From Alistipes sp. (GTDB lineage: Bacteria; Bacteroidota; Bacteroidia; Bacteroidales; Rikenellaceae), in contig JAFUOK010000051.1 in NCBI GenBank assembly GCA_017481925.1, positions 15,311 to 79,310 on the forward strand: a DNA stretch of 64,000 nucleotides. Direction: 5' to 3'. Below, piece by piece: positions 1-64,000 of this stretch (its first letter is position 1; each line of letters opens with the position of its first letter). Position numbers and translations under genes: made by a program. Below the pieces are notes generated by a model. That model did not search any database. It was not told where the DNA came from and saw nothing but the letters and a program-made list of their open reading frames with translations.

Positions 1-23
1 CTTTTATTTTGTCGTATCTGAAC

Positions 24-473
24 TTACAAAGCTACCTTGAAGATACACTTCTTAACGTGACCCTCGCCGAGCATCGGGGCGTGACCATCCTCAGGGAAGA
101 GAATCGAGAACTGACCCTCGGCAACAGAGTAGAAGCACTGCGGGATGTCGGTGAAGAGCTGAATATCCTTAGCCTCGTCGAACTCGGTCTCGGGGGTAAG
201 GCAATCCTTCTTCTCGCTCCAGCCGAATACCTCAGCAGGACCTGCGAGCAAGAGCTGAATGTCGATATACTTACGATGCAACTCCAGACGAGCCTGCGAT
301 ACCTCACGCAGATCCAGCTCCTGAACGCTTACGAAGATGTTGTCGCCATCGATATCGTGACGGCCACAGGGCAACGCTGCTACGTCGTTATTGTCGATAA
401 AATCAAATACCTGCTTAAAGCGAGGGTGAAGCGACGCATACTGCGCCTTGTTTTTCAATGAATCAAGAATCAT
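24..473 (-). CDS. YhcH/YjgK/YiaL (DUF386, NanQ-like) family protein
   Basis: 149 aa; MILDSL start, ELHRKYIDIQ and FPEDGHAP motifs typical of the family. Confidence 0.85.
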   Translation of the reverse strand: MILDSLKNKAQYASLHPRFKQVFDFIDNNDVAALPCGRHDIDGDNIFVSVQELDLREVSQARLELHRKYIDIQLLLAGPAEVFGWSEKKDCLTPETEFDEAKDIQLFTDIPQCFYSVAEGQFSILFPEDGHAPMLGEGHVKKCIFKVAL

Positions 474-484
474 AGCTATTTGGG

Positions 485-1789
485 TTAATTGGTTTTTCCA
501 TTATACAACAAACGTGCAAATACGGGATAGTGGTCCGAGTAACGCACACCGTTATCTATCCTCTCGCCAAGCGAGTCTCGCACTATCTGCTCTTGCGCCT
601 GAAGAGCCTGCTCCAGGGTGGGCATAGCCATCTGGTTGCCATACGAACGGCGCCATACCGTGTCGCGCTGACCTGCTCGGCGTACCGTAGTCTGCTCCAG
701 CGTCCACGAATCTATAACCTCATACGACAGGGGTTCAAACTCCTCGCCAGCCAGGATATAGTCGATACGCAACATATCGAAGAATCCGCGATACGTATGC
801 GAATATCCACGCCCTGCCCAACGGAAGGCATCGCGCATAGGACGTGCCACCGTGCGATAGGTATAGGATATGGGAGTGTCGTTGAAATCGCCACAGACAA
901 TGGCAGGATATGGCGACGAGGCCACCATCAGTGCCAACGTGTCAGCCTGCGCAGCTCGCAGCGCATTATTCTCGGCCAGACGCGTGATGATACTGCGCAC
1001 CTTGCCAAGGCTATCATCCAGATAGGCGTGACGCTCGATATACTCGCTGTCGTCACGACGAATAGCCGTCGAGTGAAGATGCGAGTTGTAGATACGGAGT
1101 GTATCCTCCTGCGTGCCTCGCTTTACCACAACATCTGCCCATACAAACTCCTTCAATGAGTCCACACGTCCTGCCCTAATAATCGGATAGCGGCTATATA
1201 TTGCGGGGCTTAACTCCGTGCGCGAGAGCGAACGGGGCATAGGATGAAGCGGCGAGAGCAGAGAGTCGGCAATATCGCTAAAGCCCATCTCCTGAAGGCA
1301 CAGAATATCGGGGTTCAATGCCTTGATCATCGACACCACAGAGTCGATGCAACGCTCTCCGTTGTCGCCTATGAAACTACGCACATTATACGACATCACC
1401 TTCAGCGCACGGCTGTCGTAGCGCGGACGCAGATTCGGCTCGGTATATACACGGCGCAACTCCAGCTTGTAGAACAGCGACACCGAGAATACTCCACACA
1501 GCGACACAATGACCATCAACGTAGCCACAGCAACACGCCAGCGTACGATCCAATAGAGCGTCAAAAGAGCCTGCGCAGCATAGACAAACGGAGCGATAAG
1601 GCCCAACGTCGAGAGCGTACTCCACTCACGCGGGTCGAGCGTCGGCACGAATAACGTAGCGATGAACAGCGCCACCACGCACAGCGTAACCACTCCCATC
1701 ACAATATCAAGGAGCAGCCCCGATGCCGAACGCTGATTCCTACGCCGTCCGCTGGGCGAGGAGTATGATCTACCGTAATAGTCTGCCAT
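485..1789 (-). CDS. Membrane-anchored endonuclease/exonuclease/phosphatase (EEP) family protein
   Basis: N-terminal TM helices, then MSYNV, DILCLQE, CGDFND, RIDYI, SDHYPV motifs. Confidence 0.88.
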   Translation of the reverse strand: MADYYGRSYSSPSGRRRNQRSASGLLLDIVMGVVTLCVVALFIATLFVPTLDPREWSTLSTLGLIAPFVYAAQALLTLYWIVRWRVAVATLMVIVSLCGVFSVSLFYKLELRRVYTEPNLRPRYDSRALKVMSYNVRSFIGDNGERCIDSVVSMIKALNPDILCLQEMGFSDIADSLLSPLHPMPRSLSRTELSPAIYSRYPIIRAGRVDSLKEFVWADVVVKRGTQEDTLRIYNSHLHSTAIRRDDSEYIERHAYLDDSLGKVRSIITRLAENNALRAAQADTLALMVASSPYPAIVCGDFNDTPISYTYRTVARPMRDAFRWAGRGYSHTYRGFFDMLRIDYILAGEEFEPLSYEVIDSWTLEQTTVRRAGQRDTVWRRSYGNQMAMPTLEQALQAQEQIVRDSLGERIDNGVRYSDHYPVFARLLYNGKTN

Positions 1790-1792
1790 CTG

Positions 1793-2449
1793 TTAGAAGA
1801 ATATCTTACGCTGTTTACGCCACCAATAGAGCAGACCCAGTCCCCAAAGCATACCGCCCAGGTGAGCAAAGTGAGCCACACCCGACTGATAACCCGACAG
1901 ACCGAAGAAGAGTTCCAGCAATCCATATATCAACACAAACCACTTCGCCTTAAGCGCAATGGGAGGGAAGATAAGCATAATAACATTGTTGGGATGCAAC
2001 ACACCAAAAGCCAGCAGCAGACCAAACACCGCACCCGATGCGCCCACGGTAGGCACATACAACAAATGCATAGCTGACTGCATACCACCAGCTGCTACGG
2101 CGTGCTGATACTCGGCATAGCCCACGCCCATCTGCAGAAGGGCTGCACCGACACCACAGACCATATAGTAGGTGAAGAAACGTTGCGACCCCAGCTCATA
2201 CTCCAACTGACGGCCGAACATCCACAGTGCAAACATATTAAAGAACAGATGCGATATGCCCCCATGCAGGAACATATATGTGAAGATCTGATAACTGTGG
2301 AAGAATGGGCTCTCGATGTTAAACAGAGCAAAGCGGGCAAGCAACTCATCGCCAAAGGGTAAGAGCGTAGTAGCCAGCAGTGCGACACAGTTGGCTATGA
2401 TAATATTTTTTACCACCGGCGGGGTGGATGGTTGTCTATAAGCGTACAT
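1793..2449 (-). CDS. Rhomboid intramembrane serine protease
   Basis: HLFFNM, GASG catalytic Ser, AHLGG catalytic His. Confidence 0.93.
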   Translation of the reverse strand: MYAYRQPSTPPVVKNIIIANCVALLATTLLPFGDELLARFALFNIESPFFHSYQIFTYMFLHGGISHLFFNMFALWMFGRQLEYELGSQRFFTYYMVCGVGAALLQMGVGYAEYQHAVAAGGMQSAMHLLYVPTVGASGAVFGLLLAFGVLHPNNVIMLIFPPIALKAKWFVLIYGLLELFFGLSGYQSGVAHFAHLGGMLWGLGLLYWWRKQRKIFF

Positions 2450-2473
2450 AACTTTAGTGCCGACAGTCGGCTG

Positions 2474-4510
2474 TTAATTTAATTTTGACTTTAACTCCTC
2501 GAGAGTAATCTCTGCCATGATGCTACGTCCCGAGGGGGTAAAGCTATAATTCTCACATTTACACAGACGATCGAGCATATCCTGTGCCTCGGCCGCTGTA
2601 ATATTACCTGGGATGCGCGCTGCACGCGAAGCCATAACACGAGCCATATCGCTACGCATACGCTCCACAGCATCACCGCTGAGCTGCACATCGTGCAACA
2701 GATCGTAGAGCAACGTATCGGCCTGCTCACCGACAACGCTCGACGGCACTCCCTGCAACTCGACACGGCCATCTCCCTGCAACGTCATATCAAAGCCCAG
2801 AGCGGCAAACTCCACCTCGTGCTCCGACAGAAGTTGATAATCATCCTCCGCAAGAGTCAACACCTCGGGGAAGAGCAGTCGTTGCGAAGCCATACTGCCC
2901 GCACTGAGCATTGCAATATAATCGTCATACAACAATCGCTCCTTCACGCGCTTAAGATCCACCACCATAGTGCGACCCGCGCTCATAGCAATGGCATAAC
3001 CACCCTTGAGAGGCACAACCGACGAAAACTCCAACGCCGTCTCATACTCAATCTGCGACTGCATCGCCGACGGAATAAACTCCAGACGGCTCTCCGTCAT
3101 CGTATCATCGAGCACAATCTCCGAAGCCTCAGGCTCGATAAACGAGGACTCAATCTCCTGATACTCCTCCTTGGTCTGCTCGCTCGGTGTTACGGGTGTA
3201 GCCGAGAGTGAAAAAGCGCTGTCCGACATAATCTCGCTCCACGACACATCACGCAGACTGTCGCGCTTGGCTGCCGACTGCTGCCGAGAGGCGAGCGTAA
3301 CAACAGGTTTTACCGCACTGCGATGAGCCAACTCAAACGGATCATCAAACGCACCTTCAACCTCAGTTGAATTCTCCTCCACGCTGATATAATCATCGCG
3401 GAAGGGGTTATAGTCCTTGAGCGAGGTGCTCTTGGGCTCGGCGTATATTGCAGGCGACGAGGATCCCAGCACGGGAATATCTATGGCCACATTATTATCG
3501 AAGTCCATCATTGCCACACTACCACTCTTGGCCAGCGTACTACGAACGGCTGCCGTAACAATCTGGTTCACCTCGTCGGCATCGGCAAAATGCACTTCGG
3601 TCTTATGCGGTGACACGTTCACATCCACACGCTCTGGGTCGAGCGTAAGATAGAGGAAATACGATGGTGCATCCTTCTCCGGTATCAACTTCTCGTAGGC
3701 CTTCATAATGGCACGATAGAGACGTGGCGAGTTGAAGTAACGGCCATTTACGAATAGGTACTGCTCCGTATTCTTCTGCTTCGCCGCCGAAGGACGACCC
3801 ACATATCCCTGCACCTTGACAATGGTGGTATCCACATCCACCTCCAGCAGGTTGTTCTTGATATGACGCCCCACAACACCAATGATACGCTCCATCAACG
3901 ACCCTGCCTCAAGCGTGATGATGGGCATATCGTTTGACATCAGGCAGAATCGAATCTGCGGATTGCACAGAGCCACCTGACGGAACACACGTTTGATGGC
4001 ATTGACCATCTTGGTGCGATCGCTATTGAACTTACGACGTGCCGGAGCCGTATAGAAGAGATTGCGCACCAGAAACTGCGAACCCACGGGGCACATCGTA
4101 GGAGTCTGCGAAATGAACTCGCCTCCATTGACTATGGTCACCGAGCCGATCTCATCCTCTGCCTGACGTGTGCGAAGTTCCACCTGTGCCACGGCAGCGA
4201 TAGATGCCAACGCCTCACCACGGAAGCCGAAAGTCTGCAGACGATAGACATCCTCGAAGGTCTCAATCTTACTCGTTGCGTGACGATCGAAGGCCATACG
4301 GGCATCCATAGGCGACATACCGCAACCATTATCCACGATCTGGATAAGTTCCAAACCCGCATTACGGAAGTTCACTGTAATAGACGACGCGCCCGCGTCG
4401 ATGGAGTTCTCCATCATCTCCTTTATGGCAGATGCTGGATTATCCACGACCTCGCCAGCCGCAATCTGGTTGGCAACAATCTCGGGTAGCAATCGTATTT
4501 TGTTCTCCAT
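2474..4510 (-). CDS. mutL: DNA mismatch repair protein MutL
   Basis: NQIAAGEVV, KEMMENSIDAG, RHATSKI, GFRGEALASI. Confidence 0.97.
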   Translation of the reverse strand: MENKIRLLPEIVANQIAAGEVVDNPASAIKEMMENSIDAGASSITVNFRNAGLELIQIVDNGCGMSPMDARMAFDRHATSKIETFEDVYRLQTFGFRGEALASIAAVAQVELRTRQAEDEIGSVTIVNGGEFISQTPTMCPVGSQFLVRNLFYTAPARRKFNSDRTKMVNAIKRVFRQVALCNPQIRFCLMSNDMPIITLEAGSLMERIIGVVGRHIKNNLLEVDVDTTIVKVQGYVGRPSAAKQKNTEQYLFVNGRYFNSPRLYRAIMKAYEKLIPEKDAPSYFLYLTLDPERVDVNVSPHKTEVHFADADEVNQIVTAAVRSTLAKSGSVAMMDFDNNVAIDIPVLGSSSPAIYAEPKSTSLKDYNPFRDDYISVEENSTEVEGAFDDPFELAHRSAVKPVVTLASRQQSAAKRDSLRDVSWSEIMSDSAFSLSATPVTPSEQTKEEYQEIESSFIEPEASEIVLDDTMTESRLEFIPSAMQSQIEYETALEFSSVVPLKGGYAIAMSAGRTMVVDLKRVKERLLYDDYIAMLSAGSMASQRLLFPEVLTLAEDDYQLLSEHEVEFAALGFDMTLQGDGRVELQGVPSSVVGEQADTLLYDLLHDVQLSGDAVERMRSDMARVMASRAARIPGNITAAEAQDMLDRLCKCENYSFTPSGRSIMAEITLEELKSKLN

Positions 4511-4529
4511 TTAGGGTTTGGGGGATGTT

Positions 4530-4991
4530 TTACTCAAACTCTATATCCGTAATCTCCAACTCATCGCCCTCCTGATAGTCATTAGGCACGATGATAATAG
4601 GTGCGTATGGATCAAACTCCTTATACTCATTCAGCCCACGCTCCAACTGCTTGGCCGCAGCAGAAGAGGAGGTTGCCATCTCGAAGATAGCACCAATGCG
4701 AGGCACCAGGATATAGATAAATATCGCTATAAGAATCAATCCCACGCCCATCGTCCACATCTTCATGCGCTTGTCGGCACGCTGCTCCTTCTGCTCCTGC
4801 ATACGGCGCAACTCACGAGCCTCACGCTTGGCCTGAATATACTTTCCAGGCTTGTACTCCCCCTCATCATCCATACGTTCGCCACGCAACTCGGCACGAC
4901 GCAACTCACGCTCCTCCTTGGCAGGGTCGTAGTAACGAGGGATGTAATTAAACTTGTTAGCGTGACGCTTGTGCGGTGAGAAAAATCCCAT
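4530..4991 (-). CDS. Conserved hypothetical membrane protein
   Basis: 153 aa; FNYIPRYYDP motif and one TM helix; co-oriented between dnaJ and mutL. Confidence 0.7.
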   Translation of the reverse strand: MGFFSPHKRHANKFNYIPRYYDPAKEERELRRAELRGERMDDEGEYKPGKYIQAKREARELRRMQEQKEQRADKRMKMWTMGVGLILIAIFIYILVPRIGAIFEMATSSSAAAKQLERGLNEYKEFDPYAPIIIVPNDYQEGDELEITDIEFE

Positions 4992-5072
4992 AACTCTTAT
5001 TATTTAAAGTTTATATTATCCAATGCCCTTTGCGCTGACCCTGATAACCAAAGGCCGCACTAAAGAGGTTAA

Positions 5073-6227
5073 TTATCTAAAAAAATTCTTCATCCTTTCG
5101 AAGATATTCTGCTCCTCGACACTCTCGGCCTTCTTGAAGTGAGGCTGCTCCGAGAGTTTCTCCACCAGTTTGCGCTCCTCGGAAGTAAGTGACGACGGAA
5201 TGGTGATATCGACAACGATGAGAATATCGCCTCGACCATAGCCATTCACATCGGGCAGACCCTTGCCACGCAGGCGCAACACCTTGCCGGCATGCGTACC
5301 TGCCGAAATCTTGATTTTGGCCTTACCGTCAATGGTGGGCACCTCCACCTCGCCACCCAAAATACAAGTGGTAATGGGAAGGTTGAGATTGTGAATCAAG
5401 TCGTTGCCATCACGCACCAACTCGGGGTTACGCTCCTCGTCAATCATCACCAGCAGGTCGCCGTTAATACCACCACGGCGGGCAGCATTACCCTTGCCCT
5501 GAACCGTTACGGCCATACCTTCGCCAACACCTGCGGGAATCTTGATCTCAACAACCTCGTCACCACGCACTACGCCCTCGCCCGAACACTTGTCGCACTT
5601 TGCTGTGATGGTCTTACCCTCACCACCACACGTGGGACATACGCTCTGCGTCTGCATACGACCAAAGAAGGTATTCTCCACACGGTTTACTACTCCCGTA
5701 CCGTTACACGTCGAGCAGGTAGCATACGATGAAGAGTCCTTGGCACCCGTTCCGCCACACTTATCGCACGCTATGGTCTTGCTGATCTTGAGTTTCTTGG
5801 TGGTGCCGTTGGCAATCTCCGACAGCGTAAGTTTAACCTTCACACGAATATCCGAGCCACGATTTACTCTGCGACCGCCACCACCACGTGACGAGAAGCC
5901 ACCAAAGTGACCTCCAAATATATCGCCGAACTGCGAGAAGATATCCTCCATAGAGAAGCCACCGCCAAAGCCGCCACCGAAACCGCCACCTGCGGCACCG
6001 CTCATACCGGCGTGACCAAACTGATCGTAGCGTGCACGCTTCTCCTGATTAGACAAGACGTCGTACGCCTCGGCTGCCTCCTTGAACTTCTCCTCGGCCT
6101 CCTTATCACCCGGATTCTTGTCAGGGTGATACTTTATGGCCGCCTTACGGTAGGCCTTCTTTATCTCATCGGCATTGGCGTTACGCTCAACGCCCAACAC
6201 CTCGTAATAATCCCTTTTCTCTGCCAT
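5073..6227 (-). CDS. dnaJ: Chaperone DnaJ
   Basis: J domain with HPD, G/F-rich region, four CxxCxGxG repeats. Confidence 0.98.
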
Positions 6228-6248
6228 AGTTTTCTATCTATAACACGC

Positions 6249-6878
6249 TTATTCTCCTACAACAACCTTTGCATAACGCAAAACCTTATCGCCCAGCATA
6301 TAACCACGCTGCACGACATCGATGACCTTACCCTTCTTATCCTCGCCTGCAGCAAAGCGCGCCACAGCCTCGTGGAAGTCGGGGTCAAACTCCTTATCCT
6401 GTGCCTCGATCTCCGAAACATTCTTCTGGCGCAGAGCCTCCTCGAACTTCTGCAACACCAGACGCTCGCCCTCGCGCAGAGCCATAATATCTTCACTCTT
6501 CTCTGATGCGGCTACGGCACGATGCATATCGTCCAGAACCGAGAGTATAGATTTAATTACATCCTGTCCACCGCTGGCTACAAGATCCATCTTCTCGCGC
6601 AGGGTGCGCTTACGATAGTTGTCAAACTCGGCCTGCAGGCGCATATATTTATCTCGCCATACGGCGATAACCTCCTCGGGCGTGGGCTCTGCCTGCTGCG
6701 ACGCAGTCTCCTCGCCACCCTCTGCCATTGTGTCAGTGGTGGCATCAGTCTCGTCTGCCATATTGTCGCAGGGAGTGCCTTCGCATGATGAAGAACCCTC
6801 TGCTTCATTAAAGCCCTCCTGATCCATAACGTCCTGATCCATAACTTTCTTGTCTGTCATATCTGTCTGTTTTATCAT
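6249..6878 (-). CDS. grpE: Nucleotide exchange factor GrpE (start could be a downstream Met, e.g. 6860)
   Basis: RLQAEFDNYRKR, FDPDFHEAV, GYMLGDKVLRYAKVVV. Confidence 0.96.
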   Translation of the reverse strand: MIKQTDMTDKKVMDQDVMDQEGFNEAEGSSSCEGTPCDNMADETDATTDTMAEGGEETASQQAEPTPEEVIAVWRDKYMRLQAEFDNYRKRTLREKMDLVASGGQDVIKSILSVLDDMHRAVAASEKSEDIMALREGERLVLQKFEEALRQKNVSEIEAQDKEFDPDFHEAVARFAAGEDKKGKVIDVVQRGYMLGDKVLRYAKVVVGE

Positions 6879-6916
6879 TATTTTCTATATATGTGGCGCA
6901 AATTGTATGCCCAACC

Positions 6917-7633
6917 CTAACCTATAATAAATATAGTGGGTCGTTTGGCAATATCGGGCACACCTTCAGCGCGCCAAGCCTTAATCGAGAGTGTACGAAT
7001 CAACTCCTCGGGCGAGGTTATATCGCACGCAACCGTCAAAAGAGTATCCGGCGAGCAGACCTGCAACATCTGCTCCATAAGTTTTTCGTTGCGGTACGGT
7101 GCCTCGATAAATATCTGCGACTGATGCTCTGCGTGAGCTCGGCGCTCCAACGCCTTCAGCGCCTTGCTGCGCTCGGGCGGTTTCACGGGCAGGTAACCAT
7201 TAAAGGCGAAGGACTGACCATTGAGTCCCGACGCCATCATAGCCAATAGGATTGACGAGGGGCCCACCAAGGGCACCACACGGATACCTCGGCGATGACA
7301 CGCCTCAACAACCAACGCTCCGGGATCGGCGACACCCGGCACTCCCGCCTCCGAGATAACGCCTGCCGAGCGACCCTGTTCGATAGGACGCACCATAGCC
7401 TCGATGGCGGCACCTGCTACGGTATGTTCGTTGAGTTCTACGAACTCCAACTCGTCAATCTTGCGAGCAATACCTGCCTTCGAGAGGAAGCGACGTGCCG
7501 AACGGACATTCTCGACAATGAAGTAGTCGAGCGAGTCGATCACCCCACGATTTGCCTCCGGCACCACGTCATACACCGCAGTAGAGTCCGAAATCGGACA
7601 CGGAATCATATATAATACACCCTTCTCGGCCAT
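6917..7633 (-). CDS. RsmI-like SAM-dependent (tetrapyrrole methylase family) methyltransferase
   Basis: ISEAGVPGVADPG, PLVGPSS, FIEAPYRN. Confidence 0.85.
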   Translation of the reverse strand: MAEKGVLYMIPCPISDSTAVYDVVPEANRGVIDSLDYFIVENVRSARRFLSKAGIARKIDELEFVELNEHTVAGAAIEAMVRPIEQGRSAGVISEAGVPGVADPGALVVEACHRRGIRVVPLVGPSSILLAMMASGLNGQSFAFNGYLPVKPPERSKALKALERRAHAEHQSQIFIEAPYRNEKLMEQMLQVCSPDTLLTVACDITSPEELIRTLSIKAWRAEGVPDIAKRPTIFIIG

Positions 7634-9984
7634 TATTCTCTTACGTATATTCTCTTTACTCGGGCTGCAATGGAGGTCATAATCTCATACGAGATAGTGC
7701 CTAGCACCGCGGCCATATCCTCTAATGTGTTTCCACGCACAGGCGAGAAGATCACCACCTCATCACCCTCCTTGACGCCCTCAATATCGGTAACGTCAAT
7801 CATACAACTATCCATACAGATACGCCCCACGGTAGGTGCTGCGTGCCCTGCCACAAGCATTGACCAACGACCTCCGCCCAGGTGGCGATCCACGCCATCG
7901 GCATAACCCACGGGGATAGTTGCGATTACGCTATCACGCTCCAGACGTTGACTGCGGCCATAGCCTATCGGCTCGCCCGAGGAGCGACGACGCAACTGCA
8001 CGATACGGGTTTTGAGTGTGGCAACGGGTTGCAGTTCATCATTATGCTCATAGCCATAGCCATACAGGCCCAAGCCCAAACGGCACATATCAAATGTAGC
8101 CTCGGGGAACCGCTCTATGGCGGCAGAGTTGGCCGTGTGGCGAATAACATCGTATGGCAAAGCCTCTGCAATACGACCGCTCAACGTATCGAACAAAGCA
8201 ATCTGCCCACGTGTAAAATCATCCTGCGCAGGATCATCGGCACACGACAGATGAGCAAATATGCTTGCCACACGAACGGCACGGTTTTGCTTTATGCGCT
8301 CAATCAGTTCCTCCACCTCGTCCTCGACAAAGCCTAAACGGTGCATACCCGTATCCAGTTTTATATGAATGGGATAGGCCTGCGCTCCATAGCGCTCGAC
8401 GCTACGCGAAAAATCCTCCAGCGAGTGGAAACTATATATCTCCGGCTCAAGCGAATGAGCCACCATCTTATCAAAACTACCGGCATCTGCATTAAGCACC
8501 ACGATAGGCATCGTGATCCCCTTCTCACGCAACACAATACCCTCATCGGCAAATGCCACGGCGAGATAACTTACGCCCAGGCGTTGCATCAACTGCGCCA
8601 CCTCGACATCGCCCGCACCATAACTATGCGCCTTGACCATAGCCACCAGGCGGTGGTTCATCGGCAGGAAACGACGGAAGTAACCAACATTATGGGTCAT
8701 AGCATCGAGGTTCACCTCCAACGTGGTGGTGTGGCTGCGACGCTCCAACTGATGACACAGCGTCTCAAAGCGCGAACGACGGTTACCCTTGAGCAGAATC
8801 GTACGACCCTCAATATCTTCGTGCGTGAGTGCTCGCATCAGATCATCGGTCGTAGAATAGAAACGGCTCTCGCACTTGAATTTTTCACTATGAGCCTTGA
8901 TACGCTCACCTACGCCAATAAACAGATCCACCTCGGCACGCTGGACAAGATATGCCACGCGCTCATACAACTCCTCATCGGCCATGCCACTCTGCAAGAT
9001 GTCGGACACAACAGCAAGCGTACGGCCACCAAGTGCTACCGAACGCAACATGTCGAGTGCAAGTGCCAAAGAGTTTATATCGGAATTATACGAATCGTTA
9101 ATAATCGTTGAGCCATAGACGCCCTCCTTAACCTCCTGGCGCATAGCAACATCAAAGCCATCGGGCAGAGTACACTCACGTCCCAGCTCATGACACAGAG
9201 CCTTTACCAACTGACGATTAGTGCGCTTCACCTCATTGAGCAGGGGCTGATTTTCAACCTCCTCCAACGCCGCATCGACAAATGGCAACTGCATCTGAGC
9301 AAGCACCTTCGACACCTCCGCGTAATCCGAATGAAAAATCACGCGACGAGCATGACGTGCTAAAATGAGTTTTTCTTTTACCTTCTGCTCAACACTTTCG
9401 AAGTTGGCCTGATGAGCATCGCCTATCGAGGTCATAACGACCACATCGGGACGAATCATACGCTCCAGGCGCTCCATCTCGCCCACTTCGGAGATGCCAG
9501 CCTCAATGAGAGCCACATCCTCGTCACCCTCAATCATCAGCAGCGACAGAGCAACACCCAACTGCGAATTATAACTCATCGGCGAGGCGACAAGTCTTGT
9601 TCCCGCAGGCAGGGCGCGAGCGGTCAACTCCTTGACGATGGTCTTGCCATTAGAGCCTGTAATACCTACTACCGTACCACGGAACGAAGCTCTATGTGCT
9701 GCCGCCAGACGTTGCAACGCCTCCAGGGCATTATCCACGCATACATAGCCAGCATCCTCGGCAACGATGCCCTGACGCTCGACCATAAAGGCTCTCACGC
9801 CCGAGCGATACATCGCATCGATATAGTCATGCGAATCGTGGTTCTTGCCACGCATGGCTACAAACATTGCCCCTGCACCAAAGGCATAGCGACGTGAGTC
9901 GGTGACAACATCACCCACCCAGCAATCCTTGCCACGTAGCTCACCGCCACACATGCGTGCTATGTCCGACAATAGGTATCTCAT
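7633..9984 (-). CDS. alr: Bifunctional MurF-like ligase / alanine racemase
   Basis: Mur ligase GITGSNGKT and INDSYNSD; racemase AMVKAHSYG, HIKLDTGMHRLG, GYADG, GRICMD. Confidence 0.93.
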   Translation of the reverse strand: MRYLLSDIARMCGGELRGKDCWVGDVVTDSRRYAFGAGAMFVAMRGKNHDSHDYIDAMYRSGVRAFMVERQGIVAEDAGYVCVDNALEALQRLAAAHRASFRGTVVGITGSNGKTIVKELTARALPAGTRLVASPMSYNSQLGVALSLLMIEGDEDVALIEAGISEVGEMERLERMIRPDVVVMTSIGDAHQANFESVEQKVKEKLILARHARRVIFHSDYAEVSKVLAQMQLPFVDAALEEVENQPLLNEVKRTNRQLVKALCHELGRECTLPDGFDVAMRQEVKEGVYGSTIINDSYNSDINSLALALDMLRSVALGGRTLAVVSDILQSGMADEELYERVAYLVQRAEVDLFIGVGERIKAHSEKFKCESRFYSTTDDLMRALTHEDIEGRTILLKGNRRSRFETLCHQLERRSHTTTLEVNLDAMTHNVGYFRRFLPMNHRLVAMVKAHSYGAGDVEVAQLMQRLGVSYLAVAFADEGIVLREKGITMPIVVLNADAGSFDKMVAHSLEPEIYSFHSLEDFSRSVERYGAQAYPIHIKLDTGMHRLGFVEDEVEELIERIKQNRAVRVASIFAHLSCADDPAQDDFTRGQIALFDTLSGRIAEALPYDVIRHTANSAAIERFPEATFDMCRLGLGLYGYGYEHNDELQPVATLKTRIVQLRRRSSGEPIGYGRSQRLERDSVIATIPVGYADGVDRHLGGGRWSMLVAGHAAPTVGRICMDSCMIDVTDIEGVKEGDEVVIFSPVRGNTLEDMAAVLGTISYEIMTSIAARVKRIYVRE

Positions 9985-9988
9985 CTAT

Positions 9989-12484
9989 CTAGTTTGTATG
10001 AAATCTTACAACCGTAATACCCGCTCCGCCACGATCAGCGTGCTCGTCCGTAGCCGAAGCAACCTCCGAGATCGAACGCAAGTAACGGCGTATCTCCTCC
10101 TTCAGTGCTCCCGTACCCTTTCCGTGTAGGATGGTCACACCGCCTACGCCAACCATCAGCGCATCATCGATCAAGTCCTGCACAACCTCCAGAGCCTCCA
10201 CGGCACGCATACCGCGCACATCGACGCTATCGCGGAAATTAAGTTTACGGCTCGATATATCTACCGACAACACCGTGCGGGGAGTGACGGGTTTCACTGC
10301 CTTCTTATACTCGGCATTGGACACAACGACCAACTTATCGCAATCGACCTTGGTCATGATCTGTCCGAATGCTACCTGCGCCTTGCGGCCCTTGATACTC
10401 TGAACCACACCAGGCATCTCCTGACCTGCTATGCGCACCTTAGCCCCGACCTCAATAGGTTTTGGTGCAGGTGCTACCTCCTGTGGTTTCTCCGCAGGAG
10501 CCTGACCACGACGTTTCTTATCCTCCTCGCGGCGTGCCTTGCGACGCATCAGTCGCTCCATCTCGCGCTCCACCTTCTCGCCATCGAACGATGAGCCTAC
10601 GCTCTCGACAGCCTCCTTGAACTCCTCCAGCTCGCGGCGCGCCAAACGCGTAAGTTCCTTCTCGGCCTGTGCCTCCTTGATGGTGCGGATAGTATTCTCA
10701 ATCTGGCGGTTGGCATCGGCGATAAGTCGCTGTGCCTCGGCCTTCGCTTCGTGCAGGATCTGCTTGCGCTCCTCGCGAATACGTGCCAATTGCTCGGTAT
10801 AACTCGACTCCAGCTCCTCCACCTTACGGTCCGTGAGGCGTATGCGATCACGCTTCTGCGACCAATAGCGACGATCGCGTGCAATCTCTCGCAACTGACG
10901 CTCAAGGTTGATGTGGTCGCTACCCGCCTTATCGCTTGCCGAGCGGATAATATCCTCTGGAAGGCCTATCTTGCGGGCAATCTCCACAGCAAACGAACTG
11001 CCGGGCTTACCCTGCTCCAACTTAAACAGCGGGCGTATATTCTGCACATCGAACATCATAGCGCCATTGGCTATGCCGTCCGTGCCCGTAGCATAATATT
11101 TGATGTTCGAGTAGTGGGTGGTAATGACTCCATAGCAACCCTTCTCCAACAATCTCTCGAGTATAGCCTCGGCAATAGCACCGCCGATGACGGGTTCCGT
11201 ACCTGAGCCAAACTCGTCGATAAGCACCAGCGTGCGAGGCGAAGCCTGCTGCAACGTGGCCTTCATATTGAGCAGGTGTGACGAGTAGGTCGAGAGGTCG
11301 TTATCCATCGACTGCTCATCGCCAATATCGAGGCACAAGCTCTCAAAGACGGGCAGCTCACTCATCTGTCCCGCCGTGACGGGAAATCCGCACTGGAACA
11401 TATACTGCACCATGCCCGTAGTCTTCAAGCAGACTGACTTTCCACCTGCATTGGGGCCCGAAATAACCAATATATGTTTCTCGCGGTCGAGTTGCATATC
11501 CAACTTAACCAACTCCTTGTTTTCACGCTTCAGGGTCTGCGCCAGCAGCGGATGAAAGGCCTCATGCAAGACCAATCTATCATCCAGCGACACCACAGGC
11601 TTGCCCGCTCCGTTCTCGATAGCCCAACGCGCCTTGGCTCGCACGGCATCCATATCGGCCAGATACACTCCTGCCTGGGCTATAGGCTCGGCATCGGGAC
11701 GCAACTCCTCGGTAAACTCGGTCAGCAGGCGCACAATCTCACGGCGCTCGGCATACTCCAACTCGCGCAGTTGATTATTGAGCTCAACAATCTCTACGGG
11801 CTCGATATAAAATGTCTTACCCGTAGCCGACTCATCGTGAATAAAGCCGTTCAGCTTGCGTTTATTACCCGCCGAAACGGGGATAACGGCCCTGCCGTCA
11901 CGAATCGACACCATAGCATCGGCATCGACAATGCCGGCACGCTTGGCGTTATTGAGCACCTGATTAAGTCGTTTTGTAACCTGTCCCTCATGCTCGCGTA
12001 TGGCACGACGTATCTGCACCAATTCGGGCGAGGCGCCATCGCGAATCTCGCCATCGTCATCCACCAGCTGATTGATGCGACGCACCACATCGGGGAAGAT
12101 GCAGACACTCTCGCTACGCTTTCTTAGGCGAGGGTACTGGCTCTCCGAGCGGCTCATCACAAAGCCCACCATATTACCCACAGCCGTAAGCGCACGACGC
12201 AGAACGACGACCTCCTCCGTAGTAAGGAATGTGCCCTCGACGCCTATCTTCGCCACGATGGCCTCCACGTCGGGAAACTCATCGCGCGGAGCATCGGGGT
12301 CAAGCATCAGCAGCACACGCATCTCGTCGGCAATCTCCTGCCGACGCTCAATCTCGGAGCGAGAGGTGGAGAAGCGCTCGGCGAGAATAATCTCGCGCGC
12401 AACCTGCATCGAACAGAGCGCCGCCACCTGCTCACGCACGCGGTCGAAGCCTATCTTTTGTTCAAAATTTACGGGATATATCAT
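9989..12484 (-). CDS. mutS2: Endonuclease MutS2
   Basis: MIYP..FEQKIGF start, ISGPNAGGKS Walker A, LIDEFGSGT, C-terminal Smr domain (ILHGKGTG). Confidence 0.95.
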   Translation of the reverse strand: MIYPVNFEQKIGFDRVREQVAALCSMQVAREIILAERFSTSRSEIERRQEIADEMRVLLMLDPDAPRDEFPDVEAIVAKIGVEGTFLTTEEVVVLRRALTAVGNMVGFVMSRSESQYPRLRKRSESVCIFPDVVRRINQLVDDDGEIRDGASPELVQIRRAIREHEGQVTKRLNQVLNNAKRAGIVDADAMVSIRDGRAVIPVSAGNKRKLNGFIHDESATGKTFYIEPVEIVELNNQLRELEYAERREIVRLLTEFTEELRPDAEPIAQAGVYLADMDAVRAKARWAIENGAGKPVVSLDDRLVLHEAFHPLLAQTLKRENKELVKLDMQLDREKHILVISGPNAGGKSVCLKTTGMVQYMFQCGFPVTAGQMSELPVFESLCLDIGDEQSMDNDLSTYSSHLLNMKATLQQASPRTLVLIDEFGSGTEPVIGGAIAEAILERLLEKGCYGVITTHYSNIKYYATGTDGIANGAMMFDVQNIRPLFKLEQGKPGSSFAVEIARKIGLPEDIIRSASDKAGSDHINLERQLREIARDRRYWSQKRDRIRLTDRKVEELESSYTEQLARIREERKQILHEAKAEAQRLIADANRQIENTIRTIKEAQAEKELTRLARRELEEFKEAVESVGSSFDGEKVEREMERLMRRKARREEDKKRRGQAPAEKPQEVAPAPKPIEVGAKVRIAGQEMPGVVQSIKGRKAQVAFGQIMTKVDCDKLVVVSNAEYKKAVKPVTPRTVLSVDISSRKLNFRDSVDVRGMRAVEALEVVQDLIDDALMVGVGGVTILHGKGTGALKEEIRRYLRSISEVASATDEHADRGGAGITVVRFHTN

Positions 12485-12495
12485 CATCAGCATCC

Positions 12496-13530
12496 CTACT
12501 GGTCTTTGCGCAACGACTTCATCTGCTGTTCATACTCCTTCTCGGCCAACTCGTCAGCACGCTTGATAGCTCGCTTCTCGGCCTTGGCCTTGGCTTTCTC
12601 AACCTTCTTTGTGGGGTTAGAGCCAAACACAGAGATATTGATATAACGATGGGGGTTAGCCTGCAAATCCTCCAGCAATGCCGAAAGGTTATTGCTTGCC
12701 GAGGTGAGGTTATCGTACAACTCACCATCGTTGAGCAACTTACCAACGCTACCATCCTTCTGCTCCACAGATGCAAGGATCTCATTAAGATGACCAACGG
12801 CGCTCTCCAGCTCGGCAGCCAGATTAGCCTTTGCCAGATCCGAAGAGAAGCTGTTGAGGTTATCAATAATTCCACCCACCTCGTCGGCATTATCGCCCAG
12901 GCTCTGCGAGAATTTGCTCAACGACGACAGCGCCTGCTCCAGATGCTCACGCTCGTTGGCAAGCAGAGCGTTGACATTGCCCGTAACGCCATCGACATTC
13001 TGCACAATATTGGTAAGTGAAGAGGTATTTTCACTCAAAAGGGTATTCACGCCATTGAGAGTCTCGGTAAGACCTCCGACAACCTCGGCAATCTTTTCAT
13101 TCAGGAAGTCCAACTCCGACGAAGCGACCTCAAACAGATCGGTGCTCACGGCCGACTCGATAGTGCCATGCTTGGGCACATACTCCGCTGCTGAACCATA
13201 GACAATCTCGATAGCCTTGCCACCCATCAATCCGTCGGTGAAGATGCGAGCCTTCGAATCGGTGGGAATCTGATATCGCTTATTGACCGTAAACTCCACC
13301 TCAACACCATTCGCAGGGTCCTCATTCAGTGTAACACTCGACACAGCGCCCACCGCCACACCAGAGATCATAACGTGCGATGCGGGCTGCAAACCACCCA
13401 CCTGGGTGTAGTAGGCATAATACGTATTGCTACTGCTAAATACCTCTGCGCCCTTCAAGAATCGGACAACGCCCCAGCCGACAAACAATACGGCCACGGC
13501 AAACAAACCAACTTTTACTTCTCGTTTCAT
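12496..13530 (-). CDS. MCE/MlaD family protein
   Basis: N-terminal TM helix, MCE domain (GGLQPAS..V.ISGVAVG, GLMGGKAI), helical tail. Confidence 0.9.
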   Translation of the reverse strand: MKREVKVGLFAVAVLFVGWGVVRFLKGAEVFSSSNTYYAYYTQVGGLQPASHVMISGVAVGAVSSVTLNEDPANGVEVEFTVNKRYQIPTDSKARIFTDGLMGGKAIEIVYGSAAEYVPKHGTIESAVSTDLFEVASSELDFLNEKIAEVVGGLTETLNGVNTLLSENTSSLTNIVQNVDGVTGNVNALLANEREHLEQALSSLSKFSQSLGDNADEVGGIIDNLNSFSSDLAKANLAAELESAVGHLNEILASVEQKDGSVGKLLNDGELYDNLTSASNNLSALLEDLQANPHRYINISVFGSNPTKKVEKAKAKAEKRAIKRADELAEKEYEQQMKSLRKDQ

Positions 13531-13549
13531 ATTGTTTCTCTTTTTATCT

Positions 13550-14725
13550 CTACTTTACGATATTGCCACCCTCGTAGCGCACCACAAAAGCATCCTTGAA
13601 CGAACGCTTCACCTCCGCCAGGTCGCGCTGTGCCGCCTGACGCGTAGGATAACTACCGTAGCAATATTTATATTTCAGCACGCCACCGCCCACGTAGCAC
13701 TCCACCTTCGAGCGGTAACTCTTGAACTGACTATCCTTACTGCTAATCTTCTTGTCCGAAGCCAGCAACTGAATCGTATAGCCGCTCTGCACCTTGTCCT
13801 CACTCTTCGGCTCAACCTTCTTCTCCACGGCGGGCTGCGGCTTTGCTATCTCCTGAGCTTTCGAGTCCTGTGCTTTTGGCTCTTCCGCAGGAGTCTGCGG
13901 TGCAGGCTCTGCGGCGACAACGGGAGTACTAACACCTGCCAGACGGTCGATATGACCCACATACTCCTTCACGGCATCGCACAACATACGGGCATAGGCA
14001 TTCTGCCCCTTCTCGGAGTTCATATACGCCAACTCGCTCTTGTTCGACATAAAGCCCAACTCGGTCAGTACGCTGGGCATATCGGTTGCATAGAGCACCT
14101 TAAGCAGTTGTCGCTTGACGGTACGCACCTTGCGACCACCCTTCTGATAGTGCGACTGCATTATTCGCGCCATCATCTCACTATACTCGCCGTATGTAAA
14201 CTGCAGATTCTGAATATATGCTCGCACCATAGCGGCTGTATTCTCATCCGACATATCGATCAGTTCGTCCTTGTTGTTGTCGTATAGCACCTCCTCGTTA
14301 TACTTGGTCTCCTTGGCACTCTCACCCATTATGATGGTCTCGGCACCCTGTACCGAGGTAGCCTTGGGTGCTGCATTGGCGTGAATCGAGATGAAGAAAT
14401 CACCACCAGCTTCATTGGCTATATTGGCGCGAGCCGTGAGATCCTCATTCAGCGACTTACCCAACGCCTTATCGCTCTTGCGGGTATAGACCACCTTTAC
14501 GGTCGGCAGTTCCTTCTCGATCAGCGCTCCGAGCTTCAATGCAACGGCAAGGTTTATATCTTTCTCCTTCACGCCGCCATAGACCGCACCGGGGAAAGCG
14601 CTACCTCCGTGGCCCGCGTCAATGACAATAACCCGCACACCTGCTTCATTATTTTGAGCAAGTACGGGCCATGCAAAGAGCGCCGCGGCAAGAAGCATAA
14701 GCATACAAACGACTTTCCGTTTCAT
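13550..14725 (-). CDS. N-acetylmuramoyl-L-alanine amidase (Amidase_3) with C-terminal SPOR-like domain
   Basis: Signal peptide; IDAGHGG, EKDINL, ISIHANA, LTELGF zinc motifs. Confidence 0.92.
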   Translation of the reverse strand: MKRKVVCMLMLLAAALFAWPVLAQNNEAGVRVIVIDAGHGGSAFPGAVYGGVKEKDINLAVALKLGALIEKELPTVKVVYTRKSDKALGKSLNEDLTARANIANEAGGDFFISIHANAAPKATSVQGAETIIMGESAKETKYNEEVLYDNNKDELIDMSDENTAAMVRAYIQNLQFTYGEYSEMMARIMQSHYQKGGRKVRTVKRQLLKVLYATDMPSVLTELGFMSNKSELAYMNSEKGQNAYARMLCDAVKEYVGHIDRLAGVSTPVVAAEPAPQTPAEEPKAQDSKAQEIAKPQPAVEKKVEPKSEDKVQSGYTIQLLASDKKISSKDSQFKSYRSKVECYVGGGVLKYKYCYGSYPTRQAAQRDLAEVKRSFKDAFVVRYEGGNIVK

Positions 14726-14767
14726 AAAAAACTGCCTTATAATTAGCGATATTAGATAAAAAAACGC

Positions 14768-14775
14768 TATATTTG
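14768..14775 (+). promoter_or_regulatory. Bacteroidota sigma-A -7 element for lptD
   Basis: TATATTTG matches TAnnTTTG. Confidence 0.45.
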
Positions 14776-14841
14776 TCGGTTAAAACACTGCTCCGAAACA
14801 GGGCCGAGAGCCCCATCCGGGCGGTTTTGCCGACTCGTCGG

Positions 14842-14849
14842 CAAAGGTA
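14842..14849 (-). promoter_or_regulatory. Bacteroidota sigma-A -7 element for the amidase-mce-mutS2 operon
   Basis: TACCTTTG on the minus strand. Confidence 0.5.
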
Positions 14850-14867
14850 CAAAAAATTATTGAGATT

Positions 14868-17570
14868 TTGGGTAAATTAAACGTTAAATATCTCCTTTCT
14901 GTGGCCGTTGTGCTGCTATTGGTGCAATTCACTTTCGGATTTGTGCCGATGCAACACGCCGCGACCCTTCGCAGGGCCATCTCGTCACGCCAGGATACCA
15001 TACGTTCGCGGGACTCGCTACGCATCGCTGCAGCCGAGAGCGACACCCTCGCCGAGCCTCGCGATACCGCCTCACGCCGCAAGGCTGTATCGGGTCTTGA
15101 CAAGATGATTACGGGCCACGCCACCGACTCGTTGTTCTACGATTTACGCAACAACAAGGTCTATATCTACGAGAAGGGCGACGTGACTTACGACAATATG
15201 AATCTGCAGGCCGATTATATGAACATCGACCTCGACCAGAAGAGCATCTACGCCTACGGCAAGACCGACTCGGTAGATGGCGAGGTCGTCATTACACGAC
15301 CGCTGTTCACGCAGGGCGAGACATCGCTCAATATGGATACGATCACCTACAACATCGAGACCGAGCGCGCCAAGATCAAGGGTATCGCCACACAGCAGGG
15401 CGACGGCTGGCTCATTGGCCACGACGTGAAGCGCATGGAGGATAATACGATCCACATCGCAGATGGTATGTACACCACCTGCGACGAGACCGACCATCCC
15501 CACTTCTACTACTATATGTCCAAAGCAAAGGTTATCCCCGGCGACAAGGGCAAGGTCATTATGGGTGGCGGTCACCTCGTCATCGAGGATGTGGATATCC
15601 CCTTCCTGGGTCTGCCCGAGGGTTTCTTCCCCTTGAGCAGCGGACCTAAGTCGGGTATTCTGATGCCGTCATACGGCGAGGAGGCACGACGCGGATTCTA
15701 TATGCGTGGTTTGGGCTACTACTTCACACTAAGCGATTATATGGACCTTGCGCTTACGGGAGGTTTCTATACACTCGGTTCGTGGGAGGTGCAGGCTACA
15801 TCTCGCTATATCAAGCGATACAAATACACAGGTAACTTCACACTCGACTACTCAAGCATCCGCTCAGGCGACAAGGGCGATCCCGACTTCGTCAAGCAGA
15901 ATAACTTCCGACTGCAGTGGACTCACTCGCAGGATGCCAAGGCCAACCCCGGTTCGACCTTCTCGGCATCGGTGAATCTTACCTCAAGCGGATATAGCCG
16001 TTATTCGGCCACCTCGCTCAACGACATGCTTGCTACGCAGACCAACTCGTCGATCGCCTACTCGAAGAATTGGGCAGGCACACCCTTCTCGCTGTCGATG
16101 AATATGGCCGTGTCGCAAAACTCGCAGACCAAGGCAATCTCCGTAACACTACCCAACGTATCGTTCAACGTATCGAAGTTCTTCCCCTTAAAGCGCAAGA
16201 ACCGCATAGGCAAGGAGCGCTGGTATGAGAAGATCTCTATGAGTTATGCTGCCAAACTGACGAACTCGATACAGGCGAAGGAGGGCGACATCTTCTCTCG
16301 CGAGACGCTGGACAATATGCGCCACGGCGTGCAGCACACCATACCCATTCAGGCGTCGTTCAACGTGCTGAACCACCTTACCATCACGCCGAATATCAAC
16401 TATTCGGAGCGTTGGTACTTCAAGAAGGTGGACAAGGAGTGGAATCCCGTGACCAATCAGGTGGAAAATCTCGATCCCGAGTATGGCTTCTATCGTTTGT
16501 ATAACTATAACGCCGGCGTCTCAGCCTCAACGGTAATCTACGGACAGTGGCAGGTCAAGGAGAAGTATAAGGACTTCAAGTTGCAGGCCTTGCGCCACAC
16601 CATCACGCCATCTGTTTCGTTCTCATACGCCCCCGATTTCAGCGATCAGAAGTATGGCTATTACGAGACCGTGCAGAGCGACTCTACGGGACGTGTGACA
16701 GTATATTCACCGTTCACGAACAATGCATTCGGCGTACCCACATCGGGACGTAGCGCAGCGATGACCTTCAACATCTCGCAGAGCCTCGAGGCAAAGGTGT
16801 TGAGCAAGCGCGACTCAACGGGTGTGAAGAAGATTAAGATTATCGACGACCTGAGCATCGGCGGATCGTATAATTTCCTGGCCGACTCGATGAAGTTGTC
16901 GAACATCTCGTTGTCATTGCGCTCGACAATCTCAAAGAAGTTCGGTATCAACCTGCGTGCCGTGCTCGACCCCTATGAGGTGACTCCCGAGGGACGTCGC
17001 TACAATAAGCTCACCTGGAGCCGAGGCAACCTGGGCCGCATCGTCAGCACAGGATGGAGTTTCGGTTATACGTTCCAGTCGCGCGACTCGTCGCAACCCG
17101 CGATAAACGACATCAATAGTATTCCGCCCGAGTACACCAACCCATTCTATGACCCCTACGGCACGATGGATCCTGTGCTCCGACGACAATACATGGCGCA
17201 GGCATACTACGACTTCTCGCTGCCGTGGAACTTTGGTTTTAACTACAACATCAACTATAATCTGGCATACGTCAACAACGGCACGACGGGTTATAAACGC
17301 AACGTCACGCAGACAATCGGCTTCAACGGAAGTATAACCTTCTCGCCAAAAATGTCGGCGACTATATCGGGTGGATTTGATATTTCGAAGGGTAAGCTGA
17401 CCACCTCGTCGATCAACATCACGCGCGACCTGCACTGTTGGCAGATGTCCTTCTCGTGGATTCCGTTCGGACACTACAAGAGCTGGAGTTTCCACATCGG
17501 TGTGAAGGCCGCATCGCTGCAGGATCTGAAGTACGACAAGAGCCAGTCAATGTACGACAACTACTATTAA
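14868..17570 (+). CDS. lptD: Putative LPS assembly protein LptD
   Basis: Jellyroll region with YTTCD, SGILMPSYGE motif, large beta-barrel ending RDLHCW; TTG start. Confidence 0.88.
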   Translation: MGKLNVKYLLSVAVVLLLVQFTFGFVPMQHAATLRRAISSRQDTIRSRDSLRIAAAESDTLAEPRDTASRRKAVSGLDKMITGHATDSLFYDLRNNKVYIYEKGDVTYDNMNLQADYMNIDLDQKSIYAYGKTDSVDGEVVITRPLFTQGETSLNMDTITYNIETERAKIKGIATQQGDGWLIGHDVKRMEDNTIHIADGMYTTCDETDHPHFYYYMSKAKVIPGDKGKVIMGGGHLVIEDVDIPFLGLPEGFFPLSSGPKSGILMPSYGEEARRGFYMRGLGYYFTLSDYMDLALTGGFYTLGSWEVQATSRYIKRYKYTGNFTLDYSSIRSGDKGDPDFVKQNNFRLQWTHSQDAKANPGSTFSASVNLTSSGYSRYSATSLNDMLATQTNSSIAYSKNWAGTPFSLSMNMAVSQNSQTKAISVTLPNVSFNVSKFFPLKRKNRIGKERWYEKISMSYAAKLTNSIQAKEGDIFSRETLDNMRHGVQHTIPIQASFNVLNHLTITPNINYSERWYFKKVDKEWNPVTNQVENLDPEYGFYRLYNYNAGVSASTVIYGQWQVKEKYKDFKLQALRHTITPSVSFSYAPDFSDQKYGYYETVQSDSTGRVTVYSPFTNNAFGVPTSGRSAAMTFNISQSLEAKVLSKRDSTGVKKIKIIDDLSIGGSYNFLADSMKLSNISLSLRSTISKKFGINLRAVLDPYEVTPEGRRYNKLTWSRGNLGRIVSTGWSFGYTFQSRDSSQPAINDINSIPPEYTNPFYDPYGTMDPVLRRQYMAQAYYDFSLPWNFGFNYNINYNLAYVNNGTTGYKRNVTQTIGFNGSITFSPKMSATISGGFDISKGKLTTSSINITRDLHCWQMSFSWIPFGHYKSWSFHIGVKAASLQDLKYDKSQSMYDNYY

Positions 17571-17580
17571 ACATAGCCTT

Positions 17581-18471
17581 ATGAAACGCCTATTACCATT
17601 GATCATCAGCCTGATGACTTTATGTCTGATGGCTACGCCCGCCACGGCTCGCAAATATGGCGAGACACTACGCATTTTGGCCATCGGCAACTCCTTCTCG
17701 GACGATGGCATGGAACACCTGCCCGCTCTGCTGGAGGATATGGGCATAGAGAATGTTGAGGTGGCACGCCTCTATATCGGTGGCTGCTCGCTGGAGCGTC
17801 ACGTCAAGTGCTACAACACGCAAGAGGCAGCCTATGAGTTCTATCACTCGAAGGCTGGCGAGAATCATTGGGTGAAAAGCGCAGAGATGGTTCCGATGCA
17901 GCATGCTCTGGAGATGGGCGAATGGGATATCATCACCCTGCAGCAGGTGTCGGGGCTATCGGGGAAGTATGAGAGTTATGTTCCACACCTTGATCGTCTG
18001 ATTGCAATCGTGAGCAAGGCCCAACCACAGGCAGAACTCGTGTGGCATATGACGTGGTCATATGCGAAGGAGAGCACGCACGGTGACTTCCCCAAGTACG
18101 ACCGCGACCAGCAGAAGATGTACGACGCCATCACCGACTGCGTACACCGCATGCTCAAGGAGTACGACTGCTTCGAGAAGATTATTCCCTCGGGGACAAC
18201 CATTCAGTCACTGCGGCAATCGGCAATCAACAACTCGCCGAAAGATTTTACGCGCGACGGTTATCATATGGACCTCGGCGCGGGTCGCTATGCCTTGGCT
18301 TGCACCTGGTATGAGACACTTATCAAGCCTTACACCCACCTCTCGATGATGGGCAACAGCCTGCGTCTGGACTTGGGTGATGTGAAGGTTACCGACACTA
18401 CAGCACCCTACTGCCAGAAGGCGGCAAAGAAGGCTGCGAGAAAACCCTTTAAGGTACAACGTATAAAATAG
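17581..18471 (+). CDS. Secreted SGNH-like hydrolase (DUF4886 domain)
   Basis: Signal peptide; LAIGNSFS, LYIGGCSL, TLQQ, RDGYH. Confidence 0.8.
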   Translation: MKRLLPLIISLMTLCLMATPATARKYGETLRILAIGNSFSDDGMEHLPALLEDMGIENVEVARLYIGGCSLERHVKCYNTQEAAYEFYHSKAGENHWVKSAEMVPMQHALEMGEWDIITLQQVSGLSGKYESYVPHLDRLIAIVSKAQPQAELVWHMTWSYAKESTHGDFPKYDRDQQKMYDAITDCVHRMLKEYDCFEKIIPSGTTIQSLRQSAINNSPKDFTRDGYHMDLGAGRYALACTWYETLIKPYTHLSMMGNSLRLDLGDVKVTDTTAPYCQKAAKKAARKPFKVQRIK

Positions 18472-18488
18472 ACACCTAATATATAAAA

Positions 18489-20369
18489 ATGGCAAGTTTT
18501 CTTCAGGTAGAGAATATCAGCAAATCGTACGGCGACAAGACACTCTTTCGCAACATCTCGTTCAACATCAACGAGGGCGATAAGATTGCTCTGATTGCCC
18601 CCAACGGCACAGGCAAGAGTTCGCTACTGAAGATTTTGGCAGGTCTGGACTCCTCGGATCGAGGCGGTGAGGTACGCTTTATGAAGGATATAAAGGTTGC
18701 CTTCCTCGACCAGATGATCGACTTCAATCCCCGCAATACACTCTTTGACGAGGTATATTCTCGTCTGGGCAAGACCTACGATGTGATTCGCTCATACGAG
18801 CAGGCCATCGCATCGGGCAACGCGCGAGAGATCGAACAGGCTATGGCCGCAATGGATGCCGCCGATGGGTGGAGTGCCGAGCAACGCATCAAGCAGGTAC
18901 TCTCATCAATGAAACTCACACGCCTGGATCAGCCTATGGGCGAGCTGTCGGGTGGCGAGGCAAAGCGTACCGCCATAGCGCTTATGCTGCTGCAGGAGGC
19001 CGACTTCCTTATTATGGATGAGCCGACAAACCACCTCGATATAGATGTCATCGAGTATCTGGAGGCCTACTTGCAGAAGGCTCGTTGCACGCTTCTGATG
19101 GTTACGCACGACCGCTACTTCCTGGATCGCGTATGCAACACCATATTCGAACTGGATCGTGGCGAGTTATTTTCCTATAGAGGCAACTACTCCGAATTTC
19201 TCGAAAAGCGCGAGGAGCGCTACACCAATATGCAGGCCAATATCGACAAGGCCCGCAACCTTTTGCGTCGTGAGCTGGAGTGGATACGCTCTACGCCGCA
19301 GGCTCGCACGGGCAAGGCACGCTACCGCATTAATGCCTTCTACGATCTGAAAGACAGAGCCGCCGTTTCGCTTGCACGCAAGGATATGACCATCGACGTG
19401 GCGACATCCCGTCTGGGAGGCAAAATCATCGACTGCGAGAATCTCACGTTGCGTTTTGGTGAGCGTACGATGCTCGACGGCTTTACGTATAAGTTTACAC
19501 GTGGCGAGCGTGTGGGTATTGTAGGCAAGAACGGTGCCGGCAAGAGTACATTCCTCAACCTAATGACAGGCAACCTGCAAGCCGACTCGGGAACTATCGA
19601 ACATGGGCAGACACTTCGCATAGGCTACTATCGCCAGAGTGGTATTTCGTTTAAGCCCGGACAGACAGTTTTTGATGTCGTTCACGATATTGCCGAGACC
19701 GTGGAGGCCGCCGATGGGCATAGCGTATCGGCAACGACTATGCTCAACCGTTTTCTATTCCCGCCCGAGACACTCAACAAACGAGTAGATATATTGAGTG
19801 GTGGAGAGCAACGCCGTCTGTACCTATTGACGGTGTTGATGCGCAACCCCAATCTGCTGATTCTCGATGAGCCTACGAACGACCTCGACATTCTCACGTT
19901 GAACGTCTTGGAGGAGTACCTTATGGCTTTCAAGGGTTCGCTACTGATCGTATCGCACGACCGTTACTTCCTCGACAAGACCGTCGATCACCTCTTCATC
20001 TTCCGCGAGGGAGGCCAGGTGAAAGATTTTGTCGGCCAATACAGCGAGTACCGCGAATACATCAAGGAGCAGGAGGCTGAGGAGGCTCGCACGGCAAAGA
20101 TTGCAGCCGAAAAGGCGCAAAAGAACAAACCCCAAACGGTGACGACAACACCCTCTCGCCGAAAACTATCCTACAAGGAGCAGCGCGAATTGGAGGAGTT
20201 GGAGGCTCTGCTTCCGCAACTGGAGCAGGAGAAGGCCTCATTAGAGGAGCAACTGTCGTCGGGCACGCTTTCGCACGAGGCACTCTCGGCAGCCGCTGCA
20301 CGCATAGGCGAGTTGATCGAAGCAATAGAGGAGAAGGAGATGCGCTGGCTTGAACTAAGTGAGATATAA
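18489..20369 (+). CDS. ABC-F family ATPase (Uup-like)
   Basis: Two ABC domains (APNGTGKS, GKNGAGKS, LSGGE, DEPTN), no TM domain, C-terminal coiled coil. Confidence 0.93.
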   Translation: MASFLQVENISKSYGDKTLFRNISFNINEGDKIALIAPNGTGKSSLLKILAGLDSSDRGGEVRFMKDIKVAFLDQMIDFNPRNTLFDEVYSRLGKTYDVIRSYEQAIASGNAREIEQAMAAMDAADGWSAEQRIKQVLSSMKLTRLDQPMGELSGGEAKRTAIALMLLQEADFLIMDEPTNHLDIDVIEYLEAYLQKARCTLLMVTHDRYFLDRVCNTIFELDRGELFSYRGNYSEFLEKREERYTNMQANIDKARNLLRRELEWIRSTPQARTGKARYRINAFYDLKDRAAVSLARKDMTIDVATSRLGGKIIDCENLTLRFGERTMLDGFTYKFTRGERVGIVGKNGAGKSTFLNLMTGNLQADSGTIEHGQTLRIGYYRQSGISFKPGQTVFDVVHDIAETVEAADGHSVSATTMLNRFLFPPETLNKRVDILSGGEQRRLYLLTVLMRNPNLLILDEPTNDLDILTLNVLEEYLMAFKGSLLIVSHDRYFLDKTVDHLFIFREGGQVKDFVGQYSEYREYIKEQEAEEARTAKIAAEKAQKNKPQTVTTTPSRRKLSYKEQRELEELEALLPQLEQEKASLEEQLSSGTLSHEALSAAAARIGELIEAIEEKEMRWLELSEI

Positions 20370-20386
20370 CGATATAACCACCCCGT

Positions 20387-21376
20387 ATGCAGTTTCGTAC
20401 AACCATAGAAATAAAACCCTTTGAGCAAAAGATCGACCACACGCAACCGATCCTCTCGCTCGGGTCGTGCTTTGCCAACAATGTGGCCGAGCACCTCGCA
20501 AGGGCAAAATTTTCTATCGTGGCATCACCTACGGGCATACTCTTTAACCCCGAATCCATCGCCGCAGCATTAGACCGTTTCGACGCCATAACGCGAGGCG
20601 ACCGTGGCGCCATACCCTCGGCCGAGGAGTTGTGCTACGACAACGGACGCTGGTTCTCGTTTGACTTTCACTCCGACTTTTCTCACGTCTCGGCAGATCA
20701 GGCTCTAACCTCTATGCAACAAGCCGTGGAGTGTGGAGCGCAGGCGCTTGGCAGGGCACAAGTAGTGATCATTACCTTCGGCTCGGCATTTGTTTATCGA
20801 CTACGCCAAAGTGGCGAGATTGTAGCCAACTGCCACAAGCAGCCGCAATCGCAGTTTCAGCGCGAAATGTTGAGCGTAGAGCAGATTGCAGCACGATACA
20901 TAGCTCTGATGCAAGGCCCGCTGGCTGGTAAGCAGATAATATTCTCACTCAGCCCCGTGCGACACCTGGCCGACGGCTTGGAGGAGAACTCATTGAGCAA
21001 AGCCACCCTGCGTGTAGCCATAGGGCAGATAGTGCAAGCCTGCCAGAATGCACACTACTTCCCCTCATACGAGATTATGATGGACGAACTGCGCGACTAT
21101 CGTTTCTATGCTGACGATATGACACACCCCTCGCGCGTAGGAATTGACTACATCTGGCAACGTTTTGGCGAGGTGGCATTTTCAGATAATACCAAAATGC
21201 TTAACGAGCGCATAGAGCGCGTAGTAAGGGCAGCCGAACATCGACCTTTCAACCCCGCCGGCGAGGAGCATAAGAGTTTCTGTCGCACGCAATTGGAGAA
21301 GATTGCGCAACTGGAGCAGGAATACCCCTGCATCTGTATGGCAAAGGAAAAAGAGATTTTTAACACTTATTTATAA
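20387..21376 (+). CDS. GSCFA domain protein
   Basis: LGSCFA, SPVRH, YFPSYEI, DELRDYRFY. Confidence 0.92.
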   Translation: MQFRTTIEIKPFEQKIDHTQPILSLGSCFANNVAEHLARAKFSIVASPTGILFNPESIAAALDRFDAITRGDRGAIPSAEELCYDNGRWFSFDFHSDFSHVSADQALTSMQQAVECGAQALGRAQVVIITFGSAFVYRLRQSGEIVANCHKQPQSQFQREMLSVEQIAARYIALMQGPLAGKQIIFSLSPVRHLADGLEENSLSKATLRVAIGQIVQACQNAHYFPSYEIMMDELRDYRFYADDMTHPSRVGIDYIWQRFGEVAFSDNTKMLNERIERVVRAAEHRPFNPAGEEHKSFCRTQLEKIAQLEQEYPCICMAKEKEIFNTYL

Positions 21377-21414
21377 ATAAAATTAGTAATTTTACATCCT
21401 CAATTGGATTCTAA

Positions 21415-23037
21415 ATGAAGATACTCGTTCGATATATATTCATAACAGCCTTGATGCTTGGCTACGCTGTGGCGGCTCCTGCGCAGACATCGCCCCGATT
21501 GGTGGTAAACATCGTTGTAAGTTCGATGGGGGCCAACGACCTGGACCGCTATGCCAACAACTTCTCAAGCACGGGCTTTCGTCGTCTGATCAATGGCGGT
21601 CAGCGTTTCACCAACGCCTCATACAACTATATGCAGACCACAACACCTGTATCGCTGGCTACGCTCACTACGGGTGCTATGCCCTCAACACATGGCGTGG
21701 TTGCAGATCGCTGGTTTGACTATGTATCCAACAAACCGGTATCGCTCATTGACGACACGAAGGAGCAGAGCGTAAACTACAGCGGTGGCTCGGGCTCTTA
21801 TTCGCCCCGCAACCTGATAGCACAGACACTCTCGGATGCGCTTAAGCAGCAGCACCCCGACAGCCATATAGCAACCATCGCCGTAGAGCCTCTTTCGGCT
21901 ATCGTGATGGCGGGTCACTCGGGTGAGGTATATTGGATGGAGAGCCTGCAATCGTCGTGGACGACATCATCATATTACTCGAAGGAGTTGCCCAAATGGA
22001 TTGCCGATTACAACTACGATGATAGGAACGAGGATTTGGCCATCAAACGCTGGACGCCTCTATTGCCCTACGACAACTATCTCAACTCGCAAGTGTCTGT
22101 CATAGAGGATATTCAGAGCAAAACAAACAAGCGCATAGTGCACGTTCAGGATACACCTCTGGCAAAGGGCACAATGGATGATATATATTACCAGATGTGC
22201 TATACGCCCACCGGCAACAGCGCAATGCTTGCCTTTGCCCGTGAGTTGGTTACGCGCAATCAGATGGGACGTGACGAGGTGCCCGATATGCTCAACATCG
22301 TGCTTGACACGCCTCGTATGATAAGCAACCGCTTCGGTCCCGAATCGGTCGAGTACGAGGATATGCTCTACCGTCTGGATCGCGACCTCGAAACGTTCTT
22401 CTCATTCCTCGCCTCACAGGTGGAGAGCCCCCGACAGTTGCTTATTGTCCTCACATCGGATCACGGCACAAGTCCATCATTCAATTCGCAGGCCGAGCCT
22501 CGTGAGCGCTTCAACGTGCGTCAGGCAGAGGTTATCACCAACGCCTTTATCGGCTCGCAGTATGGCAATGGCGAGTGGGTTCTGGGCTATGTGGATCGCG
22601 CAATATATCTCAACCACAACCTCATAATGGATAAGGGTCTGACACTGGAGAAGGTACAGAACGACGTTGCGACATTCGTAATGCAACTACGTGGTGTATC
22701 GCAGGCCGTCACGGCTGAGGCTATGCGTGGCAGTTATTTCGGAAGTGGCTATGGTCGCAAGATACAGAATGGTTTCTACCCGCGTCGCTCGGGCGATGTA
22801 GTCATCAACCTTATGCCCGAGTGGATCGAGGAGCGAGACCAGACTCGTTCGATGTCGGGTTCGATGTATCGCTACGACTGTCAGGTGCCGCTCATAATCT
22901 ACGGCGCCGACTGCCAGACCACCCTGCGCGAGGAGCCTATTGATATGACCTCGCTGGCTGTGGCCGAGGCACAGATTTTGGGTATTACAGCACCTTCGGC
23001 TGCCGAAGGCGAGAAGATAACGATTATTTACAAATAG
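21415..23037 (+). CDS. Alkaline phosphatase superfamily (PafA-like) protein, probably catalytically degenerate
   Basis: Signal peptide; GFRRL, TGAMPSTHG, TSDHG, RSGDV; several metal ligands appear replaced. Confidence 0.8.
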   Translation: MKILVRYIFITALMLGYAVAAPAQTSPRLVVNIVVSSMGANDLDRYANNFSSTGFRRLINGGQRFTNASYNYMQTTTPVSLATLTTGAMPSTHGVVADRWFDYVSNKPVSLIDDTKEQSVNYSGGSGSYSPRNLIAQTLSDALKQQHPDSHIATIAVEPLSAIVMAGHSGEVYWMESLQSSWTTSSYYSKELPKWIADYNYDDRNEDLAIKRWTPLLPYDNYLNSQVSVIEDIQSKTNKRIVHVQDTPLAKGTMDDIYYQMCYTPTGNSAMLAFARELVTRNQMGRDEVPDMLNIVLDTPRMISNRFGPESVEYEDMLYRLDRDLETFFSFLASQVESPRQLLIVLTSDHGTSPSFNSQAEPRERFNVRQAEVITNAFIGSQYGNGEWVLGYVDRAIYLNHNLIMDKGLTLEKVQNDVATFVMQLRGVSQAVTAEAMRGSYFGSGYGRKIQNGFYPRRSGDVVINLMPEWIEERDQTRSMSGSMYRYDCQVPLIIYGADCQTTLREEPIDMTSLAVAEAQILGITAPSAAEGEKITIIYK

Positions 23038-23041
23038 AGAT

Positions 23042-23455
23042 ATGAAAGATCAGATTCAGGAGGATATTATTGCCGAGTTCGCCATATTTGACGAGTGGCT
23101 CGACAAATATGACTACTTGATTGAGTTGAGCGACACGCTACCCGCAATCGCACAGGAGCATCGCACCGACGACTATGTCATCAAGGGGTGTCAGTCGCGT
23201 GTATGGGTGGATGCACGCATGGAGGAGGGCAAGGTATATTTTGCCGCCGACAGCGACGCCATAATCACCAAGGGCATCATCGCCCTGCTCATCCGAGTAA
23301 TGAACGGACGCACGCCACAGGAGATTCTCGATATGGAGCTCTACTTCATCGACGCTATCGGACTGGGCGAAAACCTCTCACCCACTCGTAGCAATGGTCT
23401 GCTGGCAATGATCAAGCAGATGAAGATGTACGCTTTGGCTTTCTCCAAATCATAA
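23042..23455 (+). CDS. sufE: Fe-S cluster sulfur acceptor SufE
   Basis: IKGCQSRVW, DSDA, LSPTRSNGL. Confidence 0.95.
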   Translation: MKDQIQEDIIAEFAIFDEWLDKYDYLIELSDTLPAIAQEHRTDDYVIKGCQSRVWVDARMEEGKVYFAADSDAIITKGIIALLIRVMNGRTPQEILDMELYFIDAIGLGENLSPTRSNGLLAMIKQMKMYALAFSKS

Positions 23456-23464
23456 CATACAAAC

Positions 23465-23785
23465 ATGACACCGGAAGATATTTTAAAGATTGAGCACGAC
23501 ATAGTCCTGACGCTCAAAAATATATACGATCCCGAGATTCCCGTAAACATCTACGACCTGGGACTCATCTACGAGATCGACTTCGACCCCGAGGGCGTTG
23601 CCAACATACGTATGACGCTGACGGCACCCAACTGCCCGATGGCCGACATTCTGATTGAGGATATCAACACACAGGTAAAGAAGATTGCCGGGGTGGAGTC
23701 AGTCAATATCATCCTCACATTCGAGCCACCCTGGGATCGTAGTATGATGAGCGAGGAGGCTCTGCTGGAACTTAATATGCTGTAA
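23465..23785 (+). CDS. DUF59/SufT-like Fe-S assembly protein
   Basis: DPEIPVNIYDLGLIY, TLTAPNCP, FEPPW. Confidence 0.92.
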   Translation: MTPEDILKIEHDIVLTLKNIYDPEIPVNIYDLGLIYEIDFDPEGVANIRMTLTAPNCPMADILIEDINTQVKKIAGVESVNIILTFEPPWDRSMMSEEALLELNML

Positions 23786-23792
23786 CCGCACA

Positions 23793-24761
23793 ATGGACGA
23801 GCGCAAACGAAATCTTAACCGCCTCAAGGCCGGAGCATCATACTTCGGCTGTGGCGGTTATCTCTCTAAATTAGAACCCCTGCGCCGTCTGGAGATATAC
23901 AATACGCTCGGTTTCGAACGTCTGTCGCGCAAGAATGGCGACATAAACCGCATCTTCGAGGAGTGCGAGCAGAATTGGCAACAGACATTCTACGTGATGC
24001 TTATGCGCACGATGGGCGGTGTGGATAACAGCAAGGCTTTTTCTACTCTGGCACGTCGCGTACCGTATGCCGTCCTGCTACGAGAGCGACAGGTAGCCAC
24101 CAACGTGGAGGCTCTGCTCATTGGTGCTTCGGGCCTGCTGTCACTCTATCCACACGACGAATATATCCTCAATCTAAAACGCAACTACTCATACCTTGCC
24201 ACTAAATATTCCATCACGGCAATGGAGGCCTCGGAGTGGAAACTCACCCGCATATACCCTAACAATCATCCCATACTGCGCCTATCGCAGATAGCATCGT
24301 TTATCACCTACACACGTGATATGATGGATCGTATGCTTTCGTGCACATCGGGCGACGATGTATTTCGACTGTTCAGTTGCCAGACACTACCCTATTGGCA
24401 GACGCACTATACCCCTGCCTCTACATCCCGCACCGTTGCAAAACGTACGGGGCGTACGAAGACCGACTTGCTGGCCATCAATCTTGTGGTGCAGATGCAG
24501 TTCGCATACTCCTCATATACAGGCAATGACCGGCTCTACGCCCGCGCGCTGGCTCTGTTAGAAAACCTGCCTGCCGAGAAGAACTCTATCATCGCTCAAT
24601 GGAACAGTTTTGGGCCTTTGGCACGCACAGCCTTTGACTCGCAGGCGCTGCTGCAACTATCGTTCGAATATTGCCGCGACCGCCGTTGCGAGGAGTGCCC
24701 CGTCGGCAAGCGTATTCTTGACAAAATATCCCCCATTACGACACCACAGGAGGAGGAATAA
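23793..24761 (+). CDS. DUF2851 family protein
   Basis: P.NHP.LRL.Q, YW.THY, SQALLQL...YC....C..C motifs. Confidence 0.78.
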   Translation: MDERKRNLNRLKAGASYFGCGGYLSKLEPLRRLEIYNTLGFERLSRKNGDINRIFEECEQNWQQTFYVMLMRTMGGVDNSKAFSTLARRVPYAVLLRERQVATNVEALLIGASGLLSLYPHDEYILNLKRNYSYLATKYSITAMEASEWKLTRIYPNNHPILRLSQIASFITYTRDMMDRMLSCTSGDDVFRLFSCQTLPYWQTHYTPASTSRTVAKRTGRTKTDLLAINLVVQMQFAYSSYTGNDRLYARALALLENLPAEKNSIIAQWNSFGPLARTAFDSQALLQLSFEYCRDRRCEECPVGKRILDKISPITTPQEEE

Positions 24762-24812
24762 ATCACTTATTTGGACAAAATTGTGAAATAATGGCTACGC
24801 GAAGGGCAAAAT

Positions 24813-24843
24813 TTTGCTATTTGCGTAGAAATCATTATCTTTG
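24813..24843 (+). promoter_or_regulatory. Sigma-A promoter of secA
   Basis: TTTG (24813-24816), 19-nt spacer, TATCTTTG (24836-24843). Confidence 0.65.
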
Positions 24844-24882
24844 TTGGATAAATAAGCGAAAAAGAAAATAAAACAAAACGAT

Positions 24883-27800
24883 ATGGATATTGTAAGTAAT
24901 GTTATTAAATTCTTCTTCGGTTCGAAGAGCGACAAGGATCGCAAGCAGATCGAGCCATATGTTCGCAAGATCAAGGAGATATACCCCTCTATCGAGCGCC
25001 TCTCGAATGATGAGTTGCGTGAGCATAGTGCTGCCCTGATGCGTCGTATTGCCGATGCTATCGCCTCTGACGAGGCTCACATCGTAGAGCAGAAGGATCG
25101 TCTGGAGCACGCCGACATCTCACTCTCGGAGAAGGAGAAGATATCGAAGGATATCGAGAATACCACAAAGCGCATCGACGAGAAAATCGAGGAGCAGTTG
25201 GATCAGATTCTGCCCGAGGCATTTGCCATTATGAAGGATACGGCACGCCGCTTCACGCAGAACGAGACCGTGGTTGTTACAGCAACCGATTTCGACCGCA
25301 ACCTCGCTGCACAGAAGGATTTTGTCACCATCGAGGACGACAAGGCTATCTACGCCACACACTGGATGGCAGCAGGCAACGACCTTAAGTGGGAGATGAT
25401 TCACTATGATGTACAGCTCTTCGGTGGTGTTGTACTGCACAAGGGTAAGATTGCCGAGATGGCTACGGGTGAGGGTAAGACGTTGGTTGCAACACTGCCC
25501 GTATTCCTCAACGCATTGGCTCGCAAGGGTGTACACGTGGTGACGGTGAACGACTACCTGGCACGCCGTGACTCGGAGTGGATGGGTCCGATGTATGAGT
25601 TCCACGGTCTGTCGGTAGATTGTATCGACAAACACCAGCCTAACTCGGAGGCTCGTCGCAAGGCTTACCTTGCCGATATCACCTTCGGTACAAACAACGA
25701 GTACGGTTTCGACTACCTGCGTGACAATATGGCATCTTCTCCGAAGGATCTGGTACAGCGCAAGCACCACTATGCCATTGTCGATGAAGTCGATTCGGTA
25801 TTGATCGACGATGCTCGTACACCGCTTATCATCTCTGGTCCCGTACCCAAGGGCGATGATCAGATGTTCGAGAACTACCGTCCCTCGATCGAGCACCTCT
25901 ACAACTTACAGAAGAATTTGGTTACAAGCCTTGTAGCCGAGTCTCGCCGCCTCTTTACAGAGGGTAAGATTGACGAGGGTGGCAAGTTGCTCTATCGTGC
26001 CCACAAGGGTCTGCCCAAATATAAGCCTATCATCAAGTTCCTCTCGGAGCCTGGCATCAAGGTGCAGTTCCAGAAGACGGAGAACATCTATATGCAGGAC
26101 AACAACCGCCGTATGCCTGAGATTATCGAGGATCTGTACTTCGTAATCGACGAGAAACTGCACTCGGTAGAGCTGACCGACAAGGGTCACGAGGTGTTGT
26201 CAAAATACTTCAACGAGGATAAGTTCTTCGTGTTGCCCGACATCGGATCGGAGGTTGCCGAACTGGAGAAGGAGGATCTCTCAGCAGAGGAGAAGGCACA
26301 GCGCAAAGATCAGATTATCAACGACTACTCTATTAAGTCGGAGCGTGTACACACCGTGAACCAGCTCTTGAAGGCGTACTCAATGTTCGAGAAGGATGTG
26401 GAGTATGTGGTGATGGACAACAAGGTGAAGATCGTCGATGAGCAGACAGGCCGTATTCTTGACGGTCGCCGCTATTCGGACGGCTTGCACCAGGCTATCG
26501 AGGCCAAGGAGCGCGTAAAGGTCGAGGCCGCTACGCAGACCTTCGCAACCATCACGTTGCAGAACTACTTCCGTATGTACCACAAGTTGGCCGGTATGAC
26601 CGGTACGGCCGAGACCGAGGCGTCGGAGTTTTGGAACATCTACAAGTTGGATGTTGTGGTTATCCCCACCAACCGTCCTGTAATTCGTGACGACAGGGAG
26701 GATCTCATCTACAAGACTAAGCGCGAGAAGTATAACGCAGTAATTGACGAGATCGTTCGTCTGGTAAATGATAAACGCCCCGTATTGGTTGGTACAACAT
26801 CGGTTGAAATTTCGGAGTTGCTGAGCCGTATGCTTAAACTTCGCGGCATTAAGCACAACGTCCTCAACGCCAAGCAGCACCAGCTGGAGGCACAGATCGT
26901 TGCCGAGGCAGGTCGCATAGGTCAGGTTACAATCGCTACGAACATGGCAGGTCGTGGTACCGATATCAAACTCTCACCCGAGGCTAAGGCCGCAGGTGGT
27001 TTGGCTATCATCGGCACGGAGCGCCATGAGAGCCGTCGTGTCGATCGCCAGTTGCGTGGTCGTTCAGGACGTCAGGGCGACCCGGGTTCTTCACAGTTCT
27101 TCGTATCATTGGAGGATGACCTGATGCGTCTGTTCGGTTCGGAGCGTATCGCCTCAATGATGGATAAGATGGGCATCCAGGAGGGCGAGGTTATCCAGGC
27201 CTCAATGATGACCAAGGCTATCGAGCGAGCACAGAAGAAGGTCGAGGAGAACAACTTCGGTATCCGTAAGCGACTGCTGGAGTATGACGATGTGATGAAC
27301 TCACAGCGTGAGGTTATCTACACCCGTCGTCGCCACGCCCTGTATGGCGAGCAGATCGAGATCGATTTGAACAACATTATGTGCGACTTTGCCGAGAGCT
27401 TTATGGAGGCTCACGAGGGTATGGATTACGAGACCTTCTCATTCGAGCTTATCCGCGAGGTGGCTCTGCAGCCCTCATTCGACGAGGCGAAGTACAACGC
27501 CGCCAAGCCCCGCGAGATCGTCGAGTGGATCGTCGAGGATCTGCACAACCTCTTTGCTCGTCGCCAGAAGGCCGTTGCCGACACCGTGCGCCGCACGATG
27601 GAGGTTATCTACAAGGAGAACGAGTTGATGATGGATCGCGTAATGCACTTCCCCATCACCGATGGCCACCTGGGCTTCCACGTTCCCGTAACGCTGGAGC
27701 GTTGCAAGGCTTCGGATGGTATGGATATCTATAAGGTATTTGCCAAGATTGTACTCTTTACCACCATCGACGACGCTTGGCGTGAGCACCTGCGCGAGAT

Positions 27801-28176
27801 GGATGAGTTGCGCCAGAGTGTACAGAATGCACAGTATGAGCAGAAGGATCCGTTGTTGATCTACAAGCTGGAGTCATACGACCTCTTCTCAAAGATGTTG
27901 CAGAAGGTGAACCGCGAGTCGTTAGGTATCCTCAACAGAGCATACATCCCCACCCGCGAGAACAACCCTGAGGCTGTTCAGCAGGAGCGTCAGCAGAAGG
28001 CAAAGGTTGATGTGAACAAGTTGCAGGCATCACGTATGGCTGCCGCAGCTGCCGCCGGTCAAGCCGAGAAGTCGAAGCCCGCACCTATCAAGGTCGAGAA
28101 GAAGGTGGGCCGTAACGACCCCTGCCCCTGCGGTAGTGGCAAGAAGTACAAGCACTGCCACGGCAAAATGGCATAA
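24883..28176 (+). CDS. secA: Preprotein translocase ATPase SecA
   Basis: [34 protein letters not shown]-terminal SEC-C motif [19 protein letters not shown]. Confidence 0.99.
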
Positions 28177-28199
28177 TTAATACCCATAAGAAACAACCT

Positions 28200-29387
28200 A
28201 TGAAAAACAACCTTATCCGTTGGGCGATAATGCTATGTGCAATGCTCTGCACGTTTGGCATACAAGCTCAGGAGAAAAAGCAGCAGTACGATGTTGCGGC
28301 ATTTCTCTACCCCGCCTACGCATCCGATGATGTTCGCCTTCGCCCGTTCTGGCCTATGGGCATAGGAGAGTGGGAGACGGTGATGACAATGCAGCAGCGT
28401 AACCCCGGTCACTACTGGGATCGCAAACCTTTATGGGGCTACATCAACGAGGCCGACCCGAAGGTTATGGAGATGGAGATTGAGCAGGCTACCCAGCACG
28501 GCGTGAATGTTTTCATCTTCGACTGGTACTGGTATGATGGGCGTCCCTTTATGGAGACAACGCTGAATAACGGATTTCTCAAAGCCGAGAATGTCGAGAA
28601 GATGCAGTTCTACCTAATGTGGGCCAACCACGATGTGCTGAATCTGTGGGATACTCGTCTTGCCCGATTCAATGAGGACAATGTAATATGGCAGGGCAAG
28701 GTTGACCGTGAGGAGTTTGAGAAGATCTGCCGCCGTAATATAGAGATGTATTTCAAGCATCCACAACATTACAAGATTGACGGCAAACCCGTGTTTATGG
28801 TTTACGACCTGCCCAACCTGATTAACGGGCTGGGAGGCATCGAGCAGACTGTCGATGCACTGCAGTGGTTCCGCCGCGAGGTGCGCAAGGCTGGATTCCC
28901 TGATGTAGAGTTGCAGTTTGCGATGTGGTCGGTAAATCTGAATTACAGCGGTCTGGACGCATCGAAGAGTGACAATCCACAGGATGACTTCATCCGCAAA
29001 TTGGGTTTTGACTCTTCAACACACTACCAGTTTGTCCACTTCACCGATGTAAATCGCGACTACGCAGAGATCGTCGAGGATGCCGAGGCCGAGTGGAATA
29101 GAATAAAAGGAGAGTATTCGTTCAAATATTACCCTCACGTGAGTGTCGGTTGGGACAACAGCCCACGCACGGCAGAGAGTGCGGTGGTTAAGAACAATAC
29201 ACCTGAGGCCTTCGCCGAGGCTTTGCGCAAGGCTAAAACCTATGTGGATAAGCACGACATCCACCCGCTTATTACAATCAACAGTTGGAATGAGTGGACC
29301 GAGACCAGCTATCTGCAGCCGTGTAACATATATGGCTATGGCTATCTGGAGGCTGTAAAAAAAGTTTTTATTGACGAAGAGAAATAG
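28200..29387 (+). CDS. Secreted GH99-like / WbsX family carbohydrate-active protein
   Basis: Signal peptide; P.WGY, FIFDWYW, MWANHD, GWDNSPR, INSWNEWTE. Confidence 0.82.
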   Translation: MKNNLIRWAIMLCAMLCTFGIQAQEKKQQYDVAAFLYPAYASDDVRLRPFWPMGIGEWETVMTMQQRNPGHYWDRKPLWGYINEADPKVMEMEIEQATQHGVNVFIFDWYWYDGRPFMETTLNNGFLKAENVEKMQFYLMWANHDVLNLWDTRLARFNEDNVIWQGKVDREEFEKICRRNIEMYFKHPQHYKIDGKPVFMVYDLPNLINGLGGIEQTVDALQWFRREVRKAGFPDVELQFAMWSVNLNYSGLDASKSDNPQDDFIRKLGFDSSTHYQFVHFTDVNRDYAEIVEDAEAEWNRIKGEYSFKYYPHVSVGWDNSPRTAESAVVKNNTPEAFAEALRKAKTYVDKHDIHPLITINSWNEWTETSYLQPCNIYGYGYLEAVKKVFIDEEK

Positions 29388-29389
29388 AT

Positions 29390-29824
29390 ATGGGATATCA
29401 GGAGGAGAAACAACGTCAGTTAGATATGCGCTACCTGCGTATGGCACGTGTATGGGCCGAGAACTCATACTGCGTACGCCGTCAGGTGGGAGCCCTTATC
29501 GTCAAGGATAAGATGATTATCTCGGACGGCTACAACGGCACGCCCTCGGGCTTTGAAAACATCTGCGAGGATGAGGTTACGGGCAAGACTAAGCCCTACG
29601 TTCTGCACGCCGAGGCCAACGCCATCACGAAGGTTGCCAAGAGCGCCAATAACTGCGACGGCTCGACGCTATACATCACCGCCGCGCCCTGCATCGAGTG
29701 TTCAAAACTGATCATCCAGGCTGGTATCAAGCGCGTAGTATATTGCGATGACTACCGCTCGGAAGACGGTCTGAAACTCCTGCAACGAGTTGGCATTGAA
29801 TGTGTAAAGTGCGAGATTGAGTAA
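29390..29824 (+). CDS. dCMP deaminase (ComEB family)
   Basis: GYNGTP, HAEANAI, PCIEC zinc motifs. Confidence 0.93.
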   Translation: MGYQEEKQRQLDMRYLRMARVWAENSYCVRRQVGALIVKDKMIISDGYNGTPSGFENICEDEVTGKTKPYVLHAEANAITKVAKSANNCDGSTLYITAAPCIECSKLIIQAGIKRVVYCDDYRSEDGLKLLQRVGIECVKCEIE

Positions 29825-29829
29825 TAGAA

Positions 29830-29951
29830 AGAACGTGTCTAACAAGGTGATTTCTGCGTTACGCTTGCCCTTAAAATGCTCATTTACGCCGAGTAAACTC
29901 CGCTTTTGCGGGCTTCGCCGGCCTTGAAATCCCTCTTTTTATACACGTTCT
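29830..29951. repeat. 122-bp palindromic intergenic element, ERIC-like / MITE-like
   Basis: Imperfect ~25-bp terminal inverted repeats (AGAACGTGTcTAAcAAGgtGATTTC ... GAAATCccTCTTttTAtACACGTTCT) and a nested central hairpin TTTAC-GCCGA-GTAAA. Confidence 0.65.
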
Positions 29952-29960
29952 GAAAGAATT

Positions 29961-29992
29961 GGGGCTGTTCAACGTACTTGTTGGACAGCCCC
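29961..29992. terminator. Hairpin between convergent genes, probable terminator
   Basis: GGGGCTGTTCAAC / GTTGGACAGCCCC stem. Confidence 0.65.
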
Positions 29993-30005
29993 TTGTTATG
30001 ATATG

Positions 30006-30476
30006 TTAGTTGTTGTTGCGTATGCCCGAATAGTGAATGTGCATCAACTTCCAACCTCCCTTCTCCTTACGGAAGATCTGCGTCTCGCGGCCACGCGATC
30101 TACGCTCTGAGCCATCCTTACCCACAGAGTCGAACGTCCAGGTGAACTCGGCCCAAGCCGATTTACCCTCAATAACAATAATCAGTTCATCCTTACGCAG
30201 GTTGCGCTTTGCAAAACCATTCTTGAAACTCATCACAAGCTTGTCACGCACCTCTTCATAACCCGAGAAACGCCCCTGCGGGCCGATGAACGAGGCTCGC
30301 TCGTCGTGCGACCATATCTTACCGACCAACTCCAGATCACCATCATTGATGGTCTTGATATAGGCATCCACAATAGCCTCCACAGCCTTGCGCTCCGACT
30401 CCGAGCCACCGCGAGCAAATGCCACCGATGATACAGCAAACAACGCTACAAGCGTTACAAATAAAATCTTTTTCAT
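30006..30476 (-). CDS. Secreted NTF2/SnoaL-like protein
   Basis: Signal peptide; GRETQIF..GGWKLMHIHYS C-terminus; TATCTTTG -7 element at 30502-30509 (minus). Confidence 0.82.
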   Translation of the reverse strand: MKKILFVTLVALFAVSSVAFARGGSESERKAVEAIVDAYIKTINDGDLELVGKIWSHDERASFIGPQGRFSGYEEVRDKLVMSFKNGFAKRNLRKDELIIVIEGKSAWAEFTWTFDSVGKDGSERRSRGRETQIFRKEKGGWKLMHIHYSGIRNNN

Positions 30477-30597
30477 ATCTCGTTTTCTTTAAATTTATGA
30501 ACAAAGATAGCGTGCATCAGCGCCAAAAACAAGATGGCACTAAAATGTAAGTAAGTTACATTTTGGTAACGATTGCACTATATCAGCGCATTATAGA

Positions 30598-30629
30598 TAA
30601 AAAAATCTGCCCGAAACTTCGGACAGATT
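30598..30629 (-). terminator. Intrinsic terminator after ssb
   Basis: AATCTGcCCGA / TCGGaCAGATT stem with U-tract on the minus strand. Confidence 0.65.
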
Positions 30630-30651
30630 CTATTGCATACCTTTATTATAA

Positions 30652-31137
30652 TTAGAACGGCAGATCGTCGGGATCATCCTGCGGTGCCGGAATTGACTGC
30701 GACTGTGCAGGCTGTGCTGCGGGCTGTGCATACGAAGCACCGCTGGGCTGGGAGTATCCACCCTGCTGGGGCTGAGAGTAACCGCCCTGCTGACCCTGCT
30801 GATTATCCGAACGACGACCAAGGAGTTTCATATCGTCGGCCATAATCTCTGTAGTATAACGCTTGATATTATCCTTATCGGTCCACTCGCGAGTACGCAG
30901 ACGACCCTCGATATAGAGCTGGCTACCCTTACGCACATAGCGATCCACCACGTCGGCCAAGCCACGCCACAGCGTGATTGTATGCCACTCGGTATAGTCT
31001 GAAGATTCGTTGGTTTGACGATTATATATACGCTCCGTTGTAGCCAGACGCACACGGGCAACCTTAACACCCGATTCGGTTGTGCGAATCTCGGGGTCGA
31101 GGCCCACATTACCCACCAAAATAACTTTATTTACCAT
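30652..31137 (-). CDS. ssb: Single-stranded DNA-binding protein
   Basis: MVNKVILVGN, TEWH, KGSQLYIEG, acidic DDLPF tail. Confidence 0.97.
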   Translation of the reverse strand: MVNKVILVGNVGLDPEIRTTESGVKVARVRLATTERIYNRQTNESSDYTEWHTITLWRGLADVVDRYVRKGSQLYIEGRLRTREWTDKDNIKRYTTEIMADDMKLLGRRSDNQQGQQGGYSQPQQGGYSQPSGASYAQPAAQPAQSQSIPAPQDDPDDLPF

Positions 31138-31191
31138 ATATTTCTCTGTTTTTACATTCAACTTTTTCTATACCCCCCCCTGGTATTGGTG

Positions 31192-32238
31192 TTATGCGTC
31201 AAGATGCACCTTACCCTCGAGGTCTTTCTTCAGCGTACCGAGGAAATCCTCGTCCGAGCCTTCAAGGAACTCCACCTTCAGTGGCTGATAGAACAATCGC
31301 TCACGCATAATATCGGGCACTCGGCGACTACGACGCAACTTCACGGCATCCTTCTCCGTGGTGAGCAGCATAGCCTTGGGATACTTCTCCAGCAGGGCTA
31401 CGATACGCTCAATATCCGACATCGAATAGACATGATGATCGGGGAAATTGAGTTTTGCCTTCACATCATAACACTTGCGGACACCCGACACAAAGGCCTT
31501 GGGATTACCGATTCCCGACATTACAACCACCTCATCACCAGCCGTCAACGTATTCTCGGTCTGGAACAGAGGCACCGCCTCGGTAGGCACCACACGGGTG
31601 AAGTAGACCTTCTGGTAGGCTATCTTATGCAACTCCTTGCGCCACATACGCTGTGCCAGAGGCTGCATATCGACAGGACACTTCGTAACGATGAAATAGT
31701 GGGCACGATCCAACGAAGAGACCTTATCTCGCAGTGTGCCTGCGGGCAGGAAGTCATCCTCGTAATAGGGACGTGTAGAATCCACGATTACTACATTGAT
31801 ACGGGCATTGACGTGACGATGCTGAAAACCGTCATCCATCACGATGAGATTCACCTCGGGGTGTTCCTGCATAATACGGTGGATGGCTTCGGCGCGTTTC
31901 TCACACACAACAACCAGAGCGTCAGGATATTTGAGCTTTATCTGCAGAGGCTCATCGCCCACATCGCGATACGACGACGAGGTCTTAACCTCCATATAGC
32001 CACTTGTGCGACGGCCATATCCGCGCGAGAGCAGAGCCACGTTGTAGTGCGACTTCATGTAGCCCACAATCATCTCGGCCGTAGGGGTCTTGCCCGTACC
32101 GCCAACAGTGATATTTCCAACGCAAATGATGGGAATCGGGAACTCTTCGCTCTTTAGCAGACCGCAATCAAACATCCAATGACGAATCGATATCGCCATT
32201 CGATATGGGTAGGACAATAATTTCAACAGAAATTTCAT
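31192..32238 (-). CDS. lpxK: Tetraacyldisaccharide 4'-kinase
   Basis: VGNITVGGTGKTP, LSRGYGR, GDEP, DDGFQH, PAGTLR, TTEKDAVKL. Confidence 0.96.
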   Translation of the reverse strand: MKFLLKLLSYPYRMAISIRHWMFDCGLLKSEEFPIPIICVGNITVGGTGKTPTAEMIVGYMKSHYNVALLSRGYGRRTSGYMEVKTSSSYRDVGDEPLQIKLKYPDALVVVCEKRAEAIHRIMQEHPEVNLIVMDDGFQHRHVNARINVVIVDSTRPYYEDDFLPAGTLRDKVSSLDRAHYFIVTKCPVDMQPLAQRMWRKELHKIAYQKVYFTRVVPTEAVPLFQTENTLTAGDEVVVMSGIGNPKAFVSGVRKCYDVKAKLNFPDHHVYSMSDIERIVALLEKYPKAMLLTTEKDAVKLRRSRRVPDIMRERLFYQPLKVEFLEGSDEDFLGTLKKDLEGKVHLDA

Positions 32239-32422
32239 ATTGGTTGCGGTCTGTTTTTCGAAATAAAATTGGCCAAAAAGGAGGCCAAAGTATATAATTC
32301 GGTCAAAGATAACTATTTATTTGCAACATTCCAACGCAAATTTCGTTTTTTCACTGAAATTAAAGCAATTTCCACAAACTAAAGACCACGAATATCTATT
32401 TTTTTACTAATTTTGTAGTACG

Positions 32423-33718
32423 ATGAAACGATTTATATATTTAGCACTTACGCTCCTCCTATTCTCCTCAGTGGCGTGTCGCAATGAGCACGGCATGGAC
32501 GAGGATACCCAACCAATTGAGGAGCCTCAACATACACTACTCTACGGAATTATAGCCGACAACTACCGCACCGAATCGGGCACCATCGCTCAGGGAGAGA
32601 CCTTGGGTAAGTTGCTCGGTCGCTATGGCGTGGGTGCCGCGACAGTCGATCGTCTGGACAAGGCGGCAAAAGATATATTCCCTCTACGACAGATTCGCGC
32701 CGACCGCCCCTATACGGTATTTATGGCGGCCGACAGCACAGGCAGCGAACGACTGGATTACTTTGTCTATGAGAAGGATGTGATTGAGTACGTGGTATTT
32801 GGATTTAAGAATGACAGCATAACCATCCATCAGGGAGAGAAGGATGTCACCATCCGTCGCCAGATGCGCTCATCGGTTATCGAGTCATCGCTCTGGGGAG
32901 CCATTATGCGCGACAGCCTGCCCTATGCCTTGGCAGCAGATCTGGAGGAGATATATCAGTGGACGGTCGATTTCTTCGGCATACAGAAAGGAGACAACTT
33001 CACGGTAATATACGACGAGAAACTCATCGACACCACCCACGTCGGCATTGGCCGTATATGGGGTGCGAAGTTCAACCACGCCGGCAAGGAGGTCTATGCC
33101 ATCCCATTCCAGCAGGGCGACAAGGTGCAGTACTGGGAGTACAATGGAGCATCATTGCGCAAGCAGCTGCTCAAGGCACCGCTCAAGTTCACTCGCATCA
33201 GTTCGCGTTTCTCGCGTTCACGTCTGCACCCTGTGCATCGCGTATATCGTCCTCACCTCGGAGTTGATTATGCAGCTCCCTCGGGCACACCCGTACACGC
33301 CGTGGCCGATGGTGTTGTTTCGTTCAAAGGCTGGGGCGGTGGTGGTGGTAACACCATCCGTATCAAGCACGCCGGCAACCTCGAGACGGGCTATCTGCAC
33401 CTGCGAGGCTTTGCCAAGGGCATCAACAAGGGCACACGCGTAAAGCAAGGCGATCTGATTGGCTATGTGGGTAGTACGGGCACCTCAACAGGTCCTCACC
33501 TAGACTACCGCATCTGGAAGAATGGTGTAAACATCGACCCGCTGAAAGTTCCGCAGGAGCCTGCCGAACCTATTGCCGAGAGCAACAAGGCGGCATTTGA
33601 GGCTATCCGCGACCGCATCGTAGCCGAACTTAACGGCGTAGCCACGCCCGATATGATAGTCACGAGTCTGGAACCTCAGCCTGCTGACAGCACGGCTATG
33701 GCCCCCAAAAACGAGTAG
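32423..33718 (+). CDS. M23 family peptidoglycan endopeptidase (MepM-like lipoprotein)
   Basis: Lipobox-like SVAC; HLGVD, YLHL, STGPHLD. Confidence 0.92.
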   Translation: MKRFIYLALTLLLFSSVACRNEHGMDEDTQPIEEPQHTLLYGIIADNYRTESGTIAQGETLGKLLGRYGVGAATVDRLDKAAKDIFPLRQIRADRPYTVFMAADSTGSERLDYFVYEKDVIEYVVFGFKNDSITIHQGEKDVTIRRQMRSSVIESSLWGAIMRDSLPYALAADLEEIYQWTVDFFGIQKGDNFTVIYDEKLIDTTHVGIGRIWGAKFNHAGKEVYAIPFQQGDKVQYWEYNGASLRKQLLKAPLKFTRISSRFSRSRLHPVHRVYRPHLGVDYAAPSGTPVHAVADGVVSFKGWGGGGGNTIRIKHAGNLETGYLHLRGFAKGINKGTRVKQGDLIGYVGSTGTSTGPHLDYRIWKNGVNIDPLKVPQEPAEPIAESNKAAFEAIRDRIVAELNGVATPDMIVTSLEPQPADSTAMAPKNE

Positions 33719-33720
33719 CA

Positions 33721-34143
33721 ATGGCAGCCGTAGATAAGAAAATAGAGCGCTTCATCGCCAAGCACCACGTACTCACGCTCGCCACTGCAACCGAGCAGGG
33801 CGAACCATACTGCTGTAACTGTTTCTATGCCTATGATGCCGAGTCGGCAGCGTTTATCTTTACGACCGACGTAGCAACCCACCACGGAGAGATGATGTTA
33901 CAGAATAGCCGCGTGGCGGCATCCATCGTACTCGAGACTCGCACCGTTGGCAAAGTGCAGGGCCTGCAGATTACGGGTCGTGCCGTAAGAGCAAAGGATG
34001 GTGACCGCATGACCTACATCAAGGCTTTTCCCTATGCGGCTGTAGCTGATCTATCGTTATGGCGCATAGAAGCCGATATGATGAAATTAACAGATAACAC
34101 CCTCGGATTCGGGAAGAAACTTATATGGCACAGAGAGGAGTAA
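33721..34143 (+). CDS. Pyridoxamine 5'-phosphate oxidase-like (YhbP-like) protein
   Basis: HVLTLAT, CFYA, QGLQ, TDNTLGFGKK. Confidence 0.82.
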   Translation: MAAVDKKIERFIAKHHVLTLATATEQGEPYCCNCFYAYDAESAAFIFTTDVATHHGEMMLQNSRVAASIVLETRTVGKVQGLQITGRAVRAKDGDRMTYIKAFPYAAVADLSLWRIEADMMKLTDNTLGFGKKLIWHREE

Positions 34144-34805
34144 TCATCGTCGCAGGCGGCTCGGGTCGCCGTATGGGAGGCTCGCTACCCAAGCAGTTTA
34201 TGATGCTGGGCAATGAGCCCATATTGGCACGTTCGATAAACCGCATACACGAGGCTCTGCCTGCAGCCGAGATCGTTGTTGTTCTGCCCAAGGACCACAT
34301 CGAGCTATGGAAGAACATTGCTGCACGCTTTGAGGTGGCCGAGCACAAGATTGCGTGCGGCGGCGAGGAGCGTTTTCACTCTGTTCTCAACGGCTTGCAG
34401 GCGCTGAGCGAGGAGGTGGAGTACATTGGCATACACGATGCCGTGCGTCCTCTGGTATCGAAGAGACTCATAATCAAACTGATGCTCGAAGCGGAGAAAA
34501 ACGCAGCCGTAATACCCGTTGTGGCACCACCCGACTCATACCGCAAGGTGGAGGGCGAGTTATCGCACATCATTGATCGCTCGACGCTACGCATCGTACA
34601 GACACCACAGGTCTTCCAGACCTCTATCTTGCGTAAGGCTTATGAGCAGGAGTTCAGCCCTGCATTCACCGACGATGCATCGGTTGTGGAGATGGCAGGT
34701 CACAAGATAACTCTGGTGGAGGGAGAACGCGAAAATATAAAGATAACAACGCCCGTAGATATGACCATCGCCGAGGCGATAATTGCGATGCAGGATGAAG
34801 AGTAG
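34125..34805 (+). CDS. ispD: 2-C-methyl-D-erythritol 4-phosphate cytidylyltransferase
   Basis: AGGSGRRMG..PKQF, HDAVRP, QTPQ, TDDAS, NIKITT. Confidence 0.93.
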   Translation: MAQRGVIIVAGGSGRRMGGSLPKQFMMLGNEPILARSINRIHEALPAAEIVVVLPKDHIELWKNIAARFEVAEHKIACGGEERFHSVLNGLQALSEEVEYIGIHDAVRPLVSKRLIIKLMLEAEKNAAVIPVVAPPDSYRKVEGELSHIIDRSTLRIVQTPQVFQTSILRKAYEQEFSPAFTDDASVVEMAGHKITLVEGERENIKITTPVDMTIAEAIIAMQDEE

Positions 34806-35298
34806 TTTTCGCTACCATTTCGATCGTCGGACCATTACGATTACCATACTCTCGCTCGTAGTGTGCGCTGCGGGAGCCGTGTTATTGTATATGCTCTATA
34901 TGGGAGGGTTCTTCTCGGCGTGGTTCGTGTCGTTTGTGATGGCCATAGCAGCTCTGATGATTCTCTCCATTCCACGACGTATCGTATTACTGGAGAATAA
35001 ATTGGAGATTCAGTGTGTGTTCGACATCACCGAGATCGACATCCGTGAGATAGCCCGCATACGCAAGGTGAGCAATCGACGTCTGCGCTGGACAATGCTC
35101 CTATTCGGCAGTTCGGGATTTTGCGGTTATTATGGTAAGTTTTTCGATCTGCGCGAAACCGAGATCATCACGATATACTCATCGGAGTGGAATAATTTTG
35201 TCGAGATTACCGACATCTACGACTCACGCACATACGTTTCGTGCCGCGACGCCGATGAGTTGATTGCCGCCGTGCGCCAAAGACAAATAACAGAATAA
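34795..35298 (+). CDS. Membrane protein with bacterial PH-like domain
   Basis: Two TM helices then LFGSSGFCGYYG motif. Confidence 0.65.
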   Translation: MKSSFRYHFDRRTITITILSLVVCAAGAVLLYMLYMGGFFSAWFVSFVMAIAALMILSIPRRIVLLENKLEIQCVFDITEIDIREIARIRKVSNRRLRWTMLLFGSSGFCGYYGKFFDLRETEIITIYSSEWNNFVEITDIYDSRTYVSCRDADELIAAVRQRQITE

Positions 35299-35299
35299 T

Positions 35300-35803
35300 A
35301 TGGTTGTTGTATTTACCGACAAGAAGAGTTGCATCCGCAACATCGAGTACTCATTCTCCCCCACGGCACACGGAGAACTCCTCACAGCGTGGTGCCAGGG
35401 CTGGCTATGTTATGCCACCTTCACCGATTATCTAACACGTGAAGTTGTGCTAAAAGAGATGCAACGACTATTTCCCAAGGCGACCTTCACTCCCACCACT
35501 CGCACATTCGACCCTACCACATCACGACCGGAGCGCATACTCATGGTAGGCACACGTTTTCGCCACGACGTCTGGCGTGCTCTGCTTGACATTCCCCGCG
35601 GCTCAACCACGACCTACTCCGCTCTCGCCTCAAAGGCCAACCATCCCTCGGCTGTACGCGCCGTAGCGACAAGTGTTGGGTGTAACCCTATAAGCGTGGT
35701 TGTTCCCTGCCATCGCATCGTACCTGCATCGGGAGGCATAGGCAACTACCACTCGGGCGCAGAGATAAAACGCACGCTATTGCAGGCCGAGGCATTAGCC
35801 TAA
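35300..35803 (+). CDS. ogt: Methylated-DNA--protein-cysteine S-methyltransferase
   Basis: AVRAV, NP...VPCHRIV active site. Confidence 0.92.
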   Translation: MVVVFTDKKSCIRNIEYSFSPTAHGELLTAWCQGWLCYATFTDYLTREVVLKEMQRLFPKATFTPTTRTFDPTTSRPERILMVGTRFRHDVWRALLDIPRGSTTTYSALASKANHPSAVRAVATSVGCNPISVVVPCHRIVPASGGIGNYHSGAEIKRTLLQAEALA

Positions 35804-36577
35804 TGCCACATCGAGCATCATCATCAGCGCAAAACCCAACGCTACACCTATGGTTGCCACATTTGAGTGGCGACCGCTCTGCGATTCGGGGATAAGCTCC
35901 TCCACGACAACATATATCATCGCTCCAGCCGAAAAAGCCAACAGATAGGGAAGAATGGGCTGCAGCCAATCAATCAGAAGAATAGTTATAAGACCCGCTA
36001 TAGGCTCCACAATGCCCGAGCCTACACCATAACCAAAGGCCTTCCAGCGGCTCTTCACGCTCTGCTTCAATGGCATCGAGACAATAGCCCCTTCAGGAAA
36101 ATTCTGAATCGCTATACCAAGCGAGAGAGCGAGTGCTCCCGCCATAGTAATACCGGCACTTTCGGTCATAGCACCAGCGAGCACAACGCCCACGGCCATA
36201 CCCTCGGGGATATTATGCAGCGTAACGGCCAAGAAGAGCATCGTCGAACGCCCCAGGCCACTCTTCATACCCTCTGGCTCCGTAGAGTCCAGATGCAGGT
36301 GAGGCACCAGAGTATCGAATATCAGCAACGAAAACATACCTGCAAGAAAACCTATCACGGCAGGCACCCACGCAACGCCACCACTCTCGGCCGTCATATC
36401 TATTGACGGGATCAAGAGCGACCACACCGAGGCGGCAATCATCACTCCCGATGCAAAGCCGAGCAAGAGCTTCTGCACCCATGCCGACATCTGCTCACGC
36501 AGCAGAAAGACCATCGCTGCGCCAAGCGTCGTGCCAACGAAGGGCAGCAGCAAGCCGTATGTTACTTCGCTATACAT
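35795..36577 (-). CDS. ZIP family metal transporter (GufA/ZupT-like)
   Basis: GFASGVM, LHNIPEGMAVG, IQNFPEG, EELIPE. Confidence 0.92.
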   Translation of the reverse strand: MYSEVTYGLLLPFVGTTLGAAMVFLLREQMSAWVQKLLLGFASGVMIAASVWSLLIPSIDMTAESGGVAWVPAVIGFLAGMFSLLIFDTLVPHLHLDSTEPEGMKSGLGRSTMLFLAVTLHNIPEGMAVGVVLAGAMTESAGITMAGALALSLGIAIQNFPEGAIVSMPLKQSVKSRWKAFGYGVGSGIVEPIAGLITILLIDWLQPILPYLLAFSAGAMIYVVVEELIPESQSGRHSNVATIGVALGFALMMMLDVALG

Positions 36578-37165
36578 TTATCGTAACTCCTCCAAATAAT
36601 CTACAAAAGCCGAAAAGTCGGAATGTGAATCCACAAAGGCATCGTATGAAAACTCATCGTCACCCTCCTCGGGTACATCCGAGACCATCTTCACAACAAC
36701 TACAGGCAGGTCAAACAACTCCGCAGCCTGACAGATAGCCGTAGCCTCCATATCGAACAGACCCGACTCGAAGCCATACTGCGCCTTAACCGAACGGATT
36801 ATATCGCCATCGACAAACGAGTCGCCCGTCCACACCACGGCATCGTCGTGACCAAGCAGAGGGTGCGGATCGGTGAGCTCGGGGACAAAGTCACCGGGTA
36901 TGCGGCAATCGTAGTATCGCGCTACACGCGGTGCGACAATATCGCCACGCTTGCGGCCAAGCGTAGAGGCCGCATAGCCAACCACAGCCACACGGTCGAA
37001 TTCGCCATTGCCACGAGCAATCGTAAGAGCCGCACCAGCTGCCGACAGCGCCTTGCCCACGCCCGTGCGGGCTACCGTGTAACGATTTTTCAAGCCTTCG
37101 CGTTTAACCGCCTCACTCATATTGCAGTACTCACGCTCGGTAGGGGTAATAACCAGATATCTCAT
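36578..37165 (-). CDS. mtnN: 5'-methylthioadenosine/S-adenosylhomocysteine nucleosidase-like (PNP_UDP family)
   Basis: TGVGK, TGDSFV, DMEATA, KMVSD; ATG overlaps the luxS stop (TAATG). Confidence 0.78.
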   Translation of the reverse strand: MRYLVITPTEREYCNMSEAVKREGLKNRYTVARTGVGKALSAAGAALTIARGNGEFDRVAVVGYAASTLGRKRGDIVAPRVARYYDCRIPGDFVPELTDPHPLLGHDDAVVWTGDSFVDGDIIRSVKAQYGFESGLFDMEATAICQAAELFDLPVVVVKMVSDVPEEGDDEFSYDAFVDSHSDFSAFVDYLEELR

Positions 37166-37683
37166 TACCAAGCACACTCATAAATTGAACCAATACCTGC
37201 CGCCTCAGCCTCATCGCGAGTGTAGAGACAACGCATATATTGCGCCATAGCGGCATTTGTCGAAGCAACGGCAAATAGGCCGGGGTTACCGCACTGCACC
37301 TCATTAAGGCCGACGATATCCTCCTTCGACTTAAGGGGGAATGCCTGCTTATATACGCGAGCCAGAGCCTCACGAATCTGCTCGGCCGTAACGTCATTCA
37401 TCGTCGAGAGATAGAAGCCCGTCTTGCAACCCATCGGGCAGAACGATACGATGCTCTTGCCGATGACGGGATCCAGACGCAAATAGTAGGCCATCATATG
37501 CTCGATGGTATGCACCTCGCCCGAACCGAGTACAGCGTGATCCATCGGCGCACGGAAACGCATATCCCACGAATGTACGGCCAGCTCGTCGTTGATTGTA
37601 TATACTGAACGCAAATAGAGGCCCTCCTTGAGGGTCAAGTGATCGACATCGAATGACGACACAACAGATTTCTTACTTTCCAT
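37165..37683 (-). CDS. luxS: S-ribosylhomocysteine lyase (AI-2 synthase)
   Basis: SFDVDH, DMRF, HTIEH metal motif, PMGCKTGFY catalytic Cys, CGN. Confidence 0.93.
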   Translation of the reverse strand: MESKKSVVSSFDVDHLTLKEGLYLRSVYTINDELAVHSWDMRFRAPMDHAVLGSGEVHTIEHMMAYYLRLDPVIGKSIVSFCPMGCKTGFYLSTMNDVTAEQIREALARVYKQAFPLKSKEDIVGLNEVQCGNPGLFAVASTNAAMAQYMRCLYTRDEAEAAGIGSIYECAW

Positions 37684-37711
37684 AATATTTTCTTTATTAT
37701 TTTTCTCTTAT

Positions 37712-38254
37712 CTATCTCTTTTCGGGTGACTTACGGTCGAAAAAGGGGCTCTTCGACGATGAGCTGAGAGGTATGGCAAAGACCAGATCGGCACCCTCCA
37801 GCACGCCCATACGCTTGGCTACCCAGCCTGCCGAGAACAATACGCGCGAGTCGAGTCTCAGGTCAGCGATCTTCGAGCAAGCTGCACCTATAGCAATACC
37901 CACATCAATAGCATTCATCACACAAGGTACTTCGCACGGTTTTTCAGCACACGTAGCCGAGCCGCAATAACCGCAATTCAGGGCGCACGCCTCGTCGGGA
38001 TTGCGTGTTCCAATAAGTAGCAATGCCTGCGCCTGCAAGATATTGGCCGCATCGCGCAAAAGGAATTTCAGCCCCGTTTCGGCACTAACCTCAAGCATCA
38101 TATTCGACAAACGCTCGACATCCTCATCCGTGAGCATCGCTATCTCCACCAGATCGCGACCCTTGGCCTTGGGCGCCGTACGTGCCGCCACCATAACTGC
38201 CTCGGCAAGCATACGAACCGCCTCGGCACGCATATCTCTTTCGTTGTAAATCAT
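37712..38254 (-). CDS. Ferredoxin-domain protein (DUF2148-like)
   Basis: AARTAPKAKG, LNCGYCG...C, D.GIAIG.A, K.PFFDR. Confidence 0.78.
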   Translation of the reverse strand: MIYNERDMRAEAVRMLAEAVMVAARTAPKAKGRDLVEIAMLTDEDVERLSNMMLEVSAETGLKFLLRDAANILQAQALLLIGTRNPDEACALNCGYCGSATCAEKPCEVPCVMNAIDVGIAIGAACSKIADLRLDSRVLFSAGWVAKRMGVLEGADLVFAIPLSSSSKSPFFDRKSPEKR

Positions 38255-38398
38255 AACTTATACGGTTTTGTTGGGGATAAAATTACAATTTTTTACGCTT
38301 TCTGCAAAGTATCGGCCATAGATTTCCATCCTCAACCTGCGGCTTTATCCGTTGGCTTGTTTTTTGCTCGCCTACACCTAAACACAAAAACAATCACT

Positions 38399-39364
38399 AT
38401 GGACAAGATTACAATATACCAATTTACCGATCCCGTATGCGTATGGTGCTGGGGCAACGAACCGGTAATGAGAGCCATAGACTACCTCTACGGCAACAAG
38501 GTGGGAGTGGAGTATATTATGGGTGGGCTCATTGAGGAGATCTCTACACTCTACGACATCAAAGGCAACAAACGCCAGATAATTGAGAAGGCCAACTCCT
38601 TGATGGCCGAGAACTGGCTCTCGGCATCCGAGCGGCACGGTATGCCCGTGAACACACGCCATATGGCGCTATTCAGCGAACGTTACCCGTCAAGCTTTCC
38701 ACAGAATATAGCCTTCGAGGCGGCACACCGCATAGACCCCACGATGGCAAAACGTTTTCTACGCCGCATACGCGAGGCCACATTTATCGAATCGCGACGC
38801 ACATCGCAGATTGATGTACTCATCGAACTTGCCGCAGAGGTAGGCTTTGATGCAGCACGTTTCATAGACGAATATACCGCAGGTCAGGCACAGCACGACT
38901 TCTCCAACGCCCGGATGAAGTGTCGCCGCAATGGTATAACGGGATTCCCGTCATACCTTATAAAAAACGATTCGACAAAGATAACATTGGGAGGCTATCA
39001 AAATCTAAGTACCTTCCACACTATCATCGGTCGATTAAGTGAGGGTAAAATCAAGCCCCGTCGTCTGGGCCCTTCGATTGCCAACATTACAGATTTTATG
39101 CGACGCTACCAACGTGTCTATCCCGTAGAGATTGAGGTTACATTCGGTCTGGATCGCGATCGCACCGATCTGATGATTGAGGAGCTGATCCGCGCAGGTA
39201 AACTCACCGCCGAAAATGTGGGCAACGGGCGTCGCCTGACCATTACCGAAGCGGCAAAAGTGCCCCGCATCACACGCCGCATAAAGCACAATCAACAGGA
39301 GCACAAAGCCTCATCGCATAAGCCAGAAGTGGCCACAGCACAACACTCCAAAGCAAAAGATTAG
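38399..39364 (+). CDS. DsbA/FrnE-like thioredoxin-fold protein (YjbH/SpxH-like)
   Basis: FTDPVCVWCWG CxxC, GITGFPS cis-Pro loop; ATG at 38399. Confidence 0.82.
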   Translation: MDKITIYQFTDPVCVWCWGNEPVMRAIDYLYGNKVGVEYIMGGLIEEISTLYDIKGNKRQIIEKANSLMAENWLSASERHGMPVNTRHMALFSERYPSSFPQNIAFEAAHRIDPTMAKRFLRRIREATFIESRRTSQIDVLIELAAEVGFDAARFIDEYTAGQAQHDFSNARMKCRRNGITGFPSYLIKNDSTKITLGGYQNLSTFHTIIGRLSEGKIKPRRLGPSIANITDFMRRYQRVYPVEIEVTFGLDRDRTDLMIEELIRAGKLTAENVGNGRRLTITEAAKVPRITRRIKHNQQEHKASSHKPEVATAQHSKAKD

Positions 39365-39491
39365 CAGCAGGTTACATTTTGTTATGAATAAATATTTTTA
39401 TTCATTCATATATATACAACTGAATATCAGGTATTTTTACGACAATTATTCATAATAAATTATATTTATATGCAAGAAAATGGGCAATTTT

Positions 39492-39523
39492 CTTGTTTTT
39501 AATAAATTTTACTATTACTTTTG
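39492..39523 (+). promoter_or_regulatory. Sigma-A promoter of the ilv-leu operon
   Basis: CTTG (39492-39495), 20-nt spacer, TACTTTTG (39516-39523). Confidence 0.65.
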
Positions 39524-39548
39524 TAACACAACAATTAAACGAAACTTT

Positions 39549-39605
39549 ATGAACGCTGGTTTGTATATTATCATTAACCTAATCCTCGTAGTCTTGCACA
39601 GATAA
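39549..39605 (+). CDS. ilv-leu operon leader peptide MNAGLYIIINLILVVLHR
   Basis: 18-aa ORF absent from the ORF track; 10 of residues 5-16 are Ile/Leu/Val; lies between promoter and attenuator. Confidence 0.88.
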   Translation: MNAGLYIIINLILVVLHR

Positions 39606-39606
39606 C

Positions 39607-39680
39607 GGGAGAAAGGTTTGTATATATACGTGTACAGCATTTTATATAGGCCTTTCTCCTGCAGGAGAGAGGCTTTTTTT
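39607..39680 (+). promoter_or_regulatory. Transcription attenuator (antiterminator plus terminator)
   Basis: Terminator GCCTTTCTCC-TGCA-GGAGAGAGGC-T7 (39650-39680); alternative 18-bp helix 39607-39624 with 39643-39660. Confidence 0.88.
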
Positions 39681-39700
39681 AACGACTAAACTTGGCAAAG

Positions 39701-41521
39701 ATGAAACATCAATTAAGAAGTGCCATCACGACCGTAGGCCGACGTATGGCTGGAGCAAGGAGCCTATGGCGCGCCAATGGAATGACAAAGGAGCAGATGG
39801 GAATGCCCGTAATCGGCATTGCCAATTCGTTCACGCAGATGGTCCCCGGACACGTACACCTGCACGAAATAGGACAATACGTAAAGAGCCTTATAGAGGA
39901 GCAGGGTTGCTTTGCGGCCGAGTTCAATACCATAGCCATCGACGATGGTATTGCAATGGGTCACGACGGTATGCTCTACTCACTACCCTCACGCGACATA
40001 ATTGCCGACTCGGTGGAGTATATGGCCAACGCACATAAGGTCGATGCGCTGGTATGCATCAGCAACTGCGATAAGATTACACCCGGAATGTTGATGGCAT
40101 CGATGCGCCTGAATATCCCCACCGTATTTGTATCGGGAGGACCTATGGAGGCGGGTAACTTCCGTGGCCGTGGCGCCGACCTGATTGATGCTATGGTACT
40201 CAGCGCCGATGAGAATTGTTCGGACGAGGACGCCGACGAGATTGAGGCTTCAGCTTGCCCGGGATGCGGTTCTTGCTCTGGAATGTTTACCGCCAATTCG
40301 ATGAACTGCCTTAACGAGGCCCTGGGTTTGGCACTGCCGGGCAATGGTACGATAGTGGCGACACATGAGAATCGCAAGGCTCTGTTTGCAAAGGCCGCAA
40401 AGTTGATTGTCGAGAATGCCAAGCGTTACTACTTCGAGGGTGATGATTCTGTACTACCCCGCTCGATCGCCACGAAGGCCGCCTTCGAGAATGCTATGTC
40501 ACTCGATATTGCCATGGGAGGTTCTACAAATACGGTTCTTCATCTGCTCGCCATCGCACATGAGGCGGGTGTGGATTTTACAATGGCCGACATTGATCGC
40601 CTCTCTCGCAAGATCCCCGTGCTGTGTAAGGTTGCACCCAACGGCCACTACCACGTGCAGGATGTCAACCGAGCCGGAGGTATTATGGGTATTCTGGGAG
40701 AGTTGGCAAAGAACAATCTCATCGACACCGAGGCTCGCCGCGTAGATTTTTCAACATTAGCAGATGCCCTGGATAAATACTATTACGGCTCGGAAAACTT
40801 CAGCGACGAGGCTCGCAAGATATATTTAAGTGCCCCCGCAAACCGTTATAGCCGAGTGATGGGTTCGCAGGCTACATATTATAAAGAGATGGACTCTGAC
40901 CATGCTACGGGTTGTATCCGCGATATGGAGAATGCCTACTTCCGTGATGGCGGTCTGGCGGTGCTGACAGGTAATATCGCCCGCAAGGGTTGTATTGTCA
41001 AAACTGCGGGAGTAGCCGAGGAGCTGATGCAGTTCAGCGGCAAGGCCAAGGTATTTGAGTCGCAGGAGCAGGCGATGAACGGCATACTCGGAGGCGAGGT
41101 TGAGGCTGGCGACGTGGTTGTAATCCGCTACGAAGGCCCCAAGGGAGGCCCCGGAATGCAGGAGATGCTCTACCCCACCTCTTACCTTAAATCAAAGCAT
41201 CTGGATAAGGATTGTGCTCTGATTACTGACGGACGCTTCTCGGGTGGCACATCGGGTCTTTCGATTGGTCACGTATCGCCCGAGGCTGCATCGGGGGGTG
41301 AGATAGGTATTATCGAGGATGGCGATATGATAGATATCGACATCACAGCCCGCACAATCAACCTACGCATCTCGGACGAGGAGTTAAATGCCCGTATGGC
41401 AGCGTGGACATCTCGCAAACCAAAGTGTCGTGACCGCGTGATACCCCAATCACTCAAGGCATACTCACTGCTCGTTTCGTCGGCAGATCAGGGTGCCGTA
41501 AGAATCGTTCCCGAAGAGTAA
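39701..41521 (+). CDS. ilvD: Dihydroxy-acid dehydratase
   Basis: [41 protein letters not shown]. Confidence 0.97.
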
Positions 41522-41547
41522 ACAAGAACTACTACAACCTAAACAAT

Positions 41548-43284
41548 ATGGCTTTTTCAGGTTTTTCAGATACACCCGCACCTCAAGCAAAAAAGGATCT
41601 TCCTCGCATCTCGGGCTCCGAGGCTGTGATACGATCGTTCCTGGCCGAGGGCGTGGAGACAATTTTCGGCTACCCCGGAGGTGCTATCATCCCCGTCTAT
41701 GATGCTCTGTATGACTATCGCGATAAGATAAACCACATACTTGTGCGTCACGAGCAGTGCGCTCTGCACGCAGCACAGGGTTATGCTCGCGCAACTGGCA
41801 AGACGGGTGTCTGCATCGTAACATCGGGTCCCGGTGCAACAAACACCGTTACGGGCCTGGCCGATGCCATGCTCGACTCAACACCCGTAGTACTTATCAG
41901 CGGTCAGGTGGCATCGAATACTCTCGGCACGGATGCTTTTCAGGAGATTAACTTTATCGAGATTACGAACTCCGTAACGAAGTGGAACTGCCAGGTCAAG
42001 CGTGCCGAGGATATCCCCGAGGCTATTGCCCGCGCCTTCTACATCGCTTCGAGCGGCCGTCCGGGTCCCGTGGTGATCGACATCACGAAGGATGCACAGA
42101 ATGGACTGATGGATTTTGAGTACAAGCCCAAGAAGTTTATCCGCAGTTATATCCCCTCGCACGCCATCGACAACGACCAGATAATGGAGGCAGCACGTCT
42201 TATCAACCTCTCACGCAAGCCTATGGCGCTGGTGGGTCAAGGTGTAATCCTTGGCGGTGCAGAGCAGGAACTCAAGGATTTTTTGGAGAAGAGTGGTATC
42301 CCCGCCGCAGCGACGTTGCTCGGCCTGTCAGCACTGCCGTCGGATCATCCGCAGTATGTAGGCATGCTCGGCATGCACGGCAACTACGCCCCCAACATCA
42401 AGAATAGAGATTGCGACTTGCTAATCGCTATCGGCATGCGATTCGATGACCGCGTGACGGGCGATCCCTCGAAGTTCGGTATCAACGCCAAGATTATCCA
42501 CATGGAGATCGACCCAGCCGAGGTGAACAAGCTGGTATATGCCGACGTAGCGGTTATGGGCGATGTGAAGCGCACACTACCAATGCTTACGGAGAAAATC
42601 TCGCAGAAGGATCATTCGGCGTGGCTGGACGAGTTCCGCGTATGCTACAATATCGAGCGCGAGGATATTATAGAGCCCGCCATAGAGCGCCGCGGGGCAC
42701 ACCTGCGTATGGGCGAGGTGGTAGATGCCGTGGCACAGCAGTTTGACGATGCAATCCTTGTCACTGACGTAGGTCAGCAGCAGATGTTCGCCTCACGTTA
42801 CTTCCGTTTCAAGCGCTCACGCAGTATCATCACTTCGGGCGGCTTGGGAACTATGGGCTTCGGACTGCCTGCCGCTATCGGCGCAAAGATAGGTGCTCCC
42901 GAGCGAGATGTATGCCTCTTCGTGGGTGACGGAGGCTTGCAGATGACCTCGCAGGAGTTGGGCACGATATACCAGTCGCAGGTGGGAGTAAAGATAGTGC
43001 TGATGAACAATGGCTTCTTAGGTATGGTTCGCCAATGGCAGGAGTTGTTCTACGACAAGCGCTACTCGTTCACCGAGCTGACCAACCCCGACTTCTCGCT
43101 GTTGGCAGCGGCCAACCGCATACCCTACCGTTGTGTGGAGCGTCACGAGGATCTGGACGATGCTGTCAAAGAGATGCGCGAAACAGAGGGTGCCTTCCTT
43201 CTTGAAGTAAGGGTGCAGAAAGATGAAAATGTATTCCCGATGGTGCCCGCAGGTCAACCCGTGGAGAAGATCAGATTGGAGTAA
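41548..43284 (+). CDS. ilvB: Acetolactate synthase large subunit
   Basis: FGYPGG, RHEQ, TSGPGATN, GMLGMHG, RFDDRVTG, GDGG ThDP motif. Confidence 0.96.
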   Translation: MAFSGFSDTPAPQAKKDLPRISGSEAVIRSFLAEGVETIFGYPGGAIIPVYDALYDYRDKINHILVRHEQCALHAAQGYARATGKTGVCIVTSGPGATNTVTGLADAMLDSTPVVLISGQVASNTLGTDAFQEINFIEITNSVTKWNCQVKRAEDIPEAIARAFYIASSGRPGPVVIDITKDAQNGLMDFEYKPKKFIRSYIPSHAIDNDQIMEAARLINLSRKPMALVGQGVILGGAEQELKDFLEKSGIPAAATLLGLSALPSDHPQYVGMLGMHGNYAPNIKNRDCDLLIAIGMRFDDRVTGDPSKFGINAKIIHMEIDPAEVNKLVYADVAVMGDVKRTLPMLTEKISQKDHSAWLDEFRVCYNIEREDIIEPAIERRGAHLRMGEVVDAVAQQFDDAILVTDVGQQQMFASRYFRFKRSRSIITSGGLGTMGFGLPAAIGAKIGAPERDVCLFVGDGGLQMTSQELGTIYQSQVGVKIVLMNNGFLGMVRQWQELFYDKRYSFTELTNPDFSLLAAANRIPYRCVERHEDLDDAVKEMRETEGAFLLEVRVQKDENVFPMVPAGQPVEKIRLE

Positions 43285-43304
43285 TAAGATTAAGCGATAA
43301 GAAG

Positions 43305-43838
43305 ATGGAGAAGGAGTTTATCATAACCATATTTTCGGAGAACAAGGTGGGTCTGTTGAGTCAGGTGACCACGGTCTTTACCCACCGCAACGTCAATATC
43401 GAGTCGCTTACGGCTTCGGAGTCGGCCATCGAGGGTGTGCACAAATACACCATCGCCGTGAAGAACGACGAGGAGAAGGTTGCCAACCTCGTGAAGCAGA
43501 TCGAGAAGAAGATCGATGTGTTGAAGGTCTTCTGCTACTCGCCCTCGGAGGTGGTTCTGCAACAGCTGGCACTCTACAAGGTGCAGCGCAGCCGCAACGT
43601 CGAGGATCTGGTGCGTCGCCACAATGTCCGCATCCTGGATATTCACGACGACTACATCGTACTCGAAAAGACGGGACACAAGGAGGAGATTCAGGAGCTG
43701 TATCAGATGCTCTCGCCCTACGGCCTGTATCAGTTTGTATGCTCGGGACCGGTAGCAATCATAAAGTCACGCAGAGAGTTGATGGATGAATATATGCAAT
43801 ACGTCGAGGAGCGTCGTAAGGAGGCCCTCGGCGAATAA
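43305..43838 (+). CDS. ilvN: Acetolactate synthase small subunit
   Basis: ACT domain EN..GLL..V...F..R.VNIESL; operon position. Confidence 0.92.
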   Translation: MEKEFIITIFSENKVGLLSQVTTVFTHRNVNIESLTASESAIEGVHKYTIAVKNDEEKVANLVKQIEKKIDVLKVFCYSPSEVVLQQLALYKVQRSRNVEDLVRRHNVRILDIHDDYIVLEKTGHKEEIQELYQMLSPYGLYQFVCSGPVAIIKSRRELMDEYMQYVEERRKEALGE

Positions 43839-43884
43839 CAATAACAGAGATATTTTAGATTATAAACTATAAAAATTTACAACT

Positions 43885-44931
43885 ATGGCACAGATGAATT
43901 TTGGTGGCGTTGTAGAGAACGTCGTAACACGTGAGGAGTATCCCTTGGCAAAGGCTTTGGATACATTGAAGGATGAGACTATCGCCGTTATCGGCTACGG
44001 TGTTCAGGGTCCCGGACAGTCACTCAACCTGCGTGACAATGGCTTTAACGTTATCGTAGGTCAGCGCAAGGACTCAAAGAGCTGGGATAAGGCCGTTGCT
44101 GACGGCTGGGTTCCGGGTGAGAACCTCTTCGACATCGAGGAGGCTTGTCAGAAGGCTACCATCATCGAGTATCTGCTCTCTGACGCTGGTCAGATCGCTG
44201 TATGGCCCACCGTGAAGAAGCACCTCACCGCTGGCAAGGCACTCTACTTCTCTCACGGCTTCGGCATCACCTATAAGGAGCGTACAGGCATCGTTCCTCC
44301 CGCCGACGTGGATGTAATTCTGGTTGCACCCAAGGGCTCAGGTACGTCGCTTCGTCGTATGTTCTTGCAGGGTCGTGGCTTGAACTCAAGCTACGCTATC
44401 TTCCAGGACGCTACGGGCAAGGCTTGGGATCGCGTAATCGCTCTTGGTATCGGTGTAGGTTCAGGTTATCTGTTTGAGACCACCTTCAAGCGTGAAGTTT
44501 ACTCAGACCTTACGGGCGAGCGTGGTACGCTGATGGGTGCTATTCAGGGTATCTTCGCTGCACAGTACGAGGTTCTGCGTGCCAATGGTCACACACCCTC
44601 GGAGGCATTCAACGAGACCGTTGAGGAGCTCTCACAGAGCCTTATGCCGCTGATTGCCGAGAACGGTATGGACTGGATGTATGCAAACTGCTCTACTACG
44701 GCACAGCGTGGTGCACTCGACTGGTGGACAAAGTTCCGCGATGCTACCAAACCCGTATTCGAGGAGTTGTATAGCGAGGTTGCTTGCGGCAACGAGGCAC
44801 AGCGCAGTATCGACACCAACTCTCAGCCCGACTACCGCGTAAAGTTGGAGGCCGAACTCAAGGAGATGCGCGAAACGGAGATGTGGCAGGCTGGAGCTGT
44901 TGTCCGTAAGCTCCGCCCCGAGAACAACTAA
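43885..44931 (+). CDS. ilvC: Ketol-acid reductoisomerase
   Basis: [34 protein letters not shown]. Confidence 0.97.
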
Positions 44932-44942
44932 TTTTTAACTCT

Positions 44943-44979
44943 ATTCGGTTGTGGGCCCAGAGCCTGCAGCCGAATTTAT
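44943..44979 (+). terminator. Intra-operon stem-loop after ilvC
   Basis: 14-bp stem ATTCGGTTGTGGGC / GCCTGCAGCCGAAT with only a short T tail. Confidence 0.5.
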
Positions 44980-44993
44980 ACCCTTTGAAGAGT

Positions 44994-46490
44994 ATGAGCG
45001 AAAAAGTATATATATTCGATACCACCTTGCGTGACGCCGAGCAGGTACCTGGTTGTCAGTTGAACACCATCGAGAAGATTGAGGTTGCACGACAGCTCGA
45101 GAAGTTGGGTGTGGATATTATCGAAGCAGGTTTCCCGATCTCAAGCCCGGGTGATTTCAACTCGGTGGTTGAGATTTCGAAGGCTGTGACCAACCCCACG
45201 ATTTGCGCCCTTACGCGTGCCGTGAAGAAGGATATCGACGTAGCAGCCGAGTCGCTAAAGTATGCCAAGCGTGGCCGCATCCACACAGGTATCGGCACCT
45301 CAATGTACCACATCTACGAAAAGTTGCGTATGACGCCCGATGCCGTGCTGGAGCAGGCCGTAGAGGCTGTGAAGTATGCACGTCGCTTTGTGGAGGATGT
45401 AGAGTTCTACGCCGAGGATGCAGGTCGTACCGATGAAGAGTTCCTGGCTCGCGTGGTGGAGGCCGTCATCGCTGCTGGTGCTACGGTGGTAAACATCCCC
45501 GACACTACGGGTTACTGCCTGCCCAACGAGTATGGAGCGAAGATCGCCTACCTAAAAAATAACGTTCCCAACATCGACAAGGCTATCATCTCAACACACT
45601 GCCACAACGATCTGGGTATGGCTACGGCCAACACCCTGGCGGCCGTACAGAACGGTGCGCGTCAGGTTGAGGTTACTATAAACGGTCTTGGCGAGAGAGC
45701 AGGTAATACGGCGTTGGAGGAGGTAGTAATGGCCATCAAGTGCCACTCAAATCTCGACTTCGAGGTGGGTATCGACTCAAAGCAGATCATCACCACCAGC
45801 AAGCTCGTATCGAACCTTATGCGTATGCCCGTGCAGGCTAATAAGGCTATCGTAGGTCGCAACGCTTTTGCTCACTCTTCGGGCATCCATCAGGATGGTG
45901 TACTGAAGAGCCGCGAGACATACGAAATTATCGACCCAGAGGATGTAGGTGTAGATCAGTCGAGCATCGTTCTTACAGCCCGCAGTGGTCGTGCAGCATT
46001 GAAACACCACTTGGCAGAGATAGGCTACACTCCCGAGGGTGAGGAGCTGGATGAGATTTATCAGCGCTTCCTGGAGCTGGCCGACAAGAAGAAGATGGTC
46101 ACAACTCGCGACCTGGAGGTATTGATCGGCACCGCCGCTTCACGTCGTCGCATGAGCATACAACTCACAGGCTTGCAGATTGTCTGCGGTAAATCGACCA
46201 TACCAACGGCTACCGTGCAGATCAGTTTCGATGGCGACACGTTCACCGAAACGGCTTGCGGTAATGGTCCCGTAGATGCGGCTATCACGGCCGTGAAGAA
46301 CATCACCAAACGCCGTGTACACATCGAGGAGTTCCTCATTCAGGCCATCACTCGTGGTAGTGACGACTTGGGTAAGGTGCATATGTCAATCTCGCACAAG
46401 GGCAAGATGTACCACGGTTTTGGCGCCAACACCGACATCGTAACGGCATCGGTAGAGTCGTTCATCGACGCAATTTCAAAAATAGCATAA
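44994..46490 (+). CDS. leuA: 2-isopropylmalate synthase
   Basis: FDTTLRD.EQ, HCHND, GERAGN, HQDG, C-terminal regulatory domain GNGPVDA. Confidence 0.95.
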
Positions 46491-46493
46491 CGC

Positions 46494-47888
46494 ATGAATA
46501 CACTGTTCGACAAGATTTGGGATGCACACACCGTTCGCGTAATCGACGGCGGTTCGTGTGTTCTCTATATCGATCGTCAATATATCCACGAGGTGACAAG
46601 TCCGCAGGCTTTTGCGGGCTTGCGCCAGCGTGGTATCGAGGTTTTCCGTCCCCAGCAGGTGACGGCAAGCCCCGACCATAATATCCCCACAAAAAATCAG
46701 CACCTGCCCATCGCCGAGCCACAATCGGCCGAGCAGGTGGCAACGCTTGTGAGCAACTGCCAGCAGAACAACATCACCATCTTCCCAATCGGCGAACGAC
46801 GCAACGGCATTATTCACGTCATTGGCCCGCAGACGGGCCTTACACAGCCCGGCATGACCATCGTATGTGGCGATAGTCACACCTCGACACACGGAGCATT
46901 GGGTTGCGTAGCGTTCGGTATAGGCACGAGTGAGGTGGAGATGGCTCTTGCTTCGCAGTGCATCCTGCAATCCAAGCCCAAGAGCATGCGTATCAACATC
47001 GAGGGAGAGTTGGGCAAAGGTGTCTGCTCGAAGGATATTATCCTCTACATCATCTCGAAACTCGGCACAGGCGGAGGCACGGGTCACTTCGTGGAGTTTG
47101 CAGGCTCGGCCATTCGGACGCTCTCGATGGAGGCACGTATGACCATCTGCAACATGAGCATCGAGATGGGCGCTCGTGGCGGTATGATTGCCCCCGACCA
47201 GACCACCTTCGACTACCTCAAAGGACGCGAATTTGCGCCTCAGGGCGATGAGTGGGATAAAGCCGTGGAGCGTTGGAGCAAGCTGCGCTCGGACGATGAC
47301 GCAGTATTCGACAAGGAGGTAACATTCGATGCAGCCGACATCAAACCTATGATCACCTACGGCACCAACCCGGGTATGGGTATCGCCGTAGATGAGCATA
47401 TTCCCACCTCGGAGGGTATGGACTCCGCATCAAAGACAACTTTCAGCAAGGCTTTGGACTATATGGGCTTTGCCGAGGGTGAGAAGATGGCTGGCAAGCC
47501 CATAGATTATGTCTTCGTAGGCAGTTGCACCAATGGTCGCATTGAGGATTTGCGTGCATTCACATATTTCGTCAAGGGCAAGCAGAAAGCCGAGGGTGTT
47601 ACAGCGTGGATCGTACCCGGATCAAAGGAGGTTGAACGCATGGCCATCGAAGAGGGTTTGCGAGATATACTTCACGAGGCGGGCTTCGAGTTGCGCGAGC
47701 CGGGATGCTCGGCATGCCTTGCTATGAATGAGGATAAGATTCCTGCAGGCAAGTATTGCGTAGCAACGTCGAATCGTAACTTCGAGGGTCGTCAGGGCCC
47801 TGCGTCACGCACGCTGCTTGCTGGGCCTTTGGTAGCGGCTGCAGCGGCTATTACGGGCGTTGTAACCGATCCCAGAGAACTGATGTAA
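46494..47888 (+). CDS. leuC: 3-isopropylmalate dehydratase large subunit
   Basis: [42 protein letters not shown]. Confidence 0.97.
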
Positions 47889-47910
47889 AACCGTAGAGAC
47901 GATAGAAAAG

Positions 47911-48495
47911 ATGAGAAATAAATTCACTACACTTCACTCGACGGTGGTACCTCTGCCGATCGAAAACATCGACACCGACCAGATTATCCCCGCCCGATTC
48001 CTGAAGGCGACTACACGTGAGGGCTTTGGCGAGAATCTCTTCCGCGACTGGCGCTACGACAAGGATGGCACGCCAAAGGAGGATTTTGTAATGAACTCTC
48101 CGTTGTATCGTGGTCAGATACTTGTTGCAGGCAAGAACTTCGGATGCGGATCGAGCCGTGAACACGCCGCCTGGGCTATCGATGGTGCAGGATTTCGTGC
48201 CGTAGTATCGAGCCATTTTGCCGATATTTTCCGCAACAATGCGCTCAACAATGGCTTGCTGCCCGTTGTAGTTAGCGAGCAGATGCTCTCGGCTATATTC
48301 CGTGCTGTGGAGGCCGACCCCAAGGCAGAGCTGCTTATCGACCTGCCCGCACAGACAATTGAATTGGTGGGTAGCGATTTCAAGGAGTCATTCGAGATTG
48401 CGCCTTATAAGAAGGAGTGCCTGATGAATGGCTATGACGATGTAGATTTTCTGGTGAGCATACGCTCCGAGATTGAGGCTTTCGAGCAAAAATAA
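47911..48495 (+). CDS. leuD: 3-isopropylmalate dehydratase small subunit
   Basis: [25 protein letters not shown]. Confidence 0.97.
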
Positions 48496-48503
48496 GGACA
48501 ATT

Positions 48504-49571
48504 ATGAAAGAGATAAAAATTGCGGTTCTTGCGGGCGATGGCATTGGCCCCGAGATTATGGCCCAGGCTGTAAAGGCCGTAGATAAGGTTGCCGCAAAGT
48601 TCGACTATAAGATTACCTATACACACGCCGTTGTAGGCGCTGCTGCAATTGACGCCGTTGGCGACCCCTACCCCGAGGCCACACACCAGACCTGTAGGGA
48701 GGCTGATGCGGTACTGTTCGGTGCTATTGGCGATCCCCGTTTTGATAACAATCCCGAGGCGAAGGTTCGCCCCGAGCAGGGACTGCTGGCTATGCGTAAG
48801 AAGTTAGGCTTGTTTGCCAACCTGCGCCCCGTGAATACATTCCCCTCGCTGTTGCATCGTTCGCCGCTGCGTCACGATCTGATCGAGGGAGCCGACTTTA
48901 TCTGCATACGCGAACTTACTGGCGGACTCTACTTCGGTCGTCCGCAGGGTCGTTCGGAGGATGGACAGACAGCATACGACACATGCGTATATACACGTGC
49001 CGAGATTGAGCGTATATGCCGTTTGGGCTTTGAGTATGCCGCCAAGCGTCGCCGTCATCTGACCGTAGTAGATAAGGCCAATGTGTTGGCTACATCGCGT
49101 CTGTGGCGCGAGACGGCCAAAGCAATGGAGAAGGATTACCCCGAGGTGGAGGTAGATTATATGTTCGTAGATAATGCCGCGATGAAGATCATCCAGCAGC
49201 CTCGCCACTTCGACGTGATCGTAACGGAGAATATGTTTGGTGACATACTGACCGACGAGGCAAGTGTTATCACCGGCTCACTCGGTCTATTGCCATCGGC
49301 CTCTATCGGAGAGGGCACATCGCTCTTTGAACCTATCCACGGCTCTTATCCGCAGGCTGCGGGTAAGAATATCGCCAACCCCATTGCTACGATTCTCTCG
49401 GCAGCTATGATGTTCGAGTATGCATTCTCGGACATGGAGGCTGGCGCAGCAATACGCCGTGCGGTGGATCTCTCGATCGAAAAGAACATCGTAACCGAGG
49501 ATATTGCTCCCGCAGGCGTTAAGCCCAGCACCACCTCGGAGGTGGGCGACTTTATCGCAGCCAACATCTAA
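48504..49571 (+). CDS. leuB: 3-isopropylmalate dehydrogenase
   Basis: [39 protein letters not shown]. Confidence 0.97.
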
Positions 49572-49583
49572 CAGAGAAAAAGG

Positions 49584-50849
49584 ATGAACGACAAGAAAAA
49601 ATATTTCCCCGCACTCAACGACATAATGCACGCCGAGCATACGCTCAGCGAAATCCTCTCGCCCACGCCACTGATCCACAACCGTACGCTCTCGGAGCGC
49701 TACGGCGCGGAGGTACAGCTCAAGCGCGAGGACTTGCAGGTCGTACGCTCGTATAAGATTCGCGGTGCCTACAACAAGATTCGCTCTCTCTCGACGGAGC
49801 AGACCGAGCGAGGCATCGTTTGTGCCAGCGCAGGCAACCACGCGCAGGGCGTAGCATTCTCGTGTAATAAACTCGGCATCAAGGGTAAGATCTTTATGCC
49901 CGTGACCACCCCCAAGCAGAAGATCAACCAGGTGAAGATGTTTGGCGGTGAGGCCGTGGAGGTTGTACTCGCTGGCGACACATTCGATCAGGCCAATACG
50001 GCCGCTATCGAGGCGTGCGAGAAGGAGGGCAAGACCTTCATTCCACCCTTCAACGACGAGAAGATAATCGAGGGTCAGGGAACAGTCGGTCTGGAGACAT
50101 TGCAACAGAGCCGCACGGCAATAGACTACATCTTCGTCCCCATCGGTGGCGGAGGTCTGGCGTCGGGCATAGGTAGCGTGATGAAGCAGATGTCGCCCCA
50201 AACCAAAGTCATAGGCGTTGAGCCCGCAGGTGCAGCAGGCATGAAACTATCGTTCGAGCGTGGCGAAGTGACCTCGCTCGACCATATCGAGAAGTTCGTA
50301 GATGGTGCGGCCGTGCAGCGTGTGGGCGATCTAACGTTTGATGTGTGCCGCGAGGTGCTTGATGATATTGTGGTTGTACCCGAAGGTAAGGTCTGCACAA
50401 CGATTCTGGAGCTATACAACTTCGACGCTATCGTAGTGGAACCTGCAGGTGCATTGAGCATCAGTGCGCTGGATTACTACCGTGATGAGATAAAGGGCAA
50501 GAATGTGGTATGTGTGGTGAGTGGCAGCAACAACGACATCGTCCGTATGGAGGATATCAAGGAGCGCTCGCTGCTGTACGAGGGTCTGAAGCATTACTTC
50601 GTGGTTCGTTTCCCGCAACGTGCCGGAGCGCTACATAACTTCGTAACGAACGTTCTGGGCCCGCACGACGATATCACCTATTTCGAGTACAAGAAGAAGA
50701 CAAACCGCGAGAAAGGCCCCGTGCTGATAGGTATAGAGTTGCAAAACCCCGACGACTTTGCAGCCCTCACGGAGCGTATGCTCGCCAATAACATCGACTA
50801 TCAGTATCTAAACGCCAACCCAACGCTGTTTGAATTTCTGATCGGATAG
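49584..50849 (+). CDS. ilvA: Threonine dehydratase, biosynthetic (short form, one ACT-like domain)
   Basis: KREDLQ..RSYKIRG PLP lysine, SAGNHAQG, PIGGGGL, FPQRAGAL. Confidence 0.95.
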   Translation: MNDKKKYFPALNDIMHAEHTLSEILSPTPLIHNRTLSERYGAEVQLKREDLQVVRSYKIRGAYNKIRSLSTEQTERGIVCASAGNHAQGVAFSCNKLGIKGKIFMPVTTPKQKINQVKMFGGEAVEVVLAGDTFDQANTAAIEACEKEGKTFIPPFNDEKIIEGQGTVGLETLQQSRTAIDYIFVPIGGGGLASGIGSVMKQMSPQTKVIGVEPAGAAGMKLSFERGEVTSLDHIEKFVDGAAVQRVGDLTFDVCREVLDDIVVVPEGKVCTTILELYNFDAIVVEPAGALSISALDYYRDEIKGKNVVCVVSGSNNDIVRMEDIKERSLLYEGLKHYFVVRFPQRAGALHNFVTNVLGPHDDITYFEYKKKTNREKGPVLIGIELQNPDDFAALTERMLANNIDYQYLNANPTLFEFLIG

Positions 50850-50949
50850 GATTTTTCGCACGAAAAAGCAAAGATTAATATTTTTTTCTTAAATTTGTTA
50901 CAGAGTCTTCTTTCAAAGGGGGCTCTGTAAACATTAAAATAGTACTACA

Positions 50950-51324
50950 ATGAAATTTATCGGTAACATTATTTGGGTTCTCTTTGGCGGACTACTCATC
51001 TCGTTGGGCTATCTATTTGGCGGACTGATATTGTGCCTTACAATTGTTGGTATTCCGTTCGGTGTGCAAATTATGCGTCTGGGAATGTTTGCGCTGTGGC
51101 CCTTCGGTGGCGAGGTGCGGCCCAAGCCCAACGCCACAGGATGCCTGCAAATCATTATGAATGTGCTGTGGATAATCTTCGGAGGCATCGAGGTAGCGCT
51201 CTCGCATCTGACCCTTGGCGTAGTCTTCTGCTGCACAATCATCGGAATCCCCTTCGGTCTGCAACACTTCAAACTAATGCTCTACGCCGTTCTTCCCTTC
51301 GGCCACGAGGTTGTAAGAGAATAA
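50950..51324 (+). CDS. YccF-domain inner membrane protein
   Basis: Duplicated N..W..FGG / TI.GIPFG / PFG motifs. Confidence 0.9.
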   Translation: MKFIGNIIWVLFGGLLISLGYLFGGLILCLTIVGIPFGVQIMRLGMFALWPFGGEVRPKPNATGCLQIIMNVLWIIFGGIEVALSHLTLGVVFCCTIIGIPFGLQHFKLMLYAVLPFGHEVVRE

Positions 51325-51356
51325 AAAAATCCCGCTTAATTAAAAGCGGGATTTTT
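51325..51356 (+). terminator. Intrinsic terminator
   Basis: AAAAATCCCGCTT / AAGCGGGATTTTT. Confidence 0.8.
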
Positions 51357-51412
51357 ATTTACATACTAAACTGCATAGCAACCCATATCACATTTAGCTG
51401 CCATATCTCAAT

Positions 51413-51445
51413 AAAAAAAACCGCCCCAATTAGAGCGGTTTTTTT
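51413..51445 (-). terminator. Intrinsic terminator of the left susC-susD unit
   Basis: A8-CCGC ... GCGG-T7, 18 nt past the susD stop. Confidence 0.75.
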
Positions 51446-51462
51446 ATAGAATAGAACATTAA

Positions 51463-53058
51463 TTAGTTCTGCTCAGACTCATCAATCATGCTGTTGTTAT
51501 CGATCTCAGTCATAGGAATCTGATACAAGAAGTTCTTAGCATCCTGAGTCAACGCATACTTAGCACCTGAGAAGTGGTTGTTAGCAGCACCCCAAGTAGC
51601 ATCGGTACGGTCGATAGGAATGTTCAAACGACGGTTGTCAAGGTACTCAATACCCTCACCCCAGAACTCAACACGCTTCTGATAGTTGATCTCCTCGATC
51701 AAAGCAGCCTTTGAAGAGAAAGTATAAGCGTAGTTAGGATCACGAGTTACCATAAAGTCGTTCAATACATCCACTGCATCGTCGCTACCCTGGTGAGCCA
51801 AAGCCTCAGCCAAGATGAAGTGAGCCTCCTCAGAACGCAAGTAGATGTAGTCACCAAGGTGCCAATTCGCACCTGCAAGATAGGCATCATCACCCGATCC
51901 TACAACACGAACATTAGAACGGCCACCACCAATAAACTTACAGCTCTGATAGTACACATAAGCACCAATCATACCAAACTCAGAAGCTAACTTACTGAGA
52001 TTACGAGGAGTCCAGAACCAATCAAGACGAATATCGGTATCAGAAATACGATCTACGAAAGGCTTGAAACCAGCACGCCATACACCGATACCAGCATAGC
52101 CATCACCGAACATATCCATCTGTGAGAACCAAGACATATAGATACCTGAGTTATCAGCAGTAATGTCACAACCGTAAACGACGTCAGGAAGATTGATATT
52201 GCTGAAGCCCTGGAGAATATCATTACCGGTCAAAACGGGATAATTGTCAACAATAACCTGAGCATACTTAGCAGCCTCTGACCACTCATGCTTGATCATA
52301 TGAGCACGAGCAAGGTACATTGCAGCGAAGCTACCATCGATATCGGTAGGAGACGCAGTCTTAACCATACCAAATGACTCAAACAAGTCATAAGCAGTCT
52401 TCAAGTCACCCATCAACTGAGTGTAAACCTGAGCAACTGTAGAACGAGGCTGGTCACCGGTAAGAGTCTCAGTTACGATAGGTACGCAAAGAGCGTTAGC
52501 ATTGTCATACTGCTGGCCCTTGCCCCATACAGTATCGTCAGCACCCATATAGTAGGGAAGACCATACAAATAAGAGAGGTGGAGGTAAGCATAACCACGA
52601 ACTGCCAAAGCAATAGCCTTGTACTTCAACACATCAGGATTGACCTCATCCTCAGCAATTGAAGCAATAATCTGGTTCGCACTATCGATTAAACGATAGT
52701 ACTGACGCCAACGGTTAAGTGTTGCATTGTAATCCTGCTGCCAATAGTCAAACAGATAGTGATAGATAGACATACCGTAACGGCCTGTCATAATCATATC
52801 GTTACCCATCAAAGATGTCAAATAATCGAAACTCTTCTGACCGAAGTAGTTATGCTGCATATTTGAATAAACGTATGACTGAATATCTGAGTAAATACCT
52901 GCTACCTGTGCAGCGAACACTTTATCGGGATTCTCGGCCGCGATCTCATTCTTCTTATCAGGAGTCAGGTAGGCTGTCACCTCTGCATCCTCAACACAAG
53001 AAGAGAGGGTCGTAGCAGCAAGAGCTGCCATAGCCAACATTGAAATTATTTTCTTCAT
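51463..53058 (-). CDS. RagB/SusD family outer membrane lipoprotein (cassette L)
   Basis: Lipobox LSSC; RGYAYL.L, YLRSEE..F..AEA, KRVEFWGEG..Y.D..R, IP..EI..N. Confidence 0.93.
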   Translation of the reverse strand: MKKIISMLAMAALAATTLSSCVEDAEVTAYLTPDKKNEIAAENPDKVFAAQVAGIYSDIQSYVYSNMQHNYFGQKSFDYLTSLMGNDMIMTGRYGMSIYHYLFDYWQQDYNATLNRWRQYYRLIDSANQIIASIAEDEVNPDVLKYKAIALAVRGYAYLHLSYLYGLPYYMGADDTVWGKGQQYDNANALCVPIVTETLTGDQPRSTVAQVYTQLMGDLKTAYDLFESFGMVKTASPTDIDGSFAAMYLARAHMIKHEWSEAAKYAQVIVDNYPVLTGNDILQGFSNINLPDVVYGCDITADNSGIYMSWFSQMDMFGDGYAGIGVWRAGFKPFVDRISDTDIRLDWFWTPRNLSKLASEFGMIGAYVYYQSCKFIGGGRSNVRVVGSGDDAYLAGANWHLGDYIYLRSEEAHFILAEALAHQGSDDAVDVLNDFMVTRDPNYAYTFSSKAALIEEINYQKRVEFWGEGIEYLDNRRLNIPIDRTDATWGAANNHFSGAKYALTQDAKNFLYQIPMTEIDNNSMIDESEQN

Positions 53059-53078
53059 AATCTTTTCCCTGTTTAAAA

Positions 53079-56000
53079 TTAGAAAGTAAGGTTAATACCA
53101 CCAGAAACAACTCGCATCGGAGAGTAACCACCGAATGAACCGTTACCACCACTCATAGATACACGGGGATCGAAGCCCTGGCGCTTAGACCACAATGCTA
53201 CGTTATCGCCAGTTACGAAGATACGGATACCGCCAATGCCCAACTTGCTCATCCAAGCCTTGGGGAATGAATAACCCAAAGTAAGGTTACGGATGCTGAA
53301 GTAAGAAGCCTTGATAAGGTGTGCATCAGATGACTGAGTGTAGCTGTTTGAAGAGTTATTTGCATTCCATACGGGAATTGTACCCTCACCAGTTGCAGGG
53401 TTATAAGTATTCCACATATCCTTGTTGTGACCAACATAGAATGAGTTGCTCATACCGCTCAAGTACTCAGAGTCGTATGCATAACCACCGATCTGGAATG
53501 CAGTAGCGATAGTAAGGTCGATACCCTTCCACTGGAATGTGGTGTTGAAACCACCAGTGAAGTCAGGCAGAGCCTCCTTGCCGAGCCAGTACTTAGAAGC
53601 ATCGCTGTGAGTAGAAGTCTTAACATCCTTACCAGTCTTCTCACCGGTCTCAGGATCAACCTCTTCCATCCACCACTGAGCATTACCGTTCTCATCCATG
53701 CCAGCGTACTTATATGTAAAGTACTCATAGTAGCTCTTACCCTCGAACAACTTGAACTGACCCTGAACGATACCCTCCTCGCGATTCATCTCGGGAAGAG
53801 TAAGAATCTCATTCTTGTAGTGAGAACCTACCAAAGTAGCAGTCCACTGGAAGTCGCGGTTCTTAAGAATGTCAACATTAATCTCGAACTCAATACCCTG
53901 GTTACCCATTGAACCGATGTTCTCCCAGTTGTAAGGACGACCAGTTGAGATAGCCAAAGGCTTCTGGAACAACATATCGTCGGTACGACGGTAGAAGTAA
54001 TCTACTGAACCATATACGCGATCCCACAAACGGAAATCGATACCAGCATCGATAGTAGTCTGCTTCTCCCAAGTCAAATCGGGATTACCGTAGAATGAAG
54101 TTGAATAACCGAGCTGAGCACCATCCCATGATACAGAATAGAGATCCTGGTAGGGAGTGTAGTTCAATACGTTCTCGTTACCCTGAGTACCATAAGATGC
54201 GCGGATCTTCAAATCGTTAACCCACTCAGCATTCTCCATCCAAGACTCTGAAGAGATACGCCAGCCTAAACCTACTGACCAGAAGTTACCCCAACGGTCC
54301 AAGAAACGAGAAGTACCATCACGACGGAAAGCACCTGAGATATAGTACTTGTTAGCGTAGTTATAGTCAGCCATAGCGAAGTAACCCTCGATCTGATGCT
54401 CCTGAGTGTAGCTCTCGATGTACTCCATCTGACCACCATTGATCAACTCGGGGTTGAAAGGCTCAAAGAACTGAGTCTTCTGGCCCTCAAAGATGTCGTT
54501 AGAATACTTATAGAACTCGTGACCAATCTTTGCAGAGATATTGTGATCGCCTACGATCTTGTTGTAAGCGAGCAACTGGTTGAAGTTCTGAGTGTAGTAG
54601 TTGTAAGCACCCTTAGTACCACGACCGTTGAATGACTGACCATCACCGATTGTGGGAGTGTAGTAGTCAGTGTCGTAACGGTTAGTAAAGTCGTAGCTAT
54701 AGTTTGCAGTGAAGGTGAAATCCTTCAAGAACTTAATCTCTACATAAGAACGAGTGGTAAGGTTGTGATACAAACGCTCAGTGATATTCTCCTTCAAAGT
54801 AGCGATTACGTTCTGGTTAGTAGCGGTAGGACGAGAAACAGTACCCTCGGTCTGACCAGTACCAGCATCGTAAACAGGTTTACCATTTGCGTCGGTAACC
54901 AAGTTACCCTGTGCATCGTATGCGTGTACGGGGAAGATAGGAGCCCAAGAACGAGCTACATCAAAGGGGTTTGAAGCCAAACCTACACCCTCCTGCACAC
55001 CATTCTGAGTAGTCTTAGAGTAGGCAATGTTAGTACCAACCTTCAACCAGGGCTTCAACTGTGAGTTAACGTTTACACGAGCTGAAATACGGTCGTAGTT
55101 AGAACCGATGATGTAAGACTGGTTGTCGAGGTAACCCATTGATACATAGTAGTCAGTTCTATCAGTACCACCTGAAGCAGATACCTGATACTCCTGACGG
55201 AGGGCGCTACCGAACATTGCATCAGCAAAGGTGTCGTTGTAACGAGACTTTGCTGCAGGATTCAACTTGCCGTCCAAGCCTACCAAATACTCACCATCGG
55301 GGATGATGAAAGCGTTGTAGTTGCCTAATTCGTGCATAATACCGTCGTCTGCATTAGGATCCATATTAGAAGCGACCAATGCAGCATCTTCTGCACTCAT
55401 ACCTCCTGACATTTGAGTGTTGCGAATACCATACCAAGTCAACTCATAGAACTCACCGGGATCAGTTACCATATTGTAGTCCTTATAAGCACGGCTGGTC
55501 ACACCCCAGTTTGCAGAGAACTGGATCTGGGTACGATCCTGACGACCGCTCTTAGTAGTAACCATTACCACACCGTTAGCAGCACGTGAACCGTAGAGTG
55601 AGTTAGACACAGCGTCCTTCGATACAGTGATTGACTGGATATCGGCGGGGTTGATGTCTGACAAACGACCGTTGAAAGGCACACCATCAACAACGATAAG
55701 AGCAGAGTTACCACCTGAGATAGAACCGATACCGCGCAATACGATATTTGAGTCCGCACCAGGCTGACCAGATGAGCTAAACACCTGAAGACCTGCTACA
55801 GCACCCTCCAATGCACCAGACACTGAAGTAGCCTGTGAGTTTGTGATGACGGCAGACTTAACGGTGCTGACCGAACCTACAACGTCCTGCTTACGCTTCG
55901 AACCGAACGCTACGACAACAACGTCATCCAAACGCTCTGTAGAAGCCTTAAGCACAACATTAATTAAAGTTTTACCTGCAATAGCGGTCTTTACATCCTC

Positions 56001-56237
56001 GTATCCGATAAATGATACGGTAATGATACCGTTAGCAGGAGCCGATAGTCTAAAGCTACCGTCTGCACTGGTGGTAGTACCAACTGAAGTGCCATCAACT
56101 ACGACAGTTGCGCCGACAACGGGAGTTCCCGTTTCGTCGACTACGGTACCGCTCACCTGCTGATTCTGAGCTACTACCATTGCAGCGGTAGCCAAAACAG
56201 CAAAGATAGAAAGTACAATTTTCCTAACCATAAGCAT
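53079..56237 (-). CDS. SusC/RagA TonB-dependent transporter (cassette L)
   Basis: Signal peptide, N-terminal extension, plug INPADI....KDA...YGSRAANGV, LTWEK, terminal Phe. Confidence 0.96.
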   Translation of the reverse strand: MLMVRKIVLSIFAVLATAAMVVAQNQQVSGTVVDETGTPVVGATVVVDGTSVGTTTSADGSFRLSAPANGIITVSFIGYEDVKTAIAGKTLINVVLKASTERLDDVVVVAFGSKRKQDVVGSVSTVKSAVITNSQATSVSGALEGAVAGLQVFSSSGQPGADSNIVLRGIGSISGGNSALIVVDGVPFNGRLSDINPADIQSITVSKDAVSNSLYGSRAANGVVMVTTKSGRQDRTQIQFSANWGVTSRAYKDYNMVTDPGEFYELTWYGIRNTQMSGGMSAEDAALVASNMDPNADDGIMHELGNYNAFIIPDGEYLVGLDGKLNPAAKSRYNDTFADAMFGSALRQEYQVSASGGTDRTDYYVSMGYLDNQSYIIGSNYDRISARVNVNSQLKPWLKVGTNIAYSKTTQNGVQEGVGLASNPFDVARSWAPIFPVHAYDAQGNLVTDANGKPVYDAGTGQTEGTVSRPTATNQNVIATLKENITERLYHNLTTRSYVEIKFLKDFTFTANYSYDFTNRYDTDYYTPTIGDGQSFNGRGTKGAYNYYTQNFNQLLAYNKIVGDHNISAKIGHEFYKYSNDIFEGQKTQFFEPFNPELINGGQMEYIESYTQEHQIEGYFAMADYNYANKYYISGAFRRDGTSRFLDRWGNFWSVGLGWRISSESWMENAEWVNDLKIRASYGTQGNENVLNYTPYQDLYSVSWDGAQLGYSTSFYGNPDLTWEKQTTIDAGIDFRLWDRVYGSVDYFYRRTDDMLFQKPLAISTGRPYNWENIGSMGNQGIEFEINVDILKNRDFQWTATLVGSHYKNEILTLPEMNREEGIVQGQFKLFEGKSYYEYFTYKYAGMDENGNAQWWMEEVDPETGEKTGKDVKTSTHSDASKYWLGKEALPDFTGGFNTTFQWKGIDLTIATAFQIGGYAYDSEYLSGMSNSFYVGHNKDMWNTYNPATGEGTIPVWNANNSSNSYTQSSDAHLIKASYFSIRNLTLGYSFPKAWMSKLGIGGIRIFVTGDNVALWSKRQGFDPRVSMSGGNGSFGGYSPMRVVSGGINLTF

Positions 56238-56261
56238 TAAATTTATTTGTACATATAAAAA
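56185..56261 (-). repeat. Left inverted repeat IRL (77 bp perfect)
   Basis: Reverse complement identical to 58045-58121; covers 24 nt of 5' UTR plus the first 53 nt of susC. Confidence 0.95.
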
Positions 56262-56295
56262 CGTGTATTTTCATTCTAATGTAAAAATACAACTG

Positions 56296-56327
56296 CAAAG
56301 TTACGGATTTAATCCGGTATTATCAAA
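56296..56327 (-). promoter_or_regulatory. Consensus sigma-A promoter aimed at the left susC
   Basis: Minus strand TTTG (56327-56324), 20-nt spacer, TAACTTTG (56303-56296). Confidence 0.78.
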
Positions 56328-56616
56328 AAATTTTAATATAAAATTAACATTGCTAAAATATTCCTACGATTGGGCTTCAAGAAGTTAAGGGGTGTAAGCG
56401 TCAATACGTAGTTTTATTGGAATCTGTAACCCCTTTTTGCAAGCATTTATGCAAGGAGCATAAATATTCTATTTTAGATTATATTTTGTTAGCAAAAAGA
56501 ACTCTAAAACTATTAGTTTCTAATCTACGACATGCGCTTTTTTGCGTAACATATAAACCAACATTACAAATGTAACTATATATTTTGACAAGTAATACGA
56601 CGTCGTGCAAAGATAA

Positions 56617-57834
56617 TCAATAATCCTGAAAATATATATTGATGCGATCCGAGGCCCGTTGCATCTCTCGGTTTACGACCGACTCCAAAATCTTTGCATA
56701 AATCTGCGTTGTCTTTATATCAGTGTGTCCCAACATCCGACTCACAGCCTCTATCGGTACGCCATACGATAGCGTGACCGTTGTTGCAAATGTATGACGG
56801 GCGGTATGGAATGTAATTCGTTTATTAATATTAGCACGTTGTGCCATATCCTTGATAACGCGATTGCACCAACAATTGGTTGGCAATGTAAAAATATGTT
56901 CATCGTTTGCCTCATCCATATATCGCTGGAGTATCTTTTGTGGGATCTTCAACAAGGGCACCTCTACCGATGTATGTGTCTTATTGCGACGTGTTGCGAT
57001 TGCCCACTGCTGTTCATCTATAATAATATCTCTTCTGGTGAGACCCGATATGTCCGAGTATGCTAAACCCGTAAAACATCCAAATATAAAAGCGTCCAGA
57101 ATTATCCGTTCTTTATCATTGCGTGCCGAGACTAGCATCATACGCCTTAACTCCTCCTTCAGCAGAAAATGTCGTCGCGAAGGTTCACTACGCAACTGAT
57201 AACCCAGAAAAGGATTCTGGTTGATACGACCGCAGGCAATAGCAAGCATAATGATATGTTTGAGCGCTGTCAGATATAGCCTTATCGTATTCACACTACA
57301 CTTGGCATCGGTGGCCAACCAATTATGGAATTCACATATCACATCACGATTAACACGATTGAGTGGTATGTCAGGAACTCCACGTGTTGTAAATATGAAT
57401 TTTTGAAGATGGTTGCAGACATACCTATATTTATATAAAGTATTAGGGCGGCGAATCGTTCCAACCATCTTTTCAAACTCTAGGTTATGCCGGCGAAAAA
57501 ATCCTACGACTCCATCAGAATCATCCTCTCCACCTATATATGCATTACGAATCATATATGCTGTTGGACGTTCATTAGATCGCAGAATCTTAAAATAGTT
57601 CTCTTGCAACGCATAACGAATATTATCTAATAAAGCATTTGTGCGCTTTGCTGCCTCACTACGTCCCCGCACACACTTACGGGAGTTATCCCATAGGCGT
57701 GCCTCTACGGCAAGGTGGGTTGAAAATGTACAAAACTCCCCGTCGATTGAAATACGGCAGATAATAGCAAGCTTTCCATTTTTGAGGGGCTGATTCTTCT
57801 TGATGTAGAAGAGGATTTTGAATTGATGTCTCAT
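56617..57834 (-). CDS. Tyrosine recombinase of the Bacteroidota arm-binding (IntDOT/IntN-like) type, putative invertase
   Basis: 405 aa from MRHQFKILFY; arm-binding-type N-terminus (I.CRISIDG, W), TGLAYSDI, RRNKT, FHTARHTFAT, LGH, TTQIYA; more AT-rich than flanking genes. Confidence 0.92.
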   Translation of the reverse strand: MRHQFKILFYIKKNQPLKNGKLAIICRISIDGEFCTFSTHLAVEARLWDNSRKCVRGRSEAAKRTNALLDNIRYALQENYFKILRSNERPTAYMIRNAYIGGEDDSDGVVGFFRRHNLEFEKMVGTIRRPNTLYKYRYVCNHLQKFIFTTRGVPDIPLNRVNRDVICEFHNWLATDAKCSVNTIRLYLTALKHIIMLAIACGRINQNPFLGYQLRSEPSRRHFLLKEELRRMMLVSARNDKERIILDAFIFGCFTGLAYSDISGLTRRDIIIDEQQWAIATRRNKTHTSVEVPLLKIPQKILQRYMDEANDEHIFTLPTNCWCNRVIKDMAQRANINKRITFHTARHTFATTVTLSYGVPIEAVSRMLGHTDIKTTQIYAKILESVVNREMQRASDRINIYFQDY

Positions 57835-58044
57835 AAAATATACCAAATTTAGTAAATAGATTGTTACATCACTATGGCAAGCGACGCATCTATATAACTC
57901 ATAAACTGGCAATTGCTTGCAATAAAATGAGTATTGTTTTATTAACTATTTTGACTCTTTTATGCGACATTCATCGACAAACAGCCCATTTAAGTTACCT
58001 ATGGGACGTGTATTGTTTTTACATTAAAAACGAAAATACACAAT

Positions 58045-58121
58045 TTTTTATATGTACAAATAAATTTAATGCTTATGGTTAGGAAAATTGTACTTTCTAT
58101 CTTTGCTGTTTTGGCTACCGC
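58045..58121 (+). repeat. Right inverted repeat IRR (77 bp perfect)
   Basis: TTTTTATATGTACAAATAAATTTAATGCTTATGGTTAGGAAAATTGTACTTTCTATCTTTGCTGTTTTGGCTACCGC. Confidence 0.95.
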
Positions 58122-61100
58122 CGCTATGGTAGTAGCACAGAACAGACAGGTGAGTGGTACGGTTAAGGACTCTGCAGGTCAGCCCATTATCGGTGCTACC
58201 GTTGTTGTAGAGGGTTCTACCGCAGGTACCACTACTGGTGCAGACGGAACCTTCAGATTGGATGCTCCCGTGAATTCCAATCTCGTTGTTTCGTTTATCG
58301 GTTATGAGTCTCAGACTATTGCGCTGGGATACAGAACCACTGTAGAGGTCGTTCTGGCGGACGACACTCAGTCTATCGACGATGTGGTTGTCGTAGCATA
58401 CGGTACTGCATCGAAGGAGGCGGTAACGGGTTCAGTGACAATGGTTAAGTCAGATGTCATTGAGCAGCGTACCACTTCAAACGTTACCAGTGCTCTTGAG
58501 GGTGCTTCAGCTGGTGTGCAGGTGAGCAGTTCATACGGTGAGCCGGGTGCATCTACCGACATTTTGATCCGTGGTTTCGGTTCAATCAACGGTAACAATG
58601 CTCCTCTCTACGTAGTTGATGGCAACATCTTCTCTGGTAACATGAGCGACTTGAACCCTGCCGACATTGAGTCAATGTCAATCTTGAAGGATGCTGCATC
58701 GGCTGCTCTTTACGGTTCTCGTGCTGCACAGGGTGTTGTACTTATCACTACCAAGAAGGGTAAGGAGAGCGGCAAATTGAACGTAAACGTATCAACCAAG
58801 CAGGGTGTTTACACTCGCGGTTTGAAGGAGTACGAGGTGTTGGATGCAGATCCTTGGATGGAGGTTATGTGGAATACCCTTTACAACGACTACAGTAACT
58901 CTTACGGCGCGACGTATGGTGATGAGTTCGTTCGTAACTACACCAACGCCAACTTTATCCGTGGTAACATCAAGAACAACATCTACGATGCTGCTGACGA
59001 TGCTATCATCGACCCCGCAACTGGTAAGGTTCAGGCTAAGGTTAAGCCTGGTTATACTGACCTCGATTGGTTTGAGCCCGTTGAGAAGACTGGTTACCGA
59101 GGTGAGTACAACATTCAGTTGGATGCTGCTGGCAACAACTACGATGTATTTGCTTCAGTAAACTACCTTAACGAGGAGGGTTATGTAGAGGCTACCGGTT
59201 TCGAGCGTACAACGGCTCGTGTTGCTGCTAACTTCACTCCCAAGAAGTGGTTTAAGGCTGGTGTAAACCTTTCAGGTTCATTGCAGACTCAGAACTACCG
59301 CGCTACGGCTTACTCATCATACTACGCTAACCCCTTCTACTCAGCACGTATGATGGCTCCCGTATATCCTTACTACGAGCACGACGATACTGGTGCTATC
59401 GTTCTTGATGCAAACGGCGAGCCCGTATGGAATACCAAGGCTTCATATCTCGACAACCGTAACATTGCTTACGAGTTGCGTAAGGACTACGACCGTAACT
59501 ATCGTACCACTTTGAACACCTCAGCTTACGCTACCTTCACATTCCTGAAGGACTTCCAGTTCACAGTTCGCGGTTCTATTGACCGTCGTCACCTTACTTC
59601 AAAGGCTTATAACAACAAGGAGATCGGTGATGGTGCTTCAAATGGCGGTCGTATGAGCAAGGATTTCTACGAGTATAACACTGTAAACTTGCAGCAGCAG
59701 CTCTCTTATGCCAAGACTTTTGGCAAGCACACCGTTGATGTTATGGTAGGTCATGAGAACTATGACTACAAGTACTCTTACGACTTCTCTATGAAGGTTG
59801 GTGAGGTATTGCAGACTGGTGTATTCGATGGCTTCTCTACTATGCAGTATATCGATGGTTACTCTCGTAACTACCACTCTGAGTCATACTTGGCTCGTGC
59901 ACGTTATAATTTCGACGAGCGTTACTTCGTAGAGGCTTCTTTCCGTCGTGATGGTTCTTCACGCTTTGCTAAGGATAGCCGTTGGGGTAACTTCTGGTCT
60001 CTTGGTGGTTCATGGGTAATCTCATCTGAGAAGTGGATGGAGAACGCCGAGTGGGTTGACTACTTGAAGCTCCGTGCATCTTATGGTGAGGTAGGTAATG
60101 ACTCATCTGCAGGTTACTACGCATCAAAGGGTCTCTACTCTGTAATCTCTACTAACGGCGGTAACGGCGCTTACTCACAGACTCAGTTTGCTAACACTGA
60201 CCTTAAGTGGGAGACTTCACAGTCATTCGACATCGGTATCGACGCTCGTTTGTGGAACACTGTTGATTTGACCGTTGATTACTTTAACAAGCGTTCAAAG
60301 GATCTGTTGTTCGACATGAACTTTGCTCAGTCTGTAGGTTCTTTGAGCCCCGGTGCATCATATCCTTCATTGACTCGCAATATCGGTTCAGTTGATAACT
60401 CTGGTTTCGAGGTTGCTGTAAATGTTGATATTTTCAACAAGCGCGACTTCAAGTGGAGCATTGGTGCTAACGCTTCATTCATCAAGAATGAGATTAAGAC
60501 TTTGCCCGCATCATCTGAGCCTGGTAACGGTTACATATCTGGCAACTACCGCTTCGAGGAGGGTCACTCAATGTATGAGTTCTACATGTATCAGTACGCA
60601 GGTGTTGATCAGTTGACTGGTGATGCTCTCTACTTGTTTGACGACAAAACCTATGGCGACATGACTGAGGCTTTGGAGTACTATGGTTACATCAGCAATA
60701 TCAATGACAAGTACTACACCGCCAACACCACCTACGCTAAGAAGGATTGGTCAGGCGAGGCTTTGCCCGATGTATATGGTGGTTTGCAGACCAACCTTTC
60801 ATGGAAGGGCTTGCACTTCAACTTGATGGCTTCTTACTCAATCGGTGGTAAGATCTACGATGGTACTTACCGTGGTTTGATGTATCCTTACTTGTCAGGT
60901 CCTCAGGCTTTGCACGTTGATATCCTTAACTCATGGACAGCTGCCCCCGAGGGTATGACTGCAGATTCAGCTAACCGTATCACAAAGGGTATATTCCCCC
61001 GTAACGATAGCTACGCTAACACTTATACTTACGCTGCTTCAGATCGTTGGTTGGTTGACGCTTCTTACTTTATCATCAAGAACATCGGCCTTTCATACGA

Positions 61101-61284
61101 CCTTCCCAAGAAGTGGGCTAACGCAATTGATTTGAGCAATATCAACGTCTCTGTTAATGTTGAGAACCCCTTCATCTTCACCAAGCGTGATGGTTTGAAC
61201 CCCCAGTACTCATTCTCTGGTTCACAGGATCAGACCTACGTTGCTGCTCGTATTTGGACAGTTGGTCTTAACATCAAACTCTAA
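58069..61284 (+). CDS. SusC/RagA TonB-dependent transporter (cassette R)
   Basis: First 25 aa identical to the left SusC; plug LNPADIES..ILKDAASAALYGSRAAQGV, LKWETS. Confidence 0.96.
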   Translation: MLMVRKIVLSIFAVLATAAMVVAQNRQVSGTVKDSAGQPIIGATVVVEGSTAGTTTGADGTFRLDAPVNSNLVVSFIGYESQTIALGYRTTVEVVLADDTQSIDDVVVVAYGTASKEAVTGSVTMVKSDVIEQRTTSNVTSALEGASAGVQVSSSYGEPGASTDILIRGFGSINGNNAPLYVVDGNIFSGNMSDLNPADIESMSILKDAASAALYGSRAAQGVVLITTKKGKESGKLNVNVSTKQGVYTRGLKEYEVLDADPWMEVMWNTLYNDYSNSYGATYGDEFVRNYTNANFIRGNIKNNIYDAADDAIIDPATGKVQAKVKPGYTDLDWFEPVEKTGYRGEYNIQLDAAGNNYDVFASVNYLNEEGYVEATGFERTTARVAANFTPKKWFKAGVNLSGSLQTQNYRATAYSSYYANPFYSARMMAPVYPYYEHDDTGAIVLDANGEPVWNTKASYLDNRNIAYELRKDYDRNYRTTLNTSAYATFTFLKDFQFTVRGSIDRRHLTSKAYNNKEIGDGASNGGRMSKDFYEYNTVNLQQQLSYAKTFGKHTVDVMVGHENYDYKYSYDFSMKVGEVLQTGVFDGFSTMQYIDGYSRNYHSESYLARARYNFDERYFVEASFRRDGSSRFAKDSRWGNFWSLGGSWVISSEKWMENAEWVDYLKLRASYGEVGNDSSAGYYASKGLYSVISTNGGNGAYSQTQFANTDLKWETSQSFDIGIDARLWNTVDLTVDYFNKRSKDLLFDMNFAQSVGSLSPGASYPSLTRNIGSVDNSGFEVAVNVDIFNKRDFKWSIGANASFIKNEIKTLPASSEPGNGYISGNYRFEEGHSMYEFYMYQYAGVDQLTGDALYLFDDKTYGDMTEALEYYGYISNINDKYYTANTTYAKKDWSGEALPDVYGGLQTNLSWKGLHFNLMASYSIGGKIYDGTYRGLMYPYLSGPQALHVDILNSWTAAPEGMTADSANRITKGIFPRNDSYANTYTYAASDRWLVDASYFIIKNIGLSYDLPKKWANAIDLSNINVSVNVENPFIFTKRDGLNPQYSFSGSQDQTYVAARIWTVGLNIKL

Positions 61285-61306
61285 TCAAAAGAAAGGGTAA
61301 GAAATT

Positions 61307-62965
61307 ATGAAAAAAATGATGAAATATTTTGCCGCCCTCGTCCTCGGAGCGATGATGATGACGGCCTGCTCGGAGGATTACCTCGAGACCTCTCCTACCA
61401 ACTCACTCGATGCGAGCCAGTTGAAGGAGAGCGTAGAGAACTTCGAGTCATATATCAACGGTATCAACCTTTTGATGGTTTACCAGCAGGGTGCATACGG
61501 TCAGGGTTACTGCGGTATGATGAACCTGCTCAGCAAGCTCGGAAATGAGTGTGGTAACGACTGGTCAGGTTTGGCATTCGGTGGTTACAACTCTGCTAAC
61601 ATGGCTCTTACCACCAATAACAATGCTGCCTACTCAGGTTACGCATGGTGGTTCCTCTATCAGATCATCGGTCAGGCTAACCGCGTATTGGTGCAGATCA
61701 AGGACGCTGAGGGTGATGAGGATTTGAAGGCATTCTATACTGCACAGGCATTGACCTATCGTGCTTACTGCTACCAGTACTTGGTACAGGTCTTCTCAAA
61801 GCGCTGGATGGACTCTAACAACGGTGCAACAGAAGGTGTTATTCTTCGTCTTGATGATGACATGAACGCCGAGGGTCTTTACAACACTCCTGACAAGGGT
61901 GTTTCAACTCTTGCAGAGTGCTACGCTCAGATCTATGCAGACTGTGATGAGGCTATCTCATTGTTCCAGCAGTCAGGTATGGATGCAAAGAACTTCTACG
62001 AGCCCAGCCTTGCTTTGGCTATCGGAGTAAAGGCTCGTGCCGCTCTCTGCCGCGAGGATTGGGAGACTGCCGCTGAGTATGCAGGCATGATCTCTAAGGC
62101 TTACGGCTTGATGTCAGCAGACGAGTTCCAGTCAGGTTTCCACACCGCTAACGACGAGTGGATTTTCGGTGGTTGGGGTAGCAGTTCAGAGAACATGTGG
62201 TACTACACATTCGGTACATACTACGCATACAATGGTTACTATTCAGCTCGTGGTGGTTACAATATTATTGGCAACCGTGACCTTGTAGACAAGTTGTCTG
62301 ACGCTGATGCTCGTAAGCAGTTGTACGTTACCCCCTCATACATGGGCTACTCTGCAGAGGATATTGATGCAGCATTTGAGAGCGGTCTCTTAAACTCATA
62401 TTGCGAGCCCGACACGGATACTGATGAGGGTTACGCAATGGCCGAGAACATTTTCATGTACACTGTAGCAGGCGTTCCCGGTGTTGCAGCTAACATCAAT
62501 ACTACCGGTTACTATCCTGCATATCAGGCATTCTACAGCCAGTTGAAGTTTGGTGTATTTGATCTTCCCGGTGTTCACCACTCAGTTTATATGCGCGCAG
62601 CCGAGATGTATCTGACTCAGGCCGAGGCTCTTTGCAAGCAGGCTGAGCCTGACTACGCTACTGCACAGGATTTGCTCTACGCTGTAAACTCACGTCTTGA
62701 TCCTACTTACGAGAAGTCAACCAGCACTGGTCAGGCTTTGATCGATGAGATCATGTTCTATCGCCGCGCTGAGTTGTGGGGTGAGGGTCACGACTGGTTC
62801 GATTTGAAGCGTACTGGTGGCACTATCTCACGTCGCGACACCAAGGACGGTGGTACCTTCGGTGCAAACTTCGCTAAGACCATTGGTCCTAACGATGAAG
62901 GTACTAACGACTGGGTATGGGTTATACCTTTGGCAGAGACTCAGTACAACGCTGAGTTGAAGTAA
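61307..62965 (+). CDS. RagB/SusD family outer membrane lipoprotein (cassette R)
   Basis: Lipobox MTAC; RAYCY..L, MRAAEMYL..AEA, RRAELWGEG..WFDLKR. Confidence 0.93.
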   Translation: MKKMMKYFAALVLGAMMMTACSEDYLETSPTNSLDASQLKESVENFESYINGINLLMVYQQGAYGQGYCGMMNLLSKLGNECGNDWSGLAFGGYNSANMALTTNNNAAYSGYAWWFLYQIIGQANRVLVQIKDAEGDEDLKAFYTAQALTYRAYCYQYLVQVFSKRWMDSNNGATEGVILRLDDDMNAEGLYNTPDKGVSTLAECYAQIYADCDEAISLFQQSGMDAKNFYEPSLALAIGVKARAALCREDWETAAEYAGMISKAYGLMSADEFQSGFHTANDEWIFGGWGSSSENMWYYTFGTYYAYNGYYSARGGYNIIGNRDLVDKLSDADARKQLYVTPSYMGYSAEDIDAAFESGLLNSYCEPDTDTDEGYAMAENIFMYTVAGVPGVAANINTTGYYPAYQAFYSQLKFGVFDLPGVHHSVYMRAAEMYLTQAEALCKQAEPDYATAQDLLYAVNSRLDPTYEKSTSTGQALIDEIMFYRRAELWGEGHDWFDLKRTGGTISRRDTKDGGTFGANFAKTIGPNDEGTNDWVWVIPLAETQYNAELK

Positions 62966-62987
62966 TCCAACTCCATAACACAAAATT

Positions 62988-63018
62988 TCCCGCTCTCCAT
63001 TGAGGGCGGGATTTTTTT
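62988..63018 (+). terminator. Intrinsic terminator of the right susC-susD unit
   Basis: TCCCGCTCTC / GAGGGCGGGA followed by T7. Confidence 0.8.
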
Positions 63019-63038
63019 GATATATGGGAAGCGAAAAG

Positions 63039-64000
63039 CTATCGCTTCTTTAACAAGATATGCTCCAAAAGCATTACCGTAATAACGCCCATCACAAAGC
63101 CATTTCCCAGTATTGGACGTACAACTGCGGGCACAACATCCATAGGCACGGCACCGAACAACATCGCCACCATAACGGGCAGGCCGATAATCAGCGCATC
63201 GTCAAACGAGAGAACTGACTTCGACGTGATAAGCATATTAAACGCTGCGGCAAGTTGTGTACCCATCAGGTAGAGCAGGATAACTCCGATTACCGTATTG
63301 GGAATGGCCGACATAACCGCTATTAACGAAGGCACAAAGGCGCAAATAATCAACGCTGCACCCGCAGGAATCAACGCATAGCGTGAGGCACACGACGACG
63401 AGGCGATAACGCCGGGCGACATAGAGTAGTTCACCGGGCCGATGATTCCCAAGCCACCAGCAACGACATTCATTATACCCGTAATAGCCACTCCGCGACC
63501 GCAACGCTTGTCGGTGTCGGGCGTTGAGAGCATACCACCCAATGCCTGAATCGAGCCAACATCATTTATCAGCAGAGCCACATAACACAGCAGAAAAGCC
63601 ACAATCATACTGCCATCAAACTCCAGCTGCGGAATCAGCAGCGAACCCTCCGACTCTGTATAACGGGCAAAGACATCACCGAAACCGCCATATATTGCAT
63701 AATATATCACGCATCCTACCAGCAACGAAATCGGAATAATAATCGATTTAAGCACTCCGCGCAGACGATGTGACGCCAAAGCCATCGCAGGGACACCCGC
63801 AATGGTGAGCCACAAGGCGAACGTATGACGCTCCACCTCGGCTGCAGGGAATATAAGGTTCTTGATCGTAGGTCCGAGCGTTATGGCAATCAGCATCAAT
63901 ATCACGATTACGATACGAGGCGTGAAAATTCGCTGCAGATGCGACAGCACACGTGCCGCGGCAAGCACCGTAACAGCCACACCGCCAACCATAACGGCGG
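63039..64000 (-). CDS. Uracil-xanthine (NAT/NCS2) permease, 5' end outside the window
   Basis: Multi-TM protein; FTPRI, NDVGS, YSMSPGVIA.S..ASR signature-like segment, IP..VIG. Confidence 0.82.
   Translation of the reverse strand, partial: AVMVGGVAVTVLAAARVLSHLQRIFTPRIVIVILMLIAITLGPTIKNLIFPAAEVERHTFALWLTIAGVPAMALASHRLRGVLKSIIIPISLLVGCVIYYAIYGGFGDVFARYTESEGSLLIPQLEFDGSMIVAFLLCYVALLINDVGSIQALGGMLSTPDTDKRCGRGVAITGIMNVVAGGLGIIGPVNYSMSPGVIASSSCASRYALIPAGAALIICAFVPSLIAVMSAIPNTVIGVILLYLMGTQLAAAFNMLITSKSVLSFDDALIIGLPVMVAMLFGAVPMDVVPAVVRPILGNGFVMGVITVMLLEHILLKKR

Follow-up and report, generated by a model that had tools for sequence, protein, structure and literature searches.

The 64,000-nt stretch of Alistipes DNA analyzed here (the window) very probably carries a self-contained invertible promoter cassette, one of an Alistipes-specific family, that switches between two susC/susD units. 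The host is a ruminant-gut Alistipes with a 1.9-Mb genome, and the flippable piece, about 1.7 kb long, has its own recombinase gene and one promoter. The anatomy of the locus, the conservation of its recombination sites with their covariation from arm to arm, and inversion at exactly these sites, both in a strain nearly identical to this one and in a sister species, were all observed directly. As proposed here, the recombinase would exchange strands within the first 10-11 nt of two 13-nt sites, causing the segment between them to flip; the promoter would then read through one site and a common leader into either susC-L/susD-L (the state as assembled) or susC-R/susD-R. Both units would remain intact, with the promoterless one left lacking a recognizable promoter of its own.

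Anatomy of the locus

The left-hand unit, on the minus strand, consists of susD-L (51463..53058; 531 aa, with SusD-like_3 and SusD_RagB domains) and susC-L (53079..56237; 1052 aa, with CarbopepD_reg_2, Plug, and TonB-dependent barrel domains); the right-hand unit, on the plus strand, consists of susC-R (58069..61284; 1071 aa) and susD-R (61307..62965; 552 aa). Each combines SusC domains with an adjoining SusD-family gene, as expected of SusC/SusD (RagA/RagB) importer pairs, and both SusD N-termini have a lipoprotein-like signal with a terminal Cys. No STN domain was found by Pfam on either SusC protein. Identity between the units is 39% for SusC and 24% for SusD; residues 1-25 are the same in SusC-L and SusC-R. 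The left slot varies among strains of the window species, the pairs found there being just 38-39% (SusC) and 29-30% (SusD) identical. A terminator-like hairpin lies 3′ of each unit: at 51325..51356 on the minus strand (a 13-pair stem followed by a T run), probably also serving a convergent YccF gene, and at 62988..63011 on the plus strand (a 10-pair stem with 7 G-C pairs, then T7). This bears out a preliminary description of the locus as two divergent, separately terminated susC-susD units. By Pfam domain annotation, the neighbors of the locus are YccF, threonine dehydratase, and xanthine/uracil permease genes. The glycoside hydrolases and the HTCS, SusR, or ECF-sigma/anti-sigma regulators that accompany susC/susD in a classical PUL are not found at the locus, and an Rfam scan of 51000-63500 gave zero matches.

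The starts of the two susC genes share the 77-bp inverted repeat reported in the preliminary description (left arm 56185..56261, right arm 58045..58121), which is indeed perfect, without a mismatch over 77 nt. Each arm is made up of the first 53 nt of susC, coding for the signal peptide, plus 24 nt of leader; the left arm is outside the invertible segment, and the right arm likewise covers the susC-R leader and part of its signal-peptide coding sequence. An imperfect extension brings the repeat to 129 nt at 90% identity, and copies of the 77-bp sequence occur at these two places only in the 1.9-Mb genome. It was originally thought to be where recombination takes place, but junctions in the close strain and the sister species (below) put the crossover instead in 13-nt sites just inside it. 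The repeat is a common leader and signal-peptide region that stays on each susC, and not the crossover point.

These 13-nt sites, of the form TTTTACATTARAA, occur exactly twice in the 64 kb, inverted with respect to each other, one per cassette end (shuffled sequences give an expectation of 0.00). They bound an invertible segment of about 1.73 kb (~56287-58016), with the recombinase gene inside and one outward promoter at its far end. At the promoter end, crossover is predicted in s_d2 (56274..56286, minus strand), which reads TTTTACATTAGAA outward; at the recombinase 5′ end it is predicted in s_u (58017..58029, plus strand), which reads TTTTACATTAAAA outward. Both sites have a CAT core, and they differ at one position (position 11, A/G). 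They lie 12-15 nt inward from the arms of the long repeat and 36-39 nt upstream of the susC ATGs, and both ORFs are complete in either state. A third site, s_d1 (56331..56343, minus strand; TTTTATATTAAAA), is located on the recombinase side of the promoter and has a TAT core. Two more exact copies of the 13-mer elsewhere in the same genome (contigs C15 and C77) were considered as partner sites and provisionally rejected: their surroundings are unlike susC leaders, with no susC or recombinase gene nearby.

The promoter is of the Bacteroidetes type, TTTG-N20-TAACTTTG, at 56296..56327 on the minus strand (-7 box 56296-56303, -33 TTTG 56324-56327). It lies 9 nt inside s_d2 and would read out through that site toward susC-L, as previously noted; its promoter function is predicted from the motif. 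With two inverted 13-mers around a segment bearing a consensus promoter, the cassette has the structure of an inverton. No TAnnTTTG box faces susC-R upstream of its ATG, in agreement with the earlier account: the motif scan finds a sole such box at 58098-58105, inside the coding part of the repeat. The recombinase may have a promoter of its own, with a candidate -7 box (TAAATTTG) recognized by motif at 57844..57851 on the minus strand, 10 nt before its ATG. A scan for sigma-70-type promoters, a model not relevant to Bacteroidota, gave fewer matches than in shuffled sequence.

Between the 77-bp repeats are 1783 nt containing, as first described, one convincing gene only, for a tyrosine recombinase (56617..57834, minus strand; 405 aa). 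It belongs to the tyrosine recombinase/phage integrase superfamily, of the Bacteroidetes Arm-DNA-bind_5 + SAM_5 type: Arm-DNA-bind_5, Phage_int_SAM_5, and Phage_integrase domains are all recognized above the curated Pfam cut-offs (scores of 68.6, 49.2, and 56.1 bits; cut-offs 27.1, 22.6, and 22.3). Residues R283, K285, H343, R346, H370, and Y379 are invariant in its subfamily (8 members aligned). The catalytic H-x-x-R, second His, and nucleophilic Tyr are intact, with H343, R346, H370, and Y379 aligning to the XerA motifs; at the position of the first catalytic Arg (box I), the subfamily has Ala or Ser aligned to the XerA Arg, and the window recombinase has Ala (TGLAYSD vs. TGVRVGE), a point that counts somewhat against its activity. 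The invariant R283 may stand in for it, as in IntDOT. We infer that this local recombinase catalyzes the inversion.

Inversion in a close strain and a sister species

Both orientations are found in a close strain, whose recombinase belongs to the same 90% protein cluster as that of the window. Its recombinase is identical at 400 of 405 residues, and the cassette centers are 96.7% identical in nucleotides; the two strains share the same sites, promoter, and 13 nt or more of inner context, down to the A/G difference between sites. The right-hand unit is orthologous, the permease-side SusC and SusD of this strain being 98% and 97% identical to SusC-R and SusD-R. The cassette points one way in L214 and the other way in L213, two assemblies of this strain with flanks 99.88-99.98% identical and a 1735-nt center 100% identical. 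The promoter and recombinase gene thus flip together between the same flanks, with both units intact, as had been proposed. A third assembly (L215) has both reciprocal flipped junctions; two others (L216 and L217) each have one junction diagnostic of each state; and another (L218) ends at site position 10. Cassette centers have 0 mismatches among these assemblies, and the assembly junctions map the crossover to the first 10-11 nt of the 13-nt site. Single runs contain junctions of both states, a result that, as far as assemblies can tell, would fit two coexisting fixed sub-strains as well as ongoing switching.

The sister species is a mouse-gut Alistipes with a recombinase 51% identical to that of the window. 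One of its loci (L127) has a 1750-nt cassette inverted relative to three others (L126, L129, and L130), with 13-nt overlaps at the sites; all four have the same DSBA...PHO4-permease context. Two further loci (L121 and L125) differ by inversion of the recombinase gene only, which has used the upstream site together with the inner of the two downstream sites, equivalent to s_d1. Comparison of related genomes for orientation, as the preliminary description had suggested, therefore finds both states in the close strain and in sister Alistipes, in natural populations and with breakpoints at the sites. One other pair (L031 and L032) was tried as a simple whole-cassette inversion, but here the promoter alone changes sides, indicating a recombinase-only inversion.

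General homologous recombination between the 77-bp repeats might also invert the segment, with the recombinase incidental, and 77 bp of perfect identity would suffice for RecA-type exchange. Next to the site, the promoter-side junction of L213 has the sequence that an exchange in the long repeat would leave, but the likeliest cause of this oddity is that the assembler threaded a mixed population through the repeat. In both reciprocal junctions of L215, and in the upstream junction of L213 itself, the change of partner falls within the 13-nt site, at 12-27 nt inward of the long repeat. In the sister species, moreover, one arm has a 176-nt insert between site and long repeat, yet the inversion is still exact at the 13-nt sites. 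A third argument against the long repeats is covariation: at least nine site variants are found, which differ among loci but match between both arms of one locus. Taken with the junctions, this makes homologous recombination a very improbable explanation.

A less remote concern, though still an improbable one, is that the cassette in the window strain is a relic, frozen with the left unit ON. All of the resolved assemblies of this strain (L023-L026, two scaffolds, and contigs from the source run), which may not be independent samples, have the promoter facing susC-L, in line with the left-ON state originally assigned. Runs with the window locus were examined as k=31 contigs, which break at the 77-bp repeat; in the source run, a k=31 contig passes unbranched through both sites, giving one state at a depth of ~6-8. 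The single difference between s_u and s_d2 might also be counted in favor of a relic. At such a depth, however, a minority flipped state would escape assembly. The recombinase retains its full length and its catalytic residues, and the sites, promoter, and inner context are those of a strain that demonstrably flips and has the same A/G difference. Site-specific switching at the 13-mers is the preferred reading here too, and the window strain itself presumably switches.

Predicted expression and comparison with known switches

The position of the promoter suggests that the two units would be expressed on an either/or basis. It could be argued instead that each unit has its own promoter, and that flipping serves only to modulate levels or recombinase expression. 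In one run (X19), susC-L and susC-R are both matched by RNA-library contigs identical to the window, whereas the recombinase is matched by none, so that carry-over of DNA is an unlikely source. These contigs fit a mixed population but also fit independent transcription; in a second run (X20), contigs of a related strain extend along susC-R/susD-R. Contig cover of this kind cannot rank expression, and parts uncovered in X19 or X20 are not evidence of silence. Only 39 nt separate s_u from the susC-R ATG, with no TAnnTTTG box facing that gene upstream, so independent promoters seem highly unlikely, and a mixture of orientations under either/or expression would explain RNA from both units.

Few surface proteins of gut Bacteroidota are as abundant as SusC/SusD pairs, which serve as nutrient gates, phage receptors, and antigens, and the usual reading of such switches is escape from phage or antibody aimed at an abundant surface importer. 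The Alistipes switch may have a similar purpose.

In the Salmonella Hin system, the invertase is of the serine type and works with an enhancer and Fis; its H segment, with hix sites and fljBA, toggles one operon, while a repressor silences the alternative. The Alistipes cassette resembles it in having an invertase gene and an outward promoter inside the invertible segment, so that a flip changes a surface protein; unlike Hin, its tyrosine recombinase would point a single promoter straight at one operon or the other.

The PUL shufflon of B. thetaiotaomicron (BT1040/BT1042/BT1046) has a local tyrosine recombinase, BT1041, which is required there (Porter et al., 2020; bioRxiv 10.1101/521070). Exchange takes place at a 7-bp site inside the susC coding sequence, moving an N-terminal anti-sigma-contact domain to truncated genes; the system has three genes and an ECF-sigma-controlled promoter, and its proposed role is phage evasion (bioRxiv 10.1101/521070). 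In both systems, a tyrosine recombinase gene is found among alternative susC-led operons, and site-specific recombination at their 5′ ends redirects a promoter. The Alistipes genes, by contrast, are both complete, with only two units and with sites in the leader; the locus lacks an ECF-sigma factor and STN domain, and its recombinase gene is inside the flipped segment. The crossover, in a leader site 36-39 nt before the ATGs, is not of the BT1041 type, which falls within susC coding sequence. No B. thetaiotaomicron loci are found among the best 80 named recombinase matches.

In B. fragilis, shufflon-type inversions at susC/susD clusters have been attributed to a master invertase, Tsr0667 (Nakayama-Imaohji et al., 2009, as cited in PMC4747536 and PMC9881135). 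As outlined in these secondary accounts, inversions by a tyrosine recombinase decide there too which SusC/SusD family proteins are made, but Tsr0667 acts globally, on 12 distant regions, whereas the Alistipes recombinase is local and its site is an A/T-only 13-mer. The Tsr0667 site consensus is reportedly AGTYYYN4GDACT. This motif is not enriched in the window, with 16 matches at up to one mismatch vs. 13.4 expected, and none at the cassette ends.

The preliminary description knew of no two-way switch with this layout in Rikenellaceae. The layout does have precedents, however: shuffling of susC/susD by tyrosine recombinases is known in B. thetaiotaomicron (bioRxiv 10.1101/521070) and, according to the accounts cited above, in B. 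fragilis (PMC4747536, PMC9881135). The principle is therefore not new: the same logic is established in Bacteroides, and the Alistipes locus is a variant of it. Alistipes, a common but little-studied gut genus, would have its own device, compact and widely conserved, by which one of two unrelated importers is displayed at a time. Because the exact sites, the position of the promoter, and natural examples of both states are now supplied, any metagenome can be scored for orientation, and a plasmid-borne copy of the switch could be built.

The cassette family in Alistipes

The layout is common to at least 15 named Alistipes/Rikenellaceae genomes. Alistipes recombinases at least ~40% identical to that of the window are accompanied by an inverted site 195-300 nt upstream and by one or two sites 256-360 nt downstream, with divergent susC starts on both flanks of the cassettes. 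In 8 aligned family loci, the distance inward from the distal site to a TAnnTTTG box is 9-12 nt; in the 15 named loci it is no more than 30 nt. More distant recombinase homologs are without the sites, the box, and the divergent susC layout. A metagenome contig scan with the recombinase found no contigs of the same species, and relatives at 53% identity or less only, through which the sister system came to light.

A broader possibility is that the locus is a conserved Alistipes “expression platform,” going beyond a two-state toggle: a shared entry point for swappable cargo, with extra states. This is a tentative suggestion and on balance a doubtful one. The leader/signal-peptide module is conserved at the nucleotide level even between the ruminant and mouse species. 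If the platform reading were correct, strains could exchange very different SusC/SusD cargo in both slots; the three-site form would give four states, with the recombinase gene flipped independently of the promoter; and a recombinase-only flip could set the expression of that gene, and hence the rate of switching.

Site cores among the variants include CAT, TAT, TTT, CTT, and ATT. Some related cultured Alistipes carry the TTTTATTTTAAAA form.

Divergent transporter units and the segment between them

The two divergent, separately terminated susC-susD units proposed from the sequence alone were borne out by ORF listing and direct reading, with a terminator-like hairpin at the end of each. ORF listing and Pfam place susC-L at 53079-56237 (-) and susD-L at 51463-53058 (-), and across a 1.8-kb centre susC-R at 58069-61284 (+) and susD-R at 61307-62965 (+). 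Both SusC proteins have CarbopepD_reg_2, Plug, and TonB-dependent barrel domains by Pfam, which found an STN domain in neither; both SusD proteins are also recognised. With L-to-R identities of 39% (SusC) and 24% (SusD), the units are, as judged from sequence, old paralogues. The adjoining genes are of housekeeping type (YccF, threonine dehydratase, xanthine/uracil permease), which makes the units stand-alone SusCD pairs, not classical PULs.

A repeat search recovered the perfect 77-nt inverted repeat common to both susC 5' ends (56185-56261 / 58045-58121), which extends imperfectly to 129 nt at 90% match. It comprises the first 53 coding nt of each susC plus 24 nt of leader, encoding an identical signal peptide (MLMVRKIVLSIFAVLATAAMVVAQN) in both, and has no further copy in the strain's own 1.9-Mb, 78-contig genome. 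Contigs from two DNA runs carry its signal-peptide coding part (56209-56242) and then different upstream sequence; the same 5' coding module is used by other susC genes of these gut communities, and is also kept in a mouse-gut sister species (MLMVRKIVLSI...).

The centre holds, as first described, a single convincing gene, for a 405-aa tyrosine recombinase (56617-57834, -) with Arm-DNA-bind_5, SAM_5, and catalytic domains (Pfam). The enzyme retains the catalytic H-x-x-R, His, and Tyr; at the position aligned to the first catalytic arginine it has Ala, and an invariant R283 is close by. IntDOT may have the same peculiarity. The promoter toward susC-L also held up, as a consensus Bacteroidetes motif, TTTG-N20-TAACTTTG, at 56296-56327 (-), and no TAnnTTTG facing susC-R was found upstream of its ATG. 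From the recombinase stop to the short site s_d1 (below), some 270 nt (56344-56616) are non-coding and without an Rfam match; they include two more TAnnTTTG-like boxes, oriented like the recombinase gene and located near 56608-56615 and 56567-56574. The same genome encodes a second recombinase of this broad type, 33% identical (G000:C52:2568-3731).

Short A/T sites and inversion

In a survey of the recombinase family that took in representatives of the genus, contigs from metagenomes, and named genomes, every family locus had short A/T sites fitting TTTTAnnTTAAAA inside the long repeats: an inverted copy precedes the recombinase gene by 195-300 nt, and one or two copies follow it at 256-360 nt. 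The distal site has a TAnnTTTG box 9-12 nt to its inside in eight aligned loci, and no more than 30 nt away in 15 named loci. The site sequence varies between loci (at least nine variants) but matches between both arms of any one locus. Partner sites of tyrosine recombinases need matching overlap regions, so this arm-to-arm covariation is the pattern expected of them.

In the window, the partners are s_u (TTTTACATTAAAA, 58017-58029, +) and s_d2 (TTTTACATTAGAA, 56274-56286, -), the only matches to TTTTACATTARAA in 64 kb (0.00 expected). A third site with a different core, s_d1 (TTTTATATTAAAA, 56331-56343, -), lies on the far side of the promoter. Two more exact TTTTACATTAAAA copies occur in the strain's genome (G000:C15:7071-7083 and G000:C77:3370-3382; L222, L223), where the reversed pattern gave 0 matches. 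Both are A/T-rich and intergenic, with no susC leader, susC, or recombinase nearby, and are probably chance occurrences; the C15 copy is just upstream of a TATCTTTG box.

The preliminary description had the segment flip by recombination between the 77-nt repeats. Comparison of related genomes, which it had suggested, showed both orientations, upholding the inversion but moving the crossover to the short sites inside the repeats. The window's recombinase cluster at 90% identity has 65 members, among them P0045, from a close strain, which is identical at 400 of 405 residues. The P0045 locus has the same promoter, the same three sites, and the same inner contexts, with 96.7% nucleotide identity over the cassette, and its permease-side SusC and SusD are 98 and 97% identical to SusC-R and SusD-R. 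Within this cluster, L214 is arranged as the window and scaffold L213 is opposite: flank identity between them is 99.88-99.98%, and their 1735-nt centres match at every position.

Since the site is shorter than k, single-run k = 31 contigs still show which ends are joined. In L215 the two reciprocal junctions of the flipped state are both present, with an A/G difference at site position 11 that travels with the flank, placing the exchange within TTTTACATTA; L216 and L217 have one junction of each state apiece, and the end of L218 falls right on position 10, the point at which the versions diverge. The simplest reading is that both orientations coexist within single samples, and that the odd promoter-side junction of L213 arose as the assembler traversed a graph of mixed states.

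The sister species, also an Alistipes, shows the same. Its 412-aa recombinase (51% identical to the window's) recurs unchanged in many assemblies. Locus L127 shares with L126, L129, and L130 the context DSBA ... SusD506-SusC981 | cassette | SusC1059-SusD485-PHO4-permease, with flanks 99.9% identical and a 1750-nt centre that is 100% identical but inverted, so turning the promoter toward SusC1059 in one state and SusC981 in the other; where the alignments overlap, they do so over the 13-nt sites and no further. This exactness persists despite a 176-nt insert in one arm, and the long repeat is therefore not needed for inversion. The insert is G+C-rich, lies between the 13-nt site and the SusC1059 leader (L032:66-240; L127 downstream of 10852), and would belong to the 5' UTR of that unit only. 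A second kind of inversion separates L121, L123, and L124 from L125: the recombinase gene alone (1700 nt) is inverted, between the upstream and inner downstream sites, leaving the promoter unmoved. L125 and L128 share the cassette and SusC1059 side of L127, but ClpB, AspRS ... SusC1000 and a susD split into 344 + 160 aa replace DSBA ... SusC981; either the cargo was replaced, or distant sites underwent a large rearrangement with each other.

The window strain and known shuffling systems

The switch is real and well defined. A near-identical strain and the sister species demonstrate that it operates, and in the window strain it very probably works too. All resolved assemblies of that strain (L023-L026), two scaffolds, and source-run contigs have the promoter facing susC-L; the assemblies may stem from one campaign, source-run depth is only 6-8, and the two scaffolds have N-gaps at the inner repeat edges. 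One RNA-library run has contigs identical to the window on both susC genes and none on the recombinase; another has contigs about 97% identical along susC-R/susD-R. These fit a mixed population, but prove nothing about promoters.

The system works like those shuffling susC/susD in Bacteroides. In B. thetaiotaomicron, the susC-led BT1040/42/46 operons are shuffled by exchange within coding 5' ends, requiring the local tyrosine recombinase BT1041 (bioRxiv 10.1101/521070), and the global invertase Tsr0667 shuffles B. fragilis susC/susD clusters (as cited in PMC4747536); across bacteria, SusC/RagA ranks with the gene families in which programmed inversions are most enriched (PMC9881135). Here, by contrast, the sites are A/T-only 13-mers that lie outside the coding sequence, in the leader; the flipped segment includes the recombinase gene; there are just two complete units; and some loci, the window's included, have an optional third site. 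The cassette layout resembles Hin, although the enzyme is a tyrosine recombinase. The preliminary description knew of no described two-way switch of this layout in Rikenellaceae, and no paper on such a cassette in Alistipes was found in a search covering subscription journals thinly. The present contributions are a site definition with covariation, two kinds of inversion, a genus-wide distribution, and strain-to-strain replacement of left-slot cargo.

Distribution, cargo, and chromosomal position

Among 36 species representatives of the genus there is no close recombinase orthologue, the best match being 44% identical. Alistipes recombinases at least ~40% identical sit between inverted repeats located where divergent susC genes begin, while more distant ones do not; at least 15 named Alistipes/Rikenellaceae genomes, of mouse, deer, chicken, and human origin, have the layout. 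A separate ~41%-identical integrase (query residues 1-398; L142, L144-L150, L153-L159, and others), of near-constant score and with neither the flanking repeats nor the sites, ranges over Bacteroides, Parabacteroides, Prevotella, Phocaeicola, Odoribacter, and even some bins assigned to Lachnospiraceae or Bacillota; it resembles the integrase of a mobile element that has been transferred widely.

In other same-cluster strains, the left slot (51463-56237 in the window) holds a wholly different SusC/SusD pair (L214:7604-12436, L219:7599-12428), 38-39% (SusC) and 29-30% (SusD) identical to the window's, while the permease-side unit is orthologous (84-98%); from strain to strain, the cargo has therefore been replaced while the leader and signal peptide ahead of it stayed the same. 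The gene next to the left slot also differs between strains. Across Alistipes species, the switch seems to sit at a conserved place in the chromosome. A xanthine/uracil permease gene adjoins one susD in the window (63039-63992) and in its relatives, both close strains and the sister species (L125-L130 and L211 among them), and in these relatives GDPD is also beside that susD.
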